Assembly (NCBI GenBank): GCA_963716145.1
Contig: OY970292.1
Span: 204,104 to 268,103 of the forward strand
Direction: 5' to 3'
DNA from: Candidatus Levyibacteriota bacterium
Lineage (GTDB): Bacteria > Patescibacteriota > Microgenomatia > Levybacterales > UBA12049
Length of the DNA stretch: 64,000 nucleotides
Below are positions 1-64,000 of this stretch, one piece after another. A program made the translations under genes and the position numbers. Under the pieces are notes generated by a model. The model saw only the letters and a list, made by a program, of their open reading frames with translations, did not search any database and was not told the origin of the DNA. Positions within the stretch are counted from its first letter, which is position 1. Every line of letters begins with the position of its first letter.

Positions 1-350
1 TTTGGACCTGGCGTCTCGTGCACAGGACAATACCTCCTCAGTGGCCCCGAGTAGCTTGTCAGAACAACTAAAGTATTTTTATTTACATATCCCGGCACCA
101 GATAGTCACTTACAATTTCTGAGGGAAGAGGCATTTGTGATCCCAGAAGGGACTTTATGACCATCGCGCCGTACATCGATGCTCCCATCCCGCAAAAAAC
201 TATATTTTCGATGTCTTCAAATCTTGGGATATTAAGAGCATTCACTTCTTCCCAAGCAACTTTGCATTGCGCGGCCAATTTTTCAACAGTACCCGCAGTA
301 TCCAGAGGATCAATTTTTTTAACTTCTTCTTTATTATTTAAATCAATCAT
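1..350 (-). CDS. SIS-domain bifunctional phosphoglucose/phosphomannose isomerase-like protein (N-terminal part; gene runs off the window start)
   Basis: Minus-strand translation from ATG at 350 reads MIDLNNKEEVKKIDPLD...IVFCGMGASMYGAMVIKSLL...VVLTSYSG, a SIS sugar-isomerase-like pattern. The ATG overlaps the stop of the upstream cupin gene (ATGA). Confidence 0.5.
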   Translation of the reverse strand, partial: MIDLNNKEEVKKIDPLDTAGTVEKLAAQCKVAWEEVNALNIPRFEDIENIVFCGMGASMYGAMVIKSLLGSQMPLPSEIVSDYLVPGYVNKNTLVVLTSYSGPLRRYCPVHETPGP

Positions 351-784
351 TCTTCGCCCCTTTCTTTCTTCCGCTGCTCAGGAGTCTCATCAGGGCGCTT
401 GTAATCGTCTTCGAGCCTCCAGGTAGTGCCCATCTCAGGAGTTGATGCTTCCATCACATTACAATCAGTTACTGCTTGGTGCCGGTGGCGTTGTCCGACC
501 ATAGTAGTATAGCTAACGCCTTTCTCCATGTGGATCGTATCCAATTCGCCTTTTTGATTTTCCAAGATCAGGTCGCATTCTCCGTCCAACAGCCAGTATG
601 TTTCCTGTTTTTGGTCATGAATCTGCATAGATAGTCTTTTTCCAGCATCAATATGAAGTATCTTACCCATGTAGCTCAATCCTTCGGGCACCGAATGAAT
701 TTCATAGCCCCAAGGCTTATCGACGCGTTTCACATAAGGATTGTTGGTAAAAACAGATTTGTCTATCTTAGAAAGATCAATCAT
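347..784 (-). CDS. cupin-domain protein (mannose-6-phosphate isomerase type II C-terminal-like)
   Basis: 145 aa. The WGYE..H...G..L.ID.G..LSMQ.H...E.W pattern fits a cupin barrel. It sits between phosphomannomutase and SIS isomerase genes with ATGA coupling. Confidence 0.55.
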   Translation of the reverse strand: MIDLSKIDKSVFTNNPYVKRVDKPWGYEIHSVPEGLSYMGKILHIDAGKRLSMQIHDQKQETYWLLDGECDLILENQKGELDTIHMEKGVSYTTMVGQRHRHQAVTDCNVMEASTPEMGTTWRLEDDYKRPDETPEQRKKERGEE

Positions 785-787
785 AGA

Positions 788-2182
788 TTAATGGCCTGTT
801 GTATCCCAGTCCTGACTTACGCTTTTAAATTTGCTTATTTTTTCTTTAAATAATTTTTGGATTTTCTCAAGCTGTTCCTGTGTTTTGGCTTCAAACCGTA
901 GAACTAGTGTGGGAGTATTGGATGAAGCACGCACCAGACCCCATCCGCCTTCCAGATAAACTCTCGCTCCGTTAATATCAACGACATTGTATCCTTCGTC
1001 CTTAAATTCTTTAACCAAGGCTTCTACAACGTTGTATTTGTCCTCGTCTGTTGTTTTTACCTGAATCGTCGGTGTTGAAACATAGTAGGGGGTTGAAGCG
1101 ATAATTTCTGAAAGCGGTTTGTCCTCTGTTGATAGATACTCCAGAATTTTAAGGGCCGCAAAAAATCCATCATCAAAACCATAAAAATCCTCAACAAAGA
1201 ATATGTGTCCGCTCATCTCCCCTGCCAGCGCTGCTTTTTCCTCTGCCAATTTTGCTTTAATATGTGAATGTCCCGTTTTCCACATAATAGGTATTCCTCC
1301 ATGCGCTTTAATATCCTCAGGCAGTGCTTCCGAAACCTTTACATCAAAGATTATTTTAGCTCCGGGATTTTTAGAAAGAACAAGGCGAGAAAGCAAGATT
1401 ATATATCTATCAGGCCAAATCGTGTTTCCTTTTTCATCAACAAGTCCCAACCGGTCAGCATCTCCATCAAATGCAAATCCAAGGTCACAACTATTCATAG
1501 TAGTTTGCTTACCCGTATCTTCCATCATGGCTGTCCCATCAGGGTTTGCTGTGTAGTTGGGGTATGTGGGATCTACATTGGTAAAGTGCTCCACTACTTC
1601 ACACCCTGCTTTCCTGAGTAGGTCTGGTGCAAAAAGGCCAGCCGTTCCATTGCCTGTGTTGACGAGAATTTTAAATTTTTTGCTGATTTTTGCCCTGGAA
1701 ATAAGGTCATCCTCATATGCCTCTTTAATTTGCGCAGTTTTGACAGTGCCTTTTCCGTCCACAAACTCCTCTTTTTCAATCAAGGAATAGACTTCATTTA
1801 TGCCTTCTGTTAAGAGAGTGGATGAATAATCGGTTCCCAGCTTAACACCATTCCACCCAGCGGGATTGTGGCTTGCCGTTACCATCATAAGACCTTTGGT
1901 TTTGAGATAATACTGTGCCCAATAGGACATAGGGGTCGTGGCTGTTCCTATATCTATTACATTTATGCCTGATTCAGTTAATCCCTTAATAGCACTGTGA
2001 TGAAAACTCTCAGAAGTCTCCCGGGCATCAAATCCGACCACGCAGTCGCTTACTCCAGCCTTGATTAGATATGTAGCAAATCCTCGGGCAATAAAGTAGA
2101 TTGATTTTTCGTTAAGTTCGTCTTCTGATTCGCGGCCCTTGAGGTCATACTCACGGAACATTGTTCTCTTAAGAATCGGCAT
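788..2182 (-). CDS. phosphomannomutase/phosphoglucomutase (alpha-D-phosphohexomutase family)
   Basis: 464 aa with the TASHNPAGWNG active-site serine loop and the GDADR metal-binding motif. Confidence 0.85.
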   Translation of the reverse strand: MPILKRTMFREYDLKGRESEDELNEKSIYFIARGFATYLIKAGVSDCVVGFDARETSESFHHSAIKGLTESGINVIDIGTATTPMSYWAQYYLKTKGLMMVTASHNPAGWNGVKLGTDYSSTLLTEGINEVYSLIEKEEFVDGKGTVKTAQIKEAYEDDLISRAKISKKFKILVNTGNGTAGLFAPDLLRKAGCEVVEHFTNVDPTYPNYTANPDGTAMMEDTGKQTTMNSCDLGFAFDGDADRLGLVDEKGNTIWPDRYIILLSRLVLSKNPGAKIIFDVKVSEALPEDIKAHGGIPIMWKTGHSHIKAKLAEEKAALAGEMSGHIFFVEDFYGFDDGFFAALKILEYLSTEDKPLSEIIASTPYYVSTPTIQVKTTDEDKYNVVEALVKEFKDEGYNVVDINGARVYLEGGWGLVRASSNTPTLVLRFEAKTQEQLEKIQKLFKEKISKFKSVSQDWDTTGH

Positions 2183-2192
2183 GATATCTATC

Positions 2193-2885
2193 TTAAATAT
2201 CTAAAAGGAGGAAGTCAATGGTTTGGGTGAGTGTCATGGATAAATTTCCTGTTTTCATAGCTTTTTCTATCTCAAATAGTTTACTATACAAGTTTTTTAA
2301 TTCATCAATTTCAAAAGAATCAGCTTGATTTTGTAACTTGGATTTTTGCCAGGGCGCTATTCTCTTTAGTTCCTCAATTTGATCATTGGTTTGCTCAATT
2401 AGGCCCAGTAGTATCCTGATTTGGCGTACAATCATAAAAAAAACCATTTCAGGCTCGGCAGTCTGGATAGCGTTGTGAAAAAGCTTTATCAAGCTTTTTC
2501 CATTACCCGGTTTTATATTTTCAAGAAAGACAAAGAGAGTTTGAGGGAAGTTAAATAATTTAATTATGGGGTTTTTAAAAGTATTTAAATTTGTTTTTGT
2601 AAGCTCGCTTCCTTCCCAGATAAAAATATTATTGTCAGATATATTTTTTTTAAGATAATCCGTGATTTGATCAAGTTCTTTGCTTTTTTTTCTTTTCCCA
2701 AATAACCCTTCAATAAAAAAGTTTTTCTGCTCAAAAAACAATTCCCCGCCCTCAAAAATTTGCACCAAATCCGTGATATCCACGTTTTTACCGTCAATAA
2801 TTAGTTGCTCAGGATCTTTTTGTTTAATATCGAGAAAATATTTTCGGGATGAGGCTGTGTCAGTGCCGTGAATTATAGTTATCAT
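2193..2885 (-). CDS. holA: DNA polymerase III delta subunit-like (HolA-like, short form)
   Basis: 230 aa. The N-terminus MITIIHGTD..SRKYFLDI and a C-terminal helical region (LFHNAIQTAEPEMVFFMIVRQIRILLGL) resemble clamp-loader delta. Assignment from memory only. Confidence 0.4.
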   Translation of the reverse strand: MITIIHGTDTASSRKYFLDIKQKDPEQLIIDGKNVDITDLVQIFEGGELFFEQKNFFIEGLFGKRKKSKELDQITDYLKKNISDNNIFIWEGSELTKTNLNTFKNPIIKLFNFPQTLFVFLENIKPGNGKSLIKLFHNAIQTAEPEMVFFMIVRQIRILLGLIEQTNDQIEELKRIAPWQKSKLQNQADSFEIDELKNLYSKLFEIEKAMKTGNLSMTLTQTIDFLLLDI

Positions 2886-2979
2886 AAAATTTTTAATTTG
2901 AAATTTTTAATTTTCATTGAAATAAAAATGTTTAAAAATTTAAATCATTAAATATTCACTTCAAATTTTAAATTGAAAA

Positions 2980-3396
2980 TTATTTATTAGTTTTGTCTTT
3001 GTACTCTTTATACAAGCTGTTTGCCACTTGATGAAGGTTACGACTGCGTGTACGGTGGGGTAGGAGAGCACCTGAAAAATTTTTAGGAATGTGCAATAGT
3101 TCATGGATAAGGACCTTCATCTGTGCATCGTGATCCAGCAGGTCATAATACTTTGAAAGAACTTCGATTACATAAGCTGGCTCAACCCCCAATGCCCGCT
3201 GAAAAATTTTTGGGAATGCCCAAGTTCTGGCGTACGCACGGGTTTTGGAACCTGTTGTTCTGAAGCAATGGATTTTTGATATATCAATGTAGGGAAGGTC
3301 TATTTTCCCCAAAATATTCTTCAAGTCTTTTTCTACATCTTTTGCGTCATCCCATTCCATAGTAAATAAGGGTATCACGATCAGCCGGTATATCAC
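2980..3396 (-). CDS. putative zinc metallopeptidase (HExxH; SprT/DUF45-like)
   Basis: 138 aa containing VLIHELLHI (HExxH) near the C-terminus. Confidence 0.35.
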   Translation of the reverse strand: MIYRLIVIPLFTMEWDDAKDVEKDLKNILGKIDLPYIDISKIHCFRTTGSKTRAYARTWAFPKIFQRALGVEPAYVIEVLSKYYDLLDHDAQMKVLIHELLHIPKNFSGALLPHRTRSRNLHQVANSLYKEYKDKTNK

Positions 3397-3491
3397 AAGC
3401 TAATAGGTTTTATGCTAAATAATATTTTATATCTTCAGCAGCCATTTGAAAACTGCTTTCAATGGTTTTGATGGTGTTATTAAGCTACTTT

Positions 3492-4598
3492 TTACATCCT
3501 GTTCGGAAAAGTCGCGAATTGGGGTTTGTGCATTCCCCATTTCATTTGAAGCAGAAGTTTCAGCAGCCAAAACCGTATTGGCAGGCTTTGGTTTTCCTTT
3601 AACTTTTGGGCTATTTTTCCAACTTTTATATTGTTCACTAAAGGCTTTCCGCTTGCTCCTAAGAAAGAAAATTGTTGAAAAGGACTGCTTGAGCCCTGCA
3701 GTAAAAAGGGGGTAATTGCGACGATATTGGGATCGCTCCACACAGCATTCAGTGCAGAGAGATAATAGCTAGCTGCTTGCTTATCAGAAATTTTCTCAGT
3801 AGACCAGCCTGTTTCAGTCAAGAAAACAGGCAGATTTTTCGGACTCATGGTACTTATAAGAGCTCTTTCGTACTGAAAACTATTAATGCAGGTCGTACAA
3901 TTCATTCCAGGAGGTGTTGAAAAAGCGGGGTTGGGATAAGAATGGCTGCTTAGGCCATCAACCTGGTTAAAAATTCCGGGAACTGCAGCATTCATTTGTC
4001 TCATAAAATTATACTCGTTCATGTATAAATTTGGTTGATTTGGTGCTCCGTTATCAAGTCCTGCGGATATTATGAAGAAGTCAGGGGATTTTGATTTAAA
4101 TACTGTCACAGCATAAGTTAGAATTTGAGCGTATTCCTGAGGATTAGTGCTTCCACCCCATTCGTTTCCCCTATTTACCTCATTGAAGATGATAACATAT
4201 TTGTTTTTTACCGGCCAATTTAGTGAATCAAGAAAATTGGCAAAATCCACGACATCTGTGTCTTGCGGCTTTCTCCAAACTTTTGTATTGAAATAATCGC
4301 CTTCCGTTGCCAAGCGTATTATGGGAATAACGTGGTATTTTTTCGCCGCATCCATAAAAGCTTGCCATTTCTCAACGTCCCTGTCTCCAGCTTGAATAGC
4401 AATAGTAGCATAGCCCCAGTCGCCATTAGTTGAATTTACTAACGTCGCCGCTTCCTTTAACTCATGATCAGAGAGGATGTGTATGCCTATTTTGTTGTTA
4501 GGAACACTTAACGGATTTTCCACTGCATGCGCAGCAGGTGGTGTTATAGAATAAATCCCAAACAGAGCGAACAAGCTTAAAAATAGAATTTGTTTCAT
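3492..4598 (-). CDS. secreted glycoside hydrolase, clan GH-A-like (GH5/cellulase-like TIM barrel)
   Basis: 368 aa with an N-terminal signal peptide (MKQILFLSLFALFGIYS..AAHA). The IIFNEVN (NE acid/base) and LTETGWST (nucleophile Glu) motifs are typical of clan GH-A. Confidence 0.55.
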   Translation of the reverse strand: MKQILFLSLFALFGIYSITPPAAHAVENPLSVPNNKIGIHILSDHELKEAATLVNSTNGDWGYATIAIQAGDRDVEKWQAFMDAAKKYHVIPIIRLATEGDYFNTKVWRKPQDTDVVDFANFLDSLNWPVKNKYVIIFNEVNRGNEWGGSTNPQEYAQILTYAVTVFKSKSPDFFIISAGLDNGAPNQPNLYMNEYNFMRQMNAAVPGIFNQVDGLSSHSYPNPAFSTPPGMNCTTCINSFQYERALISTMSPKNLPVFLTETGWSTEKISDKQAASYYLSALNAVWSDPNIVAITPFLLQGSSSPFQQFSFLGASGKPLVNNIKVGKIAQKLKENQSLPIRFWLLKLLLQMKWGMHKPQFATFPNRM

Positions 4599-4650
4599 CT
4601 AATTCCTAATTATATCACTATAATGCCAAATTTTTTGCTATCATAGAGAG

Positions 4651-5244
4651 ATGCACATATTTCTTTTCAATTTCTCCTGGATGACTCTTAACGTTGTCTT
4701 GGCCTTAATAGCGGTTATATTGGGTTATTTATTTCTTCTCACAAAAAACAAAATATTGAAGTATATTTATGCAATTTTTTGGTTACTTTTTGTACCAAAT
4801 ACAATTTACCTTGCGACTGATATAATTAATCTTATTTGGCAATGGGGGAGAATCAATGGTGAAGAAAGGATTTTATTTGCGTTTCAGTTGGTAGCGCTTC
4901 AGATTATATGTGTTATAACTTTTGTTTTAGCTCTTTATCCCTTTGAGAAGTTTATATCTGGTGCCAAATGGGCAAAAAAGAAGATAAACGCAGATTTAAT
5001 GATTATTCTGCTTAATTTTATCATCGGATTTGGTATTACCTTGGGGCGAGTTGAGAGGATAAATTCCTGGGATGCAGTCGTTGCTCCTCAGAGAGTTATT
5101 CGGGCAAGCATGCATATACTTCTTTCCCCTAATCTTTTGCTGTTGACAGCCCTTTTTTCCTTATTTTCCAGCTTATTGTATTTTGTGTTCCGTAAACCGA
5201 TCCTAAAGTATTTTAATACTTACTTATCCCGAGTTGCTGCTTGA
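4651..5244 (+). CDS. multi-pass membrane protein (DUF1361-like)
   Basis: 197 aa with 5-6 predicted TM helices; no catalytic motif recognised. Confidence 0.4.
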   Translation: MHIFLFNFSWMTLNVVLALIAVILGYLFLLTKNKILKYIYAIFWLLFVPNTIYLATDIINLIWQWGRINGEERILFAFQLVALQIICVITFVLALYPFEKFISGAKWAKKKINADLMIILLNFIIGFGITLGRVERINSWDAVVAPQRVIRASMHILLSPNLLLLTALFSLFSSLLYFVFRKPILKYFNTYLSRVAA

Positions 5245-5587
5245 TTGTTATCCAGATTTTTTGCCAGCCTGATGCTGATTGATAACTTTTATATGCTTTT
5301 TTTCTATTATCATCGTCACTTCCTTTTATTGGGGGATCTGCCCAACAAGACAATATTAGCCATTCTCCCTTTTCGTTTTTTTTGGCAACTATAGTAACTA
5401 GCGATTTGTCAATGCGTTTTTTGTATATGGTTGTTCCTGTTTCACGTCCGGGAGAAGACTCATCGGGGTTGTTAAAAGCATATCCAGCGATATCCTGCGT
5501 AAATCCACGTTCCTGCAGTCTTTGTAGGGCATGATTGGTCCAGATCGCTCCTTTATAATAAACTTGCGGCATACAGTAATAATACAA
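5213..5587 (-). CDS. DUF4258-like small protein (RelE/ParE-superfamily toxin-like N-terminus)
   Basis: 124 aa. AIWTNHALQRLQERGF resembles the DUF4258 H-A-x-x-R-x-x-x-R-G signature. The likely start is an internal Met (MPQVYY). Confidence 0.3.
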   Translation of the reverse strand: MYYYCMPQVYYKGAIWTNHALQRLQERGFTQDIAGYAFNNPDESSPGRETGTTIYKKRIDKSLVTIVAKKNEKGEWLILSCWADPPIKGSDDDNRKKAYKSYQSASGWQKIWITIKQQLGISKY

Positions 5588-5649
5588 GACTTGGGATTTA
5601 TTGACAAATACAGTTTATTGTTCTTAAATAAGATGAGGAGAATACTTCC

Positions 5650-6618
5650 ATGCAAACTAAAAAAAGGGCAAAACCTGTAAAATTTGGATCTACCTCAAAA
5701 GCAGCCAAGGTAAAAGAGGAAATAAAAAAAGAAGCTGAAAAAGTAATTTCAGCCAATAAAAAAGAGCAAGAGGAAGCTGAGAAAAAAGCCAGTTCTGTCC
5801 ACCCTTCAGGTTCAGAGCAGGCAAGCACATCGCAAGATAAGCCTTCGGAAACATCTCCGGATCAAGACGTTCCTAAAAATAAAGAAGAGGAAGGATATTT
5901 TTCAGCAGATATTGAGACAGTGGATATAATTGAGAGCGTTGAGCTTCAAAATGATGACAGCTCTACGCCTCAAGAATCAGACAAAAAGACAAGAGATGAA
6001 AATACCGATTCACCTTCAGAAAAAGCAGTAGAAGAGGAGCAGGTTCAAGTTTCGGATGAAAATCCGGCTGTTGAGGAAAGTAAAGAATCTCTTGTTGATA
6101 AAGATGGAGCGTTTTTTAGCACCCCGCCTGATGGTTACGCTAAGAAAAAAAGTATGCTACCCTACTTTTTTATGGTAATGTTTGCTACTTTTATATTGGG
6201 GTTGGTTTTCTTTGGAGGGATATATTATGCAATTTCCAATAAGGATAAAATTTCGTCCTTAGTCCCAAAACAGATGTCCGAACCCACAAAAGCAGCCCCA
6301 ACCGAAGTGCCCACACCCACGCCAGTTGATTTGGCAAAGTACACTGTAAAAGTACTGAATGGAACATCGGTCTCAGGAGTGGCGGCCAAGCTGAAGACCC
6401 AGTTAACTGATGCTGGCTTCAAAGTGGGAACAATTGGAAATGCTGATAAGGATACATATCCTAAAACTGAGATTGTGGCTAACAAAAAAGTAGAAAAGGC
6501 ATATTTGGATAAATTGAAAGAGATTTTGAAAAAGTCATACACTCTCGGTTCCAGCTCTGTGCTGGCATCAGGGGATGCAGATGTTGTGATCACAATTGGC
6601 AGCGCCAGCGCCAAATAG
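5650..6618 (+). CDS. LytR_C (LytR/CpsA/Psr C-terminal) domain membrane protein with acidic low-complexity N-terminus
   Basis: 322 aa: an acidic, Ser/Glu/Lys-rich N-terminal region, one TM helix, then YTVKVLNGTSVSGVAAKL...GFKVGTIGNAD, which is typical of LytR_C. Confidence 0.6.
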   Translation: MQTKKRAKPVKFGSTSKAAKVKEEIKKEAEKVISANKKEQEEAEKKASSVHPSGSEQASTSQDKPSETSPDQDVPKNKEEEGYFSADIETVDIIESVELQNDDSSTPQESDKKTRDENTDSPSEKAVEEEQVQVSDENPAVEESKESLVDKDGAFFSTPPDGYAKKKSMLPYFFMVMFATFILGLVFFGGIYYAISNKDKISSLVPKQMSEPTKAAPTEVPTPTPVDLAKYTVKVLNGTSVSGVAAKLKTQLTDAGFKVGTIGNADKDTYPKTEIVANKKVEKAYLDKLKEILKKSYTLGSSSVLASGDADVVITIGSASAK

Positions 6619-6670
6619 GTAATTGTTTTACCTTCAATTTGATCCTGTTTGACATCTTGACGAATTAACT

Positions 6671-7075
6671 ATGGGGAGTGCTATACTATTTTTTCATATG
6701 GATACCTCTAAATTCACAACAAAAGAAGATCTTAAAAAAGAAATAAAAGGAGTAAAAGAAGATATTAAGGGAGTAAAAACAGAATTAAAGACTGATATAA
6801 AAACATTGAGATCAGAATTCAAAGTAGAAACCAAGTCAATACGGCGAGAAATTCTCAGAGTTGAAGAAAAAGTAGAAAATCTTGAAGAAGGTCAAAAGAG
6901 AATTGAAGACGTGCTTGGTAAAATGGCAAAAACTCTTGACGGATTTGTTGGTCGGGTTGATGATTTAACTGTTGAGAATGAAGTCGGAACCCACCAAATA
7001 AGAAAACTTCAGCTACAAGCGGAAGATCATGACAAAAGACTTGTCCAAATCGAATCTTCCAAACAAACCGTATAA
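6671..7075 (+). CDS. hypothetical coiled-coil protein
   Basis: 134 aa of Lys/Glu-rich heptad-like repeats; the probable true start is the Met at 6698 (MDTSKF). Confidence 0.3.
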   Translation: MGSAILFFHMDTSKFTTKEDLKKEIKGVKEDIKGVKTELKTDIKTLRSEFKVETKSIRREILRVEEKVENLEEGQKRIEDVLGKMAKTLDGFVGRVDDLTVENEVGTHQIRKLQLQAEDHDKRLVQIESSKQTV

Positions 7076-7152
7076 ATACAGTCAGGCACTGCCAACTCGA
7101 AATAATTCCTCTAACTATTTACGAAAACACACATTTATGATATAGTCTAGGC

Positions 7153-7515
7153 ATGGTAGAGCAAAATAGAGATCCAGAGAGAGAGAGAGTAGTTGATTTT
7201 GCAGGCGAACGGATGAGGAGAGTACCGATGCGCCGTGTTACAGATGATGAGTTGGACGCAAGAATGAAAGCTGTGAAAAAAGCGGCTGATGAGGAAGGAG
7301 CCAAACTTTCATCAGAAGATCGAGCAGCAGTAGACCGTTTGCATGGAACACCTGATTCATCACTAACTGAGCCCCCTCTTAATCCTCGCACAAGAGATAT
7401 ATTGCTTGACTTACTGGCACAAAAAGCTTCGGCGGAAGTTCCAGGTGCAGTCGTAAAACCTTTTCGGAAAAAGCCACAACCCGAAAGAGCACCAAAGGAT
7501 AGAAAGCCTAAATAA
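7153..7515 (+). CDS. hypothetical charged/disordered protein (locally GC-rich ORF)
   Basis: 120 aa, Arg/Glu/Asp/Pro-rich. It contains a (GA)n run near 7181-7195 and has clearly higher GC than its surroundings. Confidence 0.3.
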   Translation: MVEQNRDPERERVVDFAGERMRRVPMRRVTDDELDARMKAVKKAADEEGAKLSSEDRAAVDRLHGTPDSSLTEPPLNPRTRDILLDLLAQKASAEVPGAVVKPFRKKPQPERAPKDRKPK

Positions 7516-7633
7516 TTAAAATCTCATATTAAAGTAACCCCTATTTATATATTTGTTTACAAATGCTGAATCTCTTTCCCAATGCTTACAGACTTATCAC
7601 TGGTCTCTTTTGTTCTTCAGATAAAATAAATTC

Positions 7634-8062
7634 ATGTTTGGGTTAATAGTAACCATTCTTTTTGCCTTGGAAATGGCTTATTTTGCTACACAGAACACCG
7701 GTACGGTTGCACTGCGCTTTGTGAACTATGAAATAGCGGGCGTTCCAATGTATGTTGTTGTAATGAGCTCAATTCTGCTGGGAGTTATTTTATCGTGGTT
7801 TATAAATTTAATCAGCTCTGCAGCTTACTTTATGAATATCCGTTCAAAGGAAAATGTTATCCAACAGGATAGAAAGGCAATTGATGACTTGAAAAAAAGA
7901 ATGCGCGAGCTGGAAAGTGAAAATACGAGATTGCGAGGACACAAAAGAGAAGCTATATTAGAAAAAAGACAAATACCATTGCATGATGATATGAGTTACA
8001 AGCCCTCAATCTTTGAGCGGGTATTCCCAAACTCCACAAAACGCTACTCAAAACAGATCTAG
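7634..8062 (+). CDS. LapA-domain (DUF1049) inner-membrane protein with C-terminal coiled coil
   Basis: 142 aa with an N-terminal two-TM segment (MFGLIVTILFALEMAYFATQN...), consistent with the LPS-assembly protein A domain. Confidence 0.5.
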   Translation: MFGLIVTILFALEMAYFATQNTGTVALRFVNYEIAGVPMYVVVMSSILLGVILSWFINLISSAAYFMNIRSKENVIQQDRKAIDDLKKRMRELESENTRLRGHKREAILEKRQIPLHDDMSYKPSIFERVFPNSTKRYSKQI

Positions 8063-8094
8063 CAAAAATATCAATAATACTCAAGTTATTGCAC

Positions 8095-8124
8095 AAAAAA
8101 GCTCATCTTTCAACGAGCTTTTAA
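8095..8124. terminator. bidirectional intrinsic terminator hairpin between convergent genes
   Basis: AAAAGCTC-ATCTTTCAAC-GAGCTTTT: an 8-bp stem flanked by A/T runs, between the end of the LapA-like gene (+) and the end of csp (-). Confidence 0.5.
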
Positions 8125-8140
8125 GAGTAATTTGTTGCAA

Positions 8141-8338
8141 TTAAGCACGTGTTACATTTTTTGCGCTTGGGCCTTTAGGACCGTCAACAATTTCAAACGT
8201 GACTGTGTCGCCAACTTGAATTTCATCAAAGGTTACACCGCTCAAATCGTTGGAATGGAAAAAAAGATCCTTTGCTTCGCCTTCACGGGCAATGAATCCA
8301 AATCCTTTGTCCGTTTTTGTTTTTACTGTTCCTTTCAT
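8141..8338 (-). CDS. csp: cold-shock protein (CspA family)
   Basis: The 65-aa protein MKGTVKTKTDKGFGFIAREGEAKDLFFHSNDL... carries the RNP1-like KGFGFI motif. It starts at the ATG at 8338, preceded by the GGAG RBS and an extended -10 TGGTATAAT. The 126-aa ORF in the track is an artefactual extension that would overlap tRNA-Lys. Confidence 0.85.
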   Translation of the reverse strand: MKGTVKTKTDKGFGFIAREGEAKDLFFHSNDLSGVTFDEIQVGDTVTFEIVDGPKGPSAKNVTRA

Positions 8339-8368
8339 AGTTTGCTTCTCCTTTCTATAGATTAGTAT

Positions 8369-8377
8369 ATTATACCA
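8369..8377 (-). promoter_or_regulatory. extended -10 element (TGGTATAAT) of the csp promoter
   Basis: Read on the minus strand about 25 nt upstream of the csp ATG, immediately after the downstream repeat copy. Confidence 0.4.
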
Positions 8378-8389
8378 GAAATACCTATT

Positions 8390-8490
8390 TGTGATCCGGG
8401 CGGGATTCCCTTCGACTTTGCTCAGGATAAACTTCTCATCCCACCAGGCTTCAGCAATCTCAATACGCTTGCACTGAGCTTGCCGAAGTG
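8390..8490 (-). repeat. tRNA-Lys-associated ~100-bp element: 80-bp insert plus a 19-nt direct repeat of the tRNA 3' end
   Basis: The 19-mer GAATCCCGCCCGGATCACA (minus sense) occurs at the tRNA 3' end (8489-8507) and again at 8390-8408. The intervening sequence starts TTCGGCAAGCTCA and ends GGGATGAGAAGTTTATCCTGAGCAAAGTCGAAGGG. A homologous element follows tRNA-Gly at 52762-52864. Confidence 0.6.
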
Positions 8491-8562
8491 TGATCCGGGC
8501 GGGATTCGAACCCGCGACCAAGAGCTTAAAAGGCTCCTGCTCTACCGCTGAGCTACCGGACC
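8491..8562 (-). tRNA. tRNA-Lys (anticodon UUU)
   Basis: Manual fold: acceptor GGTCCGG/CCGGATC, D-arm GCTC-AGCGGTA-GAGC, anticodon stem-loop GGAGC-CUUUUAA-GCUCU, T-arm GCGGG-TTCGAAT-CCCGC, discriminator A. Confidence 0.8.
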
Positions 8563-8792
8563 GTTTTTACAAAAACAAAAAACTAAGAACCCAGAACTCA
8601 AAACTAAGAACGCTATTTCTTGCACGTTCTAAGTCCTAAGTTCTTTGTTCTCAGTTGTCCTTTTGGGACAAGGACATTATATCAACCATACTAACCATTG
8701 ACAAGCGAAATAATAAAGGAATAAACTGAAATTGGTTTAGATCGCCCGTCTTAGCTAAAGCTTCGGCGGACGAAGGAGGGAGGTGATACATA

Positions 8793-9455
8793 ATGGATTC
8801 TAATATCACAAACACTTTTCTTGCTTCATTGAATAAAGGTATTTATAGTACTGCGGCTTTCTTCCCCAACTTTTTAATCGGAATTGTACTTTTAATCATA
8901 GGCATTATTATAGCTTCGATCGTAAAACGGTTGTTGATTGAGCTATTTGGTGTTCTAAAAGTTGAGGTTTATTTGAAGCGTTACGGTATACCTGAGGCAA
9001 AGAAAGAATTTACGTGGACCAACATTTTGGCAGAAATTGCTAGATGGTTTGTAATTATTTTATTCTTAATCCCAACAGCTGATATTTGGGGCTTGCCACA
9101 AGTGACAGTTGTTCTTAATACATTCTTGCTTTATTTGCCAAATGTTTTCGCGGCAGCGATTATGGGGTTGGTTGGATTGGTTTTTGCGAGGCTTGCATCG
9201 GATGTAGTACTTGCATCAACCAGGACCTTATCACCCGACGCATCGCGCACAATCGCGTCAGTAACAAAAATAGCGATAACCGTATTTGTACTTCTCGCTG
9301 TTCTTAATCAACTGGGAGTAGCACAAGATTTGGTTAGGATACTATTTACCGGCGTTGTGGCGATGTTCGCGCTTGCCGGAGGAATTGCTTTCGGACTTGG
9401 AGGGCGTGACGCAGCGAAAGATGTAGTTGAAGAAGCTAGAAAAAAGCTGAAATAA
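8793..9455 (+). CDS. membrane protein with conserved TM-helix repeats (MscS-associated TM_helix-like)
   Basis: 220 aa with several TM helices and repeated hydrophobic modules. A sigma70-like promoter (TTGACA-18-TAAACT) sits upstream, and the leader has a hairpin and GGAGGGAGGTGAT RBS. Confidence 0.4.
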   Translation: MDSNITNTFLASLNKGIYSTAAFFPNFLIGIVLLIIGIIIASIVKRLLIELFGVLKVEVYLKRYGIPEAKKEFTWTNILAEIARWFVIILFLIPTADIWGLPQVTVVLNTFLLYLPNVFAAAIMGLVGLVFARLASDVVLASTRTLSPDASRTIASVTKIAITVFVLLAVLNQLGVAQDLVRILFTGVVAMFALAGGIAFGLGGRDAAKDVVEEARKKLK

Positions 9456-9457
9456 GC

Positions 9458-10399
9458 TTATTTCTGCTCTAAAAACGTATTAATAAGCCGGGCCACGTCA
9501 TTTGCTTTTTCAAAAAGCACTGCGTGCCCGGCTTGCTGCAGGACAATAAGCTTTGAGTTGGGGATTAGTTTGGCTGTTTTGATAGAATTTTCGGCAGGCA
9601 GCACTTTATCTTCTTTTCCGGCAATTAAAAGAGTTGGGGATTTTATAGAGGGTAAATAAAGCGTGCGTGAGTTTTCAATTTTTGTGTTTGAAAGCGCCTG
9701 TTCCTGCGCTATCTTAGCTTGAGTACTTTCTCCCGGACCGGAAAGTAATTCTCCTCTGTTTTGAGCAGATTTCAAACGCTGCAGATAATTATTTCTAGCT
9801 TGCAAATTTACGAAAAAATATGAGACATATGTATCCTCCCAACTTCCCCCAAGGTTTTCCTGAATAGCTATGGATACCTCTTTCGATCCTTCAATCTGCT
9901 GGTCTCCGCCCAGGGCAGTGCTGATCAAAACTAACCGATTTACACGGGTTGGGTAATGCTCAGCAATCTCTTCGGCAACAAAACTGCCAAGTGACCATCC
10001 CATGATATTGGCTTTTTTTATTTTTAGAGTATCCATCAGATGTATGACGTCCGTAGCCATCTCCTGGGTTGAATTGTTTACCTGACCTGTAGATGCCCCG
10101 ACTCCGCGGTAATCGTATGCAACCACTTCATTGTGAACAGAAAGCCTGCGAAGAAGTAATGGATCCCAATGCTGCATTGTCATCCCAAATCCGGGGAGCA
10201 AGATAAGAGGGTAGCCTTTACCACGGGTGAAGTAGGCAATCTTTGCTCCTTGTAAGTTTGCGGTTTTAACCTGGGCTTTAAAAGAAAAAAAGTGATTTAT
10301 CGCAAAGCATAGGCAAAAAACCGCAAAAAGTACCGTAGTTAACAAAACGTAAACATCATAATCCTTATTCATGAAGTTGTTACGGATTGTGTTTTTCAT
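9458..10399 (-). CDS. alpha/beta hydrolase fold protein
   Basis: 313 aa with an N-terminal TM helix and the nucleophile elbow GWSLGS (GxSxG); the C-terminal AGHAV fits a His of the catalytic triad. Confidence 0.65.
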   Translation of the reverse strand: MKNTIRNNFMNKDYDVYVLLTTVLFAVFCLCFAINHFFSFKAQVKTANLQGAKIAYFTRGKGYPLILLPGFGMTMQHWDPLLLRRLSVHNEVVAYDYRGVGASTGQVNNSTQEMATDVIHLMDTLKIKKANIMGWSLGSFVAEEIAEHYPTRVNRLVLISTALGGDQQIEGSKEVSIAIQENLGGSWEDTYVSYFFVNLQARNNYLQRLKSAQNRGELLSGPGESTQAKIAQEQALSNTKIENSRTLYLPSIKSPTLLIAGKEDKVLPAENSIKTAKLIPNSKLIVLQQAGHAVLFEKANDVARLINTFLEQK

Positions 10400-10427
10400 T
10401 CGTGGTCTGCAAATGCTTGCCCAATTG

Positions 10428-10501
10428 TACCGCGTAGGGGAGTCGAACCCCTGATTCCTTGGATGAAAACCAAGTGTCCTAGGCCACTAGACGAACGCGG
10501 C
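10428..10501 (-). tRNA. tRNA-Glu (anticodon UUC)
   Basis: Manual fold: acceptor GCCGCGU, D-arm GUCUAGUGGCCUAGGAC, anticodon loop UUUUCAU, T-arm AGGGG-UUCGACU-CCCCU. Confidence 0.75.
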
Positions 10502-10579
10502 GTATTCTATCACATGCTTATTTTAACAAATTGACGCTTATTTGTCAGTAAGTCTTATCACCAATGATATAATCAGGTT

Positions 10580-11089
10580 ATGAAACTAATCCTCCCGTCC
10601 ATACAGTATCAGCTGGGTTATCTTCAAGCAATAGAGGAAGCAGGAGATGAAAGTGGCCCTACTGTTATTGGTCATCCAAAAGAGGGTCAATCTTTTGAAG
10701 AGTTTGTAAAAAATAAAATAGAAGAATCACTTGGCTTACATCTGCCCGAAGGCTGGGTACCGGCTACTGAATTATGGCTGATAGATGATACGGAATTTAT
10801 TGGTGCGGTCAACATCCGGCATAGACTAACAGCGCACCTGCTCCATGTGGGTGGTCATATCGGCTACTGGATCCGGCCAACACAGCGAAATAAGGGTTAT
10901 GGAAAACAAATTCTTAAGCTGGCGTTAATTGAGACAAAAAAGCTAGGTATAAATCGGGCACTTGTAACTTGCGATGATACCAATCAGGGTTCACGCAAAA
11001 TAATTGAGGCCAATGGAGGAATCCTGGAAAGTATTGTTGATAACGGCCCTGACAATCCTAAAAAAAGAAGATATTGGATAGATATTTAG
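10580..11089 (+). CDS. GNAT-family N-acetyltransferase
   Basis: 169 aa with the acetyl-CoA-binding segment RNKGYGKQILKLALIETKKLGINRALVTCD (the R/Q-x-x-G-x-G/A pattern). A TATAAT lies only about 7 nt before the ATG, so the mRNA may be leaderless. Confidence 0.7.
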   Translation: MKLILPSIQYQLGYLQAIEEAGDESGPTVIGHPKEGQSFEEFVKNKIEESLGLHLPEGWVPATELWLIDDTEFIGAVNIRHRLTAHLLHVGGHIGYWIRPTQRNKGYGKQILKLALIETKKLGINRALVTCDDTNQGSRKIIEANGGILESIVDNGPDNPKKRRYWIDI

Positions 11090-11121
11090 TAATTATACAG
11101 TATAAGTTTATCCTTAAAATA

Positions 11122-13248
11122 TTAACTCAGCCCAATAAATCTTTTAACTCTTTCTTTAAATGCCCTAACAAGATCTCTTACCCGCTCCGTCAGATTGTGC
11201 CAGTTGTCTTTCATTTTCTGGATAAATGTTTTTGCATCCTCAATAGCAGCGGAAGAATTGTCTTTTGCAACTTCAGACTCAATGCTCTCAGTTTGGTCCG
11301 TAACGTGCTTAACTTCCTCTGTATCCCGTGCTGTTTCTGCGCTTGTAGGTTGAGTGGCAATCTCCGGTTTTTTCTCAACTTCTTTTACAATCGGTTTCTC
11401 AGCTTGCAGTTCCTTTAGGTAGGGAAACAATTCATATATTGTTTCCTGATCAACCATTTGATTCAGCTCAGCAACATTATTTTTATCCCAATCGCTATGG
11501 ACGATTTTTCCCGAAACTATTGACTTGGGACGTTTTTCAGCCAAGCCCGAATCAAGGCTGATTCTAATTCCGGATTTTCTACCGTTTTCCAAATGGTAAG
11601 TCCCGTTCGTATCTCGTATCAAAAGCTTGTCTATAAGCCCTGCTAGCATACTGTTTTGTATATCAGCACTCTGATTTCCCTCTCCTGATAATTTGACTTC
11701 AGGATATAGATTTCCTCTGATTTTTACCAAGTCACGCCTCATAGCAGCTGCTCCCATGAGGACAGACACATTTATCCCGGAATTTTCCATCTCTGTGAAT
11801 TTCTCATTTTTTTGTGTTCCGGAAAGGTTATTATCATAGTGTACTTTTACAAATTGATTCCAAATCTCAAGTATTGCGAGAAAATCTGATTCCGGATGAG
11901 TAAATTTATCTTTAGCGGCGTCTCTCTTGAAAAGAGATCTGTCGGAGTTCATAATACCGATCAGTATCGCGACAGCGTCATCGCAGCCTCTTTTTTCAGC
12001 TTCATAAAGCATACGGGCAAAATGAGGTGCGGTTTCCCGGTCAGCCATATATCTTCCAATGTCTGTGAGCTTTTCATTTTTGTCCAGCGCGCCCAATTTC
12101 TGAAGCCTCTGGAATGCAGCGTCTATGTGAGACGGAATTTTATCTCCCTCGAATTCAAAATTTCGTATATCTGAATATCCTGCCGCAATCAATGCCAAAA
12201 CGTCATTTGTCAGGTCGGAGTCTTCTCTGTCTTCAGGAGGGAATTCAGCTTTATTGTTGAGGTCAGCTTCAGTAAATAAGAAATGAGCAGTTCCTTTTCC
12301 AGTTCTTCCTGTTCGTTTGGATTGCTGTTCGGCGCTATCTTTTGAGATTCTAACTGTCTTCCAGTGCTCAATTCCGGTTAACGGATCAATAGTTCTGATT
12401 TTTCTCCATCCGGAAACAATTACAGTGTCGCATTTTGGATCAATACCTTCTTCAAGCGCGTTTGTCGCGGCGATAATTTTTGTCTTATCAGTTGTTTTAT
12501 TTATTCTCTCAAGCGTGTCTGTGTCTTTTCCCATGACTCTGATAATTTCAAGATCATCAGCGTTTATTACTGTAGATGCCTTAAGACGCTCGATAAATTT
12601 ATCAAGTTCGCTTCCACCTGGTAAGAAGGTAAGCATATTCCCTTTTTTTCCTTCCGTTATTAATTCTTCGACCAATTTAGCGGCATCTTCAGGAGCATTT
12701 TTTGCGGAAGAGGATGTGTGCCACTCTGGAGTAAGATCATATTTTCTTCCTTCTATTTTTAATTCACCCATCCCGGGAAACATGCTGTGAAGGCGTTCGC
12801 GAGCTACATCGGCAGTACCGGTTGCGAAAATAATTACTAAGTCAGGATTTAGTTCCTGTGCCCTTTTAAGAAGGGGTTTGAGTATTCCCATGTAGCGGTG
12901 AGCTTCATCAACAATCACACCACTCCAGCCTTCAAGCGAGGGATTTGCGATAAGTCTATTGATCAGTGTCTGCTCAACCGCAAAATCAATTCTAGCAGTG
13001 GCAGGCGCCTTATTGTCTACGTTACTATAGCCCACTACATCATCTCCAAGCCGATCTTTGAGAGTCATTTCTTTAGGGTTTTGTGGTTTCCCTGCTTCTC
13101 GTGGTCCATTACTTCCCAATTGCTTTACCAAATTTTTTCGCGATTCAGAAACGATAATTCTCGCATTGGGATTAGTTTCCATCAGCAAATCCAATAACGC
13201 TACGGGTAATCCAAGAGACTTACCTGCTCCAGGCTCAGCATTTATCAA
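11122..13248 (-). CDS. DEAH-box ATP-dependent helicase (HrpB/HrpA-like)
   Basis: 708 aa with Walker A AEPGAGKS at the N-terminus and motif II VIVDEAHRY. The annotated start is TTG at 13248. The reading frame is open for about 60 further codons upstream and still protein-like (…LSGLPVIQKLDSV…), so the true start is probably further upstream (see findings). Confidence 0.75.
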   Translation of the reverse strand: MINAEPGAGKSLGLPVALLDLLMETNPNARIIVSESRKNLVKQLGSNGPREAGKPQNPKEMTLKDRLGDDVVGYSNVDNKAPATARIDFAVEQTLINRLIANPSLEGWSGVIVDEAHRYMGILKPLLKRAQELNPDLVIIFATGTADVARERLHSMFPGMGELKIEGRKYDLTPEWHTSSSAKNAPEDAAKLVEELITEGKKGNMLTFLPGGSELDKFIERLKASTVINADDLEIIRVMGKDTDTLERINKTTDKTKIIAATNALEEGIDPKCDTVIVSGWRKIRTIDPLTGIEHWKTVRISKDSAEQQSKRTGRTGKGTAHFLFTEADLNNKAEFPPEDREDSDLTNDVLALIAAGYSDIRNFEFEGDKIPSHIDAAFQRLQKLGALDKNEKLTDIGRYMADRETAPHFARMLYEAEKRGCDDAVAILIGIMNSDRSLFKRDAAKDKFTHPESDFLAILEIWNQFVKVHYDNNLSGTQKNEKFTEMENSGINVSVLMGAAAMRRDLVKIRGNLYPEVKLSGEGNQSADIQNSMLAGLIDKLLIRDTNGTYHLENGRKSGIRISLDSGLAEKRPKSIVSGKIVHSDWDKNNVAELNQMVDQETIYELFPYLKELQAEKPIVKEVEKKPEIATQPTSAETARDTEEVKHVTDQTESIESEVAKDNSSAAIEDAKTFIQKMKDNWHNLTERVRDLVRAFKERVKRFIGLS

Positions 13249-13518
13249 ATTTACTTTATTTGTTCTGATATTTTTTTGAACAGAGTCAAGTTTTTGAATA
13301 ACAGGAAGCCCGCTAAGTGCCTCTAGGGCTTCTCCTATGTTTATTTTTAATTGTTCGGGAGTGGTTCCCGCTTCAGGAGCTCGTGCCCCCCCTCCACAGA
13401 TGTTAATGACATACTCAGATCATAGCATATTCGTACTTTATTTCGGTGGGTTTTGAGGTAATTTAAAAATTAAGGAAATAATAAAACTGAAGAGAATCCG
13501 AAGAAGACTGGGACCTTA

Positions 13519-13567
13519 TTCCTAAAAATTGATGCGGAAATGCTTAGAGCAACTTTCCGCATCAATT
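13519..13567 (-). terminator. intrinsic terminator downstream of the DUF378 gene
   Basis: A perfect 14-bp stem (AATTGATGCGGAAA / TTTCCGCATCAATT) with a 13-nt loop, followed on the minus strand by TTTTTAGG. Confidence 0.6.
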
Positions 13568-13581
13568 AAAATATTGCGAAA

Positions 13582-13791
13582 TTATTTACCTCCGCAGACT
13601 TTGCAATCCCCCTTGTGGGTAACTGCAAGCCAGACAGCTGAAACTCCGACCAGAATGTAAACAATTTGTGTTAGTCCTGAGACAGAAGCAAAAAGGGATT
13701 CGACTAAATTGTATTGAAACAATCCGACCAAACCCCAGTTAAGTCCTCCAACAACAAGCAATATAAATGCAACCATGTGTAATGTCTTCAT
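13582..13791 (-). CDS. DUF378-family small membrane protein
   Basis: MKTLHMVAFILLVVGGLNWGLVGLF... matches the DUF378 (YuzA-like) pattern. The start is the ATG at 13791, 4-5 nt after the GGGGGTGAT RBS; the GTG at 13800 lies inside the SD. Confidence 0.6.
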   Translation of the reverse strand: MKTLHMVAFILLVVGGLNWGLVGLFQYNLVESLFASVSGLTQIVYILVGVSAVWLAVTHKGDCKVCGGK

Positions 13792-13896
13792 CAATATCAC
13801 CCCCTTTGTCCGCCGAAGCTTTATGCGTAGGCGGATTTGTATCTATCTCAAGTGAAGCACCAAAAAAATGCGAAGTCAATATATCAAAATTGGAAG

Positions 13897-14331
13897 TTAT
13901 TTTTTGCTTGAGGTATCAGTGATTTTATTATTTCTTTCGGAAAGTAAAGCAAAGCAGCCTGCTATTAATACCAAATTTTTAAGTACTGATTCACCAGCCG
14001 CAGATAAGACCGGAAATCTCGGATCAAATCCTTGAGTTATTAATACCAGTATAGTAATCAGCAACAAGCTTATTGCTGCAACGATTGACGCGATTCTATC
14101 AAGTTTGTTACTAAGAAAGGAAGCGCCTAAAAGAATTTCGATAAAAGAAACCAGGAAGCTAAGAAACTGAGATTGGCCAAGTGCTGTTGGCAGAGAATTT
14201 TGGAGAATAATTAAGCTAGGACTTACGGCAAACAATTTTAAAACCCCAAACCACAAAAAAACAATGCCCAAAGACAGGCGGAGTAATAGCATTGACCGTT
14301 TATGAAAAAACTCCATATTTGTATTATACAC
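13897..14331 (-). CDS. DoxX-family membrane protein
   Basis: 144 aa with four TM helices; LSLGIVFLWFGVLKLF is typical of DoxX. Confidence 0.5.
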   Translation of the reverse strand: MYNTNMEFFHKRSMLLLRLSLGIVFLWFGVLKLFAVSPSLIILQNSLPTALGQSQFLSFLVSFIEILLGASFLSNKLDRIASIVAAISLLLITILVLITQGFDPRFPVLSAAGESVLKNLVLIAGCFALLSERNNKITDTSSKK

Positions 14332-14390
14332 AAAATAATTATCTATTATAAGTAATTGTAAAACGCAGCATTTCGTCGTATAATCAGTAG

Positions 14391-14861
14391 GTGAGTAAGA
14401 ATTTTTTAATTGCAGTAGTTGTAGGGATTGTATTTTTGGCAGTAGTTATCTTCTTTGCTTTTGGTTTAAATGGAAAACCTTCAGAAACATCTCCGATTGA
14501 AACATTCACGCAAACAACCGATACAAAAATTCCTGAAGATTTAAAAATTGAAGATACAAAGGTGGGAACCGGTTCAGCGGTAAAATCCGGTGACAATATT
14601 GTGATAAATTATCTAGGCACACTTTCTGATGGAACCAAATTCGATAGTTCATATGATAGGGGTACACCATTTGAGACGCAGATCGGAGTTGGGCAAGTTA
14701 TAAAAGGTTGGGATCTTGGAGTAATTGGAATGAAAGTCGGTGGTAAAAGAAAACTGACAATCCCGCCGGAATTAGGTTATGGTTCCCAGGCCACTGGTAG
14801 TATTCCTGCAAACTCAATCCTTATCTTCGAAGTTGAGTTGATGGAGATAAATTCAAAATAG
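14391..14861 (+). CDS. FKBP-type peptidyl-prolyl cis-trans isomerase (membrane-anchored)
   Basis: 156 aa: an N-terminal TM helix, then an FKBP domain (GTKFDSSYDRGTPFETQIGVGQVIKGWDLGVIGMKVGGKRKLTIPPELGYG). Confidence 0.85.
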   Translation: MSKNFLIAVVVGIVFLAVVIFFAFGLNGKPSETSPIETFTQTTDTKIPEDLKIEDTKVGTGSAVKSGDNIVINYLGTLSDGTKFDSSYDRGTPFETQIGVGQVIKGWDLGVIGMKVGGKRKLTIPPELGYGSQATGSIPANSILIFEVELMEINSK

Positions 14862-14878
14862 GGGGTGATTGATTATGG

Positions 14879-15091
14879 ATGAAAATACAACAATTACAAC
14901 AACTAAAAAAACCTACGTCTGCAATCTGCTCCTGCGGAGCTGTTGTAAGTGAAGAGGAGTACAATAACGGACTTACAGTCTGCGGTGCGGAGGTTTGCAC
15001 TATGAAGGGACAACCTTTTGTTGAAAAGGTAACAGAAACAGTGGTAGTGGATAAAGCCAATAACGACGAGGACGTTGTCATAAATAATTAG
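14879..15091 (+). CDS. small cysteine-containing hypothetical protein
   Basis: 70 aa with four Cys (CSCG...C...C), preceded by the GGGGGTGAT RBS. The ATG at 14875 in another frame gives only a 26-aa peptide. Confidence 0.3.
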   Translation: MKIQQLQQLKKPTSAICSCGAVVSEEEYNNGLTVCGAEVCTMKGQPFVEKVTETVVVDKANNDEDVVINN

Positions 15092-15194
15092 TTAGAATTT
15101 AGAGTTTTTTTGATAGTTTTGGAGAGTAGATTTTAATTCCTCAATTTTTTCTGTTTTCATTAACTTGTCTCTGAAGGCTCCGGATTCCGGGAAA

Positions 15195-16061
15195 TTACTT
15201 ATATATGTCTTGGCAAATTTTTTTAGACTGGCAAAATTTCGGTTTCCCCTCCCACTGTTGTTCAAAAAGATCAATATGGTGAAGAAAGAGATTTATCCGT
15301 TGATCAATGGTTATTTTTTCCATAGTAACTTTTTTATTAAATAGCCAAGGGTTTGCAAATATTCCGGTTCCTATCATGTAGCCATCAGCTCCAAAATCTT
15401 TATATTTCTTATTCACTTCCTCAAGTGAATTTATATCTCCATTACCGATAACTATTGTTTTGGACGATATCTTGTCGCGAAGTTTAATAATTTTTGGCAT
15501 TAATTCCCAATGCGCGGGGACTTTGGACATCTCAGAAACCGTACGCAGATGAATACTAAGAGCTGCAAGATTTTGAGTAAGAAGTAAGCCAATCCATTCA
15601 TCCAGCAGTATTGAATTAAGTCCTATTCTGGTCTTAACGCTAACGGGCAAGTTACCCGCACCATTTATAGTAGCTTGTATGATTTCCAGAGCTAAAGCAG
15701 GTGTTTTGATAAGCCCTCCGCAGGCTCCATGTTTGGTAACTGCCCTCACGGGGCAACCCATATTGATATCTATTCCGGCAAAATCCGATTTGCTTAACTC
15801 TTTTGCAACTTTATAAAACTCTTTGGGATCAGTGCCCCAAATCTGAGCGACAACCGGTAATTGGTTCTTGTTGGTGCGCAAACTCTCCGCTACTCTTTCC
15901 CGTCCCGTAGACAGAAGGCCAGCTATAGATGTAAATTCGGTAAAAAATACATCAGGGCGTCCTATCTCTGATATTATTTGGCGGAAAACCACATCGGTAA
16001 CCCCTTCCATAGGTGCAAGTACAGTAAAAGGATGCGGCAAATCCTGCCAGAATGATTTCAT
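15195..16061 (-). CDS. dus: tRNA-dihydrouridine synthase
   Basis: 288 aa with LAPMEGVTDVVFRQI...INMGCP...HGACGGLIK, the Dus family signature. Confidence 0.8.
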   Translation of the reverse strand: MKSFWQDLPHPFTVLAPMEGVTDVVFRQIISEIGRPDVFFTEFTSIAGLLSTGRERVAESLRTNKNQLPVVAQIWGTDPKEFYKVAKELSKSDFAGIDINMGCPVRAVTKHGACGGLIKTPALALEIIQATINGAGNLPVSVKTRIGLNSILLDEWIGLLLTQNLAALSIHLRTVSEMSKVPAHWELMPKIIKLRDKISSKTIVIGNGDINSLEEVNKKYKDFGADGYMIGTGIFANPWLFNKKVTMEKITIDQRINLFLHHIDLFEQQWEGKPKFCQSKKICQDIYK

Positions 16062-16085
16062 AGTGGTTATTATACAGTACCGAGG

Positions 16086-16421
16086 CTATTTTATTTTTAG
16101 AAGTTCGACTTCAAATATAAGCGTTGCGTCACCGGGGATGTCGGGATCAACTCCGTAACGCCCGTAAGCGAGTTCCGGCGGGATTGTCAGTTTTCTTTTA
16201 CCACCGACTTTCATTCCCGGAATTCCCATATCCCAACCTTTAATCACATATCCGGCTCCGATACGTACCTCAAACGGGACATCGCGGTCATATGAGCTGT
16301 CAAATTTTGTGCCGTCCATCAACCAGCCGGTATAATGCATGGACACAAGATCATTATCTTTTACTCCTTCTCCTTTGCCCACCACCAGATCCTCAATCTT
16401 CAAGCTATTATCTTTTCCCAT
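16086..16421 (-). CDS. FKBP-type peptidyl-prolyl cis-trans isomerase (soluble paralog)
   Basis: 111-aa FKBP domain. It shares a 45-nt perfectly identical DNA block with the FKBP gene at 14391-14861, in inverted orientation. Confidence 0.85.
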   Translation of the reverse strand: MGKDNSLKIEDLVVGKGEGVKDNDLVSMHYTGWLMDGTKFDSSYDRDVPFEVRIGAGYVIKGWDMGIPGMKVGGKRKLTIPPELAYGRYGVDPDIPGDATLIFEVELLKIK

Positions 16422-16573
16422 TGTAATAATTATATGGTATTAAATGTGTAAAGCATAGTAAGAGTATTGTAAGCGGTAGTCGAGTGTCTGACTTTTATTA
16501 CACTATTTTTACTTTAGATTTACCCCGTTGTTACTTCAGGCAGTTATAGTTTAAAAAATGTTAATGAAAGGGG

Positions 16574-17161
16574 GTGAGATACATGGGAAAAATGGTATTT
16601 GGAGTATTTAATGATAGAAGCAATGCGGAAGCAGCAATAGGCGAACTCGAAACGGAAGGATTTAATCCCAAAGATGTTTCGATCGTTGTGCAAAGTACGC
16701 AAGACGCTGAAGCAATTGCAAACAATACCGGAGCAACTGTTGCAGGCGGAACTGTTTCCGGCGCTACAACAGGAGCTGTTGTAGGAGGACTGGCAGGGCT
16801 TCTAATCGGAATTGGAGCGATAGCCGTTCCGGGCCTAGGAGCATTATTGATAGGAGGCCCTCTAGCTGTTGCTTTAGGATTAAGCGGCACAGCAGCTGCG
16901 ACAGTAACAGGCGCGGCAACCGGTGCTTTGGCAGGCGGATTGATTGGTGCGTTAGTCGGCATTGGTGTTCCTGAAGAGGATGCACGAATTTACGAGGACA
17001 ACATAAAAAGAGGAGCAATTCTTGTTGCAGTACCCGCTATGGCGGGCGAACATCGGGAAGCCAGCGCTGTATTAAGAGATAATGGGGCAGAGCAAGTAAA
17101 ATCCGTGGACATGAGAGATGCTCATGCTAATAACGATATGCATCATACAGCACAAATGTAA
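16574..17161 (+). CDS. general stress protein, YflT/DUF1269-like with glycine-zipper membrane segment
   Basis: 195 aa: the N-terminal VFGVFNDRSNAEAAIGELETEGF and C-terminal IYEDNIKRGAILVAV resemble YflT. The central region is a long Gly/Ala zipper (GxxxG repeats). Confidence 0.45.
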   Translation: MRYMGKMVFGVFNDRSNAEAAIGELETEGFNPKDVSIVVQSTQDAEAIANNTGATVAGGTVSGATTGAVVGGLAGLLIGIGAIAVPGLGALLIGGPLAVALGLSGTAAATVTGAATGALAGGLIGALVGIGVPEEDARIYEDNIKRGAILVAVPAMAGEHREASAVLRDNGAEQVKSVDMRDAHANNDMHHTAQM

Positions 17162-17247
17162 TATGGATGTGGGTGTGGTGCATGAAAAAATCCAGGTGAG
17201 CCACCTCAGGTGTGCTCATCTGGATTGGCTTGCGGGATTTACAAGAT

Positions 17248-18258
17248 TTATAAATCGTCGTGTATGTATCCGGTAATCGCTGGAAGACTTGCCGCGAAAG
17301 GAAGAGCCAAAAATGCCCCTAATACTCCAAAAAGCGCGCTGCCCAGTAAAACTGCCAGCAATCCAAGAGCAGGGGAGAGTTTCAAGGCTTTATTGTAAAT
17401 GGCAGGCGAAATTATCGCCCCTTCCAGCTGTTGATAGACCAGTATTAAGGCCAACGCAAGAAAGCCGGTGAAAGGGGATATGGAAAATGCTATGATGATC
17501 GCTGGAATTGCTCCAATTGTAGATCCGACCAAAGGCAGTAAATCCATAATGGCTATAAAAATTGCAAGCGCCATGGCGAATGGAAGTTTCAAAAAAACAA
17601 ATCCTATGAACATAATTATTCCGCAAATAAGAGAAATTGATAAATTACCTCTGATGTATTGACCATTTACTTCAGCGAGGTCACTTAATAGGTGTTTGAT
17701 TTTGACCCGTTTTCCTGTTGGAAATAAGGAAATAAGTATGTGTGTTAAACGGACAGAGTCAACAATAAGATAAAATGTTAGAAAGAAAACAATAAATATG
17801 GAAGTTGCAATATTGGTAATTAATCCGGTTGATTGTAAGATGTATTTTCCTCCGCTTTCCGCATACTGATTAAGATCAACATTCCGAAAAGTTGCCGGTA
17901 AAATGGTAGAGTTATTAACCAGGTTGTTAACTGTTTTTAGTAAATTCGGAAACTGATCTATAAAACTAGGTATGACTGTCGCTCCAATAAGGATAAAAGG
18001 CAAAAGTAAAATAAACATGGCAAGAAAAGCAGCAATAACTAGCGGAATTTTTTGGTTCATTCTGGCAACAACCGGATGAAGGGCGGTGGCTAGCATTGTT
18101 GAGATCAAAATAATAACCAAAATTCCGGATGCCTTCCAGACAAAATATACGGCAAGCACGACGATTAATACGCGTATAATTGCACTAAAGCTCAAAGGAT
18201 GTTCTTGGAATTTAACCACCATCAAGTGAATTATATGCATTGTGCTGGACGTTTGCAA
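17248..18258 (-). CDS. AI-2E family transporter (PerM/UPF0118)
   Basis: 336 aa, multi-TM; the C-terminal LLPLVGSTIGAIPAIIIAF...QQLEGAIISPAIY is the AI-2E signature. Confidence 0.75.
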   Translation of the reverse strand: MQTSSTMHIIHLMVVKFQEHPLSFSAIIRVLIVVLAVYFVWKASGILVIILISTMLATALHPVVARMNQKIPLVIAAFLAMFILLLPFILIGATVIPSFIDQFPNLLKTVNNLVNNSTILPATFRNVDLNQYAESGGKYILQSTGLITNIATSIFIVFFLTFYLIVDSVRLTHILISLFPTGKRVKIKHLLSDLAEVNGQYIRGNLSISLICGIIMFIGFVFLKLPFAMALAIFIAIMDLLPLVGSTIGAIPAIIIAFSISPFTGFLALALILVYQQLEGAIISPAIYNKALKLSPALGLLAVLLGSALFGVLGAFLALPFAASLPAITGYIHDDL

Positions 18259-18302
18259 ATCCTAATTTGCATCGCAGGTTGTTCCTCATTATACTTATCC
18301 TG

Positions 18303-19313
18303 ATGAGACACAAGTACAAAATAGCCATTCTTGGTGGGACCTTTGATAGATTACATTCAGGACATAAAAAATTACTGGATACTGGATTTAAGTCATCCGA
18401 AAAAGTTGCGGTAGGAATCGCAACATCTGAGCTCTATAAAGGTAAATGGGGATCGCATGCTATTGAAGACTATCAAGCCAGAAAGAAAAGTGTTGAAGCG
18501 TATCTTAGGTCGCAAAATTTTCTAAGTCGTGCTGAAATTATACCGATAAGCGATATTTACGGTAATAGTTTAAAGCGGGAAGACATTGACGTAATTTTTG
18601 CAACAGAAGGCAATCTTGAGAACGTTGAAAAAATTAATGCCGGGAGAGAGAGAATAGGGTTTAAGCCATTAAAAGTGGAAATAGTTCCGTATGTGCTAGG
18701 AGATGATTCAGAGATCGTAACATCGTCCCGCATCAGATTCGGAGAAATTGACAGAGAAGGAAATTCCTACTTGAAGCAATTTACAAATCAAAAAAAATAT
18801 ATTTTGCCTGAGGAATTGAGAGTTCGGCTCAAAAAACCAATAGGAAAGGTCGTAAGAAGTATAAAGAATATTGAAAAAAGTCTGGACAGACGGAATATGG
18901 TTATTGCAGTAGGTGATATAGCCGCAATTAATTTATTTGAACATGAGTTACAAGCCGATATCAGCGTCATTGACCACAAAACGAAAAGACATGATATTGA
19001 TCCTGAAAAGAAAAAAATATTATCTAAACTGCAAAAGTCTTCGGAAGTTTTAGTTGTTGATAATCAAGCAGGAGCGATTGAAAGACGCGCTGTAGGTGTA
19101 ATAAATAAAGCTTTGAAAATGTTTCAGCAGACATCTAAAAAACAAGTAGTCATAATTAATGGTGAGGAAGACCTGATGACAATTCCGGCGATTCTTTTGT
19201 CCCCGCTTGAAAGCATGGTTCTGTACGGGCAGCCTGATAAAGGAGTTGCGGTGGTAAAGGTTACTGAGAAAAAGAAAAAAGAAATAAAAGATCTGTTTGC
19301 TAAGTTCAGCTGA
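18303..19313 (+). CDS. bifunctional phosphopantetheine adenylyltransferase-like nucleotidyltransferase / DUF359 (archaeal-type GTP-dependent dephospho-CoA kinase-like)
   Basis: The N-terminal IAILGGTFDRLHSGH (HxGH nucleotidyltransferase motif) is PPAT-like. The C-terminal half (…MVIAVGDIAAINL…DISVIDHKTKR…) resembles DUF359. The likely start is the ATG at 18303; the ORF track starts at 18240. Confidence 0.55.
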   Translation: MRHKYKIAILGGTFDRLHSGHKKLLDTGFKSSEKVAVGIATSELYKGKWGSHAIEDYQARKKSVEAYLRSQNFLSRAEIIPISDIYGNSLKREDIDVIFATEGNLENVEKINAGRERIGFKPLKVEIVPYVLGDDSEIVTSSRIRFGEIDREGNSYLKQFTNQKKYILPEELRVRLKKPIGKVVRSIKNIEKSLDRRNMVIAVGDIAAINLFEHELQADISVIDHKTKRHDIDPEKKKILSKLQKSSEVLVVDNQAGAIERRAVGVINKALKMFQQTSKKQVVIINGEEDLMTIPAILLSPLESMVLYGQPDKGVAVVKVTEKKKKEIKDLFAKFS

Positions 19314-19357
19314 TTGCCAAAGTAGAAATTTTCCACTATAATAATTGATCAGCAAAT

Positions 19358-22306
19358 ATGGATAAAATTACAGTAAAAGGCGCAAGGGAGCATAACCTCA
19401 AAAACATTGATCTTGAGATTCCCAAAAATAAGTTGGTTGTTTTCACCGGACTTTCAGGTTCAGGAAAATCTTCTCTTGCATTTGATACTGTTTATGCCGA
19501 GGGGCAAAGGCGTTATGTTGAAAGTCTTTCCTCCTATGCCAGGCAGTTTTTGGGAACTATGAAAAAGCCGGATGTTGATTTGATTGAAGGGCTATCTCCT
19601 GCTATCTCAATTGACCAGAAATCAACATCCCGAAATCCCCGTTCAACTGTCGGGACAGTTACAGAAATATATGACTATATGCGATTATTGTTCGCGCGGA
19701 TTGGGCATCCGCATTGTCCCAATTGCGGACGTGAGATAGCAAGTCTCTCAAAAGAGCAAATAGTAAATTCTGTCTTAGATATACCAAATAAATTCAAAGA
19801 CAAAAGTATAAAACAGCACCGGATATTGATCCTCGCGCCACTGGTTCGGGATAGAAAAGGGGAATACAATGAGCTGTTCAAAGATTTGAAGAAAAGAGGA
19901 TACAGCAAGGTAAGAATAGATGGAAAAATATACGATTTGACAGATGAAGTTGTTCTCATCAAAACAAACAAGCACTCAATTGATCTTGTGATTGATGCGC
20001 TTACGCTTACAAAAGATATGGATAGGCTTCGGCTGTCAACAGATATTGAGCATGCCTTAAAATTTGGAGAAGGAGAGATGATTGTTTCAAGAATTCTTGA
20101 CGCTAGTTTTGCAATGCCCGATAAGCCTCAAAAACTTGAAGATCAACTTTTCTCCGAAAAATTTGCTTGTCCGATTTGCAACATTTCTCTTCCTGAAATT
20201 GAACCTAGAATATTTTCCTTCAATACCCCGCACGGTGCGTGTCCGACCTGCTCAGGTTTGGGAAGGATACTGGATGCAGATCCTGAGCTTGTTTTTAATG
20301 AAAATCTATCTATTAATGAGGGGGGAATTACTCCGTTTTTTAATACGATCAATAATGATACCTGGTTTGCCAGGACCCTTAAAACTTTTGCCAGGGAGCA
20401 TGATATTCCTCTTAACAAACGTTTTTCTGAAATCTCAAAAGAAAAAAAAGAATTATTGCTTAATGGAACAGGTGAGAAGGAGTATTTTGTTGAAGGTGAG
20501 AATCGCTGGGGACGCTCAACTATAATCAGTGAGCCGTTTCGGGGAATTGCCGGAGAACTTAAGAAAAAGTACAATGAGTCGGATTCGCAATACTTAAGGA
20601 CCCAAATTGATAAATTTATGCGTTACGAGATTTGTGACAGATGCAAAGGAGGACGTCTCAAAAAAGAAGCTTTGTCAGTGACAATAAATGATAAATCTAT
20701 AGTTGATATATCTGATATGCCGATTGAGTACGCTTTGGAATTTGTGAAGAATCTTCCAAATACCATAAGTAAACGTGAGCAGGAAATAGGGAAAATGATT
20801 TTGCGGGAAATTATAGAGCGTGTCACTTTCTTAAAAGATGTAGGACTTGAATATCTGACATTGGCCCGCTCGGCGGGATCTCTTTCAGGCGGAGAAGCGC
20901 AGCGGATAAGACTTGCTTCACAAATCGGAAGCGGTTTGACAGGTGTTTTGTACGTTCTTGATGAACCTTCCATTGGGCTTCATCAGCGGGATAACTCTAA
21001 GCTGATCGAAACATTAAAAAAACTAAGAGACTTGGGTAATACTGTTTTGGTAGTTGAGCATGATCAAGACACCATGGAATCCAGCGATTATATTTTTGAT
21101 TTCGGACCGGGAGCAGGCGAGAATGGGGGACATATTACTTCGCAGGGAACAATTGATGAAATAAAAAAAGATAAGAATTCACTAACTGGGGCATACTTAT
21201 CGGGGAGGAAAAAAATACAAGTGCAGAAAACTCAGAATACTCAGAATTCTGGCATTTCAGATAATCTGACGATCAGAGCGTCTGATAAGCTGAGTTTTCC
21301 GAGTGTTCCGAAAAAAGAGCTAAAGATTTTAGGTGCAATGGAACATAATCTTAAAAACATTGATGTCACTTTTCCCTTAAACAAACTTGTGGTAGTGACA
21401 GGAGTTTCAGGTTCAGGAAAATCAACATTGATTAATGATATTCTTTATCATGCCTTGATGCAGATGAAAAATGCGTATCATCCGACAAAACCCGGAAAGT
21501 TTGCATCAATCAAAGGAGGAGAATTCATCCGCAGTGTTTTTGCAATTGATCAGTCTCCAATCGGCAGGACTCCAAGATCAAACGCCGCGACATATACAGG
21601 TGCTTTTACCTACATGAGGACACTTTTTGCATCAACAAAGGAAGCAAAGCTAAGAGGTTACGGGCCGGGAAGATTTTCATTCAATGTTAAGGGCGGTAGG
21701 TGTGAAGCGTGTGAAGGGGAAGGACAGATAAAAATTGAAATGCAATTCATGCCGGATGTTTATATAGCTTGTGAGGTATGTGAAGGAAAACAATACAATC
21801 ACGAAGCGCTTGAGGTGAGGTTTAATGGTAAAAATATTGCAGATGTGCTGGATATGAGCGTTGCCGAAGCAGTTAATTTTTTCTCATTCGTTCCTTCTCT
21901 TTCCCGAAAACTCGCAACACTTAATGATGTGGGCATGTCATACATAAAGCTGGGACAGCCGGCTCCTACTTTATCAGGCGGAGAAGCGCAAAGAGTAAAG
22001 TTGGCAACTGAGTTATCCAAAAAAGGAAGAGATGCTTTATATCTATTGGATGAGCCTACCACGGGTCTTCACTTTGCGGATCTTGAAAAACTACTCTATG
22101 TTTTGCGTGGATTGGTCGACGGCGGAAACTCAATTGTTGTAATTGAGCATAATCTTGATATTATTAAAAATGCTGATTATATAATTGATTTAGGGCCTGA
22201 AGGAGGCGAAAAGGGCGGAAAAGTTATCGCTTGCGGAACACCTGCCGAGATTGCAAATAATCCCCTTTCTTACACGGGAAAGTATTTGAAAAATGTACTA
22301 CAATAA
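19358..22306 (+). CDS. uvrA: excinuclease ABC subunit A
   Basis: 982 aa with two ABC ATPase modules ([14 protein letters not shown] and [13 protein letters not shown]), zinc-finger Cys pairs, and two LSGGE signatures. Confidence 0.95.
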
Positions 22307-22390
22307 AATATGATAATTTTAAATTTTCAGTTTTCAATTTGAAATGAAATCTAAATTTTAAATTATTAAGATTTAAACATTGGAAATTCA

Positions 22391-24143
22391 ATGAAAATTG
22401 TAAATTATAAATTGAAAATTGAGCTTTGGTTTATTGCTCTATGGTTGTTTTTCTTCTTTGTCCCATCCGGCGTTTCTGCTTCCACAAACTTCACCACCGA
22501 CTATCGTGTAGTTTATACAATCAATGAAGGCGGCACAACGCATGCTGATTTAAACATTATCCTAACCAACACATCAGCTCAATTTTACGCATCTTCATAC
22601 CAAATTCAGCTTGGATTTGACAATATCGCCAACATTAAAGCATCGGACCGGCAGGGCAGGTAAATACCTCAATAAGTAAAACCAATGATGGACACAATGT
22701 CTTACTTGCCTTTAACAAAAAGGTTGTAGGTCAAGGCGCAAGATGCCTTTTACTTTATCGTTTGATACAGAAAATATAGCACATAATAACGGTAAAATTT
22801 GGGAGATAGACATACCTGGTATTAAAACTCCAAGTGATTTTAAAACCTTTGCGGTTGAAGTTAGGCCGCCATCATCTTTTGGAAAGCCCAGCCTTGTAAA
22901 GCCCCTTCAGAATAGTAAAAGCCTTACATTTGATAAGGATCAGCTGGGAAAATCCGGCATATCAATTGCATTTGGCGATAAACAAGTTTATGATTTTAAT
23001 CTCAAATATCATCTTAAAAATTCCAACCTTTTTCCGCTCAAAACAGAAATTGCGCTTCCTCCGGATACAAATTATCAAAAAGTGTTTATCGAGAATATCA
23101 ATCCAAAGCCAAGTAATGTAATTATAGATAATGACGGGAATTGGCTTGCGCAATACTCATTAACTCCCTCTCAAAAATTGGATATATCTGTGAAGGGGAA
23201 CGTTGAGATCTCTCTTAATCCTAAATCTTCTCCTATCTCGGATAGGGAACTGGCGGAATATACTGCGCCCACCCGATATTGGCAAAGTAATGATCCGCAA
23301 ATTTTAAAATTGGCAAAAAAGTTAAAGACAGCTGACGCAATTTACGAATTTGTAGCGAAAACACTAAAGTATGACTTTTCGCGTGTCACACAAAATAAAG
23401 GACGCCTTGGGGGAATAAATGTTTTAAGTAATCCAACCTCAGCCGCATGCCGTGAATTTACAGATCTTTTTATCGCTCTATCCCGTGCGGCCGGCATTCC
23501 TGCTCGTGAAGTAAATGGGTTTGCTTATACTGAGAACAGCCGCGAACGCCCTGTCTCGCTTGTTCAGGATATTCTTCATGCATGGCCGGAGTATTATGAC
23601 ACACAAAAGAAGAGTTGGGTTATGGTAGATCCTACATGGGGCTCAACAACCGGCGGAGTTGATTATTTTGACGTTTTGGATTTTGATCATTTCACTTTTG
23701 CAATAAAAGGTAAAGCTGACAATTACCCTATACCGGCTGGTGGATACAAAGATTCAAGTGCTAGCACAATGAAAGATGTAGATATTTTGTTCAGCGATAA
23801 ATCATCTGAAACCTCTCAAAGCGTTGATATCCAAACTTCTTTTTCAAAACCTCAGATAGCAGGCCTTCCTATCTCAGTAAATGCTAGATTAGCCAACAGT
23901 AAGGGAAGCGCAACTATTCCCCAACTTATGTATGTATCCTCAGATAATTTGAGTCCAAAAAATAGAGGATTTAAGACTCCGGCTATACCGCCGTTTGGTT
24001 TTGTTGAAAATAAAATAAATTTCGATAGGACGAGCTTTTTGACAAATAAAGACGTCTCATTTGCAATCCGCTATGCAGGAAAAAATATTGAGCAAAAGAC
24101 AAAAATTATTCCGTTTTTTTTGCTCCTTGGAGATAAAAAATGA
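22391..24143 (+). pseudogene. secreted transglutaminase-like (Cys-His-Asp) protein, apparently split by two closely spaced frameshifts
   Basis: The ORF 22391-22663 carries a signal peptide (frame 2). An intervening protein-like segment in frame 1 (22639-22785) reads …GQVNTSISKTNDGHNVLLAFNKKVVGQGA…. The main ORF 22743-24143 (frame 0) has the transglutaminase core C-R-E-F…H-A-W-P-E-Y…D-P-T-W. Either sequencing errors or a genuine pseudogene. Confidence 0.5.
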
Positions 24144-25435
24144 CTTACAAAAGATCAAATTACAACCAGCTTCCTGAAAAAGCAGGGGTATATTTATATT
24201 CAAATGATGCGGGAAAAACTCTTTATGTGGGAAAAGCCAACAATCTCAAGTCACGAGTATCTTCATATTTTGTAAAAAACGCCAATCTTGGAGAAAAGAC
24301 CAGGCTTTTGGTTGAGCAGGTAGCGAAAATAAAGATTGTTATAGTTGAATCAGAACTGGAAGCTCTTCTTCTTGAAGCATTCTACATCAAAAAATTTCGT
24401 CCTAGATATAATATCAGGTTATCTGATGATAAATCATATGTCATGATCCGAATTACGATCAAAAATCCCTATCCCACAATACTTCTTGCAAGGCGGGAAG
24501 AGGATAAAAGCTCCATTTACTTTGGTCCGTATCCCAATTCCGGAGCTGTAAAGCTCGTACTCAAAACAATCAGAAAAGTTTTCCCTTATCAATCAGCTAT
24601 TAATCATCCCAAGCGAATTTGCCTATACAATCATCTCGGTCTTTGTCCGTGTCTTCCGGTTTTTGATTCTCCTGAATTGAGGAAGAATTATAAAAAAAAT
24701 ATTAAAGGTATTATCCGCATTCTTGAGGGCCAATCGCCAAAGATTGTAAAAGAACTTGAGAAGCAAAGGGACAAGCTGAGCAAAAAGGAAAATTATGAAG
24801 AAGCCAATGATATCAATAAAAAAATTAGTGCTCTTAAAATAATCACAGAACCATTTCATAAGCCGTTTGAATACGATCTTAATCCCAACTTAAGAATTGA
24901 TCTGAGAACGCTCGAGACCGCGGAGCTGATGAAGCATCTAGGAGAGAATGGATTGGCCGTTAAAAAACTTCATAGAATTGAATGTTATGATATTTCAAAT
25001 ACGCAGGGAACTCACGCAACAGGTTCAATGGTTGTTTTTACCGCCGGGGAGAAGGATTCAGGCCAATATAGAAGATTTAAGATAAAAAAAGACGGGATAC
25101 CAAATGATTTTGCAATGATGGAAGAGGTTCTTCAAAGAAGAATTCGGCATATTACAGATTGGGGTTTGCCCGACTTGATTATTGTTGATGGGGGGAAAGG
25201 ACAGGTTTCAAGCGCTCTAAAAGCGCTTGCTGTTAATAACATTAATATTCCATTGATAGGATTAGCCAAGCGTGAAGAAACAATTATTATTCCCAAAAAC
25301 ACAGATTTTGTCGAAGTCTCGCTTCCCAAAAACTCAAAAGCCCTGCATCTTATCATGCGAATACGGGATGAAGCTCACAGATTTGCAATTACCTATCACC
25401 GTCTGCTTCGTAGTAAAAACGCTCTAAGTAGTTAG
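24140..25435 (+). CDS. uvrC: excinuclease ABC subunit C (short form lacking the C-terminal HhH region)
   Basis: 431 aa: an N-terminal GIY-YIG domain (GVYLYSNDAGKTLYVGKANNLKSRVSSYF), a UvrBC-interaction region, and an RNase H-like endonuclease domain (IECYDISNTQGTHATGSMVVF). Start overlaps the preceding gene by 4 nt. Confidence 0.8.
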   Translation: MTYKRSNYNQLPEKAGVYLYSNDAGKTLYVGKANNLKSRVSSYFVKNANLGEKTRLLVEQVAKIKIVIVESELEALLLEAFYIKKFRPRYNIRLSDDKSYVMIRITIKNPYPTILLARREEDKSSIYFGPYPNSGAVKLVLKTIRKVFPYQSAINHPKRICLYNHLGLCPCLPVFDSPELRKNYKKNIKGIIRILEGQSPKIVKELEKQRDKLSKKENYEEANDINKKISALKIITEPFHKPFEYDLNPNLRIDLRTLETAELMKHLGENGLAVKKLHRIECYDISNTQGTHATGSMVVFTAGEKDSGQYRRFKIKKDGIPNDFAMMEEVLQRRIRHITDWGLPDLIIVDGGKGQVSSALKALAVNNINIPLIGLAKREETIIIPKNTDFVEVSLPKNSKALHLIMRIRDEAHRFAITYHRLLRSKNALSS

Positions 25436-25453
25436 GACACAATGGAGATAAAG

Positions 25454-26791
25454 CTAATCACGGCTTACCTCGTACTCATAAGGGAAATAGAGGAAAGACG
25501 CCGGCATGTCTTCGATTAAAAATTTCTGAAAATCGGCATAGATTTTTTTACGTTCTTCAATATTTGTGGTTTTCCGTCCACTTTCCAGCAGTAAATCAAT
25601 TCTTAAATTTTTATACCTTGTAATATTATTAATTTGTCCGGAGTGCCACAATGGATATTGGTCTGAATCATGAGGAACATTAAAATCACTCAAAAAGATT
25701 TGAAAACGGTCCGGTATTTCATCGACTTCTTTTATGCTGGTTTGTATTCCCATTTTATTCCATGAGTCAGCAATAATCCTGGCAGTTTTACTATACTTCT
25801 TGAGCGTTGTAATAGTTAATTTTATATTTCCGTCGGGACGAAGTAATTTTGCGTGATCCAGATCCATTGTCCTTTCCGCAAGATCTTGATTAAAATAAAT
25901 TGAAGTAGGAGAGTAGGGAAGATATGCTTTCCTGCCGAATTCAATTTCATTCGGGAGAGCGTAATTGAGGGCAAGACGAAGTTTTTTGTCTGACAGTGTT
26001 TTGTCTTGTGTGTTATAAAATAGTGTGACAAGATGAGAGTAATCAGTTGTTTTTAGAACTTTCGTTCGCGGAAATTTTTGAAAAGAAAGATTCTTAAATT
26101 CAGCGTTGTTTAGTCCCTTAGCCGTAGTAATCTCTCCCAACATAAAAGCTTCTTTCAGCGCCGATTGGGTCGGGTAAAAAACAAACTTGACAGTATCAAA
26201 TCTATTTTTTATAAGCCCAAGGGTAAGATTCTGAACAAAATTTCCATTAAGCTGAATATTTTTTATAAAATAGTCTCCTGCTCCAGTTAATCCTTTTTTG
26301 AATACAGGCTGGGAAACAGTGGATAAAAAAGGCGCATAGGCGTCTTTAAGTTTAAATACAATAGTGTTTTTATCCGGTTTTTCAACTTTGACATCAGAAA
26401 AATTGTAGTTAAGATCAGATGAGTTAAGCTTGCTCCCATCACTGAAAGTAACGTTTGGATTGAGATTAAATGTGTATGTTTTACCTTTATCGGTTATGTT
26501 GTAACTGGTTGCCAGGTCAGGCTTTATAGTTCCGTCTGCATTAACTTTCGTAAGTCCATGGGATAATTTACTCTTGATAAGTAACGGTAAGTTATCTTTT
26601 TCATATGACCCGACAATACCTATTACCGGATATCTGTGAAGTGTAAAAAATGCTTTCAAATAACGGGATCCAAAAAGTACCGCGAAAAATACCAAAAGTC
26701 CCGCTAGAAAAGAAAAGATAAGTATTTTTTTTGATTTTTTTACGTAGGCCTTGATAAGCCAAAAAATGAGTCTTTTTCTAACAACTACCAT
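25454..26791 (-). CDS. solute-binding protein family 5-like (peptide/nickel SBP fold), membrane-anchored, orphan
   Basis: 445 aa with an N-terminal TM helix; GLTKVNADGTIKPDLATSYNITDKGKTYTFNLNPNVTFSDGSKLNSSDL matches the SBP_bac_5 N-terminal signature. No cognate permease is adjacent. Confidence 0.5.
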   Translation of the reverse strand: MVVVRKRLIFWLIKAYVKKSKKILIFSFLAGLLVFFAVLFGSRYLKAFFTLHRYPVIGIVGSYEKDNLPLLIKSKLSHGLTKVNADGTIKPDLATSYNITDKGKTYTFNLNPNVTFSDGSKLNSSDLNYNFSDVKVEKPDKNTIVFKLKDAYAPFLSTVSQPVFKKGLTGAGDYFIKNIQLNGNFVQNLTLGLIKNRFDTVKFVFYPTQSALKEAFMLGEITTAKGLNNAEFKNLSFQKFPRTKVLKTTDYSHLVTLFYNTQDKTLSDKKLRLALNYALPNEIEFGRKAYLPYSPTSIYFNQDLAERTMDLDHAKLLRPDGNIKLTITTLKKYSKTARIIADSWNKMGIQTSIKEVDEIPDRFQIFLSDFNVPHDSDQYPLWHSGQINNITRYKNLRIDLLLESGRKTTNIEERKKIYADFQKFLIEDMPASFLYFPYEYEVSRD

Positions 26792-26798
26792 AATGTTT

Positions 26799-27041
26799 TT
26801 ATTTTAGTTGGGGGAAAAGGAGAGCAATTGATAAAATAACCAGAAGAATGGCGAGAACAATAGTCGCAATCACGAGAAATTTCTCAACATTTCTTTTGCT
26901 TCTATACATCTCTCCTCCTCCCCCAAATACCGGCGATAAACCCTCTTCAGGTGCTTGGAGCAAAATACTTGCGATTAAAAGTACGGCTATTGTTATTTGC
27001 GCAATTGTTAATATTGTTCCTAACATTGTTGGTATTCCCAA
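26799..27041 (-). CDS. secG: preprotein translocase subunit SecG
   Basis: 80 aa with two TM helices flanking LLQAPEEGLSPVFGGGGEMYRSKR, the SecG Gly-rich loop. Confidence 0.7.
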   Translation of the reverse strand: MGIPTMLGTILTIAQITIAVLLIASILLQAPEEGLSPVFGGGGEMYRSKRNVEKFLVIATIVLAILLVILSIALLFPQLK

Positions 27042-27080
27042 TTATATATCCCTGAGCTCCCCGATGCAAGTTTTGCTTGT

Positions 27081-27482
27081 CTAGTCCATGAGCCAGGAAA
27101 GAGCGGATTCAATAACGGAGATGACAAAAGCTATAAAAATATATGCGAGATAAATGTTAAGCGAGAATTCTGGAGTAGAAAAACCTAAATAATGAAAAGA
27201 TGGATATCTAAAGGCGGAGATTAAAATTCCGTCTACAAACCGGGTCATAAGATAGAGAATGAATCCGTTTGTGACAATTGAAAAAAGCCCAAGTGTAATC
27301 AAATTTACTGGAAAACTGATGATGTTAAGTATTGGTTTTAAGACCAAAAACATCAGAGCGAGCGCTGCTCCTCCGATAAAAAGGGTCTCAAGCCCGCCGT
27401 TTATCTTGACTCCGGAAATTATAAAAGGCAAAAGATAAAGAGTAAAAGTGTAAATAGCGATTCTGCGCAAAATTGTTTTCAT
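27081..27482 (-). CDS. phage-holin-family (PF04020/DUF360-like) 4-TM membrane protein
   Basis: 133 aa; PILNIISFPVNLITLGLFSIVTNGFILYLMTRF matches the holin superfamily IV pattern. Confidence 0.45.
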   Translation of the reverse strand: MKTILRRIAIYTFTLYLLPFIISGVKINGGLETLFIGGAALALMFLVLKPILNIISFPVNLITLGLFSIVTNGFILYLMTRFVDGILISAFRYPSFHYLGFSTPEFSLNIYLAYIFIAFVISVIESALSWLMD

Positions 27483-27624
27483 ATTTCGATAAACTCAATA
27501 TGATCCAGAGTAAAATCGAAGGATCATCCATAAAAGCGTATCAGAAGCTGTTTGGGGTGTCAATTTATTCCTGGGTTATCTTGATTTAAATCATGTTACG
27601 GAGTATTATTGTAAATACAATTTT

Positions 27625-28761
27625 ATGAATACCTTTATATGTCCCCATTGCAAGAAACAGGTTGAACTTTCAGAAGCCATAATCCACGAGTTTCAGGATA
27701 AAATTCGTGAAGAAGAAAGGAAAAGTCTTAAAACAGCATTTGAAAAAGAGAAGGCTGAAGAAAAAGCGCAATACGAAAAAAGGCTAAGAACTCAGCTTGA
27801 ATCTGAAAACAAACAAAAAGAAAAAGAACAGCAAGTTGAAAACAAAAGGCAATTATTGGAGTTGGAAAAGGCAAAACAAAAGGAGAAAGAGCTCGAAGAA
27901 AAACTTGTGAAGGAAAAAGAAGAAAGGGCCAAAGCAGAGGAAAAAACGCTTGCGGATGCTAGGAAGAAGGCTGAGGAAGAAGTTGAGCTAAAATTAAAAC
28001 AAAAAGATATCCAGCTTGAGCAGGTAATAAAAGCCAATCAGGACCTAAATAGAAAGCTTGAACAGGGCTCCCAGCAACTGCAAGGCGAGGCTTTAGAATT
28101 GAACCTTGAGGAAAAATTAAAAAAGGCCTTTCCAAATGATGATTTTTTCCCGGTTCCAAAAGGAGTGGAGGGTGGAGATATTTGGCAAAAAATTAGATTC
28201 AAAGATAAAATAGTCGGGTCAATTCTCTGGGAAACCAAGAGAACAAAAACGTGGAGTAAGTTTTGGCTTCTCAAGCTTAAAGAAGACAGCGGCAAAATCA
28301 GCTCAACAGAGGCAATACTAGTATCAATTGCGTTGCCTCCTGAGATTTCAAATTTTGACAGAAAAGAAGGTGTTTGGGTAACCACATACGAGCATGCTAT
28401 CAATATCTGCCGCTATGTGCGGTTCTTGATCACAACAGTTGCCTCTGTTAAGTCATCAACTGATCACACAGAAGAGGAATGGGGCTTGATCCGGGACTAC
28501 ATGATGGGGGATTCATTCAAACACAGAATGCAGGCTCATTTCGATGGAGTGAGCTCGCTTAGATCCACCCTGGATGCAGAAAAAAAATCTACTATCATCC
28601 GCTGGAAGAAATTGGAGTCAACGATTGAAAAGTTAAGCAACAATACCATAAATTTCTACGGTGAATTAAAAACAATTGTCACCAACCTGCCTGAAATTGG
28701 AGAAATTGATTCGTCAATGTTATTGGAAGAAAAATCTCAGCAAAATCTTTTAGATGAATGA
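27625..28761 (+). CDS. DUF2130-like protein: N-terminal CxxC zinc ribbon, long Lys/Glu coiled coil, C-terminal globular domain
   Basis: 378 aa starting MNTFICPHCKKQVELSEA; residues ~30-160 are K/E/Q coiled coil. Confidence 0.45.
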   Translation: MNTFICPHCKKQVELSEAIIHEFQDKIREEERKSLKTAFEKEKAEEKAQYEKRLRTQLESENKQKEKEQQVENKRQLLELEKAKQKEKELEEKLVKEKEERAKAEEKTLADARKKAEEEVELKLKQKDIQLEQVIKANQDLNRKLEQGSQQLQGEALELNLEEKLKKAFPNDDFFPVPKGVEGGDIWQKIRFKDKIVGSILWETKRTKTWSKFWLLKLKEDSGKISSTEAILVSIALPPEISNFDRKEGVWVTTYEHAINICRYVRFLITTVASVKSSTDHTEEEWGLIRDYMMGDSFKHRMQAHFDGVSSLRSTLDAEKKSTIIRWKKLESTIEKLSNNTINFYGELKTIVTNLPEIGEIDSSMLLEEKSQQNLLDE

Positions 28762-28793
28762 TCCAGCATTGGGGTTTTGCTTCCGGGCGCCGA

Positions 28794-28991
28794 TTAAAGA
28801 GCTGGAAATACCGGCAAGCTAAAATCAGGAATCGCAAAGCCTTTTGGAATAATACTTGTTTTTTCGTCCTCAACTTTCGTAATTTCTTCATTCATAATAT
28901 AGCCTTTATTTAATTCCTGTTTTTTAACTTCTTTTTCCTTTAGAATCATCAGCCAGTTGTTTGATTGTTTGTACATAAGTGCTTCCTCCAT
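28794..28991 (-). CDS. small hypothetical protein
   Basis: 65-aa ORF in a 346-bp gap; no motif recognised. Confidence 0.15.
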   Translation of the reverse strand: MEEALMYKQSNNWLMILKEKEVKKQELNKGYIMNEEITKVEDEKTSIIPKGFAIPDFSLPVFPAL

Positions 28992-29107
28992 CTGTAAGCA
29001 GTATAGATATCGCTATGAAATTAAGCTTTATGTTTGCCTTACAAAATACCCACAAGAGCTGTGTTTAACATGAATGCAATTGGGCCAAATAATTTAGGTA
29101 TAGCAAC

Positions 29108-30334
29108 TTAAGTAGTTGTCTCTTCGACGGGTGAAATTTTGGAAACTTCAATAAATATTTTAGAACCGTCTTTTTTAAGAGTTCCTTTTACATTTGAAAA
29201 TCCTTCTGTGACCTCAGCTCCGCTATAGTATCCAAGCGTTGGTCCGGAATCATCGGTTAAAGTCAATACAAGTCTGTGATTTTCAGGATCTTCTGCCTGT
29301 TTTTTTACGAAGAAGTCCTTATCTATTGCTTCTTCAGGTGATTCAGTTACAGGGTTTTCAGAAGTAGCGGGAGCAACCTGATCAGCAGCCGGTGGATTAT
29401 CCGTATCCGCAGACTGTATCCGTTTTCTCTTTATCAAAAAGAAAACTACTCCAGCTACTAAGCCAATAGCTAGAAACACAAATAGGATTACGAGAAATAT
29501 ATTTCCTCCGTTTGTGGGTTTTTTCGCAGCAACGTTATTGGTTTGTTTGGTTACAGTCGGTTTTGCTAAGGGTTTGGTAATTGAGGGTTTGGAGATGGTT
29601 TTGGTTGGTCCTGCAAAAATTGAGGGTACGGGTAATCCCATTTCCAGTAGTGTCTTAAAACTGCCATATATAAGATTGTAGTCTGTGCCGTCAATGGTTC
29701 CATTGTCATCCAGATCCGCGGCTTTTTTGTCAGCGCAGCCTGCTGAGTCTGCTTTTGCTCCAAAGCAGCTAACAAGAGCGTTGTAATCGTTTATATCCAT
29801 AGTATTATCCTCTTTTGCAGCAGGGTAAATATCTCCCAAGATAACCGTTTGGCCAGTTATAATTAAAGTCTGACCGTACGATTTATTTATTTCGAAAACT
29901 TTCCCTCCAACAGCGCTCTCCTTAGCTTTTACAAGTTTTGAGAGTGTTTGGCTGGACTTAAAACTGATTTGATATTTTCCATCAGGAACATCAGTCCCCA
30001 GATCTATGTTTTGATTTACAAAAGTTCCAAAAGTAGGGCTGGTTGATTCAGAATCATACACTGCCTGAGTTTTTACTGACGCGAGAGATTTGACAGTTGG
30101 ATCTGAAGAATTAACATCGGGAGCAAAGAAGTAAATAGTTACATCGCGAGTGCTGCGAAGAGGCGTGAGATTTCCGCTTTCACTACCAATTCCGGGAATT
30201 CTGAAGTCAAGCTTAACAACTGCTCCAATCGGAGAAGGAAGAGATTCTACGGGTTTATCAGTTTGAGCAGAAGCAGGTGTAGTTCTTGAGCAAATAAACA
30301 GTAAAAATAAAAATAAGGGCAGAAATTTCTTCAT
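29108..30334 (-). CDS. type I membrane protein: signal peptide, extracellular beta-rich domain with dockerin-like Ca-binding repeats, one TM helix, cytoplasmic tail
   Basis: 408 aa: signal peptide MKKFLPLFLFLLFICS…ASA; dockerin-like DINDYNALVSCFGAKADSAGCADKKAADLDDNGTIDGTDYNLIYGSF; TM NIFLVILFVFLAIGLVAGVVFFLIKRKR; then a ~100-aa C-terminal tail. Confidence 0.5.
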   Translation of the reverse strand: MKKFLPLFLFLLFICSRTTPASAQTDKPVESLPSPIGAVVKLDFRIPGIGSESGNLTPLRSTRDVTIYFFAPDVNSSDPTVKSLASVKTQAVYDSESTSPTFGTFVNQNIDLGTDVPDGKYQISFKSSQTLSKLVKAKESAVGGKVFEINKSYGQTLIITGQTVILGDIYPAAKEDNTMDINDYNALVSCFGAKADSAGCADKKAADLDDNGTIDGTDYNLIYGSFKTLLEMGLPVPSIFAGPTKTISKPSITKPLAKPTVTKQTNNVAAKKPTNGGNIFLVILFVFLAIGLVAGVVFFLIKRKRIQSADTDNPPAADQVAPATSENPVTESPEEAIDKDFFVKKQAEDPENHRLVLTLTDDSGPTLGYYSGAEVTEGFSNVKGTLKKDGSKIFIEVSKISPVEETTT

Positions 30335-30364
30335 AATATTGTTAGCAGTAAATTTTTTGATGTA

Positions 30365-31516
30365 CTAATCCCCTTCATATTGACGAAAAGCGGAAAGAAG
30401 CAAATTGTAATCGATAACATCTGCTTTTCCATCGTCATTGAAATCAATAGTGTCTTTTGTCTGGCAATTTTTATTCTGGAAACAGGGTAATGCCAAGTTG
30501 TAATCATTTATATCTATTACATTATTTGTATTTAAGTCACCCTGAGTTAACTGAGCTACGGGTATGACGTTAACAGTCTCGCTTGTTAAATTTTGGAATT
30601 GCGGAACTACCAACGAAATTAAAGTATAATTTGACGCAACTTTTATCATATATATATCATTTGCCAGCTGTCCCAGATGGATTACTCCTCTGAATAAATC
30701 TCTCCCGTCATATTTCAAGAAACCGTTTCCGACTAGAACTTGCTTGTTATTTTGGTCATATATCCCTATTGCAACCAATCTTGTCAGATGCTTGGGCGAT
30801 TTGTTTCCTATTGCGCCAACCCCGTTAACTCGGATGCTTACATCAACTTTTGTGTCAGTCGGGTTAGTGATGATACCGGGTGTGGGTGTAGCTGTGGGCG
30901 TCACTGTGGTAGTAACGGTTGGAGTAATTGAAGGAGTAGTAGTTGGTTGAGTAACTGATGGTGTGACGGATGGGGTGATTGTAGGATTTGTGGTTACTAC
31001 CGGAGTAGTAGGCGCCACTGCATTAGATGCGCCAAGATCAAGTGTCCAGTAAGAATTTACAGAAGCTATTCCTGCTTCCCTTACGGTTGATCTAAGCATA
31101 TTTGTATTGTGAGTAGAAGAGTTTTTCCATGCATTAAAAACTACCTGCGGGTCACTACTTCCCATATAAATATTTTCCGCATAACTAGTCCAGGTATATC
31201 CGCATTGTGTTATGCGAACGTCGGAACTGCGTCCCAAAGAGTCTGTATGGCTAAAAGTACTGTGAGATGACATGTCATCCGAAAGCCATGCAGCTGGCTT
31301 TTTGAGACCTGCAGACCACGTAAGAGCGGGAAGGTTATTTTGTTGGCGGTAGGTATTTATCAGGCCCAAGAGAGTTTGCTCACTGCTTGTTTGGGCGAGA
31401 AGGGATGAGGAGACGGTGCAATTAGTCTGCGCGCTAATTTTGGTTATGTGATTAAGCTGAAGAGCAGATAGTAGTAACACAATTACCAAAAATAGAAAAA
31501 ACGCTTTTTTACGCAT
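30365..31516 (-). CDS. secreted CAP/SCP/PR1-domain protein with Thr/Pro-rich linker and C-terminal dockerin-like domain
   Basis: 383 aa: signal peptide; CAP domain (LGLINTYRQQNNLPAL…HTDSLGRS…YAENIYMG…NAWKNSSTHNTNML); a TPTxTP linker; a C-terminal dockerin-like segment DLNTNNVIDINDYNLALPCF…DFNDDGKADVIDYNLLLSAF. Confidence 0.6.
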   Translation of the reverse strand: MRKKAFFLFLVIVLLLSALQLNHITKISAQTNCTVSSSLLAQTSSEQTLLGLINTYRQQNNLPALTWSAGLKKPAAWLSDDMSSHSTFSHTDSLGRSSDVRITQCGYTWTSYAENIYMGSSDPQVVFNAWKNSSTHNTNMLRSTVREAGIASVNSYWTLDLGASNAVAPTTPVVTTNPTITPSVTPSVTQPTTTPSITPTVTTTVTPTATPTPGIITNPTDTKVDVSIRVNGVGAIGNKSPKHLTRLVAIGIYDQNNKQVLVGNGFLKYDGRDLFRGVIHLGQLANDIYMIKVASNYTLISLVVPQFQNLTSETVNVIPVAQLTQGDLNTNNVIDINDYNLALPCFQNKNCQTKDTIDFNDDGKADVIDYNLLLSAFRQYEGD

Positions 31517-31570
31517 ATATAGAAATAGTATATGTTTTGTATAGGAGAATCAAGAGAAGGACAAATTTAG

Positions 31571-31642
31571 TGAGCCGCCCGAGACTCGAACTCGGAACCA
31601 ATACCTTAAGAGGGTACTGCTCTACCATTGAGCTAGCGGCCC
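31571..31642 (-). tRNA. tRNA-Lys (anticodon CUU)
   Basis: Manual fold: acceptor GGGCCGC/GCGGCUC, D-arm GCUC-AAUGGUA-GAGC, anticodon loop CUCUUAA, T-arm CCGAG-UUCGAGU-CUCGG. Confidence 0.75.
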
Positions 31643-31668
31643 GTTGAATATTTTATTATATCAGCTTG

Positions 31669-31740
31669 TGCCCTTAGAGGGAATCGAACCCCCATCACTG
31701 GTTCCGAAGACCGGTGCTCTATCCGTTGAGCTATAAGGGC
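31669..31740 (-). tRNA. tRNA-Arg (anticodon UCG; one C-A mismatch in anticodon stem)
   Basis: Manual fold: acceptor GCCCUUA/UAAGGGC, D-arm GCUC-AACGGAUA-GAGC, anticodon loop CUUCGGA. Isotype assignment is less certain. Confidence 0.6.
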
Positions 31741-31836
31741 AAATTACGCTAATGCAATTCTAACAAACCTTGTAGATCAACACAAACCAGCTCGTTTATT
31801 ATTTTAGCTCCTAAAGTTGTATACTGTAACAAGTAG

Positions 31837-32883
31837 ATGAGATTCATAAAAAAGTTTATAGATTATATTAAGCATCACAAAAAAAGAATAATTGCAGTAG
31901 TTGTTGTCTTAGCTGTAATCGCGTTTATATTTAGGCCCAAACCTTCGGCTCCTATTCCTACCCAAACTATTAACAAAGGTGATATTTCCCAGACTGTTTC
32001 GGCAACAGGGACTGTTGTTGCCACAAAATCCGTCAACTTAATTTTTCAAGTTCCCGGACTTGTAAGCTACGTTGGGGTAAAAAAAGGCGACTTCGTGAAT
32101 GCGTATCAGACTATTGCCACAATTGATCAACGTGAGGCGCTTAAGAATTTACAAAACAATCTGCTCTCTTACAGCAAGCAGCGTAATGACTTTGAACAAG
32201 GAAAATCAGATAACGGAGTAAGCGGTCCGGACCAAGCGCTTAATGACACGATGAAGAGGATTTTGCAAAATAATCAATTTGATTTGGATAAAGCAGTATT
32301 GTCTGTAGAGCTTCAGGATTTGGCTAGGCAAAAGTCCATCCTCACCACGCCGATTGCGGGAATTGTGTCACGGGCGGATATTGAAACTCCCGGAATAGTT
32401 GCAGCGCCCACAGCAACATATACAGTGGTTGATCCGGACAGTGTTGTTTTTAATATGGATGTGGATGAAGCGGATGTTGCCAAAATTATGGCTTCACAAA
32501 ATGTAACAGTAACGCTTGATGCGTATCCGGATGAGGAACTGGACCTTACAGTTTCAAATATAGATTTTGTCTCACACAATACCTCTACGGGCGGTACTGC
32601 TTATACGGTTGAGGCAGAGCTTGGGGGAAATAATGATTACCGTTATAGAGTCGGAATGAGCGGGAATGGGGAGATACTAATTAGGCAAAAAAGAGATGTT
32701 GTGATTGCTTCATTAATCAGTTTATTTAATGATAACCATGTTTATGTAAAAACAAAAAAGGGCTTTGAAGACAGAAAAGTGGTTTTGGGTTTGCAGAATG
32801 ATACAGACGCAGAGGTTTTGAAGGGTTTAGAAGTAGGTGATATCGTTGCGCTGCAACCAAACCTAGTTCCTAAAAAGAAATAA
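31837..32883 (+). CDS. efflux transporter periplasmic adaptor subunit (HlyD/MacA-like)
   Basis: 348 aa: N-terminal TM, then biotinyl-lipoyl/beta-barrel pattern (VSATGTVVATKSVNLIFQVPGLVSYV…). Confidence 0.7.
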   Translation: MRFIKKFIDYIKHHKKRIIAVVVVLAVIAFIFRPKPSAPIPTQTINKGDISQTVSATGTVVATKSVNLIFQVPGLVSYVGVKKGDFVNAYQTIATIDQREALKNLQNNLLSYSKQRNDFEQGKSDNGVSGPDQALNDTMKRILQNNQFDLDKAVLSVELQDLARQKSILTTPIAGIVSRADIETPGIVAAPTATYTVVDPDSVVFNMDVDEADVAKIMASQNVTVTLDAYPDEELDLTVSNIDFVSHNTSTGGTAYTVEAELGGNNDYRYRVGMSGNGEILIRQKRDVVIASLISLFNDNHVYVKTKKGFEDRKVVLGLQNDTDAEVLKGLEVGDIVALQPNLVPKKK

Positions 32884-32926
32884 TCTTCTGATTAATTTTC
32901 AATTTGAAATTTAAAATTATCCAACC

Positions 32927-33608
32927 ATGAAATCAAAAAAGGAAATTATAAAGCTTAGTGAGATTGTTAAAGAATATATAACAGGAGAAGTTGTGACTCG
33001 GGTGCTAAGCGGTATATCCATTACAATTAATCAGGGAGATTTTGTGGCAATAACAGGCCCTTCAGGATCAGGAAAATCAACCCTCATGAATATAATCGGT
33101 CTTTTGGATACTCCCACAACCGGAAAATATATATTGAATGGTTCAGACGTCACTGGACTTAGCGAGGATGAGCTTTCATTTATGCGAGAACCGCGAAATA
33201 GGCTTTGTTTTTCAATCCTTCAATTTGCTACCCCGTGCATCGGCGCTGGAAAATGTCATTCTCCCGGCAATTTACGCAGGCGTAAATAGTAAAGACAGGA
33301 AACAAAAAGCTATAGAGTTACTGACAAAAGTTGGTTTGGGTGAAAAATTAAATAATCGCCCGAATCAACTTTCAGGAGGACAACAACAAAGAGTCGCGAT
33401 TGCCAGATCCCTGGTTAACAACCCGGAATTGATTCTGGCAGATGAACCGACGGGAAATTTGGATACAAAATCAGGTGAAGATGTCATGAGCATTCTTAAA
33501 GATTTGAATAAAGCTGGAAAAACAATTGTTATGATTACTCATGAAGCAGATATAGCGGCAATAGCCAAAAAGATTATTCTCATCAGGGACGGTAAAGTAG
33601 TTAAATAA
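32927..33608 (+). pseudogene. ABC transporter ATP-binding protein (MacB/LolD-like), split by an apparent +1 frameshift near 33185-33200
   Basis: ORF 32927-33289 has Walker A GPSGSGKST and ends …DELSFMREPRNRLCF. ORF 33138-33608 begins …ENREIGFVFQSFNLLP and has [15 protein letters not shown] and [11 protein letters not shown]. Deleting one nt in GCGAGAACC restores MRNREIGFVFQ. Confidence 0.7.
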
Positions 33609-33612
33609 TTTT

Positions 33613-34803
33613 ATGAACTATCTGGAATTACTTAGGCTTGCATGGACAGCGTTGATCGCAAATAAACTGCGTACTCTTTTGACGGCGCTTGGAATTATAA
33701 TTGGGGTTTTCGCAATTATTTTGCTTGTTTCAATAGGGACAGGTTTGCAAAGCTCCATTACCGGACAAATCTCAGGCCTTGGCTCGAATCTTATATTTGT
33801 TGTGCCCGGAAACATTAATGGACAGCGGGGGCCTGGCGGAGTTTTGCCCAATAAGTTGATCTTGAATGACGCCAAAAATCTTCAAATAAAGCTAAAAGAA
33901 TTTGCGTATACTGCACCTGCTGTACAGCAGACAACAACTGTAAAATATAAAAATAAGTCCAATAAAAATACAACAATCTTGGGAACAAGTTCAAACTATC
34001 CGCAAGTTGTTAAAACAGATCTCGCTGAGGGGACGTTTTTTACGCCTGCTCAGGAACGCTCAGGTTCAAAAGTAGCAATTATTGGATTGACGGTTGTTGA
34101 CAATCTTTTTAATGGACAGAGTCCGATTGGAAAAAATATTTCAATTGGAAGTGCCCGCTATAAAGTGATTGGTGTGGCAGCAAAGAAGGGGTCAGTTTTT
34201 GGTCAGGATAGGGATAATGCGATTGCAATCCCAATTACAGTTGCAATGCGTCAATTTGGGCTAAATAACGTAAGCACTATTTACTTGGAAGCCAAAAGAC
34301 CGGAGCTTGTACCCACTGTTAAGGAACAAGGGAAAAAGGTATTACTGCATAGGCTGACAGAGGATGATTTTACGCTTCAGACGCAAGAGGATACCCTCTC
34401 AACTATCACAACTGTCACCAATACGCTGACAATTGCGCTTGGAGGCATTGCCGCGATTTCTTTATTGGTCGGAGGAATTGGCGTTGCTAATATCATGCTT
34501 GTTTCGGTGACCGAAAGAACAAAAGAGATAGGTCTTAGAAAAGCACTGGGTGCGCAAAGAGCAGATATTCTAAAGCAATTTTTGCTGGAAGCGGTAATTT
34601 TGTCTTTGACAGGCGGAGCAATTGGGATTTTGCTTGGAATCGGAGCTTCCGTAATAGCTTCCAGGTTTCTTGAAACCAGTGTTACTCTTTGGTCTGTTCT
34701 TCTTGCTTTTGGTTTTTCAGTTGCTGTTGGAGTTATCTTTGGGATGGCACCGGCAATCCGTGCGTCCCGCCTTTCCCCAATTGAGGCTTTACGTTACGAA
34801 TAA
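33613..34803 (+). CDS. ABC transporter permease (MacB-like, FtsX domain)
   Basis: 396 aa: N-terminal TM, large periplasmic MacB_PCD-like domain, C-terminal FtsX-like 3 TMs (LGGIAAISLLVGGIGVANIMLVSVTERTKEIGLRKALGA). Confidence 0.8.
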   Translation: MNYLELLRLAWTALIANKLRTLLTALGIIIGVFAIILLVSIGTGLQSSITGQISGLGSNLIFVVPGNINGQRGPGGVLPNKLILNDAKNLQIKLKEFAYTAPAVQQTTTVKYKNKSNKNTTILGTSSNYPQVVKTDLAEGTFFTPAQERSGSKVAIIGLTVVDNLFNGQSPIGKNISIGSARYKVIGVAAKKGSVFGQDRDNAIAIPITVAMRQFGLNNVSTIYLEAKRPELVPTVKEQGKKVLLHRLTEDDFTLQTQEDTLSTITTVTNTLTIALGGIAAISLLVGGIGVANIMLVSVTERTKEIGLRKALGAQRADILKQFLLEAVILSLTGGAIGILLGIGASVIASRFLETSVTLWSVLLAFGFSVAVGVIFGMAPAIRASRLSPIEALRYE

Positions 34804-34894
34804 AGCCGAAATGCTGAGTTTGTCGAAGTATCGAAGCATTAAGATACGAATAAGAAGCATGGTTTTATATACTAAATTTTAGTACAATAGCTGA

Positions 34895-37258
34895 GTGAAT
34901 AATCGCATAATAAGTATTTTCAAATATCTTCTCGGCTGGCCTTTTTCAATTCTCGCGTTATTTTTTATCCTGAAATTAATCATCCCGCAAATCCCTGTAC
35001 TTCTTAATAATATAAAAAGCCTAAATCTTGTTATTTTACTGGGAGGGGTTTTTAGTTTTCTGCTTTTTTATTTCATAAGAAGCTATATTTGGTATAGGCT
35101 TATTAACCATTATAAAAATAGCATCTCATTTAAACAGTCTTCATATTTTTGGGCTTTATCTGAACTTAAAAGATACATACCGGGAAGCATAATTGCTCTT
35201 TTGAGCCGGACAGTTTTGTTTTCAAAACTGGGAATTGCCAAAAAAGAAGTGGGAAAGTTATTGATAGTTGAAGCAGGCATTTTTGTGTTGGGGGCATCTG
35301 TAATTTCATTGTTGGCACTCCCTTTTGTAGCTAATTATTTTTTTTCTTGGCTAAACGTTACTTATCAATTATTCATTTCTTATGCAGTTTTATTACTGGT
35401 ACTGGTATATACTTTCAATCGTAAATTCTCAAAGATTCTACCCGACTTCACTTCATCAGAAAACGTGTTTTTGATCTTTTTAAGTTGTTGTGCTGTGTTA
35501 TTCTTCGGGGTAGGTAATTATTTTGTCATAAACTCATTTATGGCTCTTCCGATAAATCTTTTCTTTCAATTAAGCGGATTTTTTACTTTGTCAATTCTTA
35601 TTGGTTACTTATCTATTCTGACACCGGCCGGGTTTGGAGTACGTGAAGGAATAGTTATCGTGGGTCTTTCAAAAATTCCAGCAGTTACGCTTAGTGCTTT
35701 TGCAGCGCTTTTTTCAAGAATTGTTTTAGTTTTATCAGAGTTAATTTTTGTTGGCTTAGTTTACTTTTGGCACAAAACAAAAAATAAAAAAATCTTGGCC
35801 TGGGAAGACTGGATAGGAAAACATAAGCAGGAGGTTATTCTAACATTCTTATTTGTGGCCTTCGTACTGTATTTTACAGTAACTAGTTTTGCCCGCTATG
35901 ATAATTTTTACGCCGGTAGATTTGATCTTGGCAATATGGCGCAAACAGTTTGGAATACGACAAAAGGCAGAATTTTTGAATTCACCAATCCAAATGGAAC
36001 AAGCATGATATCCCGTCTTGCCTTTCACGCGGATTTTTTACTTATTTTACTTGCGCCTTTTTACGCAATTTTTCCAAACCCCAAAACTCTGCTTTTAATT
36101 CAAGCAGTTGTTGTGGGGGCGGGATGTATTTTTATCTATCTAATTGCCAAGGACAAACTAAGCAATAAAAATTTAGCTCTAGTTTTTAGCTTTGCTTACC
36201 TTATTAATCCCAGTATTCAGAGAGCAACTCTTTACGACTTTCATCCGGTGACCCTGGCCACGACATTTTTGCTGGGTACTTATTACTTTTATTCTAAAAG
36301 AAAATATATTCTGTTTTTTATTTTTGCACTACTTGCGGGAGTTAGCAAAGAGCAGATTTGGCTAATAATCGGGCTTTTCGGTGGTTTAATATTTTTCAAA
36401 CAAAAGAAGAGAGCGCTCGGGGCAGCGATCTTTTTTTCTTGTTTGGGGATATTTTATTATCTTGTTTCTGTAGCCATTCCCAATGCGTACGGCGCATCAC
36501 ACTTTGCATTAGCTTATTATTCTGATTTTGGTGATAGTCCTCTGACAATCATAAAAACCCTAATTTTGTCTCCGCAAAAAGTAATAAGCATTGTGTTTCA
36601 AAAAGAGCAGATTGATTATCTAATTCAATTATTTGCACCTCTTGGTTTTCTTTCTTTTCTTTCACCGTTTTATCTTTTCTTAGCAGGTCCTGATCTTCTT
36701 ATAAACCTTTTAAGCAACAATTCGCAATTTCATCAAATATATTACCAGTACACGGCGGCAATATCACCATTTATTTTTATCTGTGCAATTTTGGGAATAA
36801 AGACTATTAGGCAATTTATAGTAAAAAATAAGAGCATTGATGCGTATTCAAAGTCCAGTATAAATTTAGTTTTTACTATTTACATTGGGGTGGTCTCATT
36901 GTATTCCGCCTACCTTTATGGTCCGTTACCGGGGTCAAAAAGTCCCAATCTTGATATGTTTACCAAGCCTGTTAAGAATAGGGAGTTTATAGATGAGTAT
37001 TTAACTACGATTCCAAAGCGTCTAAGTGTTGCCTCCTCCAACAATATCGGCTCTCATTTTTCCCAGCGCCAGCGGATTTATACTCTGCCTCTGGGAATTG
37101 ACACAGCAGATGTGATAGTGTTCCTTCTAGATGATTCCGAACCTCCTGGTTCTCTAGCGCTTGAAAAGGCACAGCTTGAAAAAATGAGAAAAGATAAAAA
37201 CTATGAAATTACTGTTGAAAAAGATTCATTTGTAGTATTTAGGAAAAAGAAGATATAA
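34895..37258 (+). CDS. large polytopic membrane protein: N-terminal flippase-like (UPF0104/LPG-synthase TM-like) region fused to DUF2079-like domain
   Basis: 787 aa, more than 20 TM helices; the central region FARYDNFYAGRFDLGNMAQTVWNTTKGRIFEF…ISRLAFHADFLLILLAPFYAIF resembles DUF2079. Confidence 0.4.
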   Translation: MNNRIISIFKYLLGWPFSILALFFILKLIIPQIPVLLNNIKSLNLVILLGGVFSFLLFYFIRSYIWYRLINHYKNSISFKQSSYFWALSELKRYIPGSIIALLSRTVLFSKLGIAKKEVGKLLIVEAGIFVLGASVISLLALPFVANYFFSWLNVTYQLFISYAVLLLVLVYTFNRKFSKILPDFTSSENVFLIFLSCCAVLFFGVGNYFVINSFMALPINLFFQLSGFFTLSILIGYLSILTPAGFGVREGIVIVGLSKIPAVTLSAFAALFSRIVLVLSELIFVGLVYFWHKTKNKKILAWEDWIGKHKQEVILTFLFVAFVLYFTVTSFARYDNFYAGRFDLGNMAQTVWNTTKGRIFEFTNPNGTSMISRLAFHADFLLILLAPFYAIFPNPKTLLLIQAVVVGAGCIFIYLIAKDKLSNKNLALVFSFAYLINPSIQRATLYDFHPVTLATTFLLGTYYFYSKRKYILFFIFALLAGVSKEQIWLIIGLFGGLIFFKQKKRALGAAIFFSCLGIFYYLVSVAIPNAYGASHFALAYYSDFGDSPLTIIKTLILSPQKVISIVFQKEQIDYLIQLFAPLGFLSFLSPFYLFLAGPDLLINLLSNNSQFHQIYYQYTAAISPFIFICAILGIKTIRQFIVKNKSIDAYSKSSINLVFTIYIGVVSLYSAYLYGPLPGSKSPNLDMFTKPVKNREFIDEYLTTIPKRLSVASSNNIGSHFSQRQRIYTLPLGIDTADVIVFLLDDSEPPGSLALEKAQLEKMRKDKNYEITVEKDSFVVFRKKKI

Positions 37259-37265
37259 TCAAAAT

Positions 37266-38077
37266 ATGCTGTCTGTCATAAAAGCTGATAAAACTCGTGA
37301 GCCTTTTAGTGAGGAAAAAGTTATTAACTCCATAAAAAGAGCTGGAATTCATGATTCAATCCAGCAAAAAGTTCTTCTTCACATAAAAAACAAGCTTTAC
37401 GATGGAATTCCGACCTCAGAAATTTATCATCACATTGTTGAGTTTCTTGGGCAATCCGAACAGCCGTATTCAAAGTCAAGATATAGCCTCAAGGAAAGTA
37501 TAATGCTGCTTGGGCCCACTGGATATCCGTTTGAAGATTTTGTGGCTAAGCTTTTGCAAGCCGATGGATATTCAACTAAAGTCAGGCAGATTTTATCTGG
37601 AGAATGCGTAACTCATGAAATTGATGTAATTGCTTCCAAAAACGGTAGAACTGCCATGATCGAGGCAAAATTTCACAACAATCCGGGCACCGCTCACAAA
37701 TTCATGTTGGGCTATACACTCAAGCGCGTTTTGAAGATGTAAAGACTCGTAACAAGCTTGATGAGGCTTGGCTTGTCACCAACACGAAGACCACAGTAGA
37801 CGTCAATACCTACGCGCAGTGTAAAAATATCAAGGTTATGAGTTGGAGCTACCCTGAAGGAGGAGGACTTCGTGATTTGATAGAGAAATCGCGTCTTCAT
37901 CCGATTACGCTTTTAACCTCTATTAATCAGTCACAAAAAAGGTTACTTCTGGAAAATCATACAGTAATATGCAAAGAAATAAATCTTAATCCCAAGCTTT
38001 TGGATATCCTAAATTTGCCTCAAGAAGCAGTTGATCGGCTGCTGAGTGAGATCTCTTTCATTTGTAAGCAGGAATAA
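37266..38077 (+). pseudogene. ATP-cone domain fused to Mrr-like (type IV restriction endonuclease-like) nuclease domain; reading frame interrupted near 37700
   Basis: ORF 37266-37742 has an N-terminal ATP-cone (VIKADKTREPFSEEKVINSIKRAG) and an Mrr_cat-like core (GECVTHEIDVIASKNGRTAMIEAKFHNN). The protein continues without a stop in the -1 frame from about 37700 (…YTQARFEDVKTRNKLDEAWLVTNTKTTVDVNTYAQCKNIKV…) into ORF 37838-38077. Confidence 0.55.
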
Positions 38078-38156
38078 TATTTCTCACACTTTTATTACAC
38101 GCTCCACATAGATTTTTAACTGCCGGTATTTAAACTACGTATAGTTTTGAAAGGAG

Positions 38157-38375
38157 GTGATTATACATATGGCAACAGTTGTAAATAATCCGCCGGCAAA
38201 TTCAGAAGCAAGCGGAGGATCTGGTTTTTTGATAGGGATAATTTTACTTATTGTTTTAGCGATTTTATTTATTTTTTACGGACTTCCGCTACTCAATAAT
38301 TCAGTTGGAGGAAGTCAAGCGCCACAGGTAAACGTACCGGGCAAGATTGATGTAAACGTCAATCAACCTAAGTAG
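38157..38375 (+). CDS. small membrane protein
   Basis: 72 aa with one TM helix (GFLIGIILLIVLAILFIFYGL); preceded by the GGAGGTGAT RBS. Confidence 0.35.
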   Translation: MIIHMATVVNNPPANSEASGGSGFLIGIILLIVLAILFIFYGLPLLNNSVGGSQAPQVNVPGKIDVNVNQPK

Positions 38376-38401
38376 GTTAGGGATTTTAAAAATGAAAGGA
38401 G

Positions 38402-38677
38402 GTGAAAATAAAATTTATGAATTTTTTAATCTGGGTTATATTTGGAGCTCTTGCAGGCTGGATAGCCTCAATAATAATGGGTAATGATGCTCAGCAAGGA
38501 GCACTCGGAAACATCATAGTTGGTATTGTCGGCGCATTCATCGGGGGATTTGTTATGAACTCACTTGGTCAACCCGGTGTAACTGGCTTTAACTTTTACA
38601 GTACTTTAGTTGCTGTTTTAGGGGCTGTAATCCTTATCTGGCTTTACAGAATGTTTAGCCACAGAAGCAGCGTATAA
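38402..38677 (+). CDS. GlsB/YeaQ/YmgE-family (transglycosylase-associated) stress membrane protein
   Basis: The GALAGWIASIIMG…GNIIVGIVGAFIGGFV pattern fits this family. The probable start is MNFLIWVIFG at 38417. Confidence 0.6.
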   Translation: MKIKFMNFLIWVIFGALAGWIASIIMGNDAQQGALGNIIVGIVGAFIGGFVMNSLGQPGVTGFNFYSTLVAVLGAVILIWLYRMFSHRSSV

Positions 38678-38710
38678 TTTGTGTAAATAATATACCGCAA
38701 AGACCCGCCG

Positions 38711-40048
38711 TTAATCTATAAGATTATCAAGGCGGGTCTTTTCGTCTGTCGCAAATTTTGCCCTCTCATATCTATCAGCCATAAATCCATTTGGTACAGT
38801 TGTCAGTTTATCGGCATATAGCAAAAAGCCGTTACGGATAGTGTGATCTCCGAATTTTTCATTAATTTTGTCCACCGCTTGCCAAAGTCCTCTTTGTTTT
38901 TCTGTTTCAAAAATTGAGAAGGGGACCTTATCCGCATCCTGCAAATAAGAAGCCCAAATACCTATTTGACGGACATAGTTTGGAAATTTCCAATAATTAC
39001 CAATTTCAAATATCCAATTTCCAATAGGTTCATTTTCCATTTTAAATTTGGCATTTGAAATTTGAAATTCTTTGCAAAGCAAAGACATGCACGCTTCAAA
39101 TATCTCCCGTCCGGAATTCATGTATTGAGAGTAGGTTTTTCTACCCTGCAGGTTCTCATCTCCTCTCAGGTATATTCCAACAGCGCGGGCTTTCTTGTTA
39201 AGTCGTCTGAGCTTGATACCTACTTCCTCACAAAGCTCATAAATATTTTGCAGGACTTTTCGCGGGTCATATTCATTTTCAGGCAAGCAATAGTTGCGTC
39301 CTACGGATTTCGCATCGGGCGATTCAGTATAAGGCACAATTTCACTCTCATCTATTCCTAGGCCGGCATTTTTTAGGAATTTACCCTCCACATCGCCAAA
39401 TTCGGAAGTCAAAGCCGATAATGGAGCTTTATTAAGATCTATTAAGTTGTAAATTCCCATTGCGAAAAGCCTGTCATTTATCCGGTGTCCGATCCCGCAG
39501 ATATCCCTTAGCTTGACTGCTTTATAAACCTCAAATAGGTTGGAAGGCGTTATCTTAACTATTCCATTTGGCTTCTCCAGTCCTGAAGCGAGTTTGGCAA
39601 GCATTTTATTATGAGAAATACCGAAAGAGGCCGTGATACATTCTCCCAATTCTTCGTTCAAGCGGTTTTTTATTTTTTCAACAAGGGGCATTGTGCCTCC
39701 GAAAAGGTCAGCAGTACGCGTTATGTCCATAAAAACTTCATCAAGCGAGAAAACTTCAACAAAAGGGGAGAAGTCTTTACAGATGTTTATAAACTTTTTA
39801 CTGATTTCCCAATACCTTGTAAAATGTGCCGGTACGAAAATAATTTGTGGACATCTTCTCTGTGCGTCATAGGTACGGGAGGGCGACTTGATGCCCAGTG
39901 CTTTTGCTTCCCTGCTTGCCGCTATGATACAGGTTCTGCCGTTGGTGGCAGTTACTCCAAGAGGACGGTTGCGGTAAAGAGGATTATCCTGCTGTTCAAC
40001 GCTTGCAAAAAATGAATCAAAATCAATGTGGAGAATTATTCGCTGCAC
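38711..40048 (-). CDS. dinB: Y-family DNA polymerase (DinB/Pol IV-like)
   Basis: 445 aa with the N-terminal ILHIDFDSFFASVEQ active-site motif and SLDEVFMDIT. Confidence 0.8.
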   Translation of the reverse strand: MQRIILHIDFDSFFASVEQQDNPLYRNRPLGVTATNGRTCIIAASREAKALGIKSPSRTYDAQRRCPQIIFVPAHFTRYWEISKKFINICKDFSPFVEVFSLDEVFMDITRTADLFGGTMPLVEKIKNRLNEELGECITASFGISHNKMLAKLASGLEKPNGIVKITPSNLFEVYKAVKLRDICGIGHRINDRLFAMGIYNLIDLNKAPLSALTSEFGDVEGKFLKNAGLGIDESEIVPYTESPDAKSVGRNYCLPENEYDPRKVLQNIYELCEEVGIKLRRLNKKARAVGIYLRGDENLQGRKTYSQYMNSGREIFEACMSLLCKEFQISNAKFKMENEPIGNWIFEIGNYWKFPNYVRQIGIWASYLQDADKVPFSIFETEKQRGLWQAVDKINEKFGDHTIRNGFLLYADKLTTVPNGFMADRYERAKFATDEKTRLDNLID

Positions 40049-40115
40049 TCTTAAAGCATAAGTAAAATTTATACGAAAATCAAGAACACAAAAAGAATCA
40101 ATTTACATCAATAAT

Positions 40116-40826
40116 TTAGATATCCGCTTCCTCGGCTATTACTGCAAAAGCTTTCGTTGAAAACATATGAAGTACATTGTGACCCACAGTATCAATTATT
40201 GTATTTCTGACATCAGGAAGTATACTGCTCGATAAAGGCACCAATTCATCATACCTAGCGGATATACCCAGGATCTTATCCAAATTCTTGATAGGAGGCT
40301 CCATAAGGTTTTTAAGATATGCGCTATTGGGAAAAATCTGCCTTCCTCCTTTTAGAAAAAAAAGTAAATAAGCAAGAGATGTTCCTTTGAAAGGTCCGGC
40401 AACTCTTATAAATTTACTTACCCTATCCCAGCCATCCATGCGCTGTAAATAATGAAAGGCACTAATTGATCCATAGCTTATCCCTACAAGAACGGCGTTA
40501 TTAATATCATTTTCTTTAATAAACCCTTGTAGATATGTAGCACCTTCTTCGGCACCACCCTTTAAAAGACTATAATTTGTCCAATACACTCTGTATCCTT
40601 TGTTTTCCAAATATCTCTTCATAAAAAAATGCCAGTAATTTTTGTTAAGCCAATGTTCATGGATAACGATAGGGATTTTTTTGGTATTATCCAAATTTAT
40701 TCGCTCAAGCGGGAGAAAGAATTTTAATATGCCTAATATTATCGTAAAAGGAAATAACAAAACAGCAAATACTTCAAAAATGCATTGCAGAACAAGGGTT
40801 AACTTCTTCATATATAAGTCGGTCAA
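40116..40826 (-). CDS. membrane-anchored alpha/beta hydrolase (lipase-like)
   Basis: 236 aa: N-terminal TM, nucleophile elbow GISYGS, C-terminal His. Confidence 0.5.
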   Translation of the reverse strand: MTDLYMKKLTLVLQCIFEVFAVLLFPFTIILGILKFFLPLERINLDNTKKIPIVIHEHWLNKNYWHFFMKRYLENKGYRVYWTNYSLLKGGAEEGATYLQGFIKENDINNAVLVGISYGSISAFHYLQRMDGWDRVSKFIRVAGPFKGTSLAYLLFFLKGGRQIFPNSAYLKNLMEPPIKNLDKILGISARYDELVPLSSSILPDVRNTIIDTVGHNVLHMFSTKAFAVIAEEADI

Positions 40827-40887
40827 GCAAGATATCTGCTTGCAATTCCAATTAAATATATTATACTAAAATTAGAACTAACTAATT

Positions 40888-41118
40888 ATGTACTATTCGC
40901 ACACATGTCCATATTGCGGGAAAGTATTTTATACTTACAATGAAGATAAGGAGCTGGCTGCACGAGCTATTTATGAAGGGATCAAAGGACATGAAAAAGA
41001 ATATGATGAAGAAAAAAAAGATTTTACATTTACTCATGGAGAAGAGTACGACACCGATCAAATTTATGAAGAATTAGAAGAATCTGATGACACCCCCAGC
41101 GGCGGCTATCAAGTTTAG
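40888..41118 (+). CDS. small acidic CxxC protein
   Basis: 76 aa with MYYSHTCPYCGK then an acidic tail. Confidence 0.3.
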   Translation: MYYSHTCPYCGKVFYTYNEDKELAARAIYEGIKGHEKEYDEEKKDFTFTHGEEYDTDQIYEELEESDDTPSGGYQV

Positions 41119-41119
41119 C

Positions 41120-41148
41120 TTTCAACTTTTCCTCCAAATTGGTATAAT
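41120..41148 (+). promoter_or_regulatory. sigma70-like promoter (TTCAAC-17-TGGTATAAT) upstream of tRNA-His
   Basis: -35 TTCAAC at 41120-41125 and extended -10 TGGTATAAT at 41140-41148, about 70 nt upstream of tRNA-His. Confidence 0.35.
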
Positions 41149-41216
41149 TAGTCATCAATAAATATATTTGCTAATTGGCTTATTTGTTTATTGGATAATT
41201 GGTAGTATTAGTTCAT

Positions 41217-41294
41217 GGTGGCGTTAGCTCAATTGGTTAGAGCATCAGATTGTGGATCTGAAGGTTGCCGGTTCAATTCCGGTACGCCACCCCA
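41217..41294 (+). tRNA. tRNA-His (anticodon GUG), with G-1 and encoded CCA
   Basis: Extra 5' G pairing with discriminator C (His-specific); anticodon stem-loop UCAGA-UUGUGGA-UCUGA; T-arm CCGG-UUCAAUU-CCGG; 3' CCA encoded. Confidence 0.8.
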
Positions 41295-41316
41295 AGTTTT
41301 TTAGCTTCAAAAAATT

Positions 41317-41874
41317 ATGTCGGCAATACGTTTTGAAACCAAACTGTTCAAAATCAACTCATGGACTATTCTTGTGCTTCCTAAAAGCTCAAGCTTGATG
41401 CTTCCATCCCGAGGCATGACAATGGTTGAGGGTACTATCAATAATTTTGGTTTTAAAACAGTGCTTGAACCGGACGGACGCGGAAGTCACTGGTGTAGAA
41501 TTGACGAAGTATTGCAAAAAGGGGCTCGTGCAAAAGCAGGTAACAATGTAAAACTTTCGATTAAGACGACTTCCGAATGGATAGAGCCTGAGATACCCGC
41601 AGATTTTAAGAAAGCTCTTGCGTCTTCTCCCAAAGCATACGATTTATGGAAGGATACGACACCAAACGCACATTGGGATTGGATTCGCTGGATACGCGCT
41701 GTCAAAACACCGGAGACCCGCCAAAAGCATATAGAAGTTGCGCTCGATAAGCTCAACAAAGGAATGCGAAGGCCATGTTGTTTTAACCGCAATGCATGCT
41801 CAGAGCCCTATGTCTCGCATAATTGGGTACTTCTCGAGCCGATGCAAGAGCTCCGCTATAAAATGGCAAAATGA
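41317..41874 (+). CDS. DUF1905 / YdeI-OmpD-associated family protein
   Basis: 185 aa; N-terminal FETKLFKINSWTILVLPKSSS…GRGSHWCRID (DUF1905 pattern) followed by a YdeI-like helical domain. Confidence 0.5.
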   Translation: MSAIRFETKLFKINSWTILVLPKSSSLMLPSRGMTMVEGTINNFGFKTVLEPDGRGSHWCRIDEVLQKGARAKAGNNVKLSIKTTSEWIEPEIPADFKKALASSPKAYDLWKDTTPNAHWDWIRWIRAVKTPETRQKHIEVALDKLNKGMRRPCCFNRNACSEPYVSHNWVLLEPMQELRYKMAK

Positions 41875-41958
41875 GTTCTAAAAATATTATTTCTTTCTGC
41901 GGTGCTATATTATAATAGCTACATACAACATTCCGCAGGCTACCCACTTAATTTTGAT

Positions 41959-42495
41959 TTATTGTGCTATTTTGCGTGGAGGAGATACAACGCTTACTCC
42001 TGTTTGGCCTGTCCTTAAAGTTAATTCGTATTTGATACCTAACGCATTTTCGAAAGTAATCTGTAAGTTTCGGTTACTTTCGGCGAATCTTGGGTCAAAA
42101 TAAGGCATCAGTGAATTACTCCTCAGGCGATGACCGTTAAGTATTACTTCTTCCGAAACTTCTCTCTTTTCCCCAGGTTCCAGTATGTTAGATTTATCAA
42201 GTGCTAGCTTTAAAGTATATTTCTCCCGAGTCTCTTTAAAATACATCTCAATATTTTTTACTTTTACATTTAGCGCAGCGCCTTTGCCTATATTCTTAAT
42301 CACCATTTTTGGGTATTTAGGACCATCAACATACCTCAAGGTTAAAAGTGGGAGCATAACTAGCTCATTTTGCTCTTTTGCAGCGTTTAGGAGACTATAT
42401 GTAGCTTTAGTATAAAAAAATACAATTATACTTGTAACAATTAAGGTTGTTAAGTTTAGTATGCTAAAAACTGTATTTAAATTCTCGCTATTCAT
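41959..42495 (-). CDS. hypothetical membrane-anchored protein
   Basis: The ORF is 41959-42543. The probable start is MNSENL at 42495, which reduces the overlap with the rhomboid gene; there is one N-terminal TM helix. Confidence 0.3.
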   Translation of the reverse strand: MNSENLNTVFSILNLTTLIVTSIIVFFYTKATYSLLNAAKEQNELVMLPLLTLRYVDGPKYPKMVIKNIGKGAALNVKVKNIEMYFKETREKYTLKLALDKSNILEPGEKREVSEEVILNGHRLRSNSLMPYFDPRFAESNRNLQITFENALGIKYELTLRTGQTGVSVVSPPRKIAQ

Positions 42496-43156
42496 AATAA
42501 GGTTCCAGGATTTGTTCTTGTCTCCCTTTATAAATTTTTCCAAATATCAAACCAACGATAAATCCGGTAACGTGGGCGAAGAAGGCGACTCCTCCTTGAT
42601 CGCTAATTGCTCCTACAGAGCCTACTGCTGAGATTATCTGAAGAAGGAACCAGTAGCCCAGCATAAAAGTAGCACTGATTTCTGTGAATGTCATAAAGAA
42701 AAATAGGAAAAGTAAGGTTTTGATTCTTGCTTGGGGAAAAAGTACATAATAGCAGCCGAGTATTCCCGCAACTGCACCGGACGCACCCAGCATGGGGATA
42801 GTGGTACTTTGCATGAACAAATATTGAATGAGGTTTCCCGCAATGCCCGCGGTAAAGTAAAGGAGTAAAAAAGCAATAGGGCCCAAAGCATCTTCTACAT
42901 TGTCTCCAAAAACCTTGAGAAACCACATGTTGGATATGATATGCAGGAAGCCTCCATGCAGAAAAATTGCCGTTACAAAGGGTAAAAGGCTCATGTAGTT
43001 GCTAGTGGCCACATTGGCCGGGATTAGGGCGTAGCTTGAGGTTAATTGGTCAGGACTACCAATTTGCTGGATAAATACATAGACTGTAATTATTATTAAT
43101 AAGTAATTTAGAAACGGAAATTTTGCGGCTTTTATTGAGTCTGATAGCGGAAACAT
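42488..43156 (-). CDS. rhomboid-family intramembrane serine protease
   Basis: 222 aa, 6 TM; catalytic GASGAVAGILG (GxSG) and HVTGFIVGLIFG (His). Confidence 0.8.
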   Translation of the reverse strand: MFPLSDSIKAAKFPFLNYLLIIITVYVFIQQIGSPDQLTSSYALIPANVATSNYMSLLPFVTAIFLHGGFLHIISNMWFLKVFGDNVEDALGPIAFLLLYFTAGIAGNLIQYLFMQSTTIPMLGASGAVAGILGCYYVLFPQARIKTLLFLFFFMTFTEISATFMLGYWFLLQIISAVGSVGAISDQGGVAFFAHVTGFIVGLIFGKIYKGRQEQILEPYYE

Positions 43157-43386
43157 GGCTCAATTATATACAAAACTTATTGGAAATTAAAATATGAGGT
43201 CTTATCTGGCAACAACAGTCACGCTATTTGAAAAACTACTAATATTTCCTGCCGCATCAAATGCCTGAATCTTATAGGCATTTGTAGATCGGGATGCAGC
43301 ACCAAAGTCCATATAGTAAACTGTTGAGTAATTTGAATTTCCCACAGTTGCTATTTTTATATTATTACGGAAAACATAATATCCGG

Positions 43387-45114
43387 TTACTCCTTTGTTG
43401 TCCGTTGATTTATTCCAGACAAGATAGGCCCATGTGATATCGGATATCCAACAAGCGAGGAAGGAACAGTGGGAGGAGTCTTGTCGGATGAAGTTGACGG
43501 TTTAGGTATTGGAGTGGGAACAAGTTTTTTGGTTGGAGTAGGGGTAGGCTTGTTAGCTAAAGTTGGACTGGGAATGCTGGTTGGAGCTATCGCTATTGTT
43601 GGTGTGGGTACTGATACAGTAGGTGAGGGTGTTGCTATAGCTGGGGTCGGTGTTGTATCAGCAGATGCGTTAAAAGTTACTTTTACTGTAGCTTGAGAAG
43701 CAGATACCCCCATTGTTTCAATTTTTAACTTACTTACAGGATCGTAGAACGCTTTACCTACCGCAAGTGGAGCATCTGTAAAACTAGGTATCCCAAGAGG
43801 ATTATTTGAAACTGAACCTGGAGTAGTATCGATGATCTCTGAGGAGGCCTGAAAGATATTTGAAGGTCTTCGGATTGTAACCCCTGTTGTTACAGGGTTT
43901 GTAGGTGCAAATGTATCGAAAACACCAAATGGCTGACGGTATTCTAGATAGTAATTTTTTCCACTGCCTGTGGATATCTTTAATCCCTGTATTCCTGTTG
44001 AAGGTTTTTCAAGTGGTTGTATCGCATATATGCCATTTGTAGATATGGTTTGTACCTGACTTGAGGAAAGAAAATTGGCTTCAAGTTTATGAATAATATT
44101 CAGATGGTAGCTACCTCTACCCATTACGTCAAAAGGATCATTTCTTCCAAGATCGTCTCCGGTACATGAGTTGCTCATGGCAACCCGATTACCCGCGTTG
44201 TCAGTGCAAGAAGCATTACCCGAGTGATATGCCCCAAAGCTATGGGCTAGCTCATGCATAGCATAGGCTTTCCACCTACCAGGCTTAGATTCGCCTCCAT
44301 TGAGGGATATGACTGCAATGCGTGATAGATCTGAAGCACCCCCGCTATGGCAGCCCTCCCTATACGGCCAGCTAATAACAATTTTTTCATAGCTATCGAT
44401 ATTTATGCCTTCCGCACGGACTTTCGCAAGCACTTTGTTATTATCATAAAAACTGCAAGGAATATCAGTCATAGTGTAATATCCAAAAACATCGCCTTGA
44501 ACGCTTATTTTGCCATAGGAATTTTCCTCAAAATATGCTTTGAGGGAGGTCGGATCTGTGAAAGAATCCCGGATGATCTGATTTTTATCAAACGGCTGAG
44601 TTTGTAAATTTTGAAAATTCACTAAAATAACTGCTAGCTTGACTACTGTGCTTGCGCCAAGGACTTTGTTTTTTGCCTGAATAATCTGAATATCGTTTCC
44701 TCCAAGCCGCTCGATTATTTGTTCCTTTTGAGATAGAGTTAGAGACTCGTGAACACTTGCGGGGGCGACTTTAAAAACCTGAGGATTCAATTCAGATCCT
44801 TTAACTCTTATTCGGCTGCCCGGGGCAATACCGGTTGGAGAGCCTTTTTCAAAACTAAGCTCTACTTTTTTTCCATCATCTGTCTTTAGGAAAGTTTGCA
44901 TTGTTGCTTTGCCACTCTCAAGATCGGGATCATTATGCAACATTTCGATTACTCCTTCTTTTGTTTGTTCTTGCGGTTCTGCCGCCTTTGATCTGAGGGA
45001 AGTTTGCTGATTTTGATAATAAACGGCAACAAAAAGAGCAAGCAGGCTAAGTACTGCTCCTGCCACAAATAGATTTCGTTTTGCGCTTTTTCCGTTTTTA
45101 AAATAATCTCTCAT
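43387..45114 (-). CDS. secreted/membrane-anchored zinc metalloprotease (HExxH) with Pro/Thr-rich C-terminal tail
   Basis: 575 aa with an N-terminal TM; the zincin motif is AMHELAHSFGAYHSGN; the C-terminus carries PTPTP repeats. Confidence 0.55.
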   Translation of the reverse strand: MRDYFKNGKSAKRNLFVAGAVLSLLALFVAVYYQNQQTSLRSKAAEPQEQTKEGVIEMLHNDPDLESGKATMQTFLKTDDGKKVELSFEKGSPTGIAPGSRIRVKGSELNPQVFKVAPASVHESLTLSQKEQIIERLGGNDIQIIQAKNKVLGASTVVKLAVILVNFQNLQTQPFDKNQIIRDSFTDPTSLKAYFEENSYGKISVQGDVFGYYTMTDIPCSFYDNNKVLAKVRAEGINIDSYEKIVISWPYREGCHSGGASDLSRIAVISLNGGESKPGRWKAYAMHELAHSFGAYHSGNASCTDNAGNRVAMSNSCTGDDLGRNDPFDVMGRGSYHLNIIHKLEANFLSSSQVQTISTNGIYAIQPLEKPSTGIQGLKISTGSGKNYYLEYRQPFGVFDTFAPTNPVTTGVTIRRPSNIFQASSEIIDTTPGSVSNNPLGIPSFTDAPLAVGKAFYDPVSKLKIETMGVSASQATVKVTFNASADTTPTPAIATPSPTVSVPTPTIAIAPTSIPSPTLANKPTPTPTKKLVPTPIPKPSTSSDKTPPTVPSSLVGYPISHGPILSGINQRTTKE

Positions 45115-45305
45115 TAAACATAACGTATCAATATATAGAATGATTTGTCAATATAGTAAAGCAATTTGCCGATTGACAAGAGAGTTTTAGTTTATTATCC
45201 TTAATATATTCTTTCGGGGTTTTGTGTAAGTCAAAATCGGTGGTATAGCCCACGAGTCTTAACGACATGATCAGGTTTAATTCCTGAGCCGACCGTATAG
45301 TCGGG

Positions 45306-46262
45306 ATGAAAGAGAGAATTATGAAAAAAATATTGGCTTTCGGGCCGCTTTTTATTATTATTGCCGCACTCCTTTGGAGTTTTGACGGCATCCTCAGAAC
45401 CAGCTTATTCTCATCAAATCCCAGAGACAGCATCTACGCTATACCTCCTGCGGTTATTGTGTTTTACGAACATCTGCTGGGCGCAATAATTCTGCTTTTT
45501 CTTTCTTTTAAGTGGTTTTCCGATTTGAAAAAAATGACTAGAAAGGAATGGATAGCTATTGCTATTGTTTCTCTATTCTCAGGAGCATTGGGCACAATAT
45601 TGTATACTATGGCTCTTTCCAAAATAGAATACACGCAGTATTCGGTAGTTGTGCTACTTCAGCAGCAGCTTCAGCCTATTTGGGCGATTGGAGCGGCCGC
45701 AATACTTCTTAAAGAGAAGATCACTAAAAGATTTCTAATGTGGGCAGTGCTTGCTTTAGTCGCAGCTTACCTCATATCATTTAAAGATTTACACGTGAAT
45801 CTAGCAACAGGCTCAGGAACGGCAACTGCAGCCTTGTTGGCAATTTCAGCCGGTTTTATGTGGGGAACATCAACTGCCATCAGTAAGTATGTATTAAATA
45901 AGGTCTCTTTTCTGACCGGAACAGCTCTCCGTTTTTATCTCGCACCAATTTTCGCTTTCTTATTTGTTGCCTCCCAAAACCAAACAAGCGCTTTGTTTAT
46001 TTTAAATCAAGTACAATGGATGACCCTTCTTGTAATTACGCTCTCTACCGGGTTAGTAGGATTGGGTTTTTATTATTATGGTCTTAAGAAAACTCCAGCC
46101 CGGATAACGACACTTTGCGAGCTAGTTTGGCCTGCAAGTGCGGTATTTATTGATTATTTTTATTTTCACAAATCACTTAGCCTGACGCAGATGCTTGGAG
46201 TTGTTTTGCTTTTGTTTGCTATTTATAACGTAACTAAGAAGCAGGAATTTGCAGTTAAGTAA
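45306..46262 (+). CDS. DMT-superfamily transporter (EamA-like, two repeats)
   Basis: 318 aa, ~10 TM, two EamA-like halves. Confidence 0.65.
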   Translation: MKERIMKKILAFGPLFIIIAALLWSFDGILRTSLFSSNPRDSIYAIPPAVIVFYEHLLGAIILLFLSFKWFSDLKKMTRKEWIAIAIVSLFSGALGTILYTMALSKIEYTQYSVVVLLQQQLQPIWAIGAAAILLKEKITKRFLMWAVLALVAAYLISFKDLHVNLATGSGTATAALLAISAGFMWGTSTAISKYVLNKVSFLTGTALRFYLAPIFAFLFVASQNQTSALFILNQVQWMTLLVITLSTGLVGLGFYYYGLKKTPARITTLCELVWPASAVFIDYFYFHKSLSLTQMLGVVLLLFAIYNVTKKQEFAVK

Positions 46263-46264
46263 AG

Positions 46265-46693
46265 CTATTTTATTGCCACAAAAAGACCTACAGCCATTAT
46301 TGCAAGCCCTATAAACATTTTTGGATTTAATTGCTCTCCTAGTATAAAATATGAAGCAATCCCGGCAAAGACAGGTACCAATAAGTTGAACATTGTGATT
46401 TGCCAAATGGGCATATTTCGCTGTCCCAGGAGCAATACCCAAAATGCCGCGAGATTTATGGTTCCTGCCAAAACTAAAATAAGCACATTTTCTTTGGAAA
46501 TTATTCCTTTGGTTTGCAAGCTTTTTTCAAAAAATACACTTGCCAGAAACGACCAGAAAAAAAGCGTAAACATGGAAATAGCCATTAAGGTAAATGGAGG
46601 AACCTTTGTGTCTACTTTTTTAAACATTGGATAAAGGAGTGAATACAGCAGGGCATACAATACGCCTATACCTATGTTTGCAAAAAGTTTCAT
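46265..46693 (-). CDS. EamA-like half-transporter (single DMT repeat)
   Basis: 142 aa, 4-5 TM. Confidence 0.5.
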   Translation of the reverse strand: MKLFANIGIGVLYALLYSLLYPMFKKVDTKVPPFTLMAISMFTLFFWSFLASVFFEKSLQTKGIISKENVLILVLAGTINLAAFWVLLLGQRNMPIWQITMFNLLVPVFAGIASYFILGEQLNPKMFIGLAIMAVGLFVAIK

Positions 46694-46705
46694 ATAGTCA
46701 GCATA

Positions 46706-47089
46706 TCATATTTCATTTTTCAAACTATTAAAGTAATTTCGTGCTTCAACTTCATCTTTTTTCATCTGCTCAACAAGTTGATCTATTGATTCAAATTTTT
46801 TATTGCCTCTTATTTTTTTAAGCAGACTTACTTCAACTGTTTGTCCATAAACATCTTTTTCAAAATCCAGAACATAAGTCTCAGCCTGAAGCATTGATTC
46901 TCCGAAAGTTTGGGCTGCTCCTATAAATGTCAGAGCATTATAGTTTTTACCCGTTATTTTGATATTAGAGATGTATATACCTTCAGGAACTTCCTGAATT
47001 AGGGAAAAATTTATCGTAGGGAAGCCCAAGTTTTTCCCTCTCTGCTTGCCCTTCTCAACTTTTCCATTTAAAATAAATAAAGGTAACAC
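46706..47089 (-). CDS. riboflavin kinase (flavokinase domain only)
   Basis: 127 aa; GKQRGKNLGFPTINF…TFIGAAQTF…E.YVLDF matches the RibF C-terminal flavokinase domain; no FAD-synthetase domain. Confidence 0.75.
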   Translation of the reverse strand: MLPLFILNGKVEKGKQRGKNLGFPTINFSLIQEVPEGIYISNIKITGKNYNALTFIGAAQTFGESMLQAETYVLDFEKDVYGQTVEVSLLKKIRGNKKFESIDQLVEQMKKDEVEARNYFNSLKNEI

Positions 47090-47105
47090 AATCTAATTAT
47101 ATATT

Positions 47106-48443
47106 ATGAAGCAAAAAATTGTAATTATCGGCGCAGGAATGGCAGGCTGTTTTATGGCACTTTGTCTTGCGAAAAAAGGGTTTGATGTGGAAATTTATGA
47201 GGAACGTGAGGATATTCGGAAAAAACCAATTGACGCAGGCAGGTCCTTTAATCTAACTCTATACTATCGTGGAATTGTGGCAATGAAAAAAGTAGATGTT
47301 TGGGATGATGTAAGGAAATATGCTGTTATTGCACAAGGAAATGTTGCGCACTACGCAAATAATAAAACAATGTTTTCTCCTTTTGATGTTCATGGTAATG
47401 AAGTTCTGTATACAATCCATAGGAATCAGCTAAATGGTGTATTAATTGATGAAGTTGAGAAGCTATCAAACGTTAAGTTTTCTTTTAACACGCACTGCAT
47501 AGAAATTAAAAGTCATGAAAAATCAATAACTCTTGAAAAGAATGGAAAAAAGATTCAAGCGCAGGCCCATGTTGTGATCGGAGCGGACGGAGCTAATTCT
47601 ATTGTCAGGTCTGAAATTCAAAAAAATACTGACGGAGAACTGAAAATTGAATACGAAGATTGGGGATATAAAGAAGTTCGCGTTGCAGAGGAAATAGCTG
47701 AAAAACTAAACCTTAAACAATATGCAACCCACACATGGCCGCGCCCGGATTCGCTTCTTATCGCTTTTCCGAATCCTGATAAGTCTTTCACATTGATGTT
47801 CAATTTGCCGCTTGAGGGGAAAAATGGCTTTTCCTCTTTAAATACAGATGCAATGGTAAAAGAATACATTGTTACTTTTTTTCCTGACCTTATGCCTTTA
47901 CTTGCGGAGATAGTTCATACATTTCTTGATAAGCCAACCGGTAAGTTTGTAACTGTGCATACGCAGCCCTGGTCCTACAAAGATTTCATGGTTTTGATTG
48001 GTGACAGCGCGCATGGAGTTATTCCTTTTTACGGCCAGGGAGCGTGTGCCGCTTTTGATGATTGCCTCAGGCTTTCAAGCTTGATTGAAGAGCATGGAAA
48101 TAATTGGGAAAAAATATTTAGCACTTACCAATCAGAGAGAAAAGTTAATACAGATATCTTGGCAGAGCTTTCCAAGGAAAACTTCGTTGAACTACGCGAC
48201 AAAAGCAGATCTGCTTATTTTATCTTAAAAGACAAGGCGGATACATTTCTTAACCGCTTGTTTCCCAAGCTCTGGCTTCCTCCCCTTTATGTCTTAATAG
48301 CACATGGCAGTCTTCCTTACTCGCTAGCGCTCGAAAAATACAACAAACAACAAAAAATTGCCAGATGGAGCGGTTTAAATCTGCTGCTTTCAGTATTATC
48401 AATTCCGCTAAAAAAACCTGGGGACCTTGGATTTGTAAGATAA
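47106..48443 (+). CDS. FAD-dependent aromatic-ring monooxygenase (kynurenine 3-monooxygenase/UbiH-like)
   Basis: 445 aa; N-terminal Rossmann IVIIGAGMAGCFMALCLAKKG…E; the DGANS motif (GADGANSIVR); a C-terminal hydrophobic tail. Confidence 0.75.
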   Translation: MKQKIVIIGAGMAGCFMALCLAKKGFDVEIYEEREDIRKKPIDAGRSFNLTLYYRGIVAMKKVDVWDDVRKYAVIAQGNVAHYANNKTMFSPFDVHGNEVLYTIHRNQLNGVLIDEVEKLSNVKFSFNTHCIEIKSHEKSITLEKNGKKIQAQAHVVIGADGANSIVRSEIQKNTDGELKIEYEDWGYKEVRVAEEIAEKLNLKQYATHTWPRPDSLLIAFPNPDKSFTLMFNLPLEGKNGFSSLNTDAMVKEYIVTFFPDLMPLLAEIVHTFLDKPTGKFVTVHTQPWSYKDFMVLIGDSAHGVIPFYGQGACAAFDDCLRLSSLIEEHGNNWEKIFSTYQSERKVNTDILAELSKENFVELRDKSRSAYFILKDKADTFLNRLFPKLWLPPLYVLIAHGSLPYSLALEKYNKQQKIARWSGLNLLLSVLSIPLKKPGDLGFVR

Positions 48444-48950
48444 GTATTTACTGCCAAATTTTTTCGCTAGAATTTTTTCTTCAATCTTAGCTGATTTATA
48501 AAAATAAATCAGCAGCGGAATTCTTAGCACAACTAACCAGCTCCCGATAGCTAGAGCAAATCCAAAATAGATTAGCAAAAAGCCAATGTAAATAGGATTT
48601 CTGGTAAGTTGGAATGGACCGGTTGTAATTAAAGTATCCTGCTTTGCGGAATGCTCAGCCGGTATTCCCCAAGAATTGTTCATGGTAAATCTTGCCCAAA
48701 GCGCGAGAATAGTTCCCGAAATATACATTACAATTCCTGCCGAAACCAGAAGTAAGTCCCATAGGCTTTTCGGAAGTGGAAAATATACAGCCTGAAGAAT
48801 TTGAAGTGCTAAAATTACTGCCTCAACAAGGTTTGTTTTAAGCATTTGCAGATTTATCCGGTTTCTGAAATATCTAATTTCAGTATATATCCAAAAAATC
48901 TTGATTAAAATTATTCCCAGAGTTAATAATATGATTAGCTGTGTGTTCAT
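48408..48950 (-). CDS. ICMT/PEMT-family integral-membrane carboxyl methyltransferase
   Basis: 180 aa, 4-5 TM; C-terminal TTGPFQLTRNPIYIGFLLIYFGFAL matches the isoprenylcysteine carboxyl methyltransferase family SAM-binding region. Confidence 0.65.
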   Translation of the reverse strand: MNTQLIILLTLGIILIKIFWIYTEIRYFRNRINLQMLKTNLVEAVILALQILQAVYFPLPKSLWDLLLVSAGIVMYISGTILALWARFTMNNSWGIPAEHSAKQDTLITTGPFQLTRNPIYIGFLLIYFGFALAIGSWLVVLRIPLLIYFYKSAKIEEKILAKKFGSKYLSYKSKVPRFF

Positions 48951-50188
48951 TTGAGTGCCCCAATCTTACCCAAAGTCTTGAACAGTGTATTTCTGTCTTG
49001 ATTTTTATTCATGGTGAAGACGTATTTATATAATCTTCTCTTATTATATCTTTGATCAAATGAGGCTATAGCTTCAAACAATTTTTTATTCAGTCGCTTT
49101 TTTTTAGATTGATCCAGACTGTACTCAATTGTTTTTTGTAATTCAAATTCTCTTTTTTCTTTTTTCAATATTTTCAGGTTTGCTTCGCCCTGGAGATTAT
49201 AATTTAATTTATAGTCATAATACATATTCCTGACAGCTTTGAGATCAAGCTTATCAAAAGTTTTTGCCTGATAGAGAGCATTGGCGCACACAAGCTCGAT
49301 CATTGTTTGCAAACATTTATAGCACTTTGAACAATTATATTTTCCTTTGATATTTTGTGAACAAACGCGTAGGTATCTGAGAGCAAGATCTGATTTTGAG
49401 ACGACATTTAGTATTTTTCCCAATCTGTTGTATTCTGTCCCATCATGGATAAATTCTGTTTTTTCTGTAGACCATAATTTATCAAGATCAGGATGAGTCC
49501 CGTAGGGGAATACCTCATCTTTTCTCAAACCTGCCGGAATAAATATATTTTTAAATTCCTGTCCTAGAAATAATCCAACTGCTGCCAGTGCACCTCCGTG
49601 AGCAAAGTCCCAAATCAAATACTTCTCAATTATTTCACCGGTATTTGTCTCTACAAATACAGCTTTAATCTTTTCTTCTTTCGCAATTTTTTCAACTACT
49701 TGACGAGTCTGGGAAAATAAGTTTTTGTTTGTTAGAGGAATATCAAATCCATGAACAAGAATAAAACTTTTGATTTTATCCTGTTTAGTTTTGTGCTTAA
49801 GGTAGGTATAGAATGAGTCAACACCTGCCGAAAAAAAGCTAGCTGTTTCAAGCTTTGTGTTTTTAGCAGTAGCGGGAGCAATCTCAGATACTTGAATTTT
49901 TACTTTTTTTAATCCAATATTCCAACTTTCAATCAAATCCATTATTTTTTCAGCATTTTCCAGCAGCTTTTTGGATACTGCACCTTCAATACATATGTCT
50001 TCTCCGGTCTTCATGCATGGAAGAAGAATCGCTGTCAGAAAAGGGGAGTAGTCAGCAGAAATAGACGGCTGGTTTTTCAGATCAGTCGAAAAATACATCG
50101 ACTCAGCCTTGTTATTTTTGAATATAATATTAGCTGATAAGGTAATAATTGGTCCTTTTTTTGACAAAGAAATTTTATTGATATTCAT
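48947..50188 (-). CDS. PP-loop ATP-pyrophosphatase-superfamily protein (QueC/LarE/TtcA-like) with C-terminal Cys cluster and Lys-rich tail
   Basis: 413 aa; the PP-loop-like FFSAGVDSFYT is at about residue 110; a Cys cluster CSQNIKGKYNCSKCYKC; start/stop overlaps with both flanking genes (ATGA). Confidence 0.45.
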   Translation of the reverse strand: MNINKISLSKKGPIITLSANIIFKNNKAESMYFSTDLKNQPSISADYSPFLTAILLPCMKTGEDICIEGAVSKKLLENAEKIMDLIESWNIGLKKVKIQVSEIAPATAKNTKLETASFFSAGVDSFYTYLKHKTKQDKIKSFILVHGFDIPLTNKNLFSQTRQVVEKIAKEEKIKAVFVETNTGEIIEKYLIWDFAHGGALAAVGLFLGQEFKNIFIPAGLRKDEVFPYGTHPDLDKLWSTEKTEFIHDGTEYNRLGKILNVVSKSDLALRYLRVCSQNIKGKYNCSKCYKCLQTMIELVCANALYQAKTFDKLDLKAVRNMYYDYKLNYNLQGEANLKILKKEKREFELQKTIEYSLDQSKKKRLNKKLFEAIASFDQRYNKRRLYKYVFTMNKNQDRNTLFKTLGKIGALK

Positions 50189-50190
50189 AT

Positions 50191-50742
50191 TTAAGCTTCA
50201 ATTCTTCTTCTACCTACTGTTTCTGTTTGAGCTCCAATACGATCCTTGTGCAAAAGTGAGAGCGCCATATCCACACTGGGTCGTGTAGTAATTCCGAGGG
50301 CTTTTTTATACTTTTGTACAAAACCACTTGCACAAAGATCACCATACTCTCCAAAAGAAACTAATTGCGCTTCTTGATCAACTATAAACTCACCACGTGT
50401 GAGTTCATTAAACTTGCCATGAGTTATTTCATCATCTTCATGAAATAGAACAAACCTGTTCCCCAAAATATTTCCCCATCTTTTTATTCTTTGCACCTCA
50501 TCTTTTATCAATGAATTAGGTATCAAATCTTCATCATCCAAAACTCTTCTTGAAACTTCTGGACTTAGCGCTGTTAAATATATTAGGATTGCATCATCTT
50601 GTTCTGCAATTTGTCTTACTCTTTCTTCCCATCTTGATCTTAAATCTAATTGTGTAGGACTTAACTCAGAGGAATCTGTAAAGTGTTCCCTTGCATCAAA
50701 GTCAGGGTGAACCAATACGTTAACACTGGTTATTTTTCTCAT
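50191..50742 (-). CDS. hypothetical protein, first gene of the PP-loop/ICMT cassette
   Basis: 183 aa, acidic; no motif recognised. Confidence 0.4.
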   Translation of the reverse strand: MRKITSVNVLVHPDFDAREHFTDSSELSPTQLDLRSRWEERVRQIAEQDDAILIYLTALSPEVSRRVLDDEDLIPNSLIKDEVQRIKRWGNILGNRFVLFHEDDEITHGKFNELTRGEFIVDQEAQLVSFGEYGDLCASGFVQKYKKALGITTRPSVDMALSLLHKDRIGAQTETVGRRRIEA

Positions 50743-50793
50743 ATTATAAGTATAGCAAAAAAGAGGTTAATAATCAACTATAGGACTAAATTG

Positions 50794-50867
50794 TACGCCC
50801 AGAGGGATTCGAACCCCCGACCATGTCGTTAGAACCGACGTGCTCTATCCAGCTGAGCTATGGGCGC
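50794..50867 (-). tRNA. tRNA-Arg (anticodon UCU)
   Basis: Manual fold: acceptor GCGCCCA/UGGGCGU, D-arm GCUC-AGCUGGAUA-GAGC, anticodon loop GUUCUAA, T-arm GGGGG-UUCGAAU-CCCUC. Confidence 0.7.
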
Positions 50868-50960
50868 GCATATGTATTTTAACAATTAAGCACAAGAACT
50901 GCAATCAAACTTGACTGTTGTGTTCAAATTGTATTTATAATATAGTGAGATAAATACGAT

Positions 50961-51950
50961 ATGTTGCACCAATTTATAAAATACTTATTTAAGAATCAGG
51001 TAATTTTTGCCTTATTTCTAATAGCATTGGGGTGGTTTGTGGTACAAACAAGAGAAATATTTGTTTCAATTTTCCTGGCATATATTATGATGGCGGCAGT
51101 TCTGCCAATGGTGGAATTTCTTCAGAAAAAAGGATTTCCCAAAATGGCTGCTGTTCTTATTCCTTATTTTACAATCGTAATTGCTATTTTCCTTTTGATT
51201 ATTCCGCTAGTTCCTTTTGTAGTTACACAGATTCAATCTCTTATTGTTAATTTTCCAAGATTTATTGACAGATCTGCTGATATGTTTGGAATTAAAATTA
51301 ACCCCAGGCAAATTGAAGGATATGTCAGTAGTGAAATGGACAATCTCGGAAGAAGTGCTATAAATGTGACTACAAAAGTGTTTGGAGGACTATTCTCAAC
51401 TATCACAATTTTTGTTGTGAGTCTGTACCTGCTCATGTATGAAGACTCTTTTAAAAAATCTCTTTCCAGCTTTTTCGCCCATGATTCAAGAGAGAAAGTT
51501 CTCTTAACGCTTGACGAGATAAATTTTAAGCTTGGAGCTTGGTTTCGGGGACAGGTTCTGCTGTGTATTTTTATAGGCTTGCTCTCTTGGATAGGTCTAA
51601 CGATACTTGGGTTGCCTTATGCTGTACCTTTGGCATTGCTTGCCGGAATTTTAGAAGTTGTACCTACGCTTGGTCCTATTCTTTCAGCGATCCCCGCAGT
51701 GATTATCGCTTTGACAGTGTCACCAACAATGGGACTTGCGGTTGCGGTATTGTACATACTAATTCAGGCGCTTGAGAATCAGCTAATTGTACCCAAGGTG
51801 ATGCAAAAGGCTGTAGGATTAAATCCTGTAATCGTGATTTTGGGAATTATGATTGGCGCAAACCTTATGGGAGTTGCCGGTGCACTTCTAGCAATTCCTT
51901 TTATCTCTTTTATAATTGTACTTTTTAAAAGCCTCGAGCAGGGAAAATAA
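50961..51950 (+). CDS. AI-2E family transporter (second paralog)
   Basis: 329 aa; LGPILSAIPAVIIALTVSP…QALENQLIVPKVM; preceded by the TTGACT-18-TATAAT promoter. Confidence 0.75.
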   Translation: MLHQFIKYLFKNQVIFALFLIALGWFVVQTREIFVSIFLAYIMMAAVLPMVEFLQKKGFPKMAAVLIPYFTIVIAIFLLIIPLVPFVVTQIQSLIVNFPRFIDRSADMFGIKINPRQIEGYVSSEMDNLGRSAINVTTKVFGGLFSTITIFVVSLYLLMYEDSFKKSLSSFFAHDSREKVLLTLDEINFKLGAWFRGQVLLCIFIGLLSWIGLTILGLPYAVPLALLAGILEVVPTLGPILSAIPAVIIALTVSPTMGLAVAVLYILIQALENQLIVPKVMQKAVGLNPVIVILGIMIGANLMGVAGALLAIPFISFIIVLFKSLEQGK

Positions 51951-51952
51951 AT

Positions 51953-52573
51953 TTATTTATTTTTTTGGGCGACAACCAAAGACCACGGAAGCGGAGTTAT
52001 GTTTGATTTAACCGTCAGGTGCTTACTTACAAATTTCACAAAATTTTTATTTGTCCAGTGCTGAATATGCTCAATGTCGTTGCCAAGTCTTTTAATATTT
52101 TTTCCCCGTAATAAATTGCCCATCATAAAATATGGTTCATGCGGCACGGAAAGAACTACATACTTTTTTGATACCCGGACCAACTCCTTGAGAGCCTCTT
52201 CAGGCCTTTCCAGATGCTCCAGTACCTCACTGCATATCACAACATCATATGTATTCGCCTTGGCGTCTATGTGGTAAATATCTCCCTGCTTTAGATTGAG
52301 CATAGGATACTGTTTTTTTCCGATTAAAATGGCTTTATCCAAAAAATCAAAACCGAAGAGTTTTTTGCCTATTTTTGCTTTTTCTAGCTTGTGCAGAGTA
52401 AATCCTTCCCCACACCCTGCATCAAGAATAGAGTTAGGACTTAGCTTCTCGATCTCTCTTAATAAGACACCGTAGAAGTTATCAATAAGAAATCTTTGCA
52501 GGAAAGAAAATTTCTTAAGAGATGACTTGACTGTATGTTTTTTAAAATTATCTGTAGTTAAGGCTCTGGACAT
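51953..52573 (-). CDS. class I SAM-dependent methyltransferase
   Basis: 206 aa; motif I ILDAGCGEGF, motif post-I FGFDF, motif II-like VVICSEVLEH. Confidence 0.7.
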   Translation of the reverse strand: MSRALTTDNFKKHTVKSSLKKFSFLQRFLIDNFYGVLLREIEKLSPNSILDAGCGEGFTLHKLEKAKIGKKLFGFDFLDKAILIGKKQYPMLNLKQGDIYHIDAKANTYDVVICSEVLEHLERPEEALKELVRVSKKYVVLSVPHEPYFMMGNLLRGKNIKRLGNDIEHIQHWTNKNFVKFVSKHLTVKSNITPLPWSLVVAQKNK

Positions 52574-52690
52574 AAAGTGAGTTTAAATCTATCAAATGAT
52601 TCTACCTCATTACTGCAACCTAATGCAAGCCTATGCAGTTGATTCTCTTGAGGTAAGTTTTGTTTTTTGTTATACTTAGCGAACGTAAAC

Positions 52691-52762
52691 GCGGGTGTAG
52701 TTCAATGGTAGAACACAACTTTTCCAAAGTTGATACGAGGGTCCGATTCCCTTCACCCGCTC
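52691..52762 (+). tRNA. tRNA-Gly (anticodon UCC)
   Basis: Manual fold: acceptor GCGGGUG/CACCCGC, D-arm GUUC-AAUGGUA-GAAC, anticodon stem-loop CAACU-UUUCCAA-AGUUG, T-arm, discriminator U. Confidence 0.8.
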
Positions 52763-52864
52763 TGGATTCGGCAAGCTCACCATTCGCGGACGTGGTTAAA
52801 CTCGAGGGAAGGGATGAGGAGTTTATCCTGAGCGAAGTCGAAGGAATTCCCTTCACCCGCTCTG
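52762..52864 (+). repeat. tRNA-Gly-associated ~100-bp element: 80-bp insert plus a 19-nt direct repeat of the tRNA 3' end
   Basis: ATTCCCTTCACCCGCTCTG occurs at 52746-52764 (tRNA 3' end plus 3 nt) and again at 52846-52864. The insert starts ATTCGGCAAGCTCA and ends GGGATGAGGAGTTTATCCTGAGCGAAGTCGAAGGAAT, homologous to the tRNA-Lys element. Confidence 0.6.
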
Positions 52865-52868
52865 AATT

Positions 52869-52898
52869 ATTGACCTCTGCCCCTATTTCTGCTATAAT
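52869..52898 (+). promoter_or_regulatory. sigma70-like promoter (TTGACC-18-TGCTATAAT) for the zinc-ribbon gene
   Basis: Immediately downstream of the second repeat copy; the ATG at 52927 follows about 29 nt after the -10. Confidence 0.45.
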
Positions 52899-52926
52899 CT
52901 CTCTAGCTTTAAGGCATTCTCCTAAT

Positions 52927-53208
52927 ATGACCAATAAATACACAAATCCATGTATCCGCTGTGGAAAAGAAAGGATTCAATCAAAAAAGTGGAAAGAAAA
53001 AACGGTTACTTTCTCAGGCACAACCATTGTGGTAACCCGCACAGAGAATATCTGTCCTGACAAAGAGTGTCAAAAGGTTGTTGACAAAGAATTGAGAGCT
53101 CAAAAAGCAAAAAGAGACAAAATTAAAAGCGATAGGGAAGAGCGTGTTGCTGAGAATCTTCAAAAAAAGGCAGATATCAAAAAAGCTCACCTCCAAAAAA
53201 CCGCATAA
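52927..53208 (+). CDS. small zinc-ribbon protein with basic coiled-coil tail
   Basis: 93 aa with CIRCGK…29 aa…CPDKEC (CxxC-Xn-CxxxC). The ORF in the track starts at 52660 but would run through tRNA-Gly, so the ATG at 52927 with its promoter is preferred. Confidence 0.5.
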   Translation: MTNKYTNPCIRCGKERIQSKKWKEKTVTFSGTTIVVTRTENICPDKECQKVVDKELRAQKAKRDKIKSDREERVAENLQKKADIKKAHLQKTA

Positions 53209-53263
53209 GATTCTAGTATTAGCTACTGTACAAGTTCTTAACTGATTTTATATAATTCAAGCG

Positions 53264-53812
53264 ATGAATGCAGCGCTAATTGCTAGTATTTTAGGGACAA
53301 TAATTTCAATTGTCGGGTTTTCTAGACTGGCGATACGAAATTATGTATTTGGTAGTGGTAAAACCCTAAGCGAACTCGCAGCGAAAGATAATAAAACCCT
53401 AAGAAACCATGGAATTATTTTATGGGTCTGTGCTTCTCTTTTTACATTTAGCGTCTTCCAATTAATAGTACCTAATCTGGAAGCGGGTTTTTGGCTTGGA
53501 ATTGCTTGGATAATTGGTATTTCTTGCGAGTTATTACTTCCATTTATACCCGCCAGTTCTGGATTGACAAAAAGAATTCATAACTTTTTGGCTTTTTCTA
53601 TGGTATCTGGTATGGCTCTTGTCACTTTCTTATTCTCTATATACCTAAATGGTTTATATGCAATCGGTGAGATAATCATATTTATCTTAATGTTTATCGT
53701 AGGGATTACTGCTTTAAAATTGAGAAAACACTTTATCTACTTTCAATTACCTTATATCTATCTTTCCAACCTAAGTGTTATCGTAGCTGTTTTGGGTGTT
53801 TTAAACACCTAA
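53264..53812 (+). CDS. hypothetical polytopic membrane protein
   Basis: 182 aa, 5-6 TM helices. Confidence 0.35.
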   Translation: MNAALIASILGTIISIVGFSRLAIRNYVFGSGKTLSELAAKDNKTLRNHGIILWVCASLFTFSVFQLIVPNLEAGFWLGIAWIIGISCELLLPFIPASSGLTKRIHNFLAFSMVSGMALVTFLFSIYLNGLYAIGEIIIFILMFIVGITALKLRKHFIYFQLPYIYLSNLSVIVAVLGVLNT

Positions 53813-53868
53813 CTTAATCTGCTGTTGAATAAGAAGTCCTATTTAGGTTAAAATAGCATATACCATAA

Positions 53869-53951
53869 GCCGCGGTGGTGGAATGGTATACACGGGGGCC
53901 TTAAGAGCCTCTGTCAGCAATGATATGAGAGTTCGACTCTCTCCCGCGGCA
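53869..53951 (+). tRNA. tRNA-Leu (anticodon UAA), long variable arm
   Basis: 83 nt; acceptor GCCGCGG/CCGCGGC, anticodon stem-loop GGGGC-CUUAAGA-GCCUC, long variable arm, T-arm GAGAG-UUCGACU-CUCUC. Confidence 0.75.
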
Positions 53952-54053
53952 CAAGTCTCGCTTTGGCGAGACAACACGGAACTTAGAACAGAAAACAAAA
54001 GTAAATCAGGTTCTTGGTTCAGAATTTTTAGTTCAAGGTTTTGCAAAGCAGAA

Positions 54054-54126
54054 CGGGGAGTGGCTCAGTTGGTAGAGCGGGCGGTTTGGGACCGTCAGGT
54101 CGGAGGTTCGAGTCCTCTCTCCCCGA
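54054..54126 (+). tRNA. tRNA-Pro (anticodon UGG)
   Basis: Acceptor CGGGGAG/CUCCCCG, D-arm GCUC-AGUUGGUA-GAGC, anticodon stem-loop GGCGG-UUUGGGA-CCGUC, T-arm GGAGG-UUCGAGU-CCUCU. Confidence 0.8.
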
Positions 54127-54128
54127 CA

Positions 54129-54506
54129 ATGAAAATTAAAAATAACGCGCTTGCTGTGGGAATATGGTCTGAGGACTATGAAAATCTGGCGAATTGGTAC
54201 CAGAATGTATTGGGTCTTCCATTCAAAGAAAAATCCAATTTACCGGGGGATTCTTATGTCGCGTTTGATTTTGGGGAAAACTGGTTTTGGATAGGCAAGC
54301 ATGATCAAGTAACTGGCAAAAATAAAGATCCTTACAGGATAATGGTTGAATTTTATGTCGAAAGTGTATCTGAGGCTTTCGAGGAATTAAAAAATAGCGT
54401 TGAATTTGTAGCTGAGCCTTTCCAGGACCCTCTGGATGCAAAGGGTTGGTGCATGACCTTCAAGGACCCCGAAGGAAATATTCTCCAAATGTACGGTGGT
54501 AAATAA
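54129..54506 (+). CDS. VOC/glyoxalase-family protein
   Basis: The 125-aa protein MKIKNNALAVGIWSEDYENLANWYQNVLGL… starts 3 nt after tRNA-Pro. The ORF in the track starts at 53883 but covers two tRNAs and is rejected. Confidence 0.6.
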   Translation: MKIKNNALAVGIWSEDYENLANWYQNVLGLPFKEKSNLPGDSYVAFDFGENWFWIGKHDQVTGKNKDPYRIMVEFYVESVSEAFEELKNSVEFVAEPFQDPLDAKGWCMTFKDPEGNILQMYGGK

Positions 54507-54515
54507 TTAGAAGAA

Positions 54516-55121
54516 TTACTGTAGCATGTAAGCTTCTATCTCCTCAATTGCCTGCTCGTTGGTTTTAAACATCACACAATGAATTCCCAGCTTTTTTGCC
54601 GCTTTTATATTTTCATGAGTATCGTCAATAAAAAGAGTTCTTTCGGCAACAGTTTCTAACCGTCCCAAACCGAGCTCAAAGAATCTAGTATCGGGTTTTT
54701 CCAGGCCTTCTTCGCCTGAAATAATCATCTCAGAAGTAATTTTGTCCAGATGATATCTATCTGCGTAAACCTTACGGGCGTTTTCCCAGGCATTGGTAAA
54801 AAGCGCTATTCTATACTTGTCACGTAAGCCTTGCATATAGACATAGAATTCCGTATTGATAGTATCCCCTGCATAAAAATCAATTTTCATCTGAGCTTGC
54901 TCAGTTTCCGACAAAGCAAATTTCTTGCCAATATCTTTCCAGATTATTTCATCTGTTGTAATCCCAATTGTTGCAAAGTCTGCCGGTTCCATAGAATACA
55001 CTTCGTCAGTAAGTTGACCCCGTGAAAGGCCCAACTTTTCCTCCCATATTCTCCGTTTGCCTGTATCCACCGTTTGCACCAAAACACCGCCGACATCAAG
55101 AAGTATGGTATCAATTGACAT
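54516..55121 (-). CDS. HAD-superfamily hydrolase
   Basis: 201 aa; motif I ILLDVGGVLV (DxG), motif II-like FTNAWE, motif IV FIDDTHENI. Confidence 0.65.
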   Translation of the reverse strand: MSIDTILLDVGGVLVQTVDTGKRRIWEEKLGLSRGQLTDEVYSMEPADFATIGITTDEIIWKDIGKKFALSETEQAQMKIDFYAGDTINTEFYVYMQGLRDKYRIALFTNAWENARKVYADRYHLDKITSEMIISGEEGLEKPDTRFFELGLGRLETVAERTLFIDDTHENIKAAKKLGIHCVMFKTNEQAIEEIEAYMLQ

Positions 55122-55122
55122 A

Positions 55123-55578
55123 TTAATTATTTACAATTGTCTGCAAATATTCTTTTCCTTTTTGATGTTTTATAAAAAATATGGTCCAGTAGGATTTAAT
55201 CCCTACCCGCAGCATAGCCTCGTGTCTGTGATTACCATCAGCCAATTCAAAATGGTTCCAAAAGTCAGTGACTATCAGCGGAGCGGGTTGATAACCCTCT
55301 TTAATTTTCTTCGCCAACTTATCAACCTGTGCCTCCCAAATATCAGGTGACTGGCGGTGTTCTTCGTTTTCCTCAGGCCCTACGATTCTCTTCAATTGTG
55401 AAAGCGGAAATTCCATGATCTCAATTGCAATTGGCGTCTCTTGCGCAAGCGATTTAGCAAGATTGTAATTACCCTCACTAATTAAAAGGTTCTGAACCCA
55501 TTTTCCCAGCGCTCCTGATTTTTGAGCCACTAGAGCATTGTCTGAGGTGGGAGAAAAGTTTAAATCATTATTTTTCAT
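55123..55578 (-). CDS. ParB/Srx-fold (ParB-like nuclease domain) protein
   Basis: 151 aa; YQPAPLIV……ELADGNHRHEA matches the ParB-like DGxHR motif. Confidence 0.5.
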   Translation of the reverse strand: MKNNDLNFSPTSDNALVAQKSGALGKWVQNLLISEGNYNLAKSLAQETPIAIEIMEFPLSQLKRIVGPEENEEHRQSPDIWEAQVDKLAKKIKEGYQPAPLIVTDFWNHFELADGNHRHEAMLRVGIKSYWTIFFIKHQKGKEYLQTIVNN

Positions 55579-55597
55579 AATTTAATGGTATCATATT

Positions 55598-56569
55598 TTA
55601 TCCTTTGTATTCCGGAGGCGTTACTCCTAGAGATTTAAGTGAATAATCAAGTAAATTTTTCATCTCCATGCGTCTATTTTCACTATTTAAAATAACTCCG
55701 ATTAGCTTGTGCCCCTTATAATCCAAGTAGGTGACCAGGCAAAGCCCTGCTTCAGGAGTGTAGCCCGTCTTAACCCCTCTTACGCCGGCATACGTTGTCA
55801 ATAGGTTTGTTTCATTGTACAAATCATATGATTTGTGAGTTGGGGTTTCTGCGATAGAGTATTCCGGAACTGAAACTGCGTTGGCAAATTCGGGGAAATT
55901 GGAAAGTGCGTAGCGGGTAATTACTAATAAGTCATAGACTGTGGTGTATTGGACACCATCTCCTTGAAGGCCTGAAGGATTATCAAACTGTGTGTTATTT
56001 AAACCAAGAGAGGAAGCTTTTGAATTCATAGCTTGTATGAATCCATCCCTACCTGTTGGAAAATTACTGGCAAGCACTTCAGCTGCATCATTGCCCGATT
56101 GAAGCATTAAGCCATGAAGTAACTCATCAAATGAGAGCACCTCTCCATCAGACAATCCCATACTATCTTCCCCAACCAGGTCAGCTTTGCTCACAATATA
56201 TTTGCCATCAGCTTTTTTATTCTCAAGACCAATTATAGCTGTCATTATCTTAGTAAGGGATGCCATAGGAAGCCTTTTTGAAGCATTTTTTTCGTAAATT
56301 GCTTTGTCAGCTGTCAAATCATACATAATTGCTGATTTAGCCGTCAGATCTTTAACATCAAACTCCACCCCTTCGTTTTTTTCAACCATAGGTGACCACA
56401 AGTCCAAAAGTCTGACCTGGTTATTTTTGCTAAGAGTTAAAAAATCGGGCAAAGGTGAAATAGAAGAATTCTTTTCTGAGCCTTCATACTCAAACCCGTA
56501 CCACAAAAACCCGGCAACTAAAGCAGAAAAGAAAATTACAATAAATAAATTTAACAAAGCTTTTTTCAT
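55598..56569 (-). CDS. D-alanyl-D-alanine carboxypeptidase (serine peptidase S11, PBP5/6-like)
   Basis: 323 aa; N-terminal TM; SLTKIMT (SxxK), SGND (SxN), KTGYT (KTG). Confidence 0.85.
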   Translation of the reverse strand: MKKALLNLFIVIFFSALVAGFLWYGFEYEGSEKNSSISPLPDFLTLSKNNQVRLLDLWSPMVEKNEGVEFDVKDLTAKSAIMYDLTADKAIYEKNASKRLPMASLTKIMTAIIGLENKKADGKYIVSKADLVGEDSMGLSDGEVLSFDELLHGLMLQSGNDAAEVLASNFPTGRDGFIQAMNSKASSLGLNNTQFDNPSGLQGDGVQYTTVYDLLVITRYALSNFPEFANAVSVPEYSIAETPTHKSYDLYNETNLLTTYAGVRGVKTGYTPEAGLCLVTYLDYKGHKLIGVILNSENRRMEMKNLLDYSLKSLGVTPPEYKG

Positions 56570-56602
56570 TTTTCGTACTGATCTCTATGCTATAATGTTC
56601 AA

Positions 56603-57445
56603 ATGAAATTTTCAAGCCGTAGCCTCTCATTAATAAGCTTCAATACCATGGGAGCATTCAGTTTTGATAGTATACATGGGTTCATAAATTCGGTTAACTT
56701 TATTCGGAGGCAAAACAAAATGGCCGAAATCCTTCTTAACGAAGACGCAGATGTTTTATGTCTTCAAGAAGTACATACATACTCGTTTCTAAGTATTTTA
56801 AAAAAGAAATTAATTAAGCATACATATTTAGCATATAAGCCTTTTGTTTATGGACCAAGGGGTGGAATGGTTATTTTTTCAAAAATCCCTTTTGAGAAAA
56901 TAGAGTATATTAATTTTAAAAAAAGAGGATCAATTATAAACACCTCCTTTATTGCCCGTGTGATAAGAAATGGTATTCTAAGCTGTAAGTTGAAAGGCCT
57001 CTCCGTAGTTATCCTAAATACGCACACCACTCCCAATTTAGATCATGATTATTTGGAGAAAAATAGATTCATACAGTATACCGATGCTCAGTTGGCGCAG
57101 TTGTCAAATGTCATTATTAAGGAATCAAAAAATAACTCCAATATTGTCTTGGGCGGAGATTTGAACGTTTCTCAAGATTCAAGCACCTTTAAAGAATTTT
57201 TACGGGTATCTGATGCAAAAGATGTTTTCAGCAAATATAACACACCAACTCAGCATCAAGAGTTTCTTCCAAGTAAGAAAAAGGTTATGAGAATTGATTA
57301 TATATTGCTACATAGCAAGGACAATTTGATGTTCTTAAAAAGGACTAAACAATTATTCATTCAAAAGCATTTACTTACCAACGGCAAGATGCGTTATCTC
57401 TCAGACCATATCGGCTTACGGGCGGATTTTGTGCTGCAAAGGTAA
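56603..57445 (+). CDS. endonuclease/exonuclease/phosphatase (EEP) family protein
   Basis: 280 aa; DVLCLQEV near the N-terminus and SDHIGL near the C-terminus. Confidence 0.65.
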   Translation: MKFSSRSLSLISFNTMGAFSFDSIHGFINSVNFIRRQNKMAEILLNEDADVLCLQEVHTYSFLSILKKKLIKHTYLAYKPFVYGPRGGMVIFSKIPFEKIEYINFKKRGSIINTSFIARVIRNGILSCKLKGLSVVILNTHTTPNLDHDYLEKNRFIQYTDAQLAQLSNVIIKESKNNSNIVLGGDLNVSQDSSTFKEFLRVSDAKDVFSKYNTPTQHQEFLPSKKKVMRIDYILLHSKDNLMFLKRTKQLFIQKHLLTNGKMRYLSDHIGLRADFVLQR

Positions 57446-57641
57446 TTTTGCTTATCTATTTTCGTAAATTGATACAGTTCTATTATTTTTACACCTCTTT
57501 GCACCAATTGACAAACAACTTTTCATATTTTAACCTTAGAGCAACATAGCCAGTGCAGATTTTCTGGTAATGTGCGAAAGTCCTTCAGGCGAAATGATTA
57601 GCTGTCTAAATCGTTTTTGGCACAAATAAAATGTGCAAGCG

Positions 57642-57690
57642 AACCTCTTGATTTCTGTTTTTGGGAGAATTCAAGAGGTTTTGTTTTTGT
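57642..57690 (+). terminator. intrinsic terminator (10-bp stem AACCTCTTGA/TCAAGAGGTT, then T-tract)
   Basis: The hairpin with a 19-nt loop is followed by TTTTGTTTTTG. It lies about 200 nt past the EEP gene stop, so it may terminate a separate short transcript. Confidence 0.5.
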
Positions 57691-57757
57691 AATTGAAGTT
57701 TCAGAATAGAGGATCGTAACTTATATCAAGTATTTCAAATAGATTTTAATATCAAAT

Positions 57758-58303
57758 CTATTTGCTTGCTTCTTTTAAAACAGCAACTGCCACAAATCTT
57801 TGTGAATCCAAAAATCCACTGCATGTGTAAAGAGTAATTCTTTTATCTTTTGAAGGGGCCAAAATGGTTGATGCATCAGGCGTAACAGTGGAGGTGTATT
57901 TCACTACAAAAGTTTTGATTGAATTGTCAGTATATTTAATCTGCATTTCTTCCCCGGGTGTTATGTACGGCAAGTTTCCAAATAAACTTGCCCAATTATG
58001 TCCATATATTATACTGTTTCCCATCTCACCCGGAATAGGCGATGTGACAAGGTATGAAGCGCCCAAGTCAGTTGTTTCCCACTTATTGTTTACTACGTGG
58101 GAAGGTATCAGATTAAGATCAATTTTCAAGTCTTTTATAATTATTTTTTCGGGGAACTGTTTATTATCTTGAGAAGTAGTTTGAGCGTAGGTGTATTTAC
58201 CAAATGATAAACGGTTGGGATCAACGCTTAACCAAATGTTGTAAATTCCCAGAGCGTAGCAAAAAATACCCAGCAGAATGAATATTTTGGAGAGCAGTTT
58301 CAT
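57758..58303 (-). CDS. sortase-family transpeptidase (class E-like)
   Basis: 181 aa; N-terminal TM; catalytic His in IIYGHNW; TLxTC motif ITLYTCSG. Confidence 0.75.
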   Translation of the reverse strand: MKLLSKIFILLGIFCYALGIYNIWLSVDPNRLSFGKYTYAQTTSQDNKQFPEKIIIKDLKIDLNLIPSHVVNNKWETTDLGASYLVTSPIPGEMGNSIIYGHNWASLFGNLPYITPGEEMQIKYTDNSIKTFVVKYTSTVTPDASTILAPSKDKRITLYTCSGFLDSQRFVAVAVLKEASK

Positions 58304-58306
58304 GAT

Positions 58307-58864
58307 TTATTTACTAAATCGTCTGAGAATTATGCCTGATATAAGAAAAGCGGCGCCTGAAAGAATCAATGCGTAGATTGTTTCACCATCTCCAGTGCTG
58401 GCAAGTCCCAAAACGTTTTCCGTATTGTAGGTGGTGGATGAGCCCTTGCAAGCGAACTTACTGTTTTTTGCAAGGTAAGGAGCATCCTCTAAACCCCAAC
58501 TAGATCCGTTTACTATGTATGTCCATCCTTGACTTTTTAGAACATTAATATCCTTTGGTGAAACGTTCGATACTTTATACCAATTGGTTTGGATTCCATC
58601 TCCGTTTATAGGGCAAAAGCATTGAGTTACTCCGTTTGAGGATGATTTATAAACCGAATCACTTCCTATTACTTCTTTTGTCTTTCCTACAATTCCGTGT
58701 TTGCCGTTTTCGTAGCTAGCAATAACATCTCCTTGCGGGTTAAGGCATGATCCAAAGTCAGGAAGCACAGCTCCATCGGCAAATGCAGGGCGCACCGAAA
58801 TAGTAGTTAATATAAAAAGACTTATAGCAACAATTAATTTATTTTTATTCATGTGTTTAGTCAA
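58307..58864 (-). CDS. secreted surface protein with C-terminal LAxTG-type sorting signal (likely sortase substrate)
   Basis: 185 aa; signal peptide; C-terminal LASTGDG followed by the hydrophobic stretch TIYALILSGAAFLISGIIL and the basic tail RRFSK; immediately downstream of the sortase gene. Confidence 0.6.
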   Translation of the reverse strand: MTKHMNKNKLIVAISLFILTTISVRPAFADGAVLPDFGSCLNPQGDVIASYENGKHGIVGKTKEVIGSDSVYKSSSNGVTQCFCPINGDGIQTNWYKVSNVSPKDINVLKSQGWTYIVNGSSWGLEDAPYLAKNSKFACKGSSTTYNTENVLGLASTGDGETIYALILSGAAFLISGIILRRFSK

Positions 58865-58933
58865 TTATTTCAGGCAGAGGCAATATATCATATTTTAGCT
58901 TTAATGTCAATAATATATTACTATATTTCCTAC

Positions 58934-59902
58934 CTACAACACTTCGGTAAAGTAAGATTTAACTGTCTGCACTGCTTGCCTGGGCAGTCCATTATCGCTC
59001 CACAAAGCAGTTGAACCACCCACGTTCACCCAATAATTTATACCAATCAATTCTGGCATTGGTGATAGTTGATGAAAAGCAGAATTAATCCATTGCTTCT
59101 GTTCCAATTCGGACATTTTTCCATGAATTGAGGGAATCGGAGCACCAAATTCACCCAAAACAACTTTCCCCCCACTTTTTTTTGCTATATAGCTTACATC
59201 TTTGGCCAATATTTCAGGTGATTTAACGTAGTGATCTATAACCACTATTCCTCCCAGTTGCTTTGTTGTTTGCTGATCCATAACTTTGTGTGCCACATCC
59301 ATATTCATTGAAAAATAATTTGGAATAACTTTCTTTTTTATTGATTTAAAGCTATCTTCCGTTACCTTATACTCATTTATTAGAAAAGTCTGATAAATTT
59401 TAAGAGTTTTTTTGTCGTACACGTTTACTTTTGAACCATTTTCACATTCTGGGCAGGAACTGAATATATCCCCATCTTGAAACAAGTCAGGGTTGTTATG
59501 AATAAATTGCTTAGTCTTGGCAAGGTGAGTTGCTCTATCAATTTTTTTATAACCAAACCAGCCTTCCCATCCTGAAAAATTCCCTCTAAAATACACTTTC
59601 AGCTTGTTTTTTCTGGCTGCTTTTACCCAAACATTTAAGACAGGCAAAAATTCATCATCATATGGTGTACCTATTGCAACGTGGGTGGCGCCTGTTTTTG
59701 CAATATCAGTCACCTGCTGGTCAATTGAATAACGAAAGGTGTGACCGCTTAAGGTCTGCCTTGCCATGTCTCGTGAGTATTTCATTGTATCGATCGACTT
59801 AACGGTCCAATTTTTTTTTGCTTTTTTAACATACACTAGGGTAACAATCAGCACAATTAAAAATACCAGAAGAATTAGTGAGGCGACTTTTAAAATCTTC
59901 AT
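58934..59902 (-). CDS. membrane-anchored putative glycoside hydrolase-like TIM-barrel protein
   Basis: 322 aa; N-terminal TM; candidate catalytic Glu residues in NFSGWEGW and VVLGEFGAP; family not resolved. Confidence 0.3.
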   Translation of the reverse strand: MKILKVASLILLVFLIVLIVTLVYVKKAKKNWTVKSIDTMKYSRDMARQTLSGHTFRYSIDQQVTDIAKTGATHVAIGTPYDDEFLPVLNVWVKAARKNKLKVYFRGNFSGWEGWFGYKKIDRATHLAKTKQFIHNNPDLFQDGDIFSSCPECENGSKVNVYDKKTLKIYQTFLINEYKVTEDSFKSIKKKVIPNYFSMNMDVAHKVMDQQTTKQLGGIVVIDHYVKSPEILAKDVSYIAKKSGGKVVLGEFGAPIPSIHGKMSELEQKQWINSAFHQLSPMPELIGINYWVNVGGSTALWSDNGLPRQAVQTVKSYFTEVL

Positions 59903-59905
59903 AGT

Positions 59906-62900
59906 TTATTTATTAACAGCTAGATTTGGCGTAAGCTGTAGCTTGCTGACATACTCACTTTTAAGCTCATAAACGTCAGCAAATGGGTATTCACGAACCA
60001 TTTCATAATCTTTCCTAAACGTGGGATTATTAAGCAAAAGCTTTCCCAGTAAATCATCAGGATCGTGGGTTCGAAATACCACCCATCTTGCCCATCTTTC
60101 AGGATGTGCTATGGATAAGTCCCAGTACAATCCTGTCCCCTCATGAATAAAACGTTTCATAGGCATTCCGGAAGAAAAAATAATAGCATCGTGTTTTGCA
60201 GCTGCCAGAAGAACAAACCCCTGCTTATCCATTGCGTAATCATGAAGATAGCTGCTCACTTCTGTAACATTTTTTCCACCCAAACCAACTCTTGCATCAT
60301 CAAGTGTTACAGCTTCCTGATTAATATATCCAAAAATTGAAACAAAAAGCATCAATCCAATCAAAATTACTTTGTAAGCGCGCATCCTGTACATGAGATA
60401 TCCTACAAGGATAGCAATTGTCGGCATCATCATCAGTCCATAACGAACATTGAACCATGAGTTAATTCCCAATCCTTGTACAAAAAGCACAGAATGCCCA
60501 ACATATAGGGCAATTATGTTAAAAAATAGCGGAGAAAGAAGCGCCAAGGATGCTATCCTAATAGGCTTTTCAATTTTTTTGTCAAACCACAGCATCCAGG
60601 CTCCTACTGCCCCTAAAATAGTTATAAAAACATCTGAATTATAAACAACAGCATACATATATGTTTGAATAGAAAAGGGTAGATTTCTTTTTGTGGCAAG
60701 ATATCCTGCCTGCTCAATTATCTTTTGCTGTGCATTTGCAGAATACGGACCAAAAGCGAAAAATAATGGGTCTTTAAAAATCATTAGATTCCAAAAAAAC
60801 CAAAGGAATATACCAAAACCCCCAAGAGTTACAAACATTACTACCGCTCCCTCAGCTGTTTTATATCCACGCCTTCTGAGAGTCCTAATGAATACTAATG
60901 CAGTTGCAAAAGCGAATAAAAACCACCCGTCATAACGGATCAGTGTAGACAGCATAATCCAAAAAGCTGCTTTTATGAGATCAAATATTTTTTCAGTCTG
61001 ATGCCAAATCATTAATTCATACACTCCGGCCATCATGGTTGCTATCAGACAGAGCTCTGTCATGGCAGTCGATTGCATATATAAAATATTTAGATTTAAG
61101 GCAAATACCAAAACTCCAACAATTCTTCCGAACATGCTGACTCCAAGTTTTTTTAGAAATAAGTAAATCAATAGTCCTGTTGCAACATATGACATCATTG
61201 ACCAGATAGCCCCTGCTAGACCTGAATGCCACATAAAGTCATTCCAGATTGTTAACGTCATTAAAATATGCGGCAAGGGAAGCCAAACACTCCCAAGCTG
61301 AGCAAATCCCGGCTTAATGCTTTCGACAACTCTTCTTGAAATATCCAAATGAGACCTTGCATCGTTATAAGCAATTCCCATCCCATTTAAGTAATAAAAT
61401 ACAAAATCAGCTATTGAAATAGCTGTTAGACAGACAATCAAAGTAAGTTTTTCATTCTTTTCGAAAAACTTTTTTACACTTTGACCCCAACCAAAAGAAA
61501 TAGAAATACTTTTATCAAACAGGTTTCTGTCAGATTTTTTTAGATGGCCAAGGCTTATATTTTTATCTGGATAATAAAATAAGTAGGCAAGATAAAATCC
61601 CGTAACTATAATTATAAAAATAGTTAAATCAATATAATAATCCCACGCTGAAACATGATTTGCTGCAAATGCCTGAAAGACAAATGATTTAGATTCTCCG
61701 CCGTTTATAATATCTGCGTTTCTAAAATAGTTATACTTTTGCTTTTGGTGATATTGCTTCTCAAGCGCTATTGCTTCGCTTTTCGGAGGATTAGTAGTTG
61801 GTGTAAGGGCACCTAATGTGTTGACAGCAACAGAGTAAGATAATACTGCAAAAAATATCAATAAAAATATATTATACTTTCTAAATTTTGTTAACAATTG
61901 AGCGATAAACACAGATAATATCGCATAGGTTGGAATCAAATAACGTGATCCAAAAGCCCAACCTCCTTGGGGATCATCCCACATGGAATACAGGAGGATA
62001 TTACACAACGCAATAACTACAAGTAAACAAACATTGTTGTTCCACTTTTTGAATGAATAAATAATGCCCAATATACCAAATAACATAATGGGAGTAAAAA
62101 CAATCATACCGCGGTCAGGACTTAGAAAATGTACATAAAGTCCGGTTAACATATGTCTATTTTGAAAAGCGGAGAAAAATGAAGTATTTGGAATATTGGC
62201 CATTTTCTTTTCTTTAATCGCTTTTTTAATAATCTCACTTCCAAGGTTTGGTTTACCGCTCTTACTTATGCTAGTTACTTGATCCAGGGTTCCTGAAAGC
62301 TTGAGTGCTCCTCCGTTTGCATTTTGGTTATACCAAAACATAAGCGCGAAAGGTAAAATTATGCCTAAAACCATAAGCAGGCGCTTAAGTGAAAAGCTTA
62401 CCTTTATTGTATTCTCGTGCTTTTTAAGTGAAAATGTTTTTGCAAGTGCATAAACCGCAATGGGAAACATCAAAATCAGATTTGGATAATCAACTATGAA
62501 CGCTAGCCCGTAAATTGTCCAAAAAATAAGAAGGGATTTAAGACTATTAAAACGAATTAATATATATATACTCAGTAAAATTAAAAATGTTGAAATATGA
62601 TGCTGGTAAAGCGTTGTGGCGTAAGCAAAAGCTGGGGAAGCAAAGATAAAGGTAACTGAGGCAATTGAAGCTGCAATAGGATTTGATCCCATTAGCATTG
62701 CAATTTTACGCAGTAAGTAAACATTAAGAAGCGCGAAAACAGCAGCTGTAGCAAAAGCTCCAACTTGAGAAATTCCTAAAGCTTTTCCAAATAAATATCC
62801 CGGGATGCTCAAAAAAGATATTCCCGGAGCAAAAAGAGAAATATATTTTCCATCTCTATAACCAAGATCAGGAGTAGCCAAAAGCGCAATATCCTTAGAA

Positions 62901-63118
62901 AATTCCAAAGAGTGATCCTCAACTATAGAATATAGTAAGGCAAAACGTCCGCCTTCAACGGAAGGCTCAAGCGGTCCTGTCTGGCTCCACTTAGGATCAG
63001 CAAAATCTGCTGGACTGGGGTTACCGGGAATTCCCTTGACAGATAGCGTTAGGATAAGTCCGCAAAACAGCAAAAATAGTGAATTTTTTATATATTTCTT
63101 AATTAACTTCCAGTTCAT
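59906..63118 (-). CDS. very large GT-C-fold integral-membrane glycosyltransferase-like protein (ArnT/PMT-like N-terminal module plus second polytopic module)
   Basis: 1070 aa, more than 25 TM helices; N-terminal region with periplasmic loops typical of the GT39/GT83 family. Confidence 0.45.
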   Translation of the reverse strand: MNWKLIKKYIKNSLFLLFCGLILTLSVKGIPGNPSPADFADPKWSQTGPLEPSVEGGRFALLYSIVEDHSLEFSKDIALLATPDLGYRDGKYISLFAPGISFLSIPGYLFGKALGISQVGAFATAAVFALLNVYLLRKIAMLMGSNPIAASIASVTFIFASPAFAYATTLYQHHISTFLILLSIYILIRFNSLKSLLIFWTIYGLAFIVDYPNLILMFPIAVYALAKTFSLKKHENTIKVSFSLKRLLMVLGIILPFALMFWYNQNANGGALKLSGTLDQVTSISKSGKPNLGSEIIKKAIKEKKMANIPNTSFFSAFQNRHMLTGLYVHFLSPDRGMIVFTPIMLFGILGIIYSFKKWNNNVCLLVVIALCNILLYSMWDDPQGGWAFGSRYLIPTYAILSVFIAQLLTKFRKYNIFLLIFFAVLSYSVAVNTLGALTPTTNPPKSEAIALEKQYHQKQKYNYFRNADIINGGESKSFVFQAFAANHVSAWDYYIDLTIFIIIVTGFYLAYLFYYPDKNISLGHLKKSDRNLFDKSISISFGWGQSVKKFFEKNEKLTLIVCLTAISIADFVFYYLNGMGIAYNDARSHLDISRRVVESIKPGFAQLGSVWLPLPHILMTLTIWNDFMWHSGLAGAIWSMMSYVATGLLIYLFLKKLGVSMFGRIVGVLVFALNLNILYMQSTAMTELCLIATMMAGVYELMIWHQTEKIFDLIKAAFWIMLSTLIRYDGWFLFAFATALVFIRTLRRRGYKTAEGAVVMFVTLGGFGIFLWFFWNLMIFKDPLFFAFGPYSANAQQKIIEQAGYLATKRNLPFSIQTYMYAVVYNSDVFITILGAVGAWMLWFDKKIEKPIRIASLALLSPLFFNIIALYVGHSVLFVQGLGINSWFNVRYGLMMMPTIAILVGYLMYRMRAYKVILIGLMLFVSIFGYINQEAVTLDDARVGLGGKNVTEVSSYLHDYAMDKQGFVLLAAAKHDAIIFSSGMPMKRFIHEGTGLYWDLSIAHPERWARWVVFRTHDPDDLLGKLLLNNPTFRKDYEMVREYPFADVYELKSEYVSKLQLTPNLAVNK

Positions 63119-63945
63119 AGATATCTCCTTACAAATGTACTTTTTATAATTTTTCTTACTCGAATAGTTGAGGGCGAAAATGCTGATTTGAATTCTGAAA
63201 AGCTATGAGTCCGATCTATGCCAATTCTTGGGATTATTAGCGGATTAATTTTTTCTTTTATAAATCCATCTTCCATTGTCAACCCCAAACTGTATTTTGC
63301 CTGCGAAACATATCGCAGCATCTCTTTTGAGTACTTTCCTTTAGGATAAGCAAAGTAGTTTATTTTTCTACCGAGTGATTTCTCCAAATTTTTTTTTGCC
63401 AGAATTATTTCTTTTTTTAACTGCGAAGGCGAAAGCTTGGAAAAATCAGCATGAGTGTTACTGTGACATCCTATTTCCCATCCATTTAGAATCAAGCTTT
63501 TAATTTCTTTTTTGTTCAAATAGCTGCTTTTAATACCAATTTCCGAGGCATTTACGTTTTTTGCATCAGCCAATAAAAAGAGTGCAGGCTGAATATTTTG
63601 TTCTTTTAAAAAGTCTTTTAACTGTAAAATATTTTTGTGACCATCATCAAATGTCAAAACAATTGAAGGTGTGGTTAGTGTAATTTTGCCATCAATATAA
63701 GCTTTAACTGTTTTTAAGCTTATAAATTGATAATTGCTTTTAAGGTAGGAGATTTGTTGTTTCATGGTTTTTAGGTCTATACTAAATCTCCAGCCATCAC
63801 TAGCTACGCTGTGATAGGTAAGTATAGAAATAGGATTTGCTTGTTTTAAGATCTTGCAATCTATTGCACCAAGTGTGCTGTAAGCAAATCTCCTGGTAGC
63901 AATGTAGGACAAAAATAATAGTGATTGTGTTTTATTAAATTTCAT
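63115..63945 (-). CDS. polysaccharide deacetylase (NodB homology domain, CE4)
   Basis: 276 aa; LTFDDGHKN (DDG..metal/His motif) and GCHSNTHADF (second His motif); overlaps the GT-C gene stop by 4 nt. Confidence 0.8.
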   Translation of the reverse strand: MKFNKTQSLLFLSYIATRRFAYSTLGAIDCKILKQANPISILTYHSVASDGWRFSIDLKTMKQQISYLKSNYQFISLKTVKAYIDGKITLTTPSIVLTFDDGHKNILQLKDFLKEQNIQPALFLLADAKNVNASEIGIKSSYLNKKEIKSLILNGWEIGCHSNTHADFSKLSPSQLKKEIILAKKNLEKSLGRKINYFAYPKGKYSKEMLRYVSQAKYSLGLTMEDGFIKEKINPLIIPRIGIDRTHSFSEFKSAFSPSTIRVRKIIKSTFVRRYL

Positions 63946-64000
63946 AATTATAGGTTAATCTATTATACTATAATAAACTATTAATCGCAAACTATAAGCT

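Follow-up and report, generated by a model that had tools for sequence, protein, structure and literature searches.

Positions 37266-38077 on the forward strand of the window, the whole 64-kb stretch of Levyibacteriota DNA analysed here, hold one gene, which encodes an ATP-cone, a PD-(D/E)xK nuclease domain of the Mrr_cat family and a C-terminal helical domain, and which is divided between two reading frames. On balance, we consider it probable that this locus is the orthologue of a widespread family of ~270-aa proteins, that its frameshift is a sequencing or assembly indel or a minority allele, and that the family performs nucleotide-gated cleavage in the service of nucleic-acid turnover and salvage. 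The gene, its parts and its two flanking genes are laid out as follows.

34895..37258, + strand: gene for a 787-aa membrane protein (DUF2079 + LPG_synthase_TM), 7 nt upstream of the nuclease gene
37266..37691, + strand: 5′ part of the gene, frame 0, codons 1-142 (M1...T142)
37266..37505, + strand: ATP-cone domain (NrdR-like), residues 1 to ~80, with the Pfam match at 3-62
37521..37840, + strand: Mrr_cat / AF1548-type PD-(D/E)xK nuclease domain, residues 86-192, broken by the frameshift
37623..37670, + strand: catalytic motif, D120 (37623-37625), E133 (37662-37664) and K135 (37668-37670)
37689..37693, + strand: frameshift site, ACCGC where intact orthologues have ACCCGC (Thr142-Arg143)
37691..38077, + strand: 3′ part of the gene, frame 2, codons 143-270 and stop (R143...E270, TAA at 38075-38077)
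37847..38074, + strand: C-terminal helical domain, residues ~195-270, which aligns with the C-terminal domain of AF1548
38711..40048, - strand: Y-family DNA polymerase gene (DinB/IMS), convergent and downstream

One gene across two reading frames

The frame-0 open reading frame begins with the ATG at 37266 and runs to 37742, encoding 158 aa, and the frame-2 reading, a shift of -1, is open from 37649 to the TAA stop at 38075-38077. Alignment of the window DNA with an intact syntenic orthologue requires a single gap in 813 nt. At this gap the window reads GGCA-CCGCT and the orthologue reads GGGACCCGCT, so that one C has gone from the CCC run at 37690-37692 (CCC to CC). When the conceptual translation is aligned to its closest relatives, the join falls at Thr142-Arg143. 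Family members read KFHN(S/N)PGT-RSQIHV across this join; in the window, frame 0 supplies ...NNPGT and frame 2 supplies RSQIHVGLYTQARFEDV.... The first-pass annotation had placed a one-nucleotide shift near 37700. The shift is real in the sequence, but its position is 37690-37692, about 10 nt away, within the nuclease domain and 7 codons past the catalytic E133-x-K135.

Restoring the missing base yields a product of 270 aa, the commonest length in the family. More than 2000 proteins match this joined product, the best at E=1.7e-146 with 81% identity over 100% of its length, and its best matches are intact 270-aa proteins that are 81% identical from end to end. With these >2000 matches to the joined product, a chance pairing of two frames is excluded. 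A single Mrr_cat match also spans the frameshift, and the earlier reading that the same protein continues beyond it holds. In the public record (NCBI/ENA contig, 1,142,061 bp) the pieces are annotated as separate proteins of 158 aa and 79 aa. The first of these coding sequences continues out of frame to 37742, and the second starts from an internal ATG and covers 37838-38077. A cluster look-up found no intact 270-aa version of the window protein on public record.

Inactivation of the gene and an assembly indel had been named as the alternatives, and these are the right ones to weigh. We consider it likely that the deletion is a sequencing or assembly indel, or else a minority allele or unresolved heterogeneity, and not a fixed inactivation. 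A real loss of function, fixed or polymorphic, in what would be a very young pseudogene of this lineage, is rather unlikely. It would agree with the deposited contig, which carries the frameshift and has the pieces annotated as separate proteins. It would also agree with the nature of the 158-aa product, which is predicted to be inactive because it is missing a helix, the fourth strand (TNTK) and the C-terminal domain. Against it, the gene has suffered no further damage. The downstream frame has 128 open codons, in which all residues invariant in the family are in place, and four intact homologues are about as similar past the shift (identity 0.78-0.82) as ahead of it (0.76-0.83). A scan in which a single genome represented each species detected close relatives of the gene in at least 596 species. 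In the loci of the best 80 of these, mostly from Levyibacteriota and other Patescibacteria, the gene is intact in 80/80, as an uninterrupted reading frame of at least 266 aa, and the split copy is confined to the window.

A further argument against loss of function is the presence of a second single-base frameshift in another conserved gene 4.5 kb upstream. Here, a single extra base near 33188 interrupts an ABC ATPase gene in a syntenic exporter operon, and the pieces of this gene match positions 1-52 and 58-136 of the ABC_tran profile. A scan of ORF geometry across the 64-kb window gave no other clear case. Two other overlapping pairs, a rhomboid gene with its downstream ORF and a GNAT gene with its downstream ORF, were rejected, as one member of each holds complete Pfam domains. 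Both frameshift sites lie at or next to ACCGC. This 5-mer has 61 copies in the window, where 49.6 are expected and 7/100 shuffles reach 61, and one Logan contig (L093) contains a copy at which there is no break. We take ACCGC as a shared motif to be chance, since some shared 5-mer between two such short windows would arise in ~15% of cases (a rough estimate).

The same region is covered by two Logan contigs, from an independent k-mer assembly of run ERR11593400, which differ very little from the window and meet at precisely the frameshift site. One ends ...GGGCACC at 37691 and the other starts CCGCTCAC... at 37690 (CCGCTC...). Each thus reaches the end of the sequence common to both alleles, which marks a CC/CCC branch in the assembly graph. 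A real polymorphism in the population would leave this signature just as read error would, and the pattern of breaks is equally expected from two co-existing alleles under the loss-of-function reading. However, at an A-run one of the two Logan contigs has two single-base deletions that the window does not share. The read set behind these contigs is therefore prone to homopolymer indels, which again favours error over loss. That a megabase CPR genome was recovered as a single contig suggests a long-read assembly.

A programmed shift, by -1 ribosomal or transcriptional slippage, would also yield the full-length protein, and the -1 direction and the intact downstream frame are what such a mechanism would leave behind. 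Yet the site reads GGC ACC GCT and has no X XXY YYZ slippery heptamer, the 80/80 orthologous loci and the >2000 homologues are all single-frame, and the closest DNA orthologue has one C more. We regard this explanation as vanishingly improbable.

Domains of the restored protein

The N-terminus of the joined product was proposed to be an ATP-cone, and two lines of evidence agree. The Pfam ATP-cone profile (PF03477) matches residues 3-62 at 36.8 bits, above its cut-off of 25.8. A family profile of the N-terminal 88 residues reaches the cones of NrdR (E=8e-5, over the whole cone) and NrdD (E=8e-3) in the PDB; its higher-scoring matches there are designed helical-repeat proteins, which are spurious. 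NrdR has the closest cone among solved structures, and in alignment with residues 46-70 of the Streptomyces coelicolor protein, V4, K6, E12, F14, K18 and R25 of the window protein pair with V48, K50, E56, F58, K62 and K69. [quoted passage not shown] The ATP/dATP contact residues of both sites are thus conserved, with R51 the sole contact residue replaced, by A7, at a position where Escherichia coli NrdR has Ser. Within the family, position 6 is always Lys, and K18 is kept in at least 90% of members.

From these residues, the NrdR-like cone is predicted to be competent for binding adenine nucleotides. In the ATP-cones of ribonucleotide reductases and NrdR, ATP or dATP binding changes the oligomeric state (PMC9110341), and the window protein likely shares this logic, in which adenine nucleotides switch oligomeric state. 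The two differ in output and in order. NrdR has an N-terminal DNA-binding Zn-ribbon as its output domain, whereas in the window protein the cone comes first and a nuclease serves as the output domain. The window protein is not itself an NrdR: it scores 16.4 bits with the NrdR model (TIGR00244), whose cut-off is 124.65, over the cone only, and it has no Zn-ribbon.

The remainder of the protein was read as an Mrr_cat nuclease of the PD-(D/E)xK type, and this identification also stands. The Mrr_cat profile (PF04471) matches residues 86-192 of the joined product at 33.5 bits against a cut-off of 21, and still scores 23.9 bits on the 158-aa reading frame by itself. D120, E133 and K135 are each at least 95% conserved among 143 diverse family members. 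Their spacing, D-x12-E-x-K, is the same as that of the catalytic triad predicted for AF1548 of Archaeoglobus fulgidus in the GOS paper (PMC1821046), the one paper found to discuss that protein. The D...ExK active site is intact.

Structure prediction for the conceptual full-length product, which had been suggested as a check, agrees with the profile matches. The AlphaFold (AF2) model of the joined product has a mean pLDDT of 75, with the core nuclease strands confident at 82-95 and the cone only moderate at 37-79. Its nuclease has a restriction-endonuclease-like alpha/beta fold, for which the top Foldseek match is AF1548 (PDB 1Y88; E=8e-14, 35% identity, TM 0.74 on the target, alignment of 188 columns), followed by Can2, Card1, XisH and McrC. 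The homology to 1Y88 is also evident in sequence, where phmmer matches residues 91-239 at E=2e-29. The C-terminal profile of this group (PF22357, AF1548-like_C) is recorded for several homologues, and the window protein is without it in hmmscan at E<=1.

The window protein appears on these comparisons to belong to an AF1548-like branch of the Mrr_cat nucleases with an added ATP-cone. AF1548 shares the nuclease domain, the D-x12-E-x-K motif and probably the C-terminal domain; however, it is an uncharacterised protein of 199 aa without an ATP-cone, whose structure came from structural genomics. The Mrr type IV endonucleases share the Mrr_cat catalytic domain family, but they have an Mrr_N reader and a patchy or mobile distribution, in contrast to the housekeeping context of the window protein. 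The next-best folds belong to the CARF/SAVED effectors (Can2, Card1, Cdn1, Cap4), which likewise join an N-terminal sensor of a nucleotide ligand to a C-terminal PD-(D/E)xK nuclease. Their sensors bind cyclic oligonucleotides and their loci are those of CRISPR or CBASS, whereas the window protein has an ATP-cone as its sensor, and neither kind of locus is close by.

Distribution, neighbours and the defence and repair readings

The family is large. Among 1.84 billion protein representatives at 50% identity, 1049 clusters match at E<=1e-3 and 428 at E<=1e-30, and nearly all members are full-length proteins of 266-295 aa with an ATP-cone and Mrr_cat. Sources usually name them 'ATP cone domain-containing protein', and elsewhere 'restriction endonuclease' or, at JGI, 'Holliday junction resolvase-like predicted endonuclease'. 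More divergent members come from other CPR lineages, an Acidobacteria-labelled MAG, a Bacteroidota-like contig and an archaeal contig with TFIIB, Gar1 and Sec61-beta, and members are also present in the cultured Criblamydia sequanensis (Chlamydiota) and Pontibacter actiniarum (Bacteroidota). The architecture is therefore already catalogued and named in public annotation, and the nuclease half has a solved structure in 1Y88, so the novelty that the first-pass annotation implied is not supported. For this uncharacterised family, we found no paper on an ATP-cone joined to a restriction-type or Mrr nuclease, and no experiment on any family member or dedicated computational study.

Synteny was compared across 81 loci, comprising the 80 related genomes and the window. 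In 79/81 of them the nuclease gene is preceded by the DUF2079 membrane protein gene in the same orientation, which in 70 is the adjacent ORF; in the window, no promoter-like site was found on the + strand between this gene and the nuclease gene. A convergent DinB gene is near in 61/81 loci. Further recurrent neighbours are a polysaccharide deacetylase, BipA, an S24 (LexA/UmuD-like) peptidase, MgsA/RarA and an MFS transporter, and elsewhere in the window there are UvrA, UvrC, a MacAB-type exporter and transporters. The window copy is a vertically inherited chromosomal gene among housekeeping genes. Within the phylum-level group sampled, the gene is single-copy, at 50-81% identity and in fixed synteny. 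Among 50,697 phage genomes and 2.9 M viral contigs there is no match to the family, whereas 2/72,556 plasmids carry it.

Conserved synteny, housekeeping neighbours, absence from phages and near-absence from plasmids do not make up the profile of a restriction or defence module. Methyltransferases were named in the first-pass annotation as neighbours worth surveying, and none is recurrent near the gene. In the window there is none within ~10 kb; there is none among the recurrent neighbours of the 80 related loci or the Pfam-annotated genes of 8 distant-member loci; and across ~170 loci no methyltransferase or defence gene was found nearby. A restriction-modification system was rejected for want of a cognate methyltransferase beside the nuclease in the window and in these 80 and 8 loci. 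An Mrr-type type IV enzyme was rejected as well, as the N-terminus is an ATP-cone and not Mrr_N, and the distribution is vertical and syntenic, not sporadic or mobile.

A defence function, which had been raised together with a regulatory one, can be framed more broadly as an anti-phage or anti-MGE nuclease, acting by type IV-like restriction or abortive infection, whose cone would sense a dATP/ATP pool changed by phage. Such a nuclease would fit the membership in Mrr_cat, and type IV enzymes need no methyltransferase. It would also fit the Foldseek neighbours Can2, Card1, Cdn1 and Cap4, which are ligand-activated effectors combining sensor and nuclease. PADLOC-DB 2.0 returns weak matches at the level of domains only, to the nuclease end of ZorD (1e-5) and to CARF-PD-(D/E)xK effectors (CARF_PDDEXK), with no system partners nearby. 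We nevertheless consider this reading improbable. The gene is single-copy and in fixed synteny at 50-81% identity, its neighbours are housekeeping genes in each lineage examined, adjacent defence genes and methyltransferases are lacking, and its partners in other phyla are metabolic, with none matching PADLOC. Its absence from phages and viral contigs, and its near-absence from plasmids, also count against defence.

The main functional rival to a turnover role is DNA repair or recombination, by a structure-specific or damage-associated nuclease tied to dATP/ATP levels; defence is less likely than repair. Repair would suit the DinB flank in 61/81 loci and the recurrence in Levyibacteriota of the S24 LexA/UmuD-like peptidase and MgsA/RarA. 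Another CPR lineage has a PDDEXK_1/Cas4-like nuclease and an O6-alkylguanine transferase nearby, the JGI name is that of a Holliday junction resolvase-like enzyme, and the C-terminal domain of one homologue gives a faint HhH-type match. However, the DinB gene is convergent and therefore not co-transcribed with the nuclease gene. The repair-type neighbours vary among lineages, and the sole tightly linked same-strand partners across phyla are enzymes of RNA and nucleotide metabolism. On these grounds a repair role seems doubtful.

Operon partners in other phyla and a proposed role in turnover

These partners were seen outside the CPR. On plasmids of Criblamydia and Pontibacter, the gene heads an operon in which it is followed by a beta-CASP/RMMBL metallo-hydrolase (an RNase-J/CPSF-type enzyme), a thymidine/AMP phosphorylase and a ribose-phosphate diphosphokinase. 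The phosphorylase is of archaeal type and passes NF003338 and TIGR02645, with an AMP_phos score of 506 against a cut-off of 535. In Criblamydia, genes for a phosphoketolase, a glycogen phosphorylase and an acetate kinase lie beside the operon on the same strand. The Acidobacteria-labelled MAG has a partial operon with the phosphorylase and the kinase downstream, and on the Bacteroidota-like contig a beta-CASP gene is located 10 nt upstream. None of the operon partners matches a PADLOC defence model.

Scanning metagenome contigs with an alignment of the Criblamydia/Pontibacter-type subfamily gave 80 loci. Where the contig continues for at least 1.5 kb past the gene, a beta-CASP gene follows in the same orientation in 26/57 loci, in 22 of them as the immediate neighbour; where it continues for at least 4.5 kb, the phosphorylase occurs in 10/37. 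Other recurrent neighbours in the metagenomes are tandem universal stress proteins, a copper P-type ATPase, MgtC, a D-2-hydroxyacid dehydrogenase and a type II GAPDH. In Bradyrhizobium diazoefficiens, the genes bll3115-bll3117, encoding an MBL hydrolase, Prs and a member of the thymidine-phosphorylase family, are induced by microoxia (PMC6515984). These are the same three families that trail the ATP-cone nuclease in the Criblamydia/Pontibacter operon, although the microoxia table lists only those three families at the cluster (PMC6515984).

Because the operon partners in other phyla suggest so, the most likely role of the family would be a regulated turnover of nucleic acids, with salvage of nucleotides, when energy or oxygen is limiting, and not restriction. 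The beta-CASP, phosphorylase and Prs partners are absent locally from the window and from the Levyibacteriota loci. As the clade of the window is without these salvage-operon partners, the role proposed for it is a hypothesis carried over from a sister subfamily at ~36% identity.

By analogy with NrdR and the ribonucleotide reductases, it is plausible that adenine nucleotides gate the nuclease via oligomerisation. The cone would bind ATP or dATP (or ADP) and switch the oligomeric state, as it does in those proteins, and this switch would turn the metal-dependent endonuclease on or off. Cleavage would thereby be coupled to adenine-nucleotide or energy status. Along a stress-induced route, the gated endonuclease may open nucleic acid, from which the beta-CASP exonuclease would yield mononucleotides, and the phosphorylase and kinase would then supply bases and ribose phosphate to salvage or fermentation. 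As a tentative proposal, possible though short of probable, we suggest that the protein is an adenine-nucleotide-gated endonuclease that opens a salvage route (beta-CASP, NMP/AMP phosphorylase, PRPP/pentose) in energy- or oxygen-limited cells, and that genome-reduced CPR have retained this gate as a core gene that stands alone.

The locus in the window is itself ordinary, an orthologue with a probable base-calling or assembly error that annotators should flag and not read as biology, and its interest is low to moderate. The interest of the family would be moderate to high if gating were shown. It is large and strongly conserved, and it wires the allosteric sensor of ribonucleotide reductase and NrdR to a nuclease. 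If ATP and dATP do gate cleavage, this would represent a third kind of ATP-cone output, besides enzyme inhibition and transcriptional repression. It would also provide a handle on how nucleic-acid breakdown is controlled in nucleotide-auxotrophic CPR and in hypoxia-stressed Bacteroidota and Chlamydiota. CPR, in that case, would keep the gate because they live on scavenged nucleotides.

Single-base shifts and independent contigs

A second single-base shift lies in the window, in this case one extra base, and splits an ABC-transporter ATPase gene belonging to a syntenic MacAB-like operon. The 120-aa piece of this ATPase corresponds to positions 1-52 of the ABC_tran profile and the 156-aa piece to positions 58-136; unbroken homologues are ~225 aa long. 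Two contigs from a separate k-mer assembly cover neighbouring sequence.

Split gene and Logan contigs (window coordinates)
32927-33608, + strand: ABC-transporter ATPase gene, split by a shift near 33186-33190
33221-37691: Logan contig L093, run ERR11593400
37690-39013: Logan contig L094, run ERR11593400

Both contigs are almost the same as the window sequence. The break between them falls precisely on the CC/CCC site, at which the ATP-cone nuclease gene lacks one C relative to intact orthologues, and L093 starts ~33 nt past the ABC ATPase frameshift. Compared with the window, L093 carries two 1-nt deletions in an A-run, at 34297 and 34300, which split its MacB permease gene. The pentamer ACCGC is found at or beside both frameshift sites (33190-33194 and 37689-37693). 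The window contains 61 copies of it, where 49.6 would be expected; we judge its presence at both sites to be a chance coincidence.

Conserved cysteines and histidines

In addition to the D/E/K triad, two Cys and two His are conserved in the nuclease domain.

Conserved residues of the ATP-cone nuclease
37605-37607: C114, at least 95% conserved
37614-37616: H117, at least 95% conserved
37674-37676: H137, at least 80% conserved
37820-37822: C186, at least 95% conserved

A metal site or a disulfide is a possible role for these residues. The Archaeoglobus homologue of the nuclease half, AF1548, shares both Cys with the window protein, but has Gln in place of H117.

Genomic surroundings

Gene order around the nuclease is conserved in Levyibacteriota, in the window (34895-40048) and across the related loci L003-L082. 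A DUF2079/LPG_synthase_TM membrane protein gene is followed 7 nt later by the ATP-cone nuclease gene, then by small membrane proteins (Transgly_assoc) and a convergent DinB gene. Genes for MgsA/RarA and for an S24 LexA/UmuD-like peptidase recur close by in these loci. The window also encodes a short UvrC homologue:

24140-25435, + strand: UvrC homologue, 431 aa, with GIY-YIG and UvrC_RNaseH domains

The usual bacterial UvrC is longer, and no C-terminal HhH region was reported among the domains of this homologue.

Across phyla, the nuclease occurs in an operon with a beta-CASP/RMMBL hydrolase, an archaeal-type thymidine/AMP phosphorylase and a ribose-phosphate diphosphokinase.

Loci with the cross-phylum operon
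L095, 5001-9608: Criblamydia plasmid NZ_LK031773
L096, 1972-6597: Pontibacter plasmid NZ_CP021236
L089 and L090: further loci

In the sister subfamily, metagenome loci L097-L176 add further cases: of the 57 with enough downstream sequence, 26 have the beta-CASP gene after the nuclease gene on the same strand. Genes for universal stress proteins, MgtC and a Cu P-type ATPase, as well as for fermentation enzymes, frequently surround the operon, and its second to fourth genes are counterparts of Bradyrhizobium bll3115-3117, which are induced by microoxia (PMC6515984).

Follow-up and report, generated by a model that had tools for sequence, protein, structure and literature searches.

A PP-loop enzyme of a large unnamed family encoded with a membrane methyltransferase in Levybacteria

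The DNA analysed here, a stretch of 64 kb from a Levybacteria genome (the window), encodes on its minus strand a PP-loop protein (gene 2) preceded by a small acidic protein (gene 1) and followed by a membrane methyltransferase (gene 3). Gene 2 is shown to belong to the PP-loop ATP-pyrophosphatase superfamily, as a member of a large unnamed family. The best reading is that genes 2 and 3, which are translationally coupled, form the functional unit, and that the system of gene 2 is neither of the QatBC type nor a tRNA system. By analogy with characterized PP-loop enzymes, we give roughly an even chance to the proposal that gene 2 activates a carboxylate at the expense of ATP, with an envelope glycan or lipid as its substrate, and that the membrane methyltransferase is a new partner taken on in this lineage.

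Layout of the locus

The three minus-strand reading frames proposed in a preliminary description were all recovered with unchanged coordinates: gene 1 (50191-50742, 183 aa), gene 2 (48947-50188, 413 aa) and gene 3 (48408-48950, 180 aa). They are real genes: gene 2 has 436 homologues, all of them devoid of Pfam domains, and gene 1 has 66 homologous cluster representatives, found with full phmmer where a word-indexed search returned only gene 1 itself, that conserve the motifs VHPDY, W, LGxRF and YGEYxxxCV. An overlap of 4 nt had been described at each junction; this holds between genes 2 and 3, where stop and start share ATGA, whereas genes 1 and 2 lie 2 nt apart (TAA-AT-ATG). The longer start of gene 2 is backed by the family alignment, with M1 invariant and I3 nearly so. 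A class A flavin monooxygenase gene on the plus strand (47106..48443, 445 aa) is convergent to gene 3, and their 3′ ends overlap by 36 nt. The neighbouring tRNA-Arg(TCT) gene was confirmed by ARAGORN and Rfam at 50793-50867, minus strand.

The three genes had been taken for a single unit and for part of an accessory island. Gene 1 occurs together with gene 2 in only a few genomes, all closely related: WIN, L001, L007, L092 and probably L094, where WIN is the locus of the window and L-numbers are loci of other genomes. Sister genomes have other genes in the slot between tRNA-Arg and gene 2, and relatives of gene 1 without gene 2 are found in defence or mobile contexts. The tRNA-Arg(TCT) gene, present at the equivalent position in L003, L007 and L085, belongs to a conserved tRNA cluster and is itself inverted in sister genomes. 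It is the edge of a variable slot upstream of gene 2, and gene 1 is an unrelated exchangeable passenger rather than a fixed partner, so the single three-gene unit falls. Nor does the island hold up: the block of gene 2, gene 3 and monooxygenase is syntenic with its surroundings across a Levybacteria subclade, and in 400-nt windows no clear break in G+C was found at the three genes (0.30–0.39, against 0.32–0.46 in the flanks).

The gene 1 protein, described before as acidic and without recognizable motif, is mildly acidic (pI 5.3) and has no match in Pfam, NCBIfam, PADLOC or PHROG. Its AlphaFold model (pLDDT 92.5) is alpha/beta and Rossmann-like, representing a small unnamed family, with no significant match to the fold in PDB or BFVD (best TM 0.43, a putative isochorismatase).

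The PP-loop protein

The earlier reading gave gene 2 a PP-loop and a Cys cluster of QueC type, and both features proved to be invariant in an alignment of 27 diverse family members with identity down to 40%. The PP-loop motif FFSAGVDSFYT (residues 118-128; 49805..49837, minus strand) carries at residues 120-125 the sequence SAGVDS, a variant of SGGxDS; F118, F119, G122, V123, D124, S125 and F126 are invariant, as are all four cysteines of the cluster C276-x9-C286-x2-C289-x2-C292 (49313..49363, minus strand). The AlphaFold model (pLDDT 92.5, pTM 0.91) has an alpha/beta domain (1-110), a QueC/QatC-like core (∼111-300) and a basic helical extension (301-413). As modelled, the core is built like those of QueC and QatC, combining the PP-loop with a four-Cys knuckle and a Rossmann-like sheet; by the same analogy the four cysteines are probably a zinc site. 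The Lys-rich tail reported earlier is indeed basic, with pI 10.2 over residues 340-413 (9.5 for the whole protein).

Searching PDB with the model using Foldseek, the best match was QatC (9y01_B; E 7.6e-7, probability 1.0, 397 aligned columns); the next ones were all PP-loop enzymes too, namely ArtA, LarE, GMP synthase, Cap9 and MnmA. Sequence searches of Pfam, NCBIfam, PADLOC and PDB gave no match for gene 2. Members are annotated as ‘hypothetical’ in every source, and the family is undescribed, with no model in Pfam, NCBIfam or PADLOC.

Genomic neighbours across the family

Counting contigs from one genome per species, the family has at least 552 confirmed loci in many phyla. Among 80 loci searched with a local HMM, a polysaccharide pyruvyl transferase (PF04230) gene lies within 5 kb of the gene 2 homologue in 38 and adjoins it in 27. 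PF04230 is also the commonest family among same-strand immediate neighbours (26/72), and individual cases were verified. In the family tree the partnership turns up on many deep branches, and the pyruvyl transferase is mostly found amid glycosyltransferases. In RefSeq annotation, the two genes form an isolated pair in Azospirillum brasilense p4, follow three glycosyltransferases in Gloeothece verrucosa PCC 7822, and sit beside ATP-grasp, GNAT and GDP-mannose genes in Gemmobacter aquarius. Further neighbours include GT4, GT2, epimerase, DegT, AsnB, PMT_2-like and GH5 genes; in 3 of the 72 cases the neighbour is a separate AsnB-type protein. About half of the loci have no glycan genes inside 5 kb, some lying amid housekeeping genes, and many members are stand-alone genes.

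The partners resemble CsaB and WcaK in matching PF04230, with E down to 3e-39; the one neighbour scanned against NCBIfam (L016) matched CsaB at 121 of 213 bits and WcaK at 107 of 399, below both equivalog cut-offs. We found no paper in which a pyruvyl transferase and a PP-loop enzyme are both mentioned. In the 64 kb of the window, a pyruvyl transferase was not detected. A peptide or tRNA target, as first suggested, is not supported by these surroundings, since the genes next to family members encode pyruvyl transferases, glycosyltransferases and sugar-nucleotide enzymes and are not peptide or tRNA genes; the ORF put forward as a precursor peptide (28794-28991, where ORFs are indeed listed) is 20 kb distant from the cassette.

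A glycan-type substrate is proposed because the recurrent partner is a pyruvyl transferase, usually in glycosyltransferase loci. Like other PP-loop enzymes, gene 2 would use ATP to adenylate a substrate oxygen, most likely that of a carboxylate, and a nitrogen nucleophile would then displace AMP to form an amide or an amide-linked product. Given the observed context, the most likely substrate class would be a carboxylated envelope glycan or lipid-linked precursor, with a pyruvate-ketal carboxylate as the obvious candidate group. The WbuX/PseA/LfnA N-acetyl-sugar amidotransferases (TIGR03573) and the AsnB-like uronamide-forming enzymes such as WbpS are ATP-dependent PP-loop enzymes of surface-polysaccharide clusters, which replace a carbonyl or carboxyl oxygen of a sugar by a nitrogen function. 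In function they come closest to the role proposed here, but their accessory domains are different, the partner of the gene 2 family is a pyruvyl transferase, and no sequence relationship was detected, the NCBIfam scan of gene 2 being empty at E = 1.

Gene 3 and the Levybacteria block

Gene 3 was rightly assigned to the ICMT/PEMT membrane methyltransferases. It matches PEMT (PF04191; E 6.6e-14, 52.7 bits) above the gathering threshold of 25 and ICMT slightly below its cut-off (E 7e-5, 23.6 bits against 24). With four hydrophobic stretches and the motifs RNPIYIG and EEKIL, it shares the multi-pass topology and C-terminal RxPxYxG and EExxL of the superfamily, which includes isoprenylcysteine carboxyl methyltransferase, phospholipid N-methyltransferase, LmtA and MddA. 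By sequence it is a PEMT/ICMT-superfamily integral-membrane SAM methyltransferase. Its substrate is not assignable because its scores are far below every NCBIfam equivalog cut-off (LmtA, 40 of 325 bits; isoprenylcysteine methyltransferase, 38 of 160; MddA, 29 of 270). We found no described example of a family member coupled to a PP-loop enzyme.

Gene 3 lies directly 3′ of gene 2, with a gap of -4 to +39 nt, in eight mapped loci (WIN, L001, L002 and L004-L008), and also accompanies it in L085 and L089. These 10 genomes form one derived, monophyletic Levybacteria clade, and no PEMT-like gene was found with gene 2 homologues outside it; the expectation that all three genes would be conserved together in relatives is thus borne out for gene 3 within this clade only, and for gene 1 it fails. 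The flavin monooxygenase is found in 10 of the 10 loci with genes 2 and 3, while the outer flanks vary. It matches PF01494 at 1.4e-18 and is VioC/KMO/UbiH-like, its best NCBIfam match being VioC (178 bits, cut-off 760). A riboflavin kinase gene often comes after this block.

The constancy of the block lends some weight to a different account, which we consider unlikely: that it decorates a membrane-associated aromatic or lipidic carboxylic acid with no link to glycans. The monooxygenase would hydroxylate, gene 3 would methylate, and gene 2 would be an amide or nitrile synthetase like QueC or ArtA, both of which appear among its fold matches and are ATP-dependent nitrile synthetases. The window has no glycan genes adjoining genes 2 and 3, which also suits this account. 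Against it, the monooxygenase is convergent to gene 3 rather than co-directional, no scaffold-forming biosynthetic gene was found among the annotated cassette neighbours (∼43.4–53.8 kb), and everywhere else the family is linked with pyruvyl transferases and with glycosyltransferases. Moreover, glycan-linked members have the same catalytic residues as the gene 2 proteins of the Levybacteria clade.

Part of the conservation of genes 2 and 3 could be the inherited synteny of close relatives. The pairing is limited to one clade, synteny in several of the genomes extends to the wider region (AI-2E transporter, methyltransferase, flavokinase, EamA), and stand-alone genes are common in the family. 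That synteny is the whole explanation, with gene 3 a general membrane-lipid methyltransferase and gene 2 working alone or with partners encoded elsewhere, seems to us a little less probable again. Against this, the two genes have kept either the ATGA overlap or a spacing of no more than 39 nt, and in L002, L004-L006 and L008 the block has survived the replacement of both flanks.

Comparison with QueC and QatC

QueC (7-cyano-7-deazaguanine synthase, PF06508) is like gene 2 in having the PP-loop at the N-terminus of the core, and ATP-dependent carboxylate activation would be shared as well. In an hhalign comparison, the PP-loop of gene 2 pairs with VFSGGQDS of Escherichia coli QueC, non-significantly (probability 1.7%). 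By eye, the PP-loop, xTN after strand 3 and G-x-x-P-D after strand 4 match between the two, and the Cys clusters also line up (C-x8/9-C-x2-C-x2-C; C188-x8-C197-x2-C200-x2-C203 in QueC) at similar distances from the PP-loop. Unlike QueC, gene 2 has no PF06508 match even at E = 1, is ∼180 residues longer through its N- and C-terminal domains, and has no queD, queE or queF among its neighbours.

Modification of a tRNA or nucleoside, with gene 2 acting like QueC, TilS, TtcA or MnmA, its Lys/Arg-rich C-terminal helices binding RNA and gene 3 incidental, is improbable. Many PP-loop enzymes do target tRNA, the fold matches include MnmA and QueC-family proteins, the tail is basic and a tRNA gene is close to the cassette; but that gene belongs to a conserved tRNA cluster and is inverted in sister genomes, neither Pfam nor NCBIfam gives gene 2 any match to a tRNA-modification family at a threshold as loose as E = 1, Pfam detects no RNA-binding domain in it, and its family neighbours are glycan enzymes rather than que or tRNA genes. 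By eye, the loop SGYPDC with the 7-deazaguanine-binding Tyr/Asp of QueC is replaced by PYGTHPD.

QatC is a component of the QatABCD anti-phage system (structure PDB 9y01; PMC13279940, PMC13376578, PMC13639016), in which C334, C354, C357 and C360 bind Zn (PMC13279940). It resembles gene 2 in overall layout, a QueC-type PP-loop core with four cysteines being flanked by an extra N-terminal region and by a basic helical extension at the C-terminus, and in both proteins the substrate-loop residues depart from those of QueC. They differ in showing zero sequence-level similarity (PADLOC, Pfam and PDB sequences) and a TM-score of 0.43, and in context, defence islands for QatC and glycan biosynthesis for the gene 2 family. 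A QatBC- or Cap9-like conjugation, possibly for defence, would have gene 2 conjugate a partner protein, at its N-terminus, with a small molecule, and acidic gene 1 would be docked on its basic helices as the acidic patch of QatB is on those of QatC. Despite the 397 columns aligned to the 413-residue model, and despite a gene 1 immediately 5′ of gene 2 with relatives in defence islands, this is very improbable: almost all gene 2 loci have no gene 1; gene 1 is alpha/beta where QatB is all-alpha and begins with a structured strand (MRKITSVNV) where QatB has a disordered MG[TG]S tail; no QatA, QatB or QatD neighbour, no partner bearing an N-terminal MGTS tail and no PADLOC match was found; the pyruvyl transferase partners also have no N-terminal glycine tails; and the family is too widespread and too glycan-linked for a defence system.

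Proposed role of the pair

In the preferred reading, carboxylate activation on an envelope glycan or lipid, a PEMT/ICMT-type membrane methyltransferase would have replaced the pyruvyl transferase neighbour in the lineage of the window, and gene 3 would methylate the membrane-bound substrate of gene 2 or a neighbouring group on that substrate. If the ICMT-type enzyme methylated a carboxylate, however, it would compete with an enzyme that adenylates carboxylates instead of working with it, except where the two have different target groups. Because PEMT-like partners of gene 2 are confined to the Levybacteria clade, the pair in the window may act on a substrate other than the ancestral one of the gene 2 family.

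Organization of the locus

Three minus-strand ORFs lie where the preliminary description placed them: gene 1 (window positions 50191-50742, 183 aa), gene 2 (48947-50188, 413 aa) and gene 3 (48408-48950, 180 aa), with tRNA-Arg(TCT) (50793-50867) just upstream of gene 1. That description also had each gene overlapping the next by 4 nt. The overlap exists at the gene 2/gene 3 junction (ATGA); at the gene 1/gene 2 junction the TAA of gene 1 is followed by AT and then by the ATG of gene 2. On the other side, the 3′ end of gene 3 overlaps by 36 nt (48408-48443) that of a convergent plus-strand gene (47106-48443) for a 445-aa class A flavin monooxygenase. Comparable 3′ overlaps occur at L001 and L007, and are absent in L002, L004 and L005 (L numbers denote contig loci fetched around homologues, mostly of gene 2). 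Public gene calls on the same DNA (L087) are shorter: gene 2 begins at Met31 (383 aa, 725-1876), and an internal Met serves as the start of gene 3 (145 aa, 1978-2415), so that exact look-ups with the full-length proteins find no match. Family alignments support the longer predicted form of each; the 413-aa start of gene 2 is supported because the N-terminus is conserved, with M1 invariant and I3 nearly so.

Promoter and terminator scans returned counts no higher than expected from shuffled sequence, and tRNAs were the sole matches in an Rfam scan. The ORF proposed earlier as a candidate precursor (28794-28991) lies in an unrelated intergenic stretch, 20 kb from the cassette. Two neighbouring window ORFs, 43387-45114 (575 aa) and 53264-53812 (182 aa), have no Pfam match; the second is hydrophobic and looks like a membrane protein.

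The adjacent tRNA gene had been taken to fit an accessory island, a suggestion that the wider tRNA context does not support. Genes for tRNA-Gly(TCC) (52691-52762), tRNA-Leu(TAA) (53869-53952) and tRNA-Pro(TGG) (54054-54127) are kept as a cluster in the related loci L003, L007 and L085, which points to a syntenic core region and not to an island. The tRNA-Arg(TCT) gene lies between an AI-2E transporter gene and a slot of variable content in the window, L003 (3488-3562), L007 (4278-4352) and L085 (5040-5114). Its orientation relative to gene 2 in L003 and L007 is opposite to that in the window and L085, which suggests a small local inversion or recombination there.

Gene 2 and its family

The motifs described for gene 2 are present: SAGVDS at residues 120-125 within FFSAGVDSFYT, the cluster C276-x9-C286-x2-C289-x2-C292 and a basic C-terminus (residues 340-413, pI 10.2). 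In an alignment of 27 family members, with identity down to 40%, the four Cys are invariant, as are residues F118, F119, G122, V123, D124, S125, F126, N182, P228, W239 and K258; every member has S or T at position 120, in a loop (S120-A-G-V-D-S125) of the SGGxDS type. The 436 homologues in the protein collection are all unnamed, and none carries a Pfam domain. Searches with gene 2 of Pfam, NCBIfam, PADLOC and PHROGs, and of PDB sequences with either the single sequence or the family profile, were empty or returned chance-level matches. A scan of one genome per species nonetheless confirmed at least 552 loci, from Patescibacteria, Actinomycetota, Planctomycetota, Cyanobacteriota, Campylobacterota, Myxococcota, Acidobacteriota and Alphaproteobacteria.

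Several genomes carry tandem gene 2 paralogues (L057, L018, L020, L058, L066, L075); in the cyanobacterium Okeania sp. SIO2C9, a 6-kb stretch contains three complete copies plus a fragment (L057, 1767-5892 and 7081-7452). Weak tblastn matches to the core of gene 2 (about 25% identity, E 3e-6 to 8e-4), annotated as hypothetical protein, were found on small Priestia plasmids: the 2633-bp Priestia megaterium plasmid NZ_CP130479.1 (1179-1907), NZ_CP118546.1 and NZ_CP109861.1; these may represent a different PP-loop family on a tiny plasmid.

An AlphaFold model built from the family alignment (pLDDT 92.5, pTM 0.91) places the PP-loop after strand E114-118. The predicted structure has the loop after the first core strand, and the Rossmann-like α/β core, of the PP-loop ATP pyrophosphatase (adenine nucleotide alpha-hydrolase) superfamily. 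Foldseek of this model against the PDB gave one significant match, QatC (9y01_B; E 7.6e-7, 397 aligned columns, TM 0.43), and the lower matches were all PP-loop enzymes: ArtA nitrile synthetase, LarE, GMP synthase, Cap9, MnmA, PH1257 and PF0828. Together with the invariant motifs, these matches bear out the earlier view of gene 2 as a PP-loop enzyme with a QueC-type Cys cluster.

QatC consists of a QueC core (SGGxDS and a four-Cys zinc site), an extra N-terminal α/β domain and a basic C-terminal helical extension (PMC13279940), and gene 2 shares this layout of a QueC core flanked by N- and C-terminal extensions. The four-Cys site, a putative metal site, is also common to gene 2, where all four residues are invariant, and E. 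coli QueC (C188-x8-C-x2-C-x2-C). By eye, gene 2 matches E. coli QueC at the PP-loop, at xTN after strand 3, at a G-x-x-P-D loop after strand 4 and at the Cys knuckle; since hhalign gives no significant support, aligning the 13-residue PP-loop alone (probability 1.7%), the correspondences outside that loop are ones that we infer. Gene 2 cannot be called a QueC itself, the PF06508 profile match being absent: neither this model nor the NCBIfam QueC models matched at E up to 1. Very probably, gene 2 adenylates its substrate as a PP-loop enzyme and belongs to a new QueC/QatC-like family.

Association with pyruvyl transferases and glycan genes

Neighbourhoods were examined for the 80 best of the at least 552 gene 2 loci by calling and then clustering ORFs; the calls use a simple longest-ORF heuristic, so that starts and small genes may be wrong. 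A Pfam scan of 72 same-strand immediate neighbours outside the Levybacteria clade found polysaccharide pyruvyl transferase (PF04230) to be by far the commonest family (26/72), followed by GT4 and GT2 glycosyltransferases, NAD-dependent sugar epimerases, AsnB, DegT and polysaccharide flippases. With a local HMM, a PF04230-type gene was detected within 5 kb in 38 of the 80 loci and directly adjacent in 27. This adjacency is scattered over many deep branches of the gene 2 tree, a quick neighbour-joining tree without support values. RefSeq annotation gives the same picture: on Azospirillum brasilense plasmid p4 the gene 2 homologue (WP_247896056.1) and a ‘polysaccharide pyruvyl transferase family protein’ (WP_137142849.1) form an isolated pair; in Gloeothece verrucosa PCC 7822 three glycosyltransferases precede the pair (WP_013334578.1 and WP_013334579.1); and in Gemmobacter aquarius it adjoins ATP-grasp, GNAT and GDP-mannose pathway genes. 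The gene 2 family is therefore genomically tied to pyruvyl transferases and glycan genes. About half of the examined loci have no glycan genes nearby, some lying amid housekeeping genes, and tblastn found no pyruvyl transferase in the 64-kb window.

At three patescibacterial loci (L020, 208-3726; L023, 1661-4963; L037, 1819-4989) the gene 2 homologue adjoins a fusion protein of ∼1100 aa, which in L020 and L023 joins a GT4 glycosyltransferase to a DUF2206 membrane domain.

Gene 3 and the Levybacteria block

Gene 3 had been described as an ICMT/PEMT-type membrane methyltransferase, and the profile searches agree: it matches PEMT (PF04191) with E 6.6e-14 and 52.7 bits (curated cut-off 25), and ICMT with 23.6 bits, slightly below the cut-off of 24. 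Its hydrophobic stretches (1-25, 41-59, 63-86 and 118-151) indicate a multi-pass topology, and it has both motifs of the superfamily, RNPIYIG at residue 117 and EEKIL at 157 (RxPxYxG and EExxL types). For the ICMT, PEMT, LmtA and MddA subfamilies, every NCBIfam equivalog score was far under its cut-off. Gene 3 is a genuine member of the PEMT/ICMT superfamily, without assignment to any characterised subfamily.

The proposal that all three genes form one unit is not upheld in relatives: among the 80 loci gene 3 occurs in seven and gene 1 in two, the slot upstream of gene 2 is variable, and gene 1 has relatives away from gene 2. Only the closest relatives have gene 3 behind gene 2: those seven loci plus L085 and L089, which with the window make 10 genomes. 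Their gene 2 products are 53-68% identical to that of the window, and they form one derived monophyletic clade in the neighbour-joining tree. In all 10, the convergent class A flavin monooxygenase gene follows gene 3; the enzyme matches PF01494, and its best NCBIfam model, VioC, scores 178 bits against a cut-off of 760. In the other 72 loci, local HMMs detected no distant PEMT-like genes and no distant relatives of the monooxygenase or gene 1, and the gene 2/gene 3 linkage is lost in L086 and L009, the gene 2 relatives examined whose identity is 51% or lower. A metagenome scan with gene 3 yielded only three loci: one confirms the block, and the other two have PEMT-like genes of a generic kind and no gene 2.

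A membrane methyltransferase and a monooxygenase could also belong to a module for tailoring small molecules or lipids, an explanation that we regard as unlikely when set beside the family-wide link to pyruvyl transferases. Somewhat less likely again is mere inherited synteny of gene 2 and gene 3, with which confinement to a single clade would agree. The block is kept even where both outer flanks have been replaced (L002, L004-L006, L008), and the gene 2/gene 3 junction remains between -4 and +39 nt, which argues for real coupling of the two genes. In the Levybacteria lineage, then, gene 2 is translationally coupled to a PEMT/ICMT-type membrane methyltransferase, and the annotation of the window is corrected from a three-gene system to a pair of genes with a passenger.

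Gene 1

That passenger, gene 1, has no match in Pfam, NCBIfam, PADLOC or PHROGs. A word-indexed search recovered only gene 1 itself, a three-sequence profile six proteins, and exhaustive phmmer 66 cluster representatives of ∼180 aa, with the common motifs VHPDY, W38, LGxRF and YGEYxxxCV. Its AlphaFold model (pLDDT 92.5) has a Rossmann-like α/β fold in which residues 2-11 form a strand. Fold searches of the PDB and BFVD gave nothing significant; the best TM, 0.43, was to a putative isochorismatase (3kl2, E 0.15), and the conserved H12, E132 and C137 (with D14 in the VHPDY consensus) resemble the isochorismatase-like Asp-Lys-Cys triad only loosely.

Gene 2 is preceded by gene 1 in the window, L001, L007, L092 and probably L094. 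The slot bounded by tRNA-Arg(TCT) otherwise varies in content: it holds a Methyltransf_24 gene alone (L085), together with gene 1 (L001) or with an unrelated 189-aa ORF (L003), or another gene (L005), or else no co-directional gene precedes gene 2 and a divergent gene lies upstream (in L004 and L006 a dehydrogenase gene). Relatives of gene 1 without gene 2 are found behind an OLD-like AAA_15/AAA_21 (TOPRIM) ATPase with an HTH_17 gene (L083, 2836-5549; L093, 294-2750), at the head of an operon of four genes that also encodes a pP_pnuc_1 nuclease and an NTP_transf_5 protein and adjoins genes for an MmeI-like restriction enzyme and a serine recombinase (L081, 5001-7664), and solitary amid housekeeping genes (L095). 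The settings in L083, L093 and L081 are of the defence or mobile-element kind. The variable slot and these relatives mark gene 1 as an exchangeable passenger outside the cassette. The gene 1 family may form part of a defence or toxin module not yet described.

Proposed function

By analogy with the chemistry of QueC, Cap9, asparagine synthetase-type enzymes and ArtA, gene 2 would adenylate an oxygen of its substrate, most likely of a carboxylate, and a nitrogen nucleophile would then displace AMP. The simplest substrate that fits the conserved partner would be the carboxylate that the pyruvyl transferase places on a sugar of an envelope glycan or its lipid-linked precursor. In the Levybacteria clade another partner would have taken over, with gene 3 methylating the same membrane-bound molecule and the flavin monooxygenase perhaps adding a hydroxyl. 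We give this overall reading, in which gene 2 activates a glycan- or lipid-linked carboxylate and its Levybacteria partner has switched to a membrane methyltransferase, a probability of about 0.5.

A role in tRNA or nucleoside modification is improbable. In QueC, a Tyr/Asp pair (B. subtilis Y129/D131) binds 7-carboxy-7-deazaguanine. In the by-eye alignment, the loop used for this in QueC and Cap9 appears altered in gene 2, which has PYGTHPD (P228, G230, H232, P233 and D236 conserved) at the position of QueC SGYPDC; the loop of QatC differs too. A 7-deazaguanine substrate therefore seems unlikely.

A QatBC-like protein-conjugation system, although gene 2 shares the QatC layout, is very improbable: gene 2 has no QatC profile match, PADLOC matched none of the three proteins, and QatA (KAP NTPase), QatB and QatD (TatD) are missing near gene 2, its neighbours being instead the PEMT-type enzyme, the flavin monooxygenase, an AI-2E transporter and methyltransferases. 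The disordered MG[TG]S tail of the QatB partner is absent both from gene 1 (which starts MRKITSVNV) and from the pyruvyl transferase partners (MKILISHVYS). Gene 1 was rejected as a QatB analogue, because QatB is all-helical with a disordered MGTS N-terminus while gene 1 has an α/β fold beginning with a structured strand; it is also not co-conserved with gene 2.

Returning to activation of a glycan- or lipid-linked carboxylate, a bolder and tentative version is that the gene 2 family and the pyruvyl transferase constitute an undescribed, phylum-spanning module of two enzymes that would install a pyruvate-ketal carboxylate on envelope glycans and then convert it, ATP-dependently, to an amide, an amide-linked substituent or even a nitrile. 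In Levybacteria the QueC/QatC-like enzyme might then have been rewired to the membrane methyltransferase and flavin monooxygenase, so that these CPR bacteria would make a new modification bound to lipid or glycan.

Unexpected chemistry, such as protein deazaguanylation in CBASS, has recently come to light for QueC-type PP-loop enzymes. PP-loop amidotransferases also occur in O-antigen and flagellin-glycan loci (WbuX/PseA, WbpS-type); their glycan context is similar to that of the gene 2 family, and homology is not detectable. The gene 2 family adds a third branch of QueC/QatC-like proteins, one that has no name, is much larger and reaches across hundreds of species, among them CPR bacteria, Azospirillum and cyanobacteria. 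What is new is this widespread PP-loop branch with its new set of partners. The pyruvyl transferase link is previously unreported: our literature search found no paper naming both a pyruvyl transferase and a PP-loop enzyme, and a recent review of the QueC family does not mention glycan contexts.

This family-level link is the most useful outcome, and a genetic test is possible because culturable hosts (Azospirillum brasilense, Gloeothece PCC 7822 and Gemmobacter aquarius) carry the pair. Pyruvylated cell-surface glycans have roles in S-layer anchoring, biofilms and host interaction; if the proposal is true, the gene 2 family would bring to them a new modification.

Follow-up and report, generated by a model that had tools for sequence, protein, structure and literature searches.

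The window, by which we mean the whole stretch of 64,000 nucleotides analyzed here, comes from Candidatus Levyibacteriota bacterium (GCA_963716145.1, OY970292.1:204104-268103). At 52691-52898 it carries a glycine tRNA gene, an insert bounded by two copies of the 3′ end of that gene, and the promoter-like site of a small gene that follows. The features are listed below, with positions counted from the first letter of the window.

52691-52762, plus strand: tRNA-Gly(UCC), the intact target gene, without an encoded CCA (ARAGORN; Rfam RF00005, 69 bits)
52746-52764, plus strand: copy 1 of the tRNA-Gly 3′ end, within the working tRNA (exact 19-nt repeat)
52765-52807, plus strand: left part of the insert, with the 5′ arm TTCGGCAAGCTCA at 52767-52779 and then a degenerate HP1 3′ arm
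52808-52815, plus strand: inverted partial copy of the target, the "guide-like" strand GAAGGGAT (read from the sequence)
52816-52825, plus strand: conserved 10-nt single-stranded segment GAGGAGTTTA (family consensus GAGAAGTTTA)
52826-52845, plus strand: hairpin HP2, an SRM-like motif with the stem TCC/GGA and a 13/14-nt loop, TGAGCGAAGTCGAA (from the pair table)
52846-52864, plus strand: copy 2 of the tRNA-Gly 3′ end, directly adjoining the box (exact 19-nt repeat)
52870-52898, plus strand: promoter-like site TTGACC-17-TATAAT of the downstream zinc-ribbon gene; host sequence

A preliminary description of this DNA had reported that the 3′ end of tRNA-Gly is repeated 100 nt downstream. Indeed, the 19-mer ATTCCCTTCACCCGCTCTG occupies exactly two sites in the window, 52746-52764 and 52846-52864, with a spacing of 100 nt. 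No further site was found in the window when 2 mismatches were tolerated, and none of 100 shuffles gave a match. The repeat runs from A58 of the T-loop to 3 nt beyond the discriminator; the 3′ limit of the tRNA itself falls at 52761 or 52762 (ARAGORN and Rfam). The insert between the two repeats is about 80 to 81 nt long, and the net gain relative to the empty site of a relative (locus L252, described below) is 100 nt. Positions 52808-52814 of the insert are complementary to 52848-52854 (T60 to C66) of copy 2. In the HP2 stem, 52826-52828 pair with 52843-52845, and base 52845 corresponds to tRNA position 57.

Downstream of copy 2 lies the small zinc-ribbon gene that had also been described (52927-53208). 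It encodes 93 aa with a CxxC...CxxxC arrangement and has no Pfam match. The promoter in front of it had been given an 18-nt spacer. Both hexamers are present, TTGACC at 52870-52875 and TATAAT at 52893-52898, with 11 of 12 matches and an extended TG, but the spacer is 17 nt. Since the site is conserved in relatives that lack the element, where it has the form ATTGAC-N17-TGCTAKAAT, it is native to the zinc-ribbon gene and lies outside the element. No terminator was found between tRNA-Gly and the element at the window locus, and the element is therefore probably cotranscribed with the tRNA.

The window holds a sister element at a second tRNA gene.

8490-8562, minus strand: tRNA-Lys(UUU)
8390-8507, minus strand: sister element at tRNA-Lys(UUU) (covariance-model match, 73 bits)

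This locus repeats its own 19-mer, GAATCCCGCCCGGATCACA, at 8507-8489 (copy 1) and 8408-8390 (copy 2) on the minus strand. Between the copies are the 5′ arm (8487-8475) and the box (8440-8409), and the guide-like strand reads CCTGGTGGGAT. The two inserts had been said to share one box right after the tRNA and another, of 35 nt, right before the second repeat, with a divergent middle. The first of these, TTCGGCAAGCTCA, is common to both inserts, directly after the tRNA at 52767-52779 (plus) and 8475-8487 (minus), and our alignment agrees that the middle parts diverge. The second box holds in a shorter form: directly before the second repeat, the Gly and Lys loci share a 32-nt core, GATGAGRAGTTTATCCTGAGCRAAGTCGAAGG, with 2 differences between them. 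Over the full 37-mer, the Lys copy mismatches at more than 3 positions. HP1 folds well at the Lys locus (z, −4.8), unlike at the Gly locus (z, −0.3). Scanning the whole 64-kb window with a covariance model of the box gave these two matches only. No recombinase or transposase domains were seen among the ORFs neighboring either element. Spurious long ORFs run through the tRNAs and elements at 52620-52943 (minus), 52660-53208 (plus), and 8141-8521 (minus); those across 52620-53208 have 182 aa and 107 aa. Peptides from such ORFs, for example, DEEFILSEVEG and DEKFILSKVEG, are likely to be found in databases as hypothetical proteins.

We also considered the other tRNA genes of the window. A decayed third copy after tRNA-Glu (10427-10501) was rejected on a poor alignment and the lack of a covariance-model match. 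The tRNA-Glu(UUC) trailer (10310-10437, minus) starts with AATTGGGCAAGC, which resembles the 5′ arm of the element; it shares TTGGGCAAGC, and a partial repeat, ACGGTAC, lies about 95 nt downstream. The tRNA-Pro of the window (54054-54127) has no element. Among the nine tRNAs of the window, only tRNA-His (41218-41294) has an encoded CCA end. An FMN riboswitch lies at 45206-45321 on the plus strand (Rfam, 98 bits).

We then compared the locus with those of relatives, which were fetched through homologues of the 93-aa zinc-ribbon protein and the contigs that encode them. In L252, where the protein is 89% identical, tRNA-Gly has the same orientation and the upstream region and promoter are homologous, but there is no element, and the tRNA lies directly 5′ of CACCAACCATCCTCTGGGAATTGAC. 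The 100-nt addition at tRNA-Gly is an insertion, and it is polymorphic between relatives. In the remaining relatives, tRNA-Gly is inverted together with its own promoter and the element is absent. A covariance-model search of L247 revealed two tandem diverged elements after tRNA-Pro(TGG). Since tRNA-Gly is empty in L252, and tRNA-Pro is filled in L247 and empty in the window, elements have been gained or lost at different tRNAs among close relatives. This presence/absence polymorphism in L252 and L247 shows real mobility.

Other rearrangements were apparent at these loci. The inversion of tRNA-Gly(UCC) and its promoter, between the methyltransferase and zinc-ribbon genes, is found in most relatives (window 52640-52762 compared with L244, L247 to L251, and L253, at about 1800-1900 in each). 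Only the window and L252 have the plus orientation; the tRNA gene has been inverted in place within this genus-level group. L245 and L246 carry a different insert of about 115 nt at the 5′ end of tRNA-Gly (1793-1920), flanked by an 11- to 13-nt duplication of the tRNA 5′ end (ACTACACCCGCAA, plus strand) and containing hairpins such as CCGCCATAGGCGG. Judging from this 5′-end insert, insertions appear to favor both ends of these tRNA genes. In L248 (2491-4282), a large serine recombinase gene and a GmrSD/HNH gene are inserted directly behind the tRNA-Leu/tRNA-Pro pair downstream of the zinc-ribbon gene.

To see how widespread the box is, we scanned 185,579 species genomes with a loose pattern and metagenomes with a family-specific pattern. 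Genomes and metagenomes together gave at least 149 instances in at least 128 loci, from CPR, Flavobacteria, and others; carriers include Levybacteria (L061) and cultured Flavobacteria (Maribacter, L063; Lacinutrix, L042). Among the matches listed, at least 102 of the at least 149 boxes have a same-strand tRNA end no more than 260 nt upstream, representing at least 17 isotypes, and for at least 101 the 14 nt after the box have an upstream copy; at least 22 boxes lie at contig ends. The tRNA-linked boxes among the matches listed always adjoin a target copy that begins at T-loop position 58. The duplication ends at the tRNA 3′ end and takes in the CCA where this is encoded (L045 and L117). It is 18 to 21 nt long in 59 of 101 cases among the matches listed, with an overall range of 13 to at least 59 nt. 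Flavobacterial copies often have a terminator between tRNA and box, and there the duplication is sometimes 59 nt, as in L063, where it runs through the terminator; one fixed staggered cut is insufficient for every case. Insert lengths across the family are 32 to 120 nt, many members have no left repeat, and tandem arrays are common (L229, L141, L156, L158, and L187).

Most loci were found with patterns that fix CTGAGC and GTCGAA, and part of the apparent invariance of the box is thus by construction. AAGTTTA was unconstrained in the first scan pattern and is conserved in 10 of 10 tRNA-linked matches listed. The loose scan also picked up a GC-rich repeat that is widespread (CCCTGAGCCTGTCGAAGGG with its complement), beside a distinct AT-rich set that, among the matches listed, always follows a tRNA. 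The GC-rich repeat (CCCTGAGCYTGTCGAAGGG, with the complement CCCTTCGACARGCTCAGGG) occurs in L004 to L123, for example, in L026, L036, L041, L062, and L090, and its hosts are Proteobacteria, Chloroflexi, Acidobacteria, and Actinobacteria. It often forms long palindromes or tandem arrays with a period of 34 to 72 nt and is not tRNA linked. This repeat is probably a sister class within the same motif superfamily.

A few boxes follow protein genes (L233; ftsZ in L241; a recombinase gene in L146), and in these the 3′ end of the gene, including the stop codon, is duplicated. The last 19 nt with the stop are repeated in L233, with TGA in one copy and TAA in the other. The two ftsZ ends of L241 read EIPAFLRQGR* and EIPAFLRHGR*, and the recombinase of L146 ends in EEKVKLEQL* in both copies. 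With the exception of one Q/H in L241, the differences between copies are synonymous. Since both copies look like coding sequence and differ synonymously, duplication in place is excluded, and one copy came with the element from another genome. At all three loci, the downstream copy can pair with the nucleotides that precede the box. The preliminary description had allowed that the shared boxes might prove to be a common promoter-upstream motif that occurs at non-tRNA sites without duplications; we found the opposite, as the target is duplicated at these non-tRNA loci too. Its broader claim, that the arrangement reflects active targeting or a functional RNA rather than chance, is supported by the tRNA-linked census and by the presence/absence polymorphism; the active form may be RNA or single-stranded DNA.

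We next examined structure in an alignment anchored on the box. The formal test used 54 sequences, hand-trimmed by length from 91, in which several columns of the box are fixed by the scan patterns. Three pairings are supported by covariation: HP2, the inverted copy with the downstream copy, and the 5′ arm with the hairpin loop. Paired cells reach 91.7% in the 54 sequences, compared with 68.8 ± 1.2 in shuffles (0 of 500 reach the observed value) and at most 51.5% in slid registers. The conserved box consists of GAGAAGTTTA, a 3-bp stem, and a conserved 13-nt loop, TGAGCGNAGTCGAA. In HP2, N1N2C pairs with G(G/T)N57 around a loop of 13/14 nt. The middle pair is C-G in 103 cases, G·T in 11, and A-T in 8; the pair types found are C-G, A-U, G·U, U·G, and G-C, and in L247 the stem is flipped to TGG/CCA. 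HP2 has 58 G·T cells versus 4 A·C cells, which argues that it folds on the tRNA-sense strand. The HP2 loop can pair with the 5′ arm, TTCGRCAAGCTCA, and the two covary from locus to locus, with A-U in L008, G·U in the window, and G-C in L247.

The inverted copy varies with the target. The 5 to 7 nt before GAGAAG pair with positions 59 to 65 of the downstream copy, with combinations such as GAT/ATC, GAC/GTC, GGC/GCC, GGT/ACC, and GAG/CTC. In the full set of 126 sequences, the seven pairs are 79% canonical, versus at most 50% in slid registers. The pairing is target specific, with a duplex energy of −11.1 compared with −7.2 ± 0.29 kcal/mol for shuffled partners; only 8 loci have differing copies that are informative on which copy the guide matches. 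The shortest inserts consist entirely of an inverted copy of the tRNA end, as in L172, where CACAGTTGAGAGC corresponds to the reverse complement CACGGGTTGAGAGGC; the target is thus present in direct, inverted, and direct form. We rejected the idea that the guide simply copies the 5′ strand of the T-stem: the helix takes in positions 59 and 60, often reaches 66 to 68, and occurs at non-tRNA targets. An insert derived from a second, degenerate tRNA was likewise dropped, with GCGGACGTGG having only scattered similarity; an inverted copy is preferred because it fits better and holds for protein-gene targets too.

The only ORF that is recurrently linked to the box is a GIY-YIG gene. Bare GIY-YIG ORFs (PF01541 only, 80 to 91 aa) lie inside the inserts of L045 (tRNA-Arg) and L211 (tRNA-Lys), and a profile search of the fetched loci gave ten GIY-YIG ORFs, nearly all immediately 3′ of a tRNA. 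L124 is two-ended, with a 5′ palindrome, a box-like hairpin, the GIY gene, a box variant, and a tRNA-Gln 3′ copy. L155 has a GIY gene and a 22-nt tRNA-Arg duplication without a box, and L237 has a 5′ tRNA-Lys fragment, a GIY gene, the full tRNA, and then an element. In this L237 arrangement (250-760, minus), the fragment covers the first 26 or so positions of tRNA-Lys, and a 19-nt hairpin is inserted in its D-loop. Four loci were chosen by the GIY-YIG protein alone (L254, L264, L269, and L272). In all four, a CCTGAG..TCGAAGG hairpin lies beside the ORF, no more than 20 nt from the start codon or directly after the stop, and three of the four follow tRNA-Gln(CTG). L269 ends in a box and a tRNA-Gln 3′ end unlike that of the resident tRNA, a foreign copy. 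L254 (485-1273) has tandem GIY-YIG genes, and between them are tRNA-Gln(CTG) and a partial copy of its 3′ two-thirds. Most of the at least 149 boxes have no GIY gene in the surrounding few kilobases, and jackhmmer found no GIY-YIG ORF within the 64-kb window.

The GIY-YIG family is large, with about 75 to 87% identity across CPR, Marinimicrobia, and Armatimonadetes. No NCBIfam models match the associated proteins, and their best solved relatives are UPF0213 proteins. By eye, their catalytic Tyr/Tyr/Glu lie no more than 1 residue from Y6/Y17/E64 of SsnA. SsnA belongs to the Ssn nucleases (cd10448), single-domain GIY-YIG proteins of about 94 aa described in 2025 by Chenal et al. in Nat Commun (PMC11893778). 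These enzymes bind oriented hairpin repeats (NTS/dRS3 in Neisseria, SRM generally), only as single-stranded DNA (ssDNA) of one strand, and cut a few nucleotides upstream of the hairpin; the mapped NTS cleavage is about 3 nt upstream of the motif (PMC11893778). SsnA cuts a hairpin assembled from two half-site oligonucleotides in vitro, and 71% of ssn genes are SRM flanked (PMC11893778). The authors likened the motif-gene-motif layout to insertion sequences and left open how SRMs spread and what the enzymes do outside Neisseria (PMC11893778).

On balance, we think it probable that the 100-nt addition belongs, as a non-autonomous member that lacks a gene, to a widespread family of small mobile elements with hairpins, its box being the hairpin motif found beside single-domain GIY-YIG nuclease genes of about 90 aa. 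Its right end adjoins a target copy that starts at position 58 and stops with the conserved gene, and the intact gene stands upstream. Just 5′ of the box the element carries an inverted copy of the first 5 to 10 nt or so of the target segment, and its two ends are mutually complementary. How the element moves we infer rather than demonstrate. The sense strand would fold as ssDNA, and the hairpin together with the helix of inverted copy and target would form a recognition site for an Ssn-like nuclease encoded elsewhere in the genome. This nuclease would cut near 52815/52816, where the guide meets GAGRAG, a few nucleotides before the motif. The variable inverted copy gives way there to the invariant GAGAAG, and we chose this sharp edge of conservation because the mapped NTS cleavage suggests it by analogy. 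The element would then spread by repair, either break induced or by copy choice, from a template that already carries it; the two homology arms would be the tRNA body upstream and the duplicated 3′ end downstream. Repair with two arms would explain both the fixed T-loop start and a duplication that ends where conservation between genomes ends, and the synonymous differences between copies and the foreign copy in L269 fit such repair-mediated spread. Complementary ends within direct repeats would favor copy-choice gain or loss, an idea that draws on the precise excision of transposons. The inverted copy may select the target, as a guide would, or may be templated in the course of insertion. An RNA-level role is possible for copies that are cotranscribed with a tRNA, such as the tRNA-Gly element.

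A bolder proposal, which we offer tentatively and with considerable doubt, is that the inverted copy could be a natural DNA guide: it would pair with the gene end, complete a split hairpin, and recruit an Ssn-type GIY-YIG cut of ssDNA. If so, this would be a programmable, nucleic-acid-guided homing element that leaves a direct-inverted-direct triplication of its target and hops between tRNA isotypes and phyla by changing 5 to 10 guide nucleotides.

A rival explanation, for which the location of the pairs on the tRNA-sense strand and their many G·U speak, is a functional structured RNA from the tRNA trailer. The second 3′ end and the inverted copy would imitate the T-stem/acceptor minihelix, with the 32-nt module in place of the T-loop. 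A stable small RNA (sRNA) of about 100 nt would be excised from it by RNase Z/P and the CCA-adding enzyme, or the fold would control how the tRNA 3′ end matures. The helix does use the exact 3′ strand of the T-stem, with the 3′ strand of the acceptor remaining as a tail, and with no terminator before the window element, cotranscription is probable. We nevertheless regard this explanation as unlikely. G·T wobbles suit ssDNA hairpins just as well, many Flavobacterial copies have a rho-independent terminator ahead of the box, and the same module occurs after stop codons of protein genes and in the 5′ untranslated region (5′ UTR) or 3′ flank of GIY-YIG genes. Gain and loss between close relatives are unfit for a housekeeping RNA, and Neisseria meningitidis (Nm) SsnA does not bind RNA (PMC11893778). 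The element matched neither an Rfam family nor a known ribozyme, even at an E value of <10; in Rfam 15, which includes self-cleaving ribozymes and C/D-box RNAs, nothing but tRNA passes the gathering threshold, the best other model being sR60 (20.9 bits versus 50). Hammerhead, twister, pistol, and hatchet cores did not fit by hand. A K-turn or box C/D reading of GAUGA...CUGA, with only sub-threshold snoRNA matches, was dropped because there is no canonical flanking stem and CUGAGC serves other supported pairings.

The remaining explanations treat the repeat as the trace of a different event. In a classical MITE, moved by an unidentified DDE or HUH transposase, the 19-nt repeat would be a long target-site duplication from a staggered cut. 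Imperfect terminal inverted repeats, CTTCGGCAAGCTCA ... TGAGCGAAGTCGAAG, do lie just inside the 18- to 21-nt direct repeats, and the tandem arrays and multiple tRNA targets are in keeping with a MITE. A duplication whose length varies from 13 to at least 59 nt, starting at a fixed point on the left and stopping where the conserved gene stops, is not, and the left repeat is absent in many members. Duplication in place cannot give the synonymous copy differences or the foreign copy of L269. No transposase domain lies near either window locus, and the recurrent linked ORF is GIY-YIG only; we find a MITE quite improbable. A repeat that spans from the T-loop to the 3′ end of the tRNA, reportedly a textbook signature of tRNA integration, could also be the attL/attR remnant of a tRNA-integrating island or prophage with a tyrosine integrase whose interior was lost. 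However, the same 32-nt box occurs across phyla at at least 17 tRNA isotypes and several protein genes, inserts are 32 to 120 nt with no integrase nearby, and independent deletions would not converge on one structure. The family-specific pattern gave 0 matches among 2.9 million viral contigs (IMG/VR), and a remnant of this kind is very improbable. A phage origin was rejected as well, the loose pattern having returned 3 unrelated GC-rich IMG/VR matches; BLAST against phage and plasmid collections gave only short, partial, unannotated matches. As for chance similarity or local slippage duplication, only the small size speaks for it, and with zero matches expected by chance and more than 100 homologous instances, it is refuted.

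The favored reading, a mobile hairpin element, has practical consequences. The tRNA-linked copies offer natural before/after insertion sites, a fixed T-loop junction, and a target-complementary segment, which make the spreading mechanism of hairpin repeats directly testable. A built-in look-alike of a half-site guide would be of interest for programmable ssDNA cleavage. The elements also generate pseudo-copies of tRNA 3′ ends and spurious ORFs, a risk for annotation and for island-boundary calls in CPR and Flavobacteria.

A literature search by sequence strings returned nothing relevant. Like tRNA-targeting integrative elements, the element has a direct repeat from the T-loop to the 3′ end and keeps the tRNA intact; unlike them, it has no integrase or cargo, is 80 nt long, and belongs to a family that uses many isotypes and non-tRNA genes too. 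Free-standing GIY-YIG homing endonuclease cassettes resemble the family in having a gene beside or inside conserved genes, including tRNAs, and in the duplicated host 3′ end with synonymous differences (here in L241 and L146). The Allomyces atp6 element is reportedly a GIY-YIG homing cassette that carries a replacement gene end. GIY-YIG homing enzymes have DNA-binding domains and cut duplex DNA, and such cassettes are not known to have a conserved hairpin module, an inverted target copy, or gene-less miniatures. T4 SegB is described as a GIY-YIG homing endonuclease in a tRNA cluster (PMC13096335). With IS200/IS605 and REP/RAYT elements, the family shares a single-strand hairpin adjoined by element sequence that pairs with the target, but here there is no HUH/Y1 transposase and the pairing is 5 to 10 bp versus 4 nt. 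Those elements have end hairpins and, next to the hairpin, a short internal sequence that pairs with the cleavage or target site, and they are not known to make a target duplication. Both are raised in the Discussion of the Ssn paper (PMC11893778).

The closest known system is that of the Ssn nucleases with their SRM/NTS repeats. There are differences: here the stem has only 3 bp and the conserved information is in a 13-nt loop, and the elements sit at the 3′ ends of tRNA and protein genes with a duplicated target end and an inverted copy, whereas the Ssn paper mentions neither tRNA nor duplication anywhere (PMC11893778). The carriers here are CPR and Flavobacteria, and the window has 2 copies in 64 kb, compared with the hundreds reported for Neisseria, Wolbachia, and Sphingomonas. 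The published SRM pattern, HGTCWYN(0-2)YYVSBRHN(0-5)WNVSBRGN(0-2)RNCYNB, matches neither element and nothing else in the window; a canonical NTS test string does match. At the same time, the outer frames are similar (GTCAT-TCC...GGA-ATC in NTS, GTTTA-TCC...GGR-AWYC here), and the element shares a defining trait of SRMs, an inverted repeat of 20 to 50 nt with a predicted hairpin fold behind an orienting conserved 5′ flank, which is GAGAAGTTTA here. In both systems the pairing is strand specific, and an oriented hairpin with a conserved 5′ flank occurs on both sides of GIY-YIG-only genes of about 90 aa and in many solo copies; the motif-gene-motif layout is found here in L124, L254, L269, and L272. 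By analogy, we class the element as one that probably works like an SRM, which is a likeness in operation rather than demonstrated membership.
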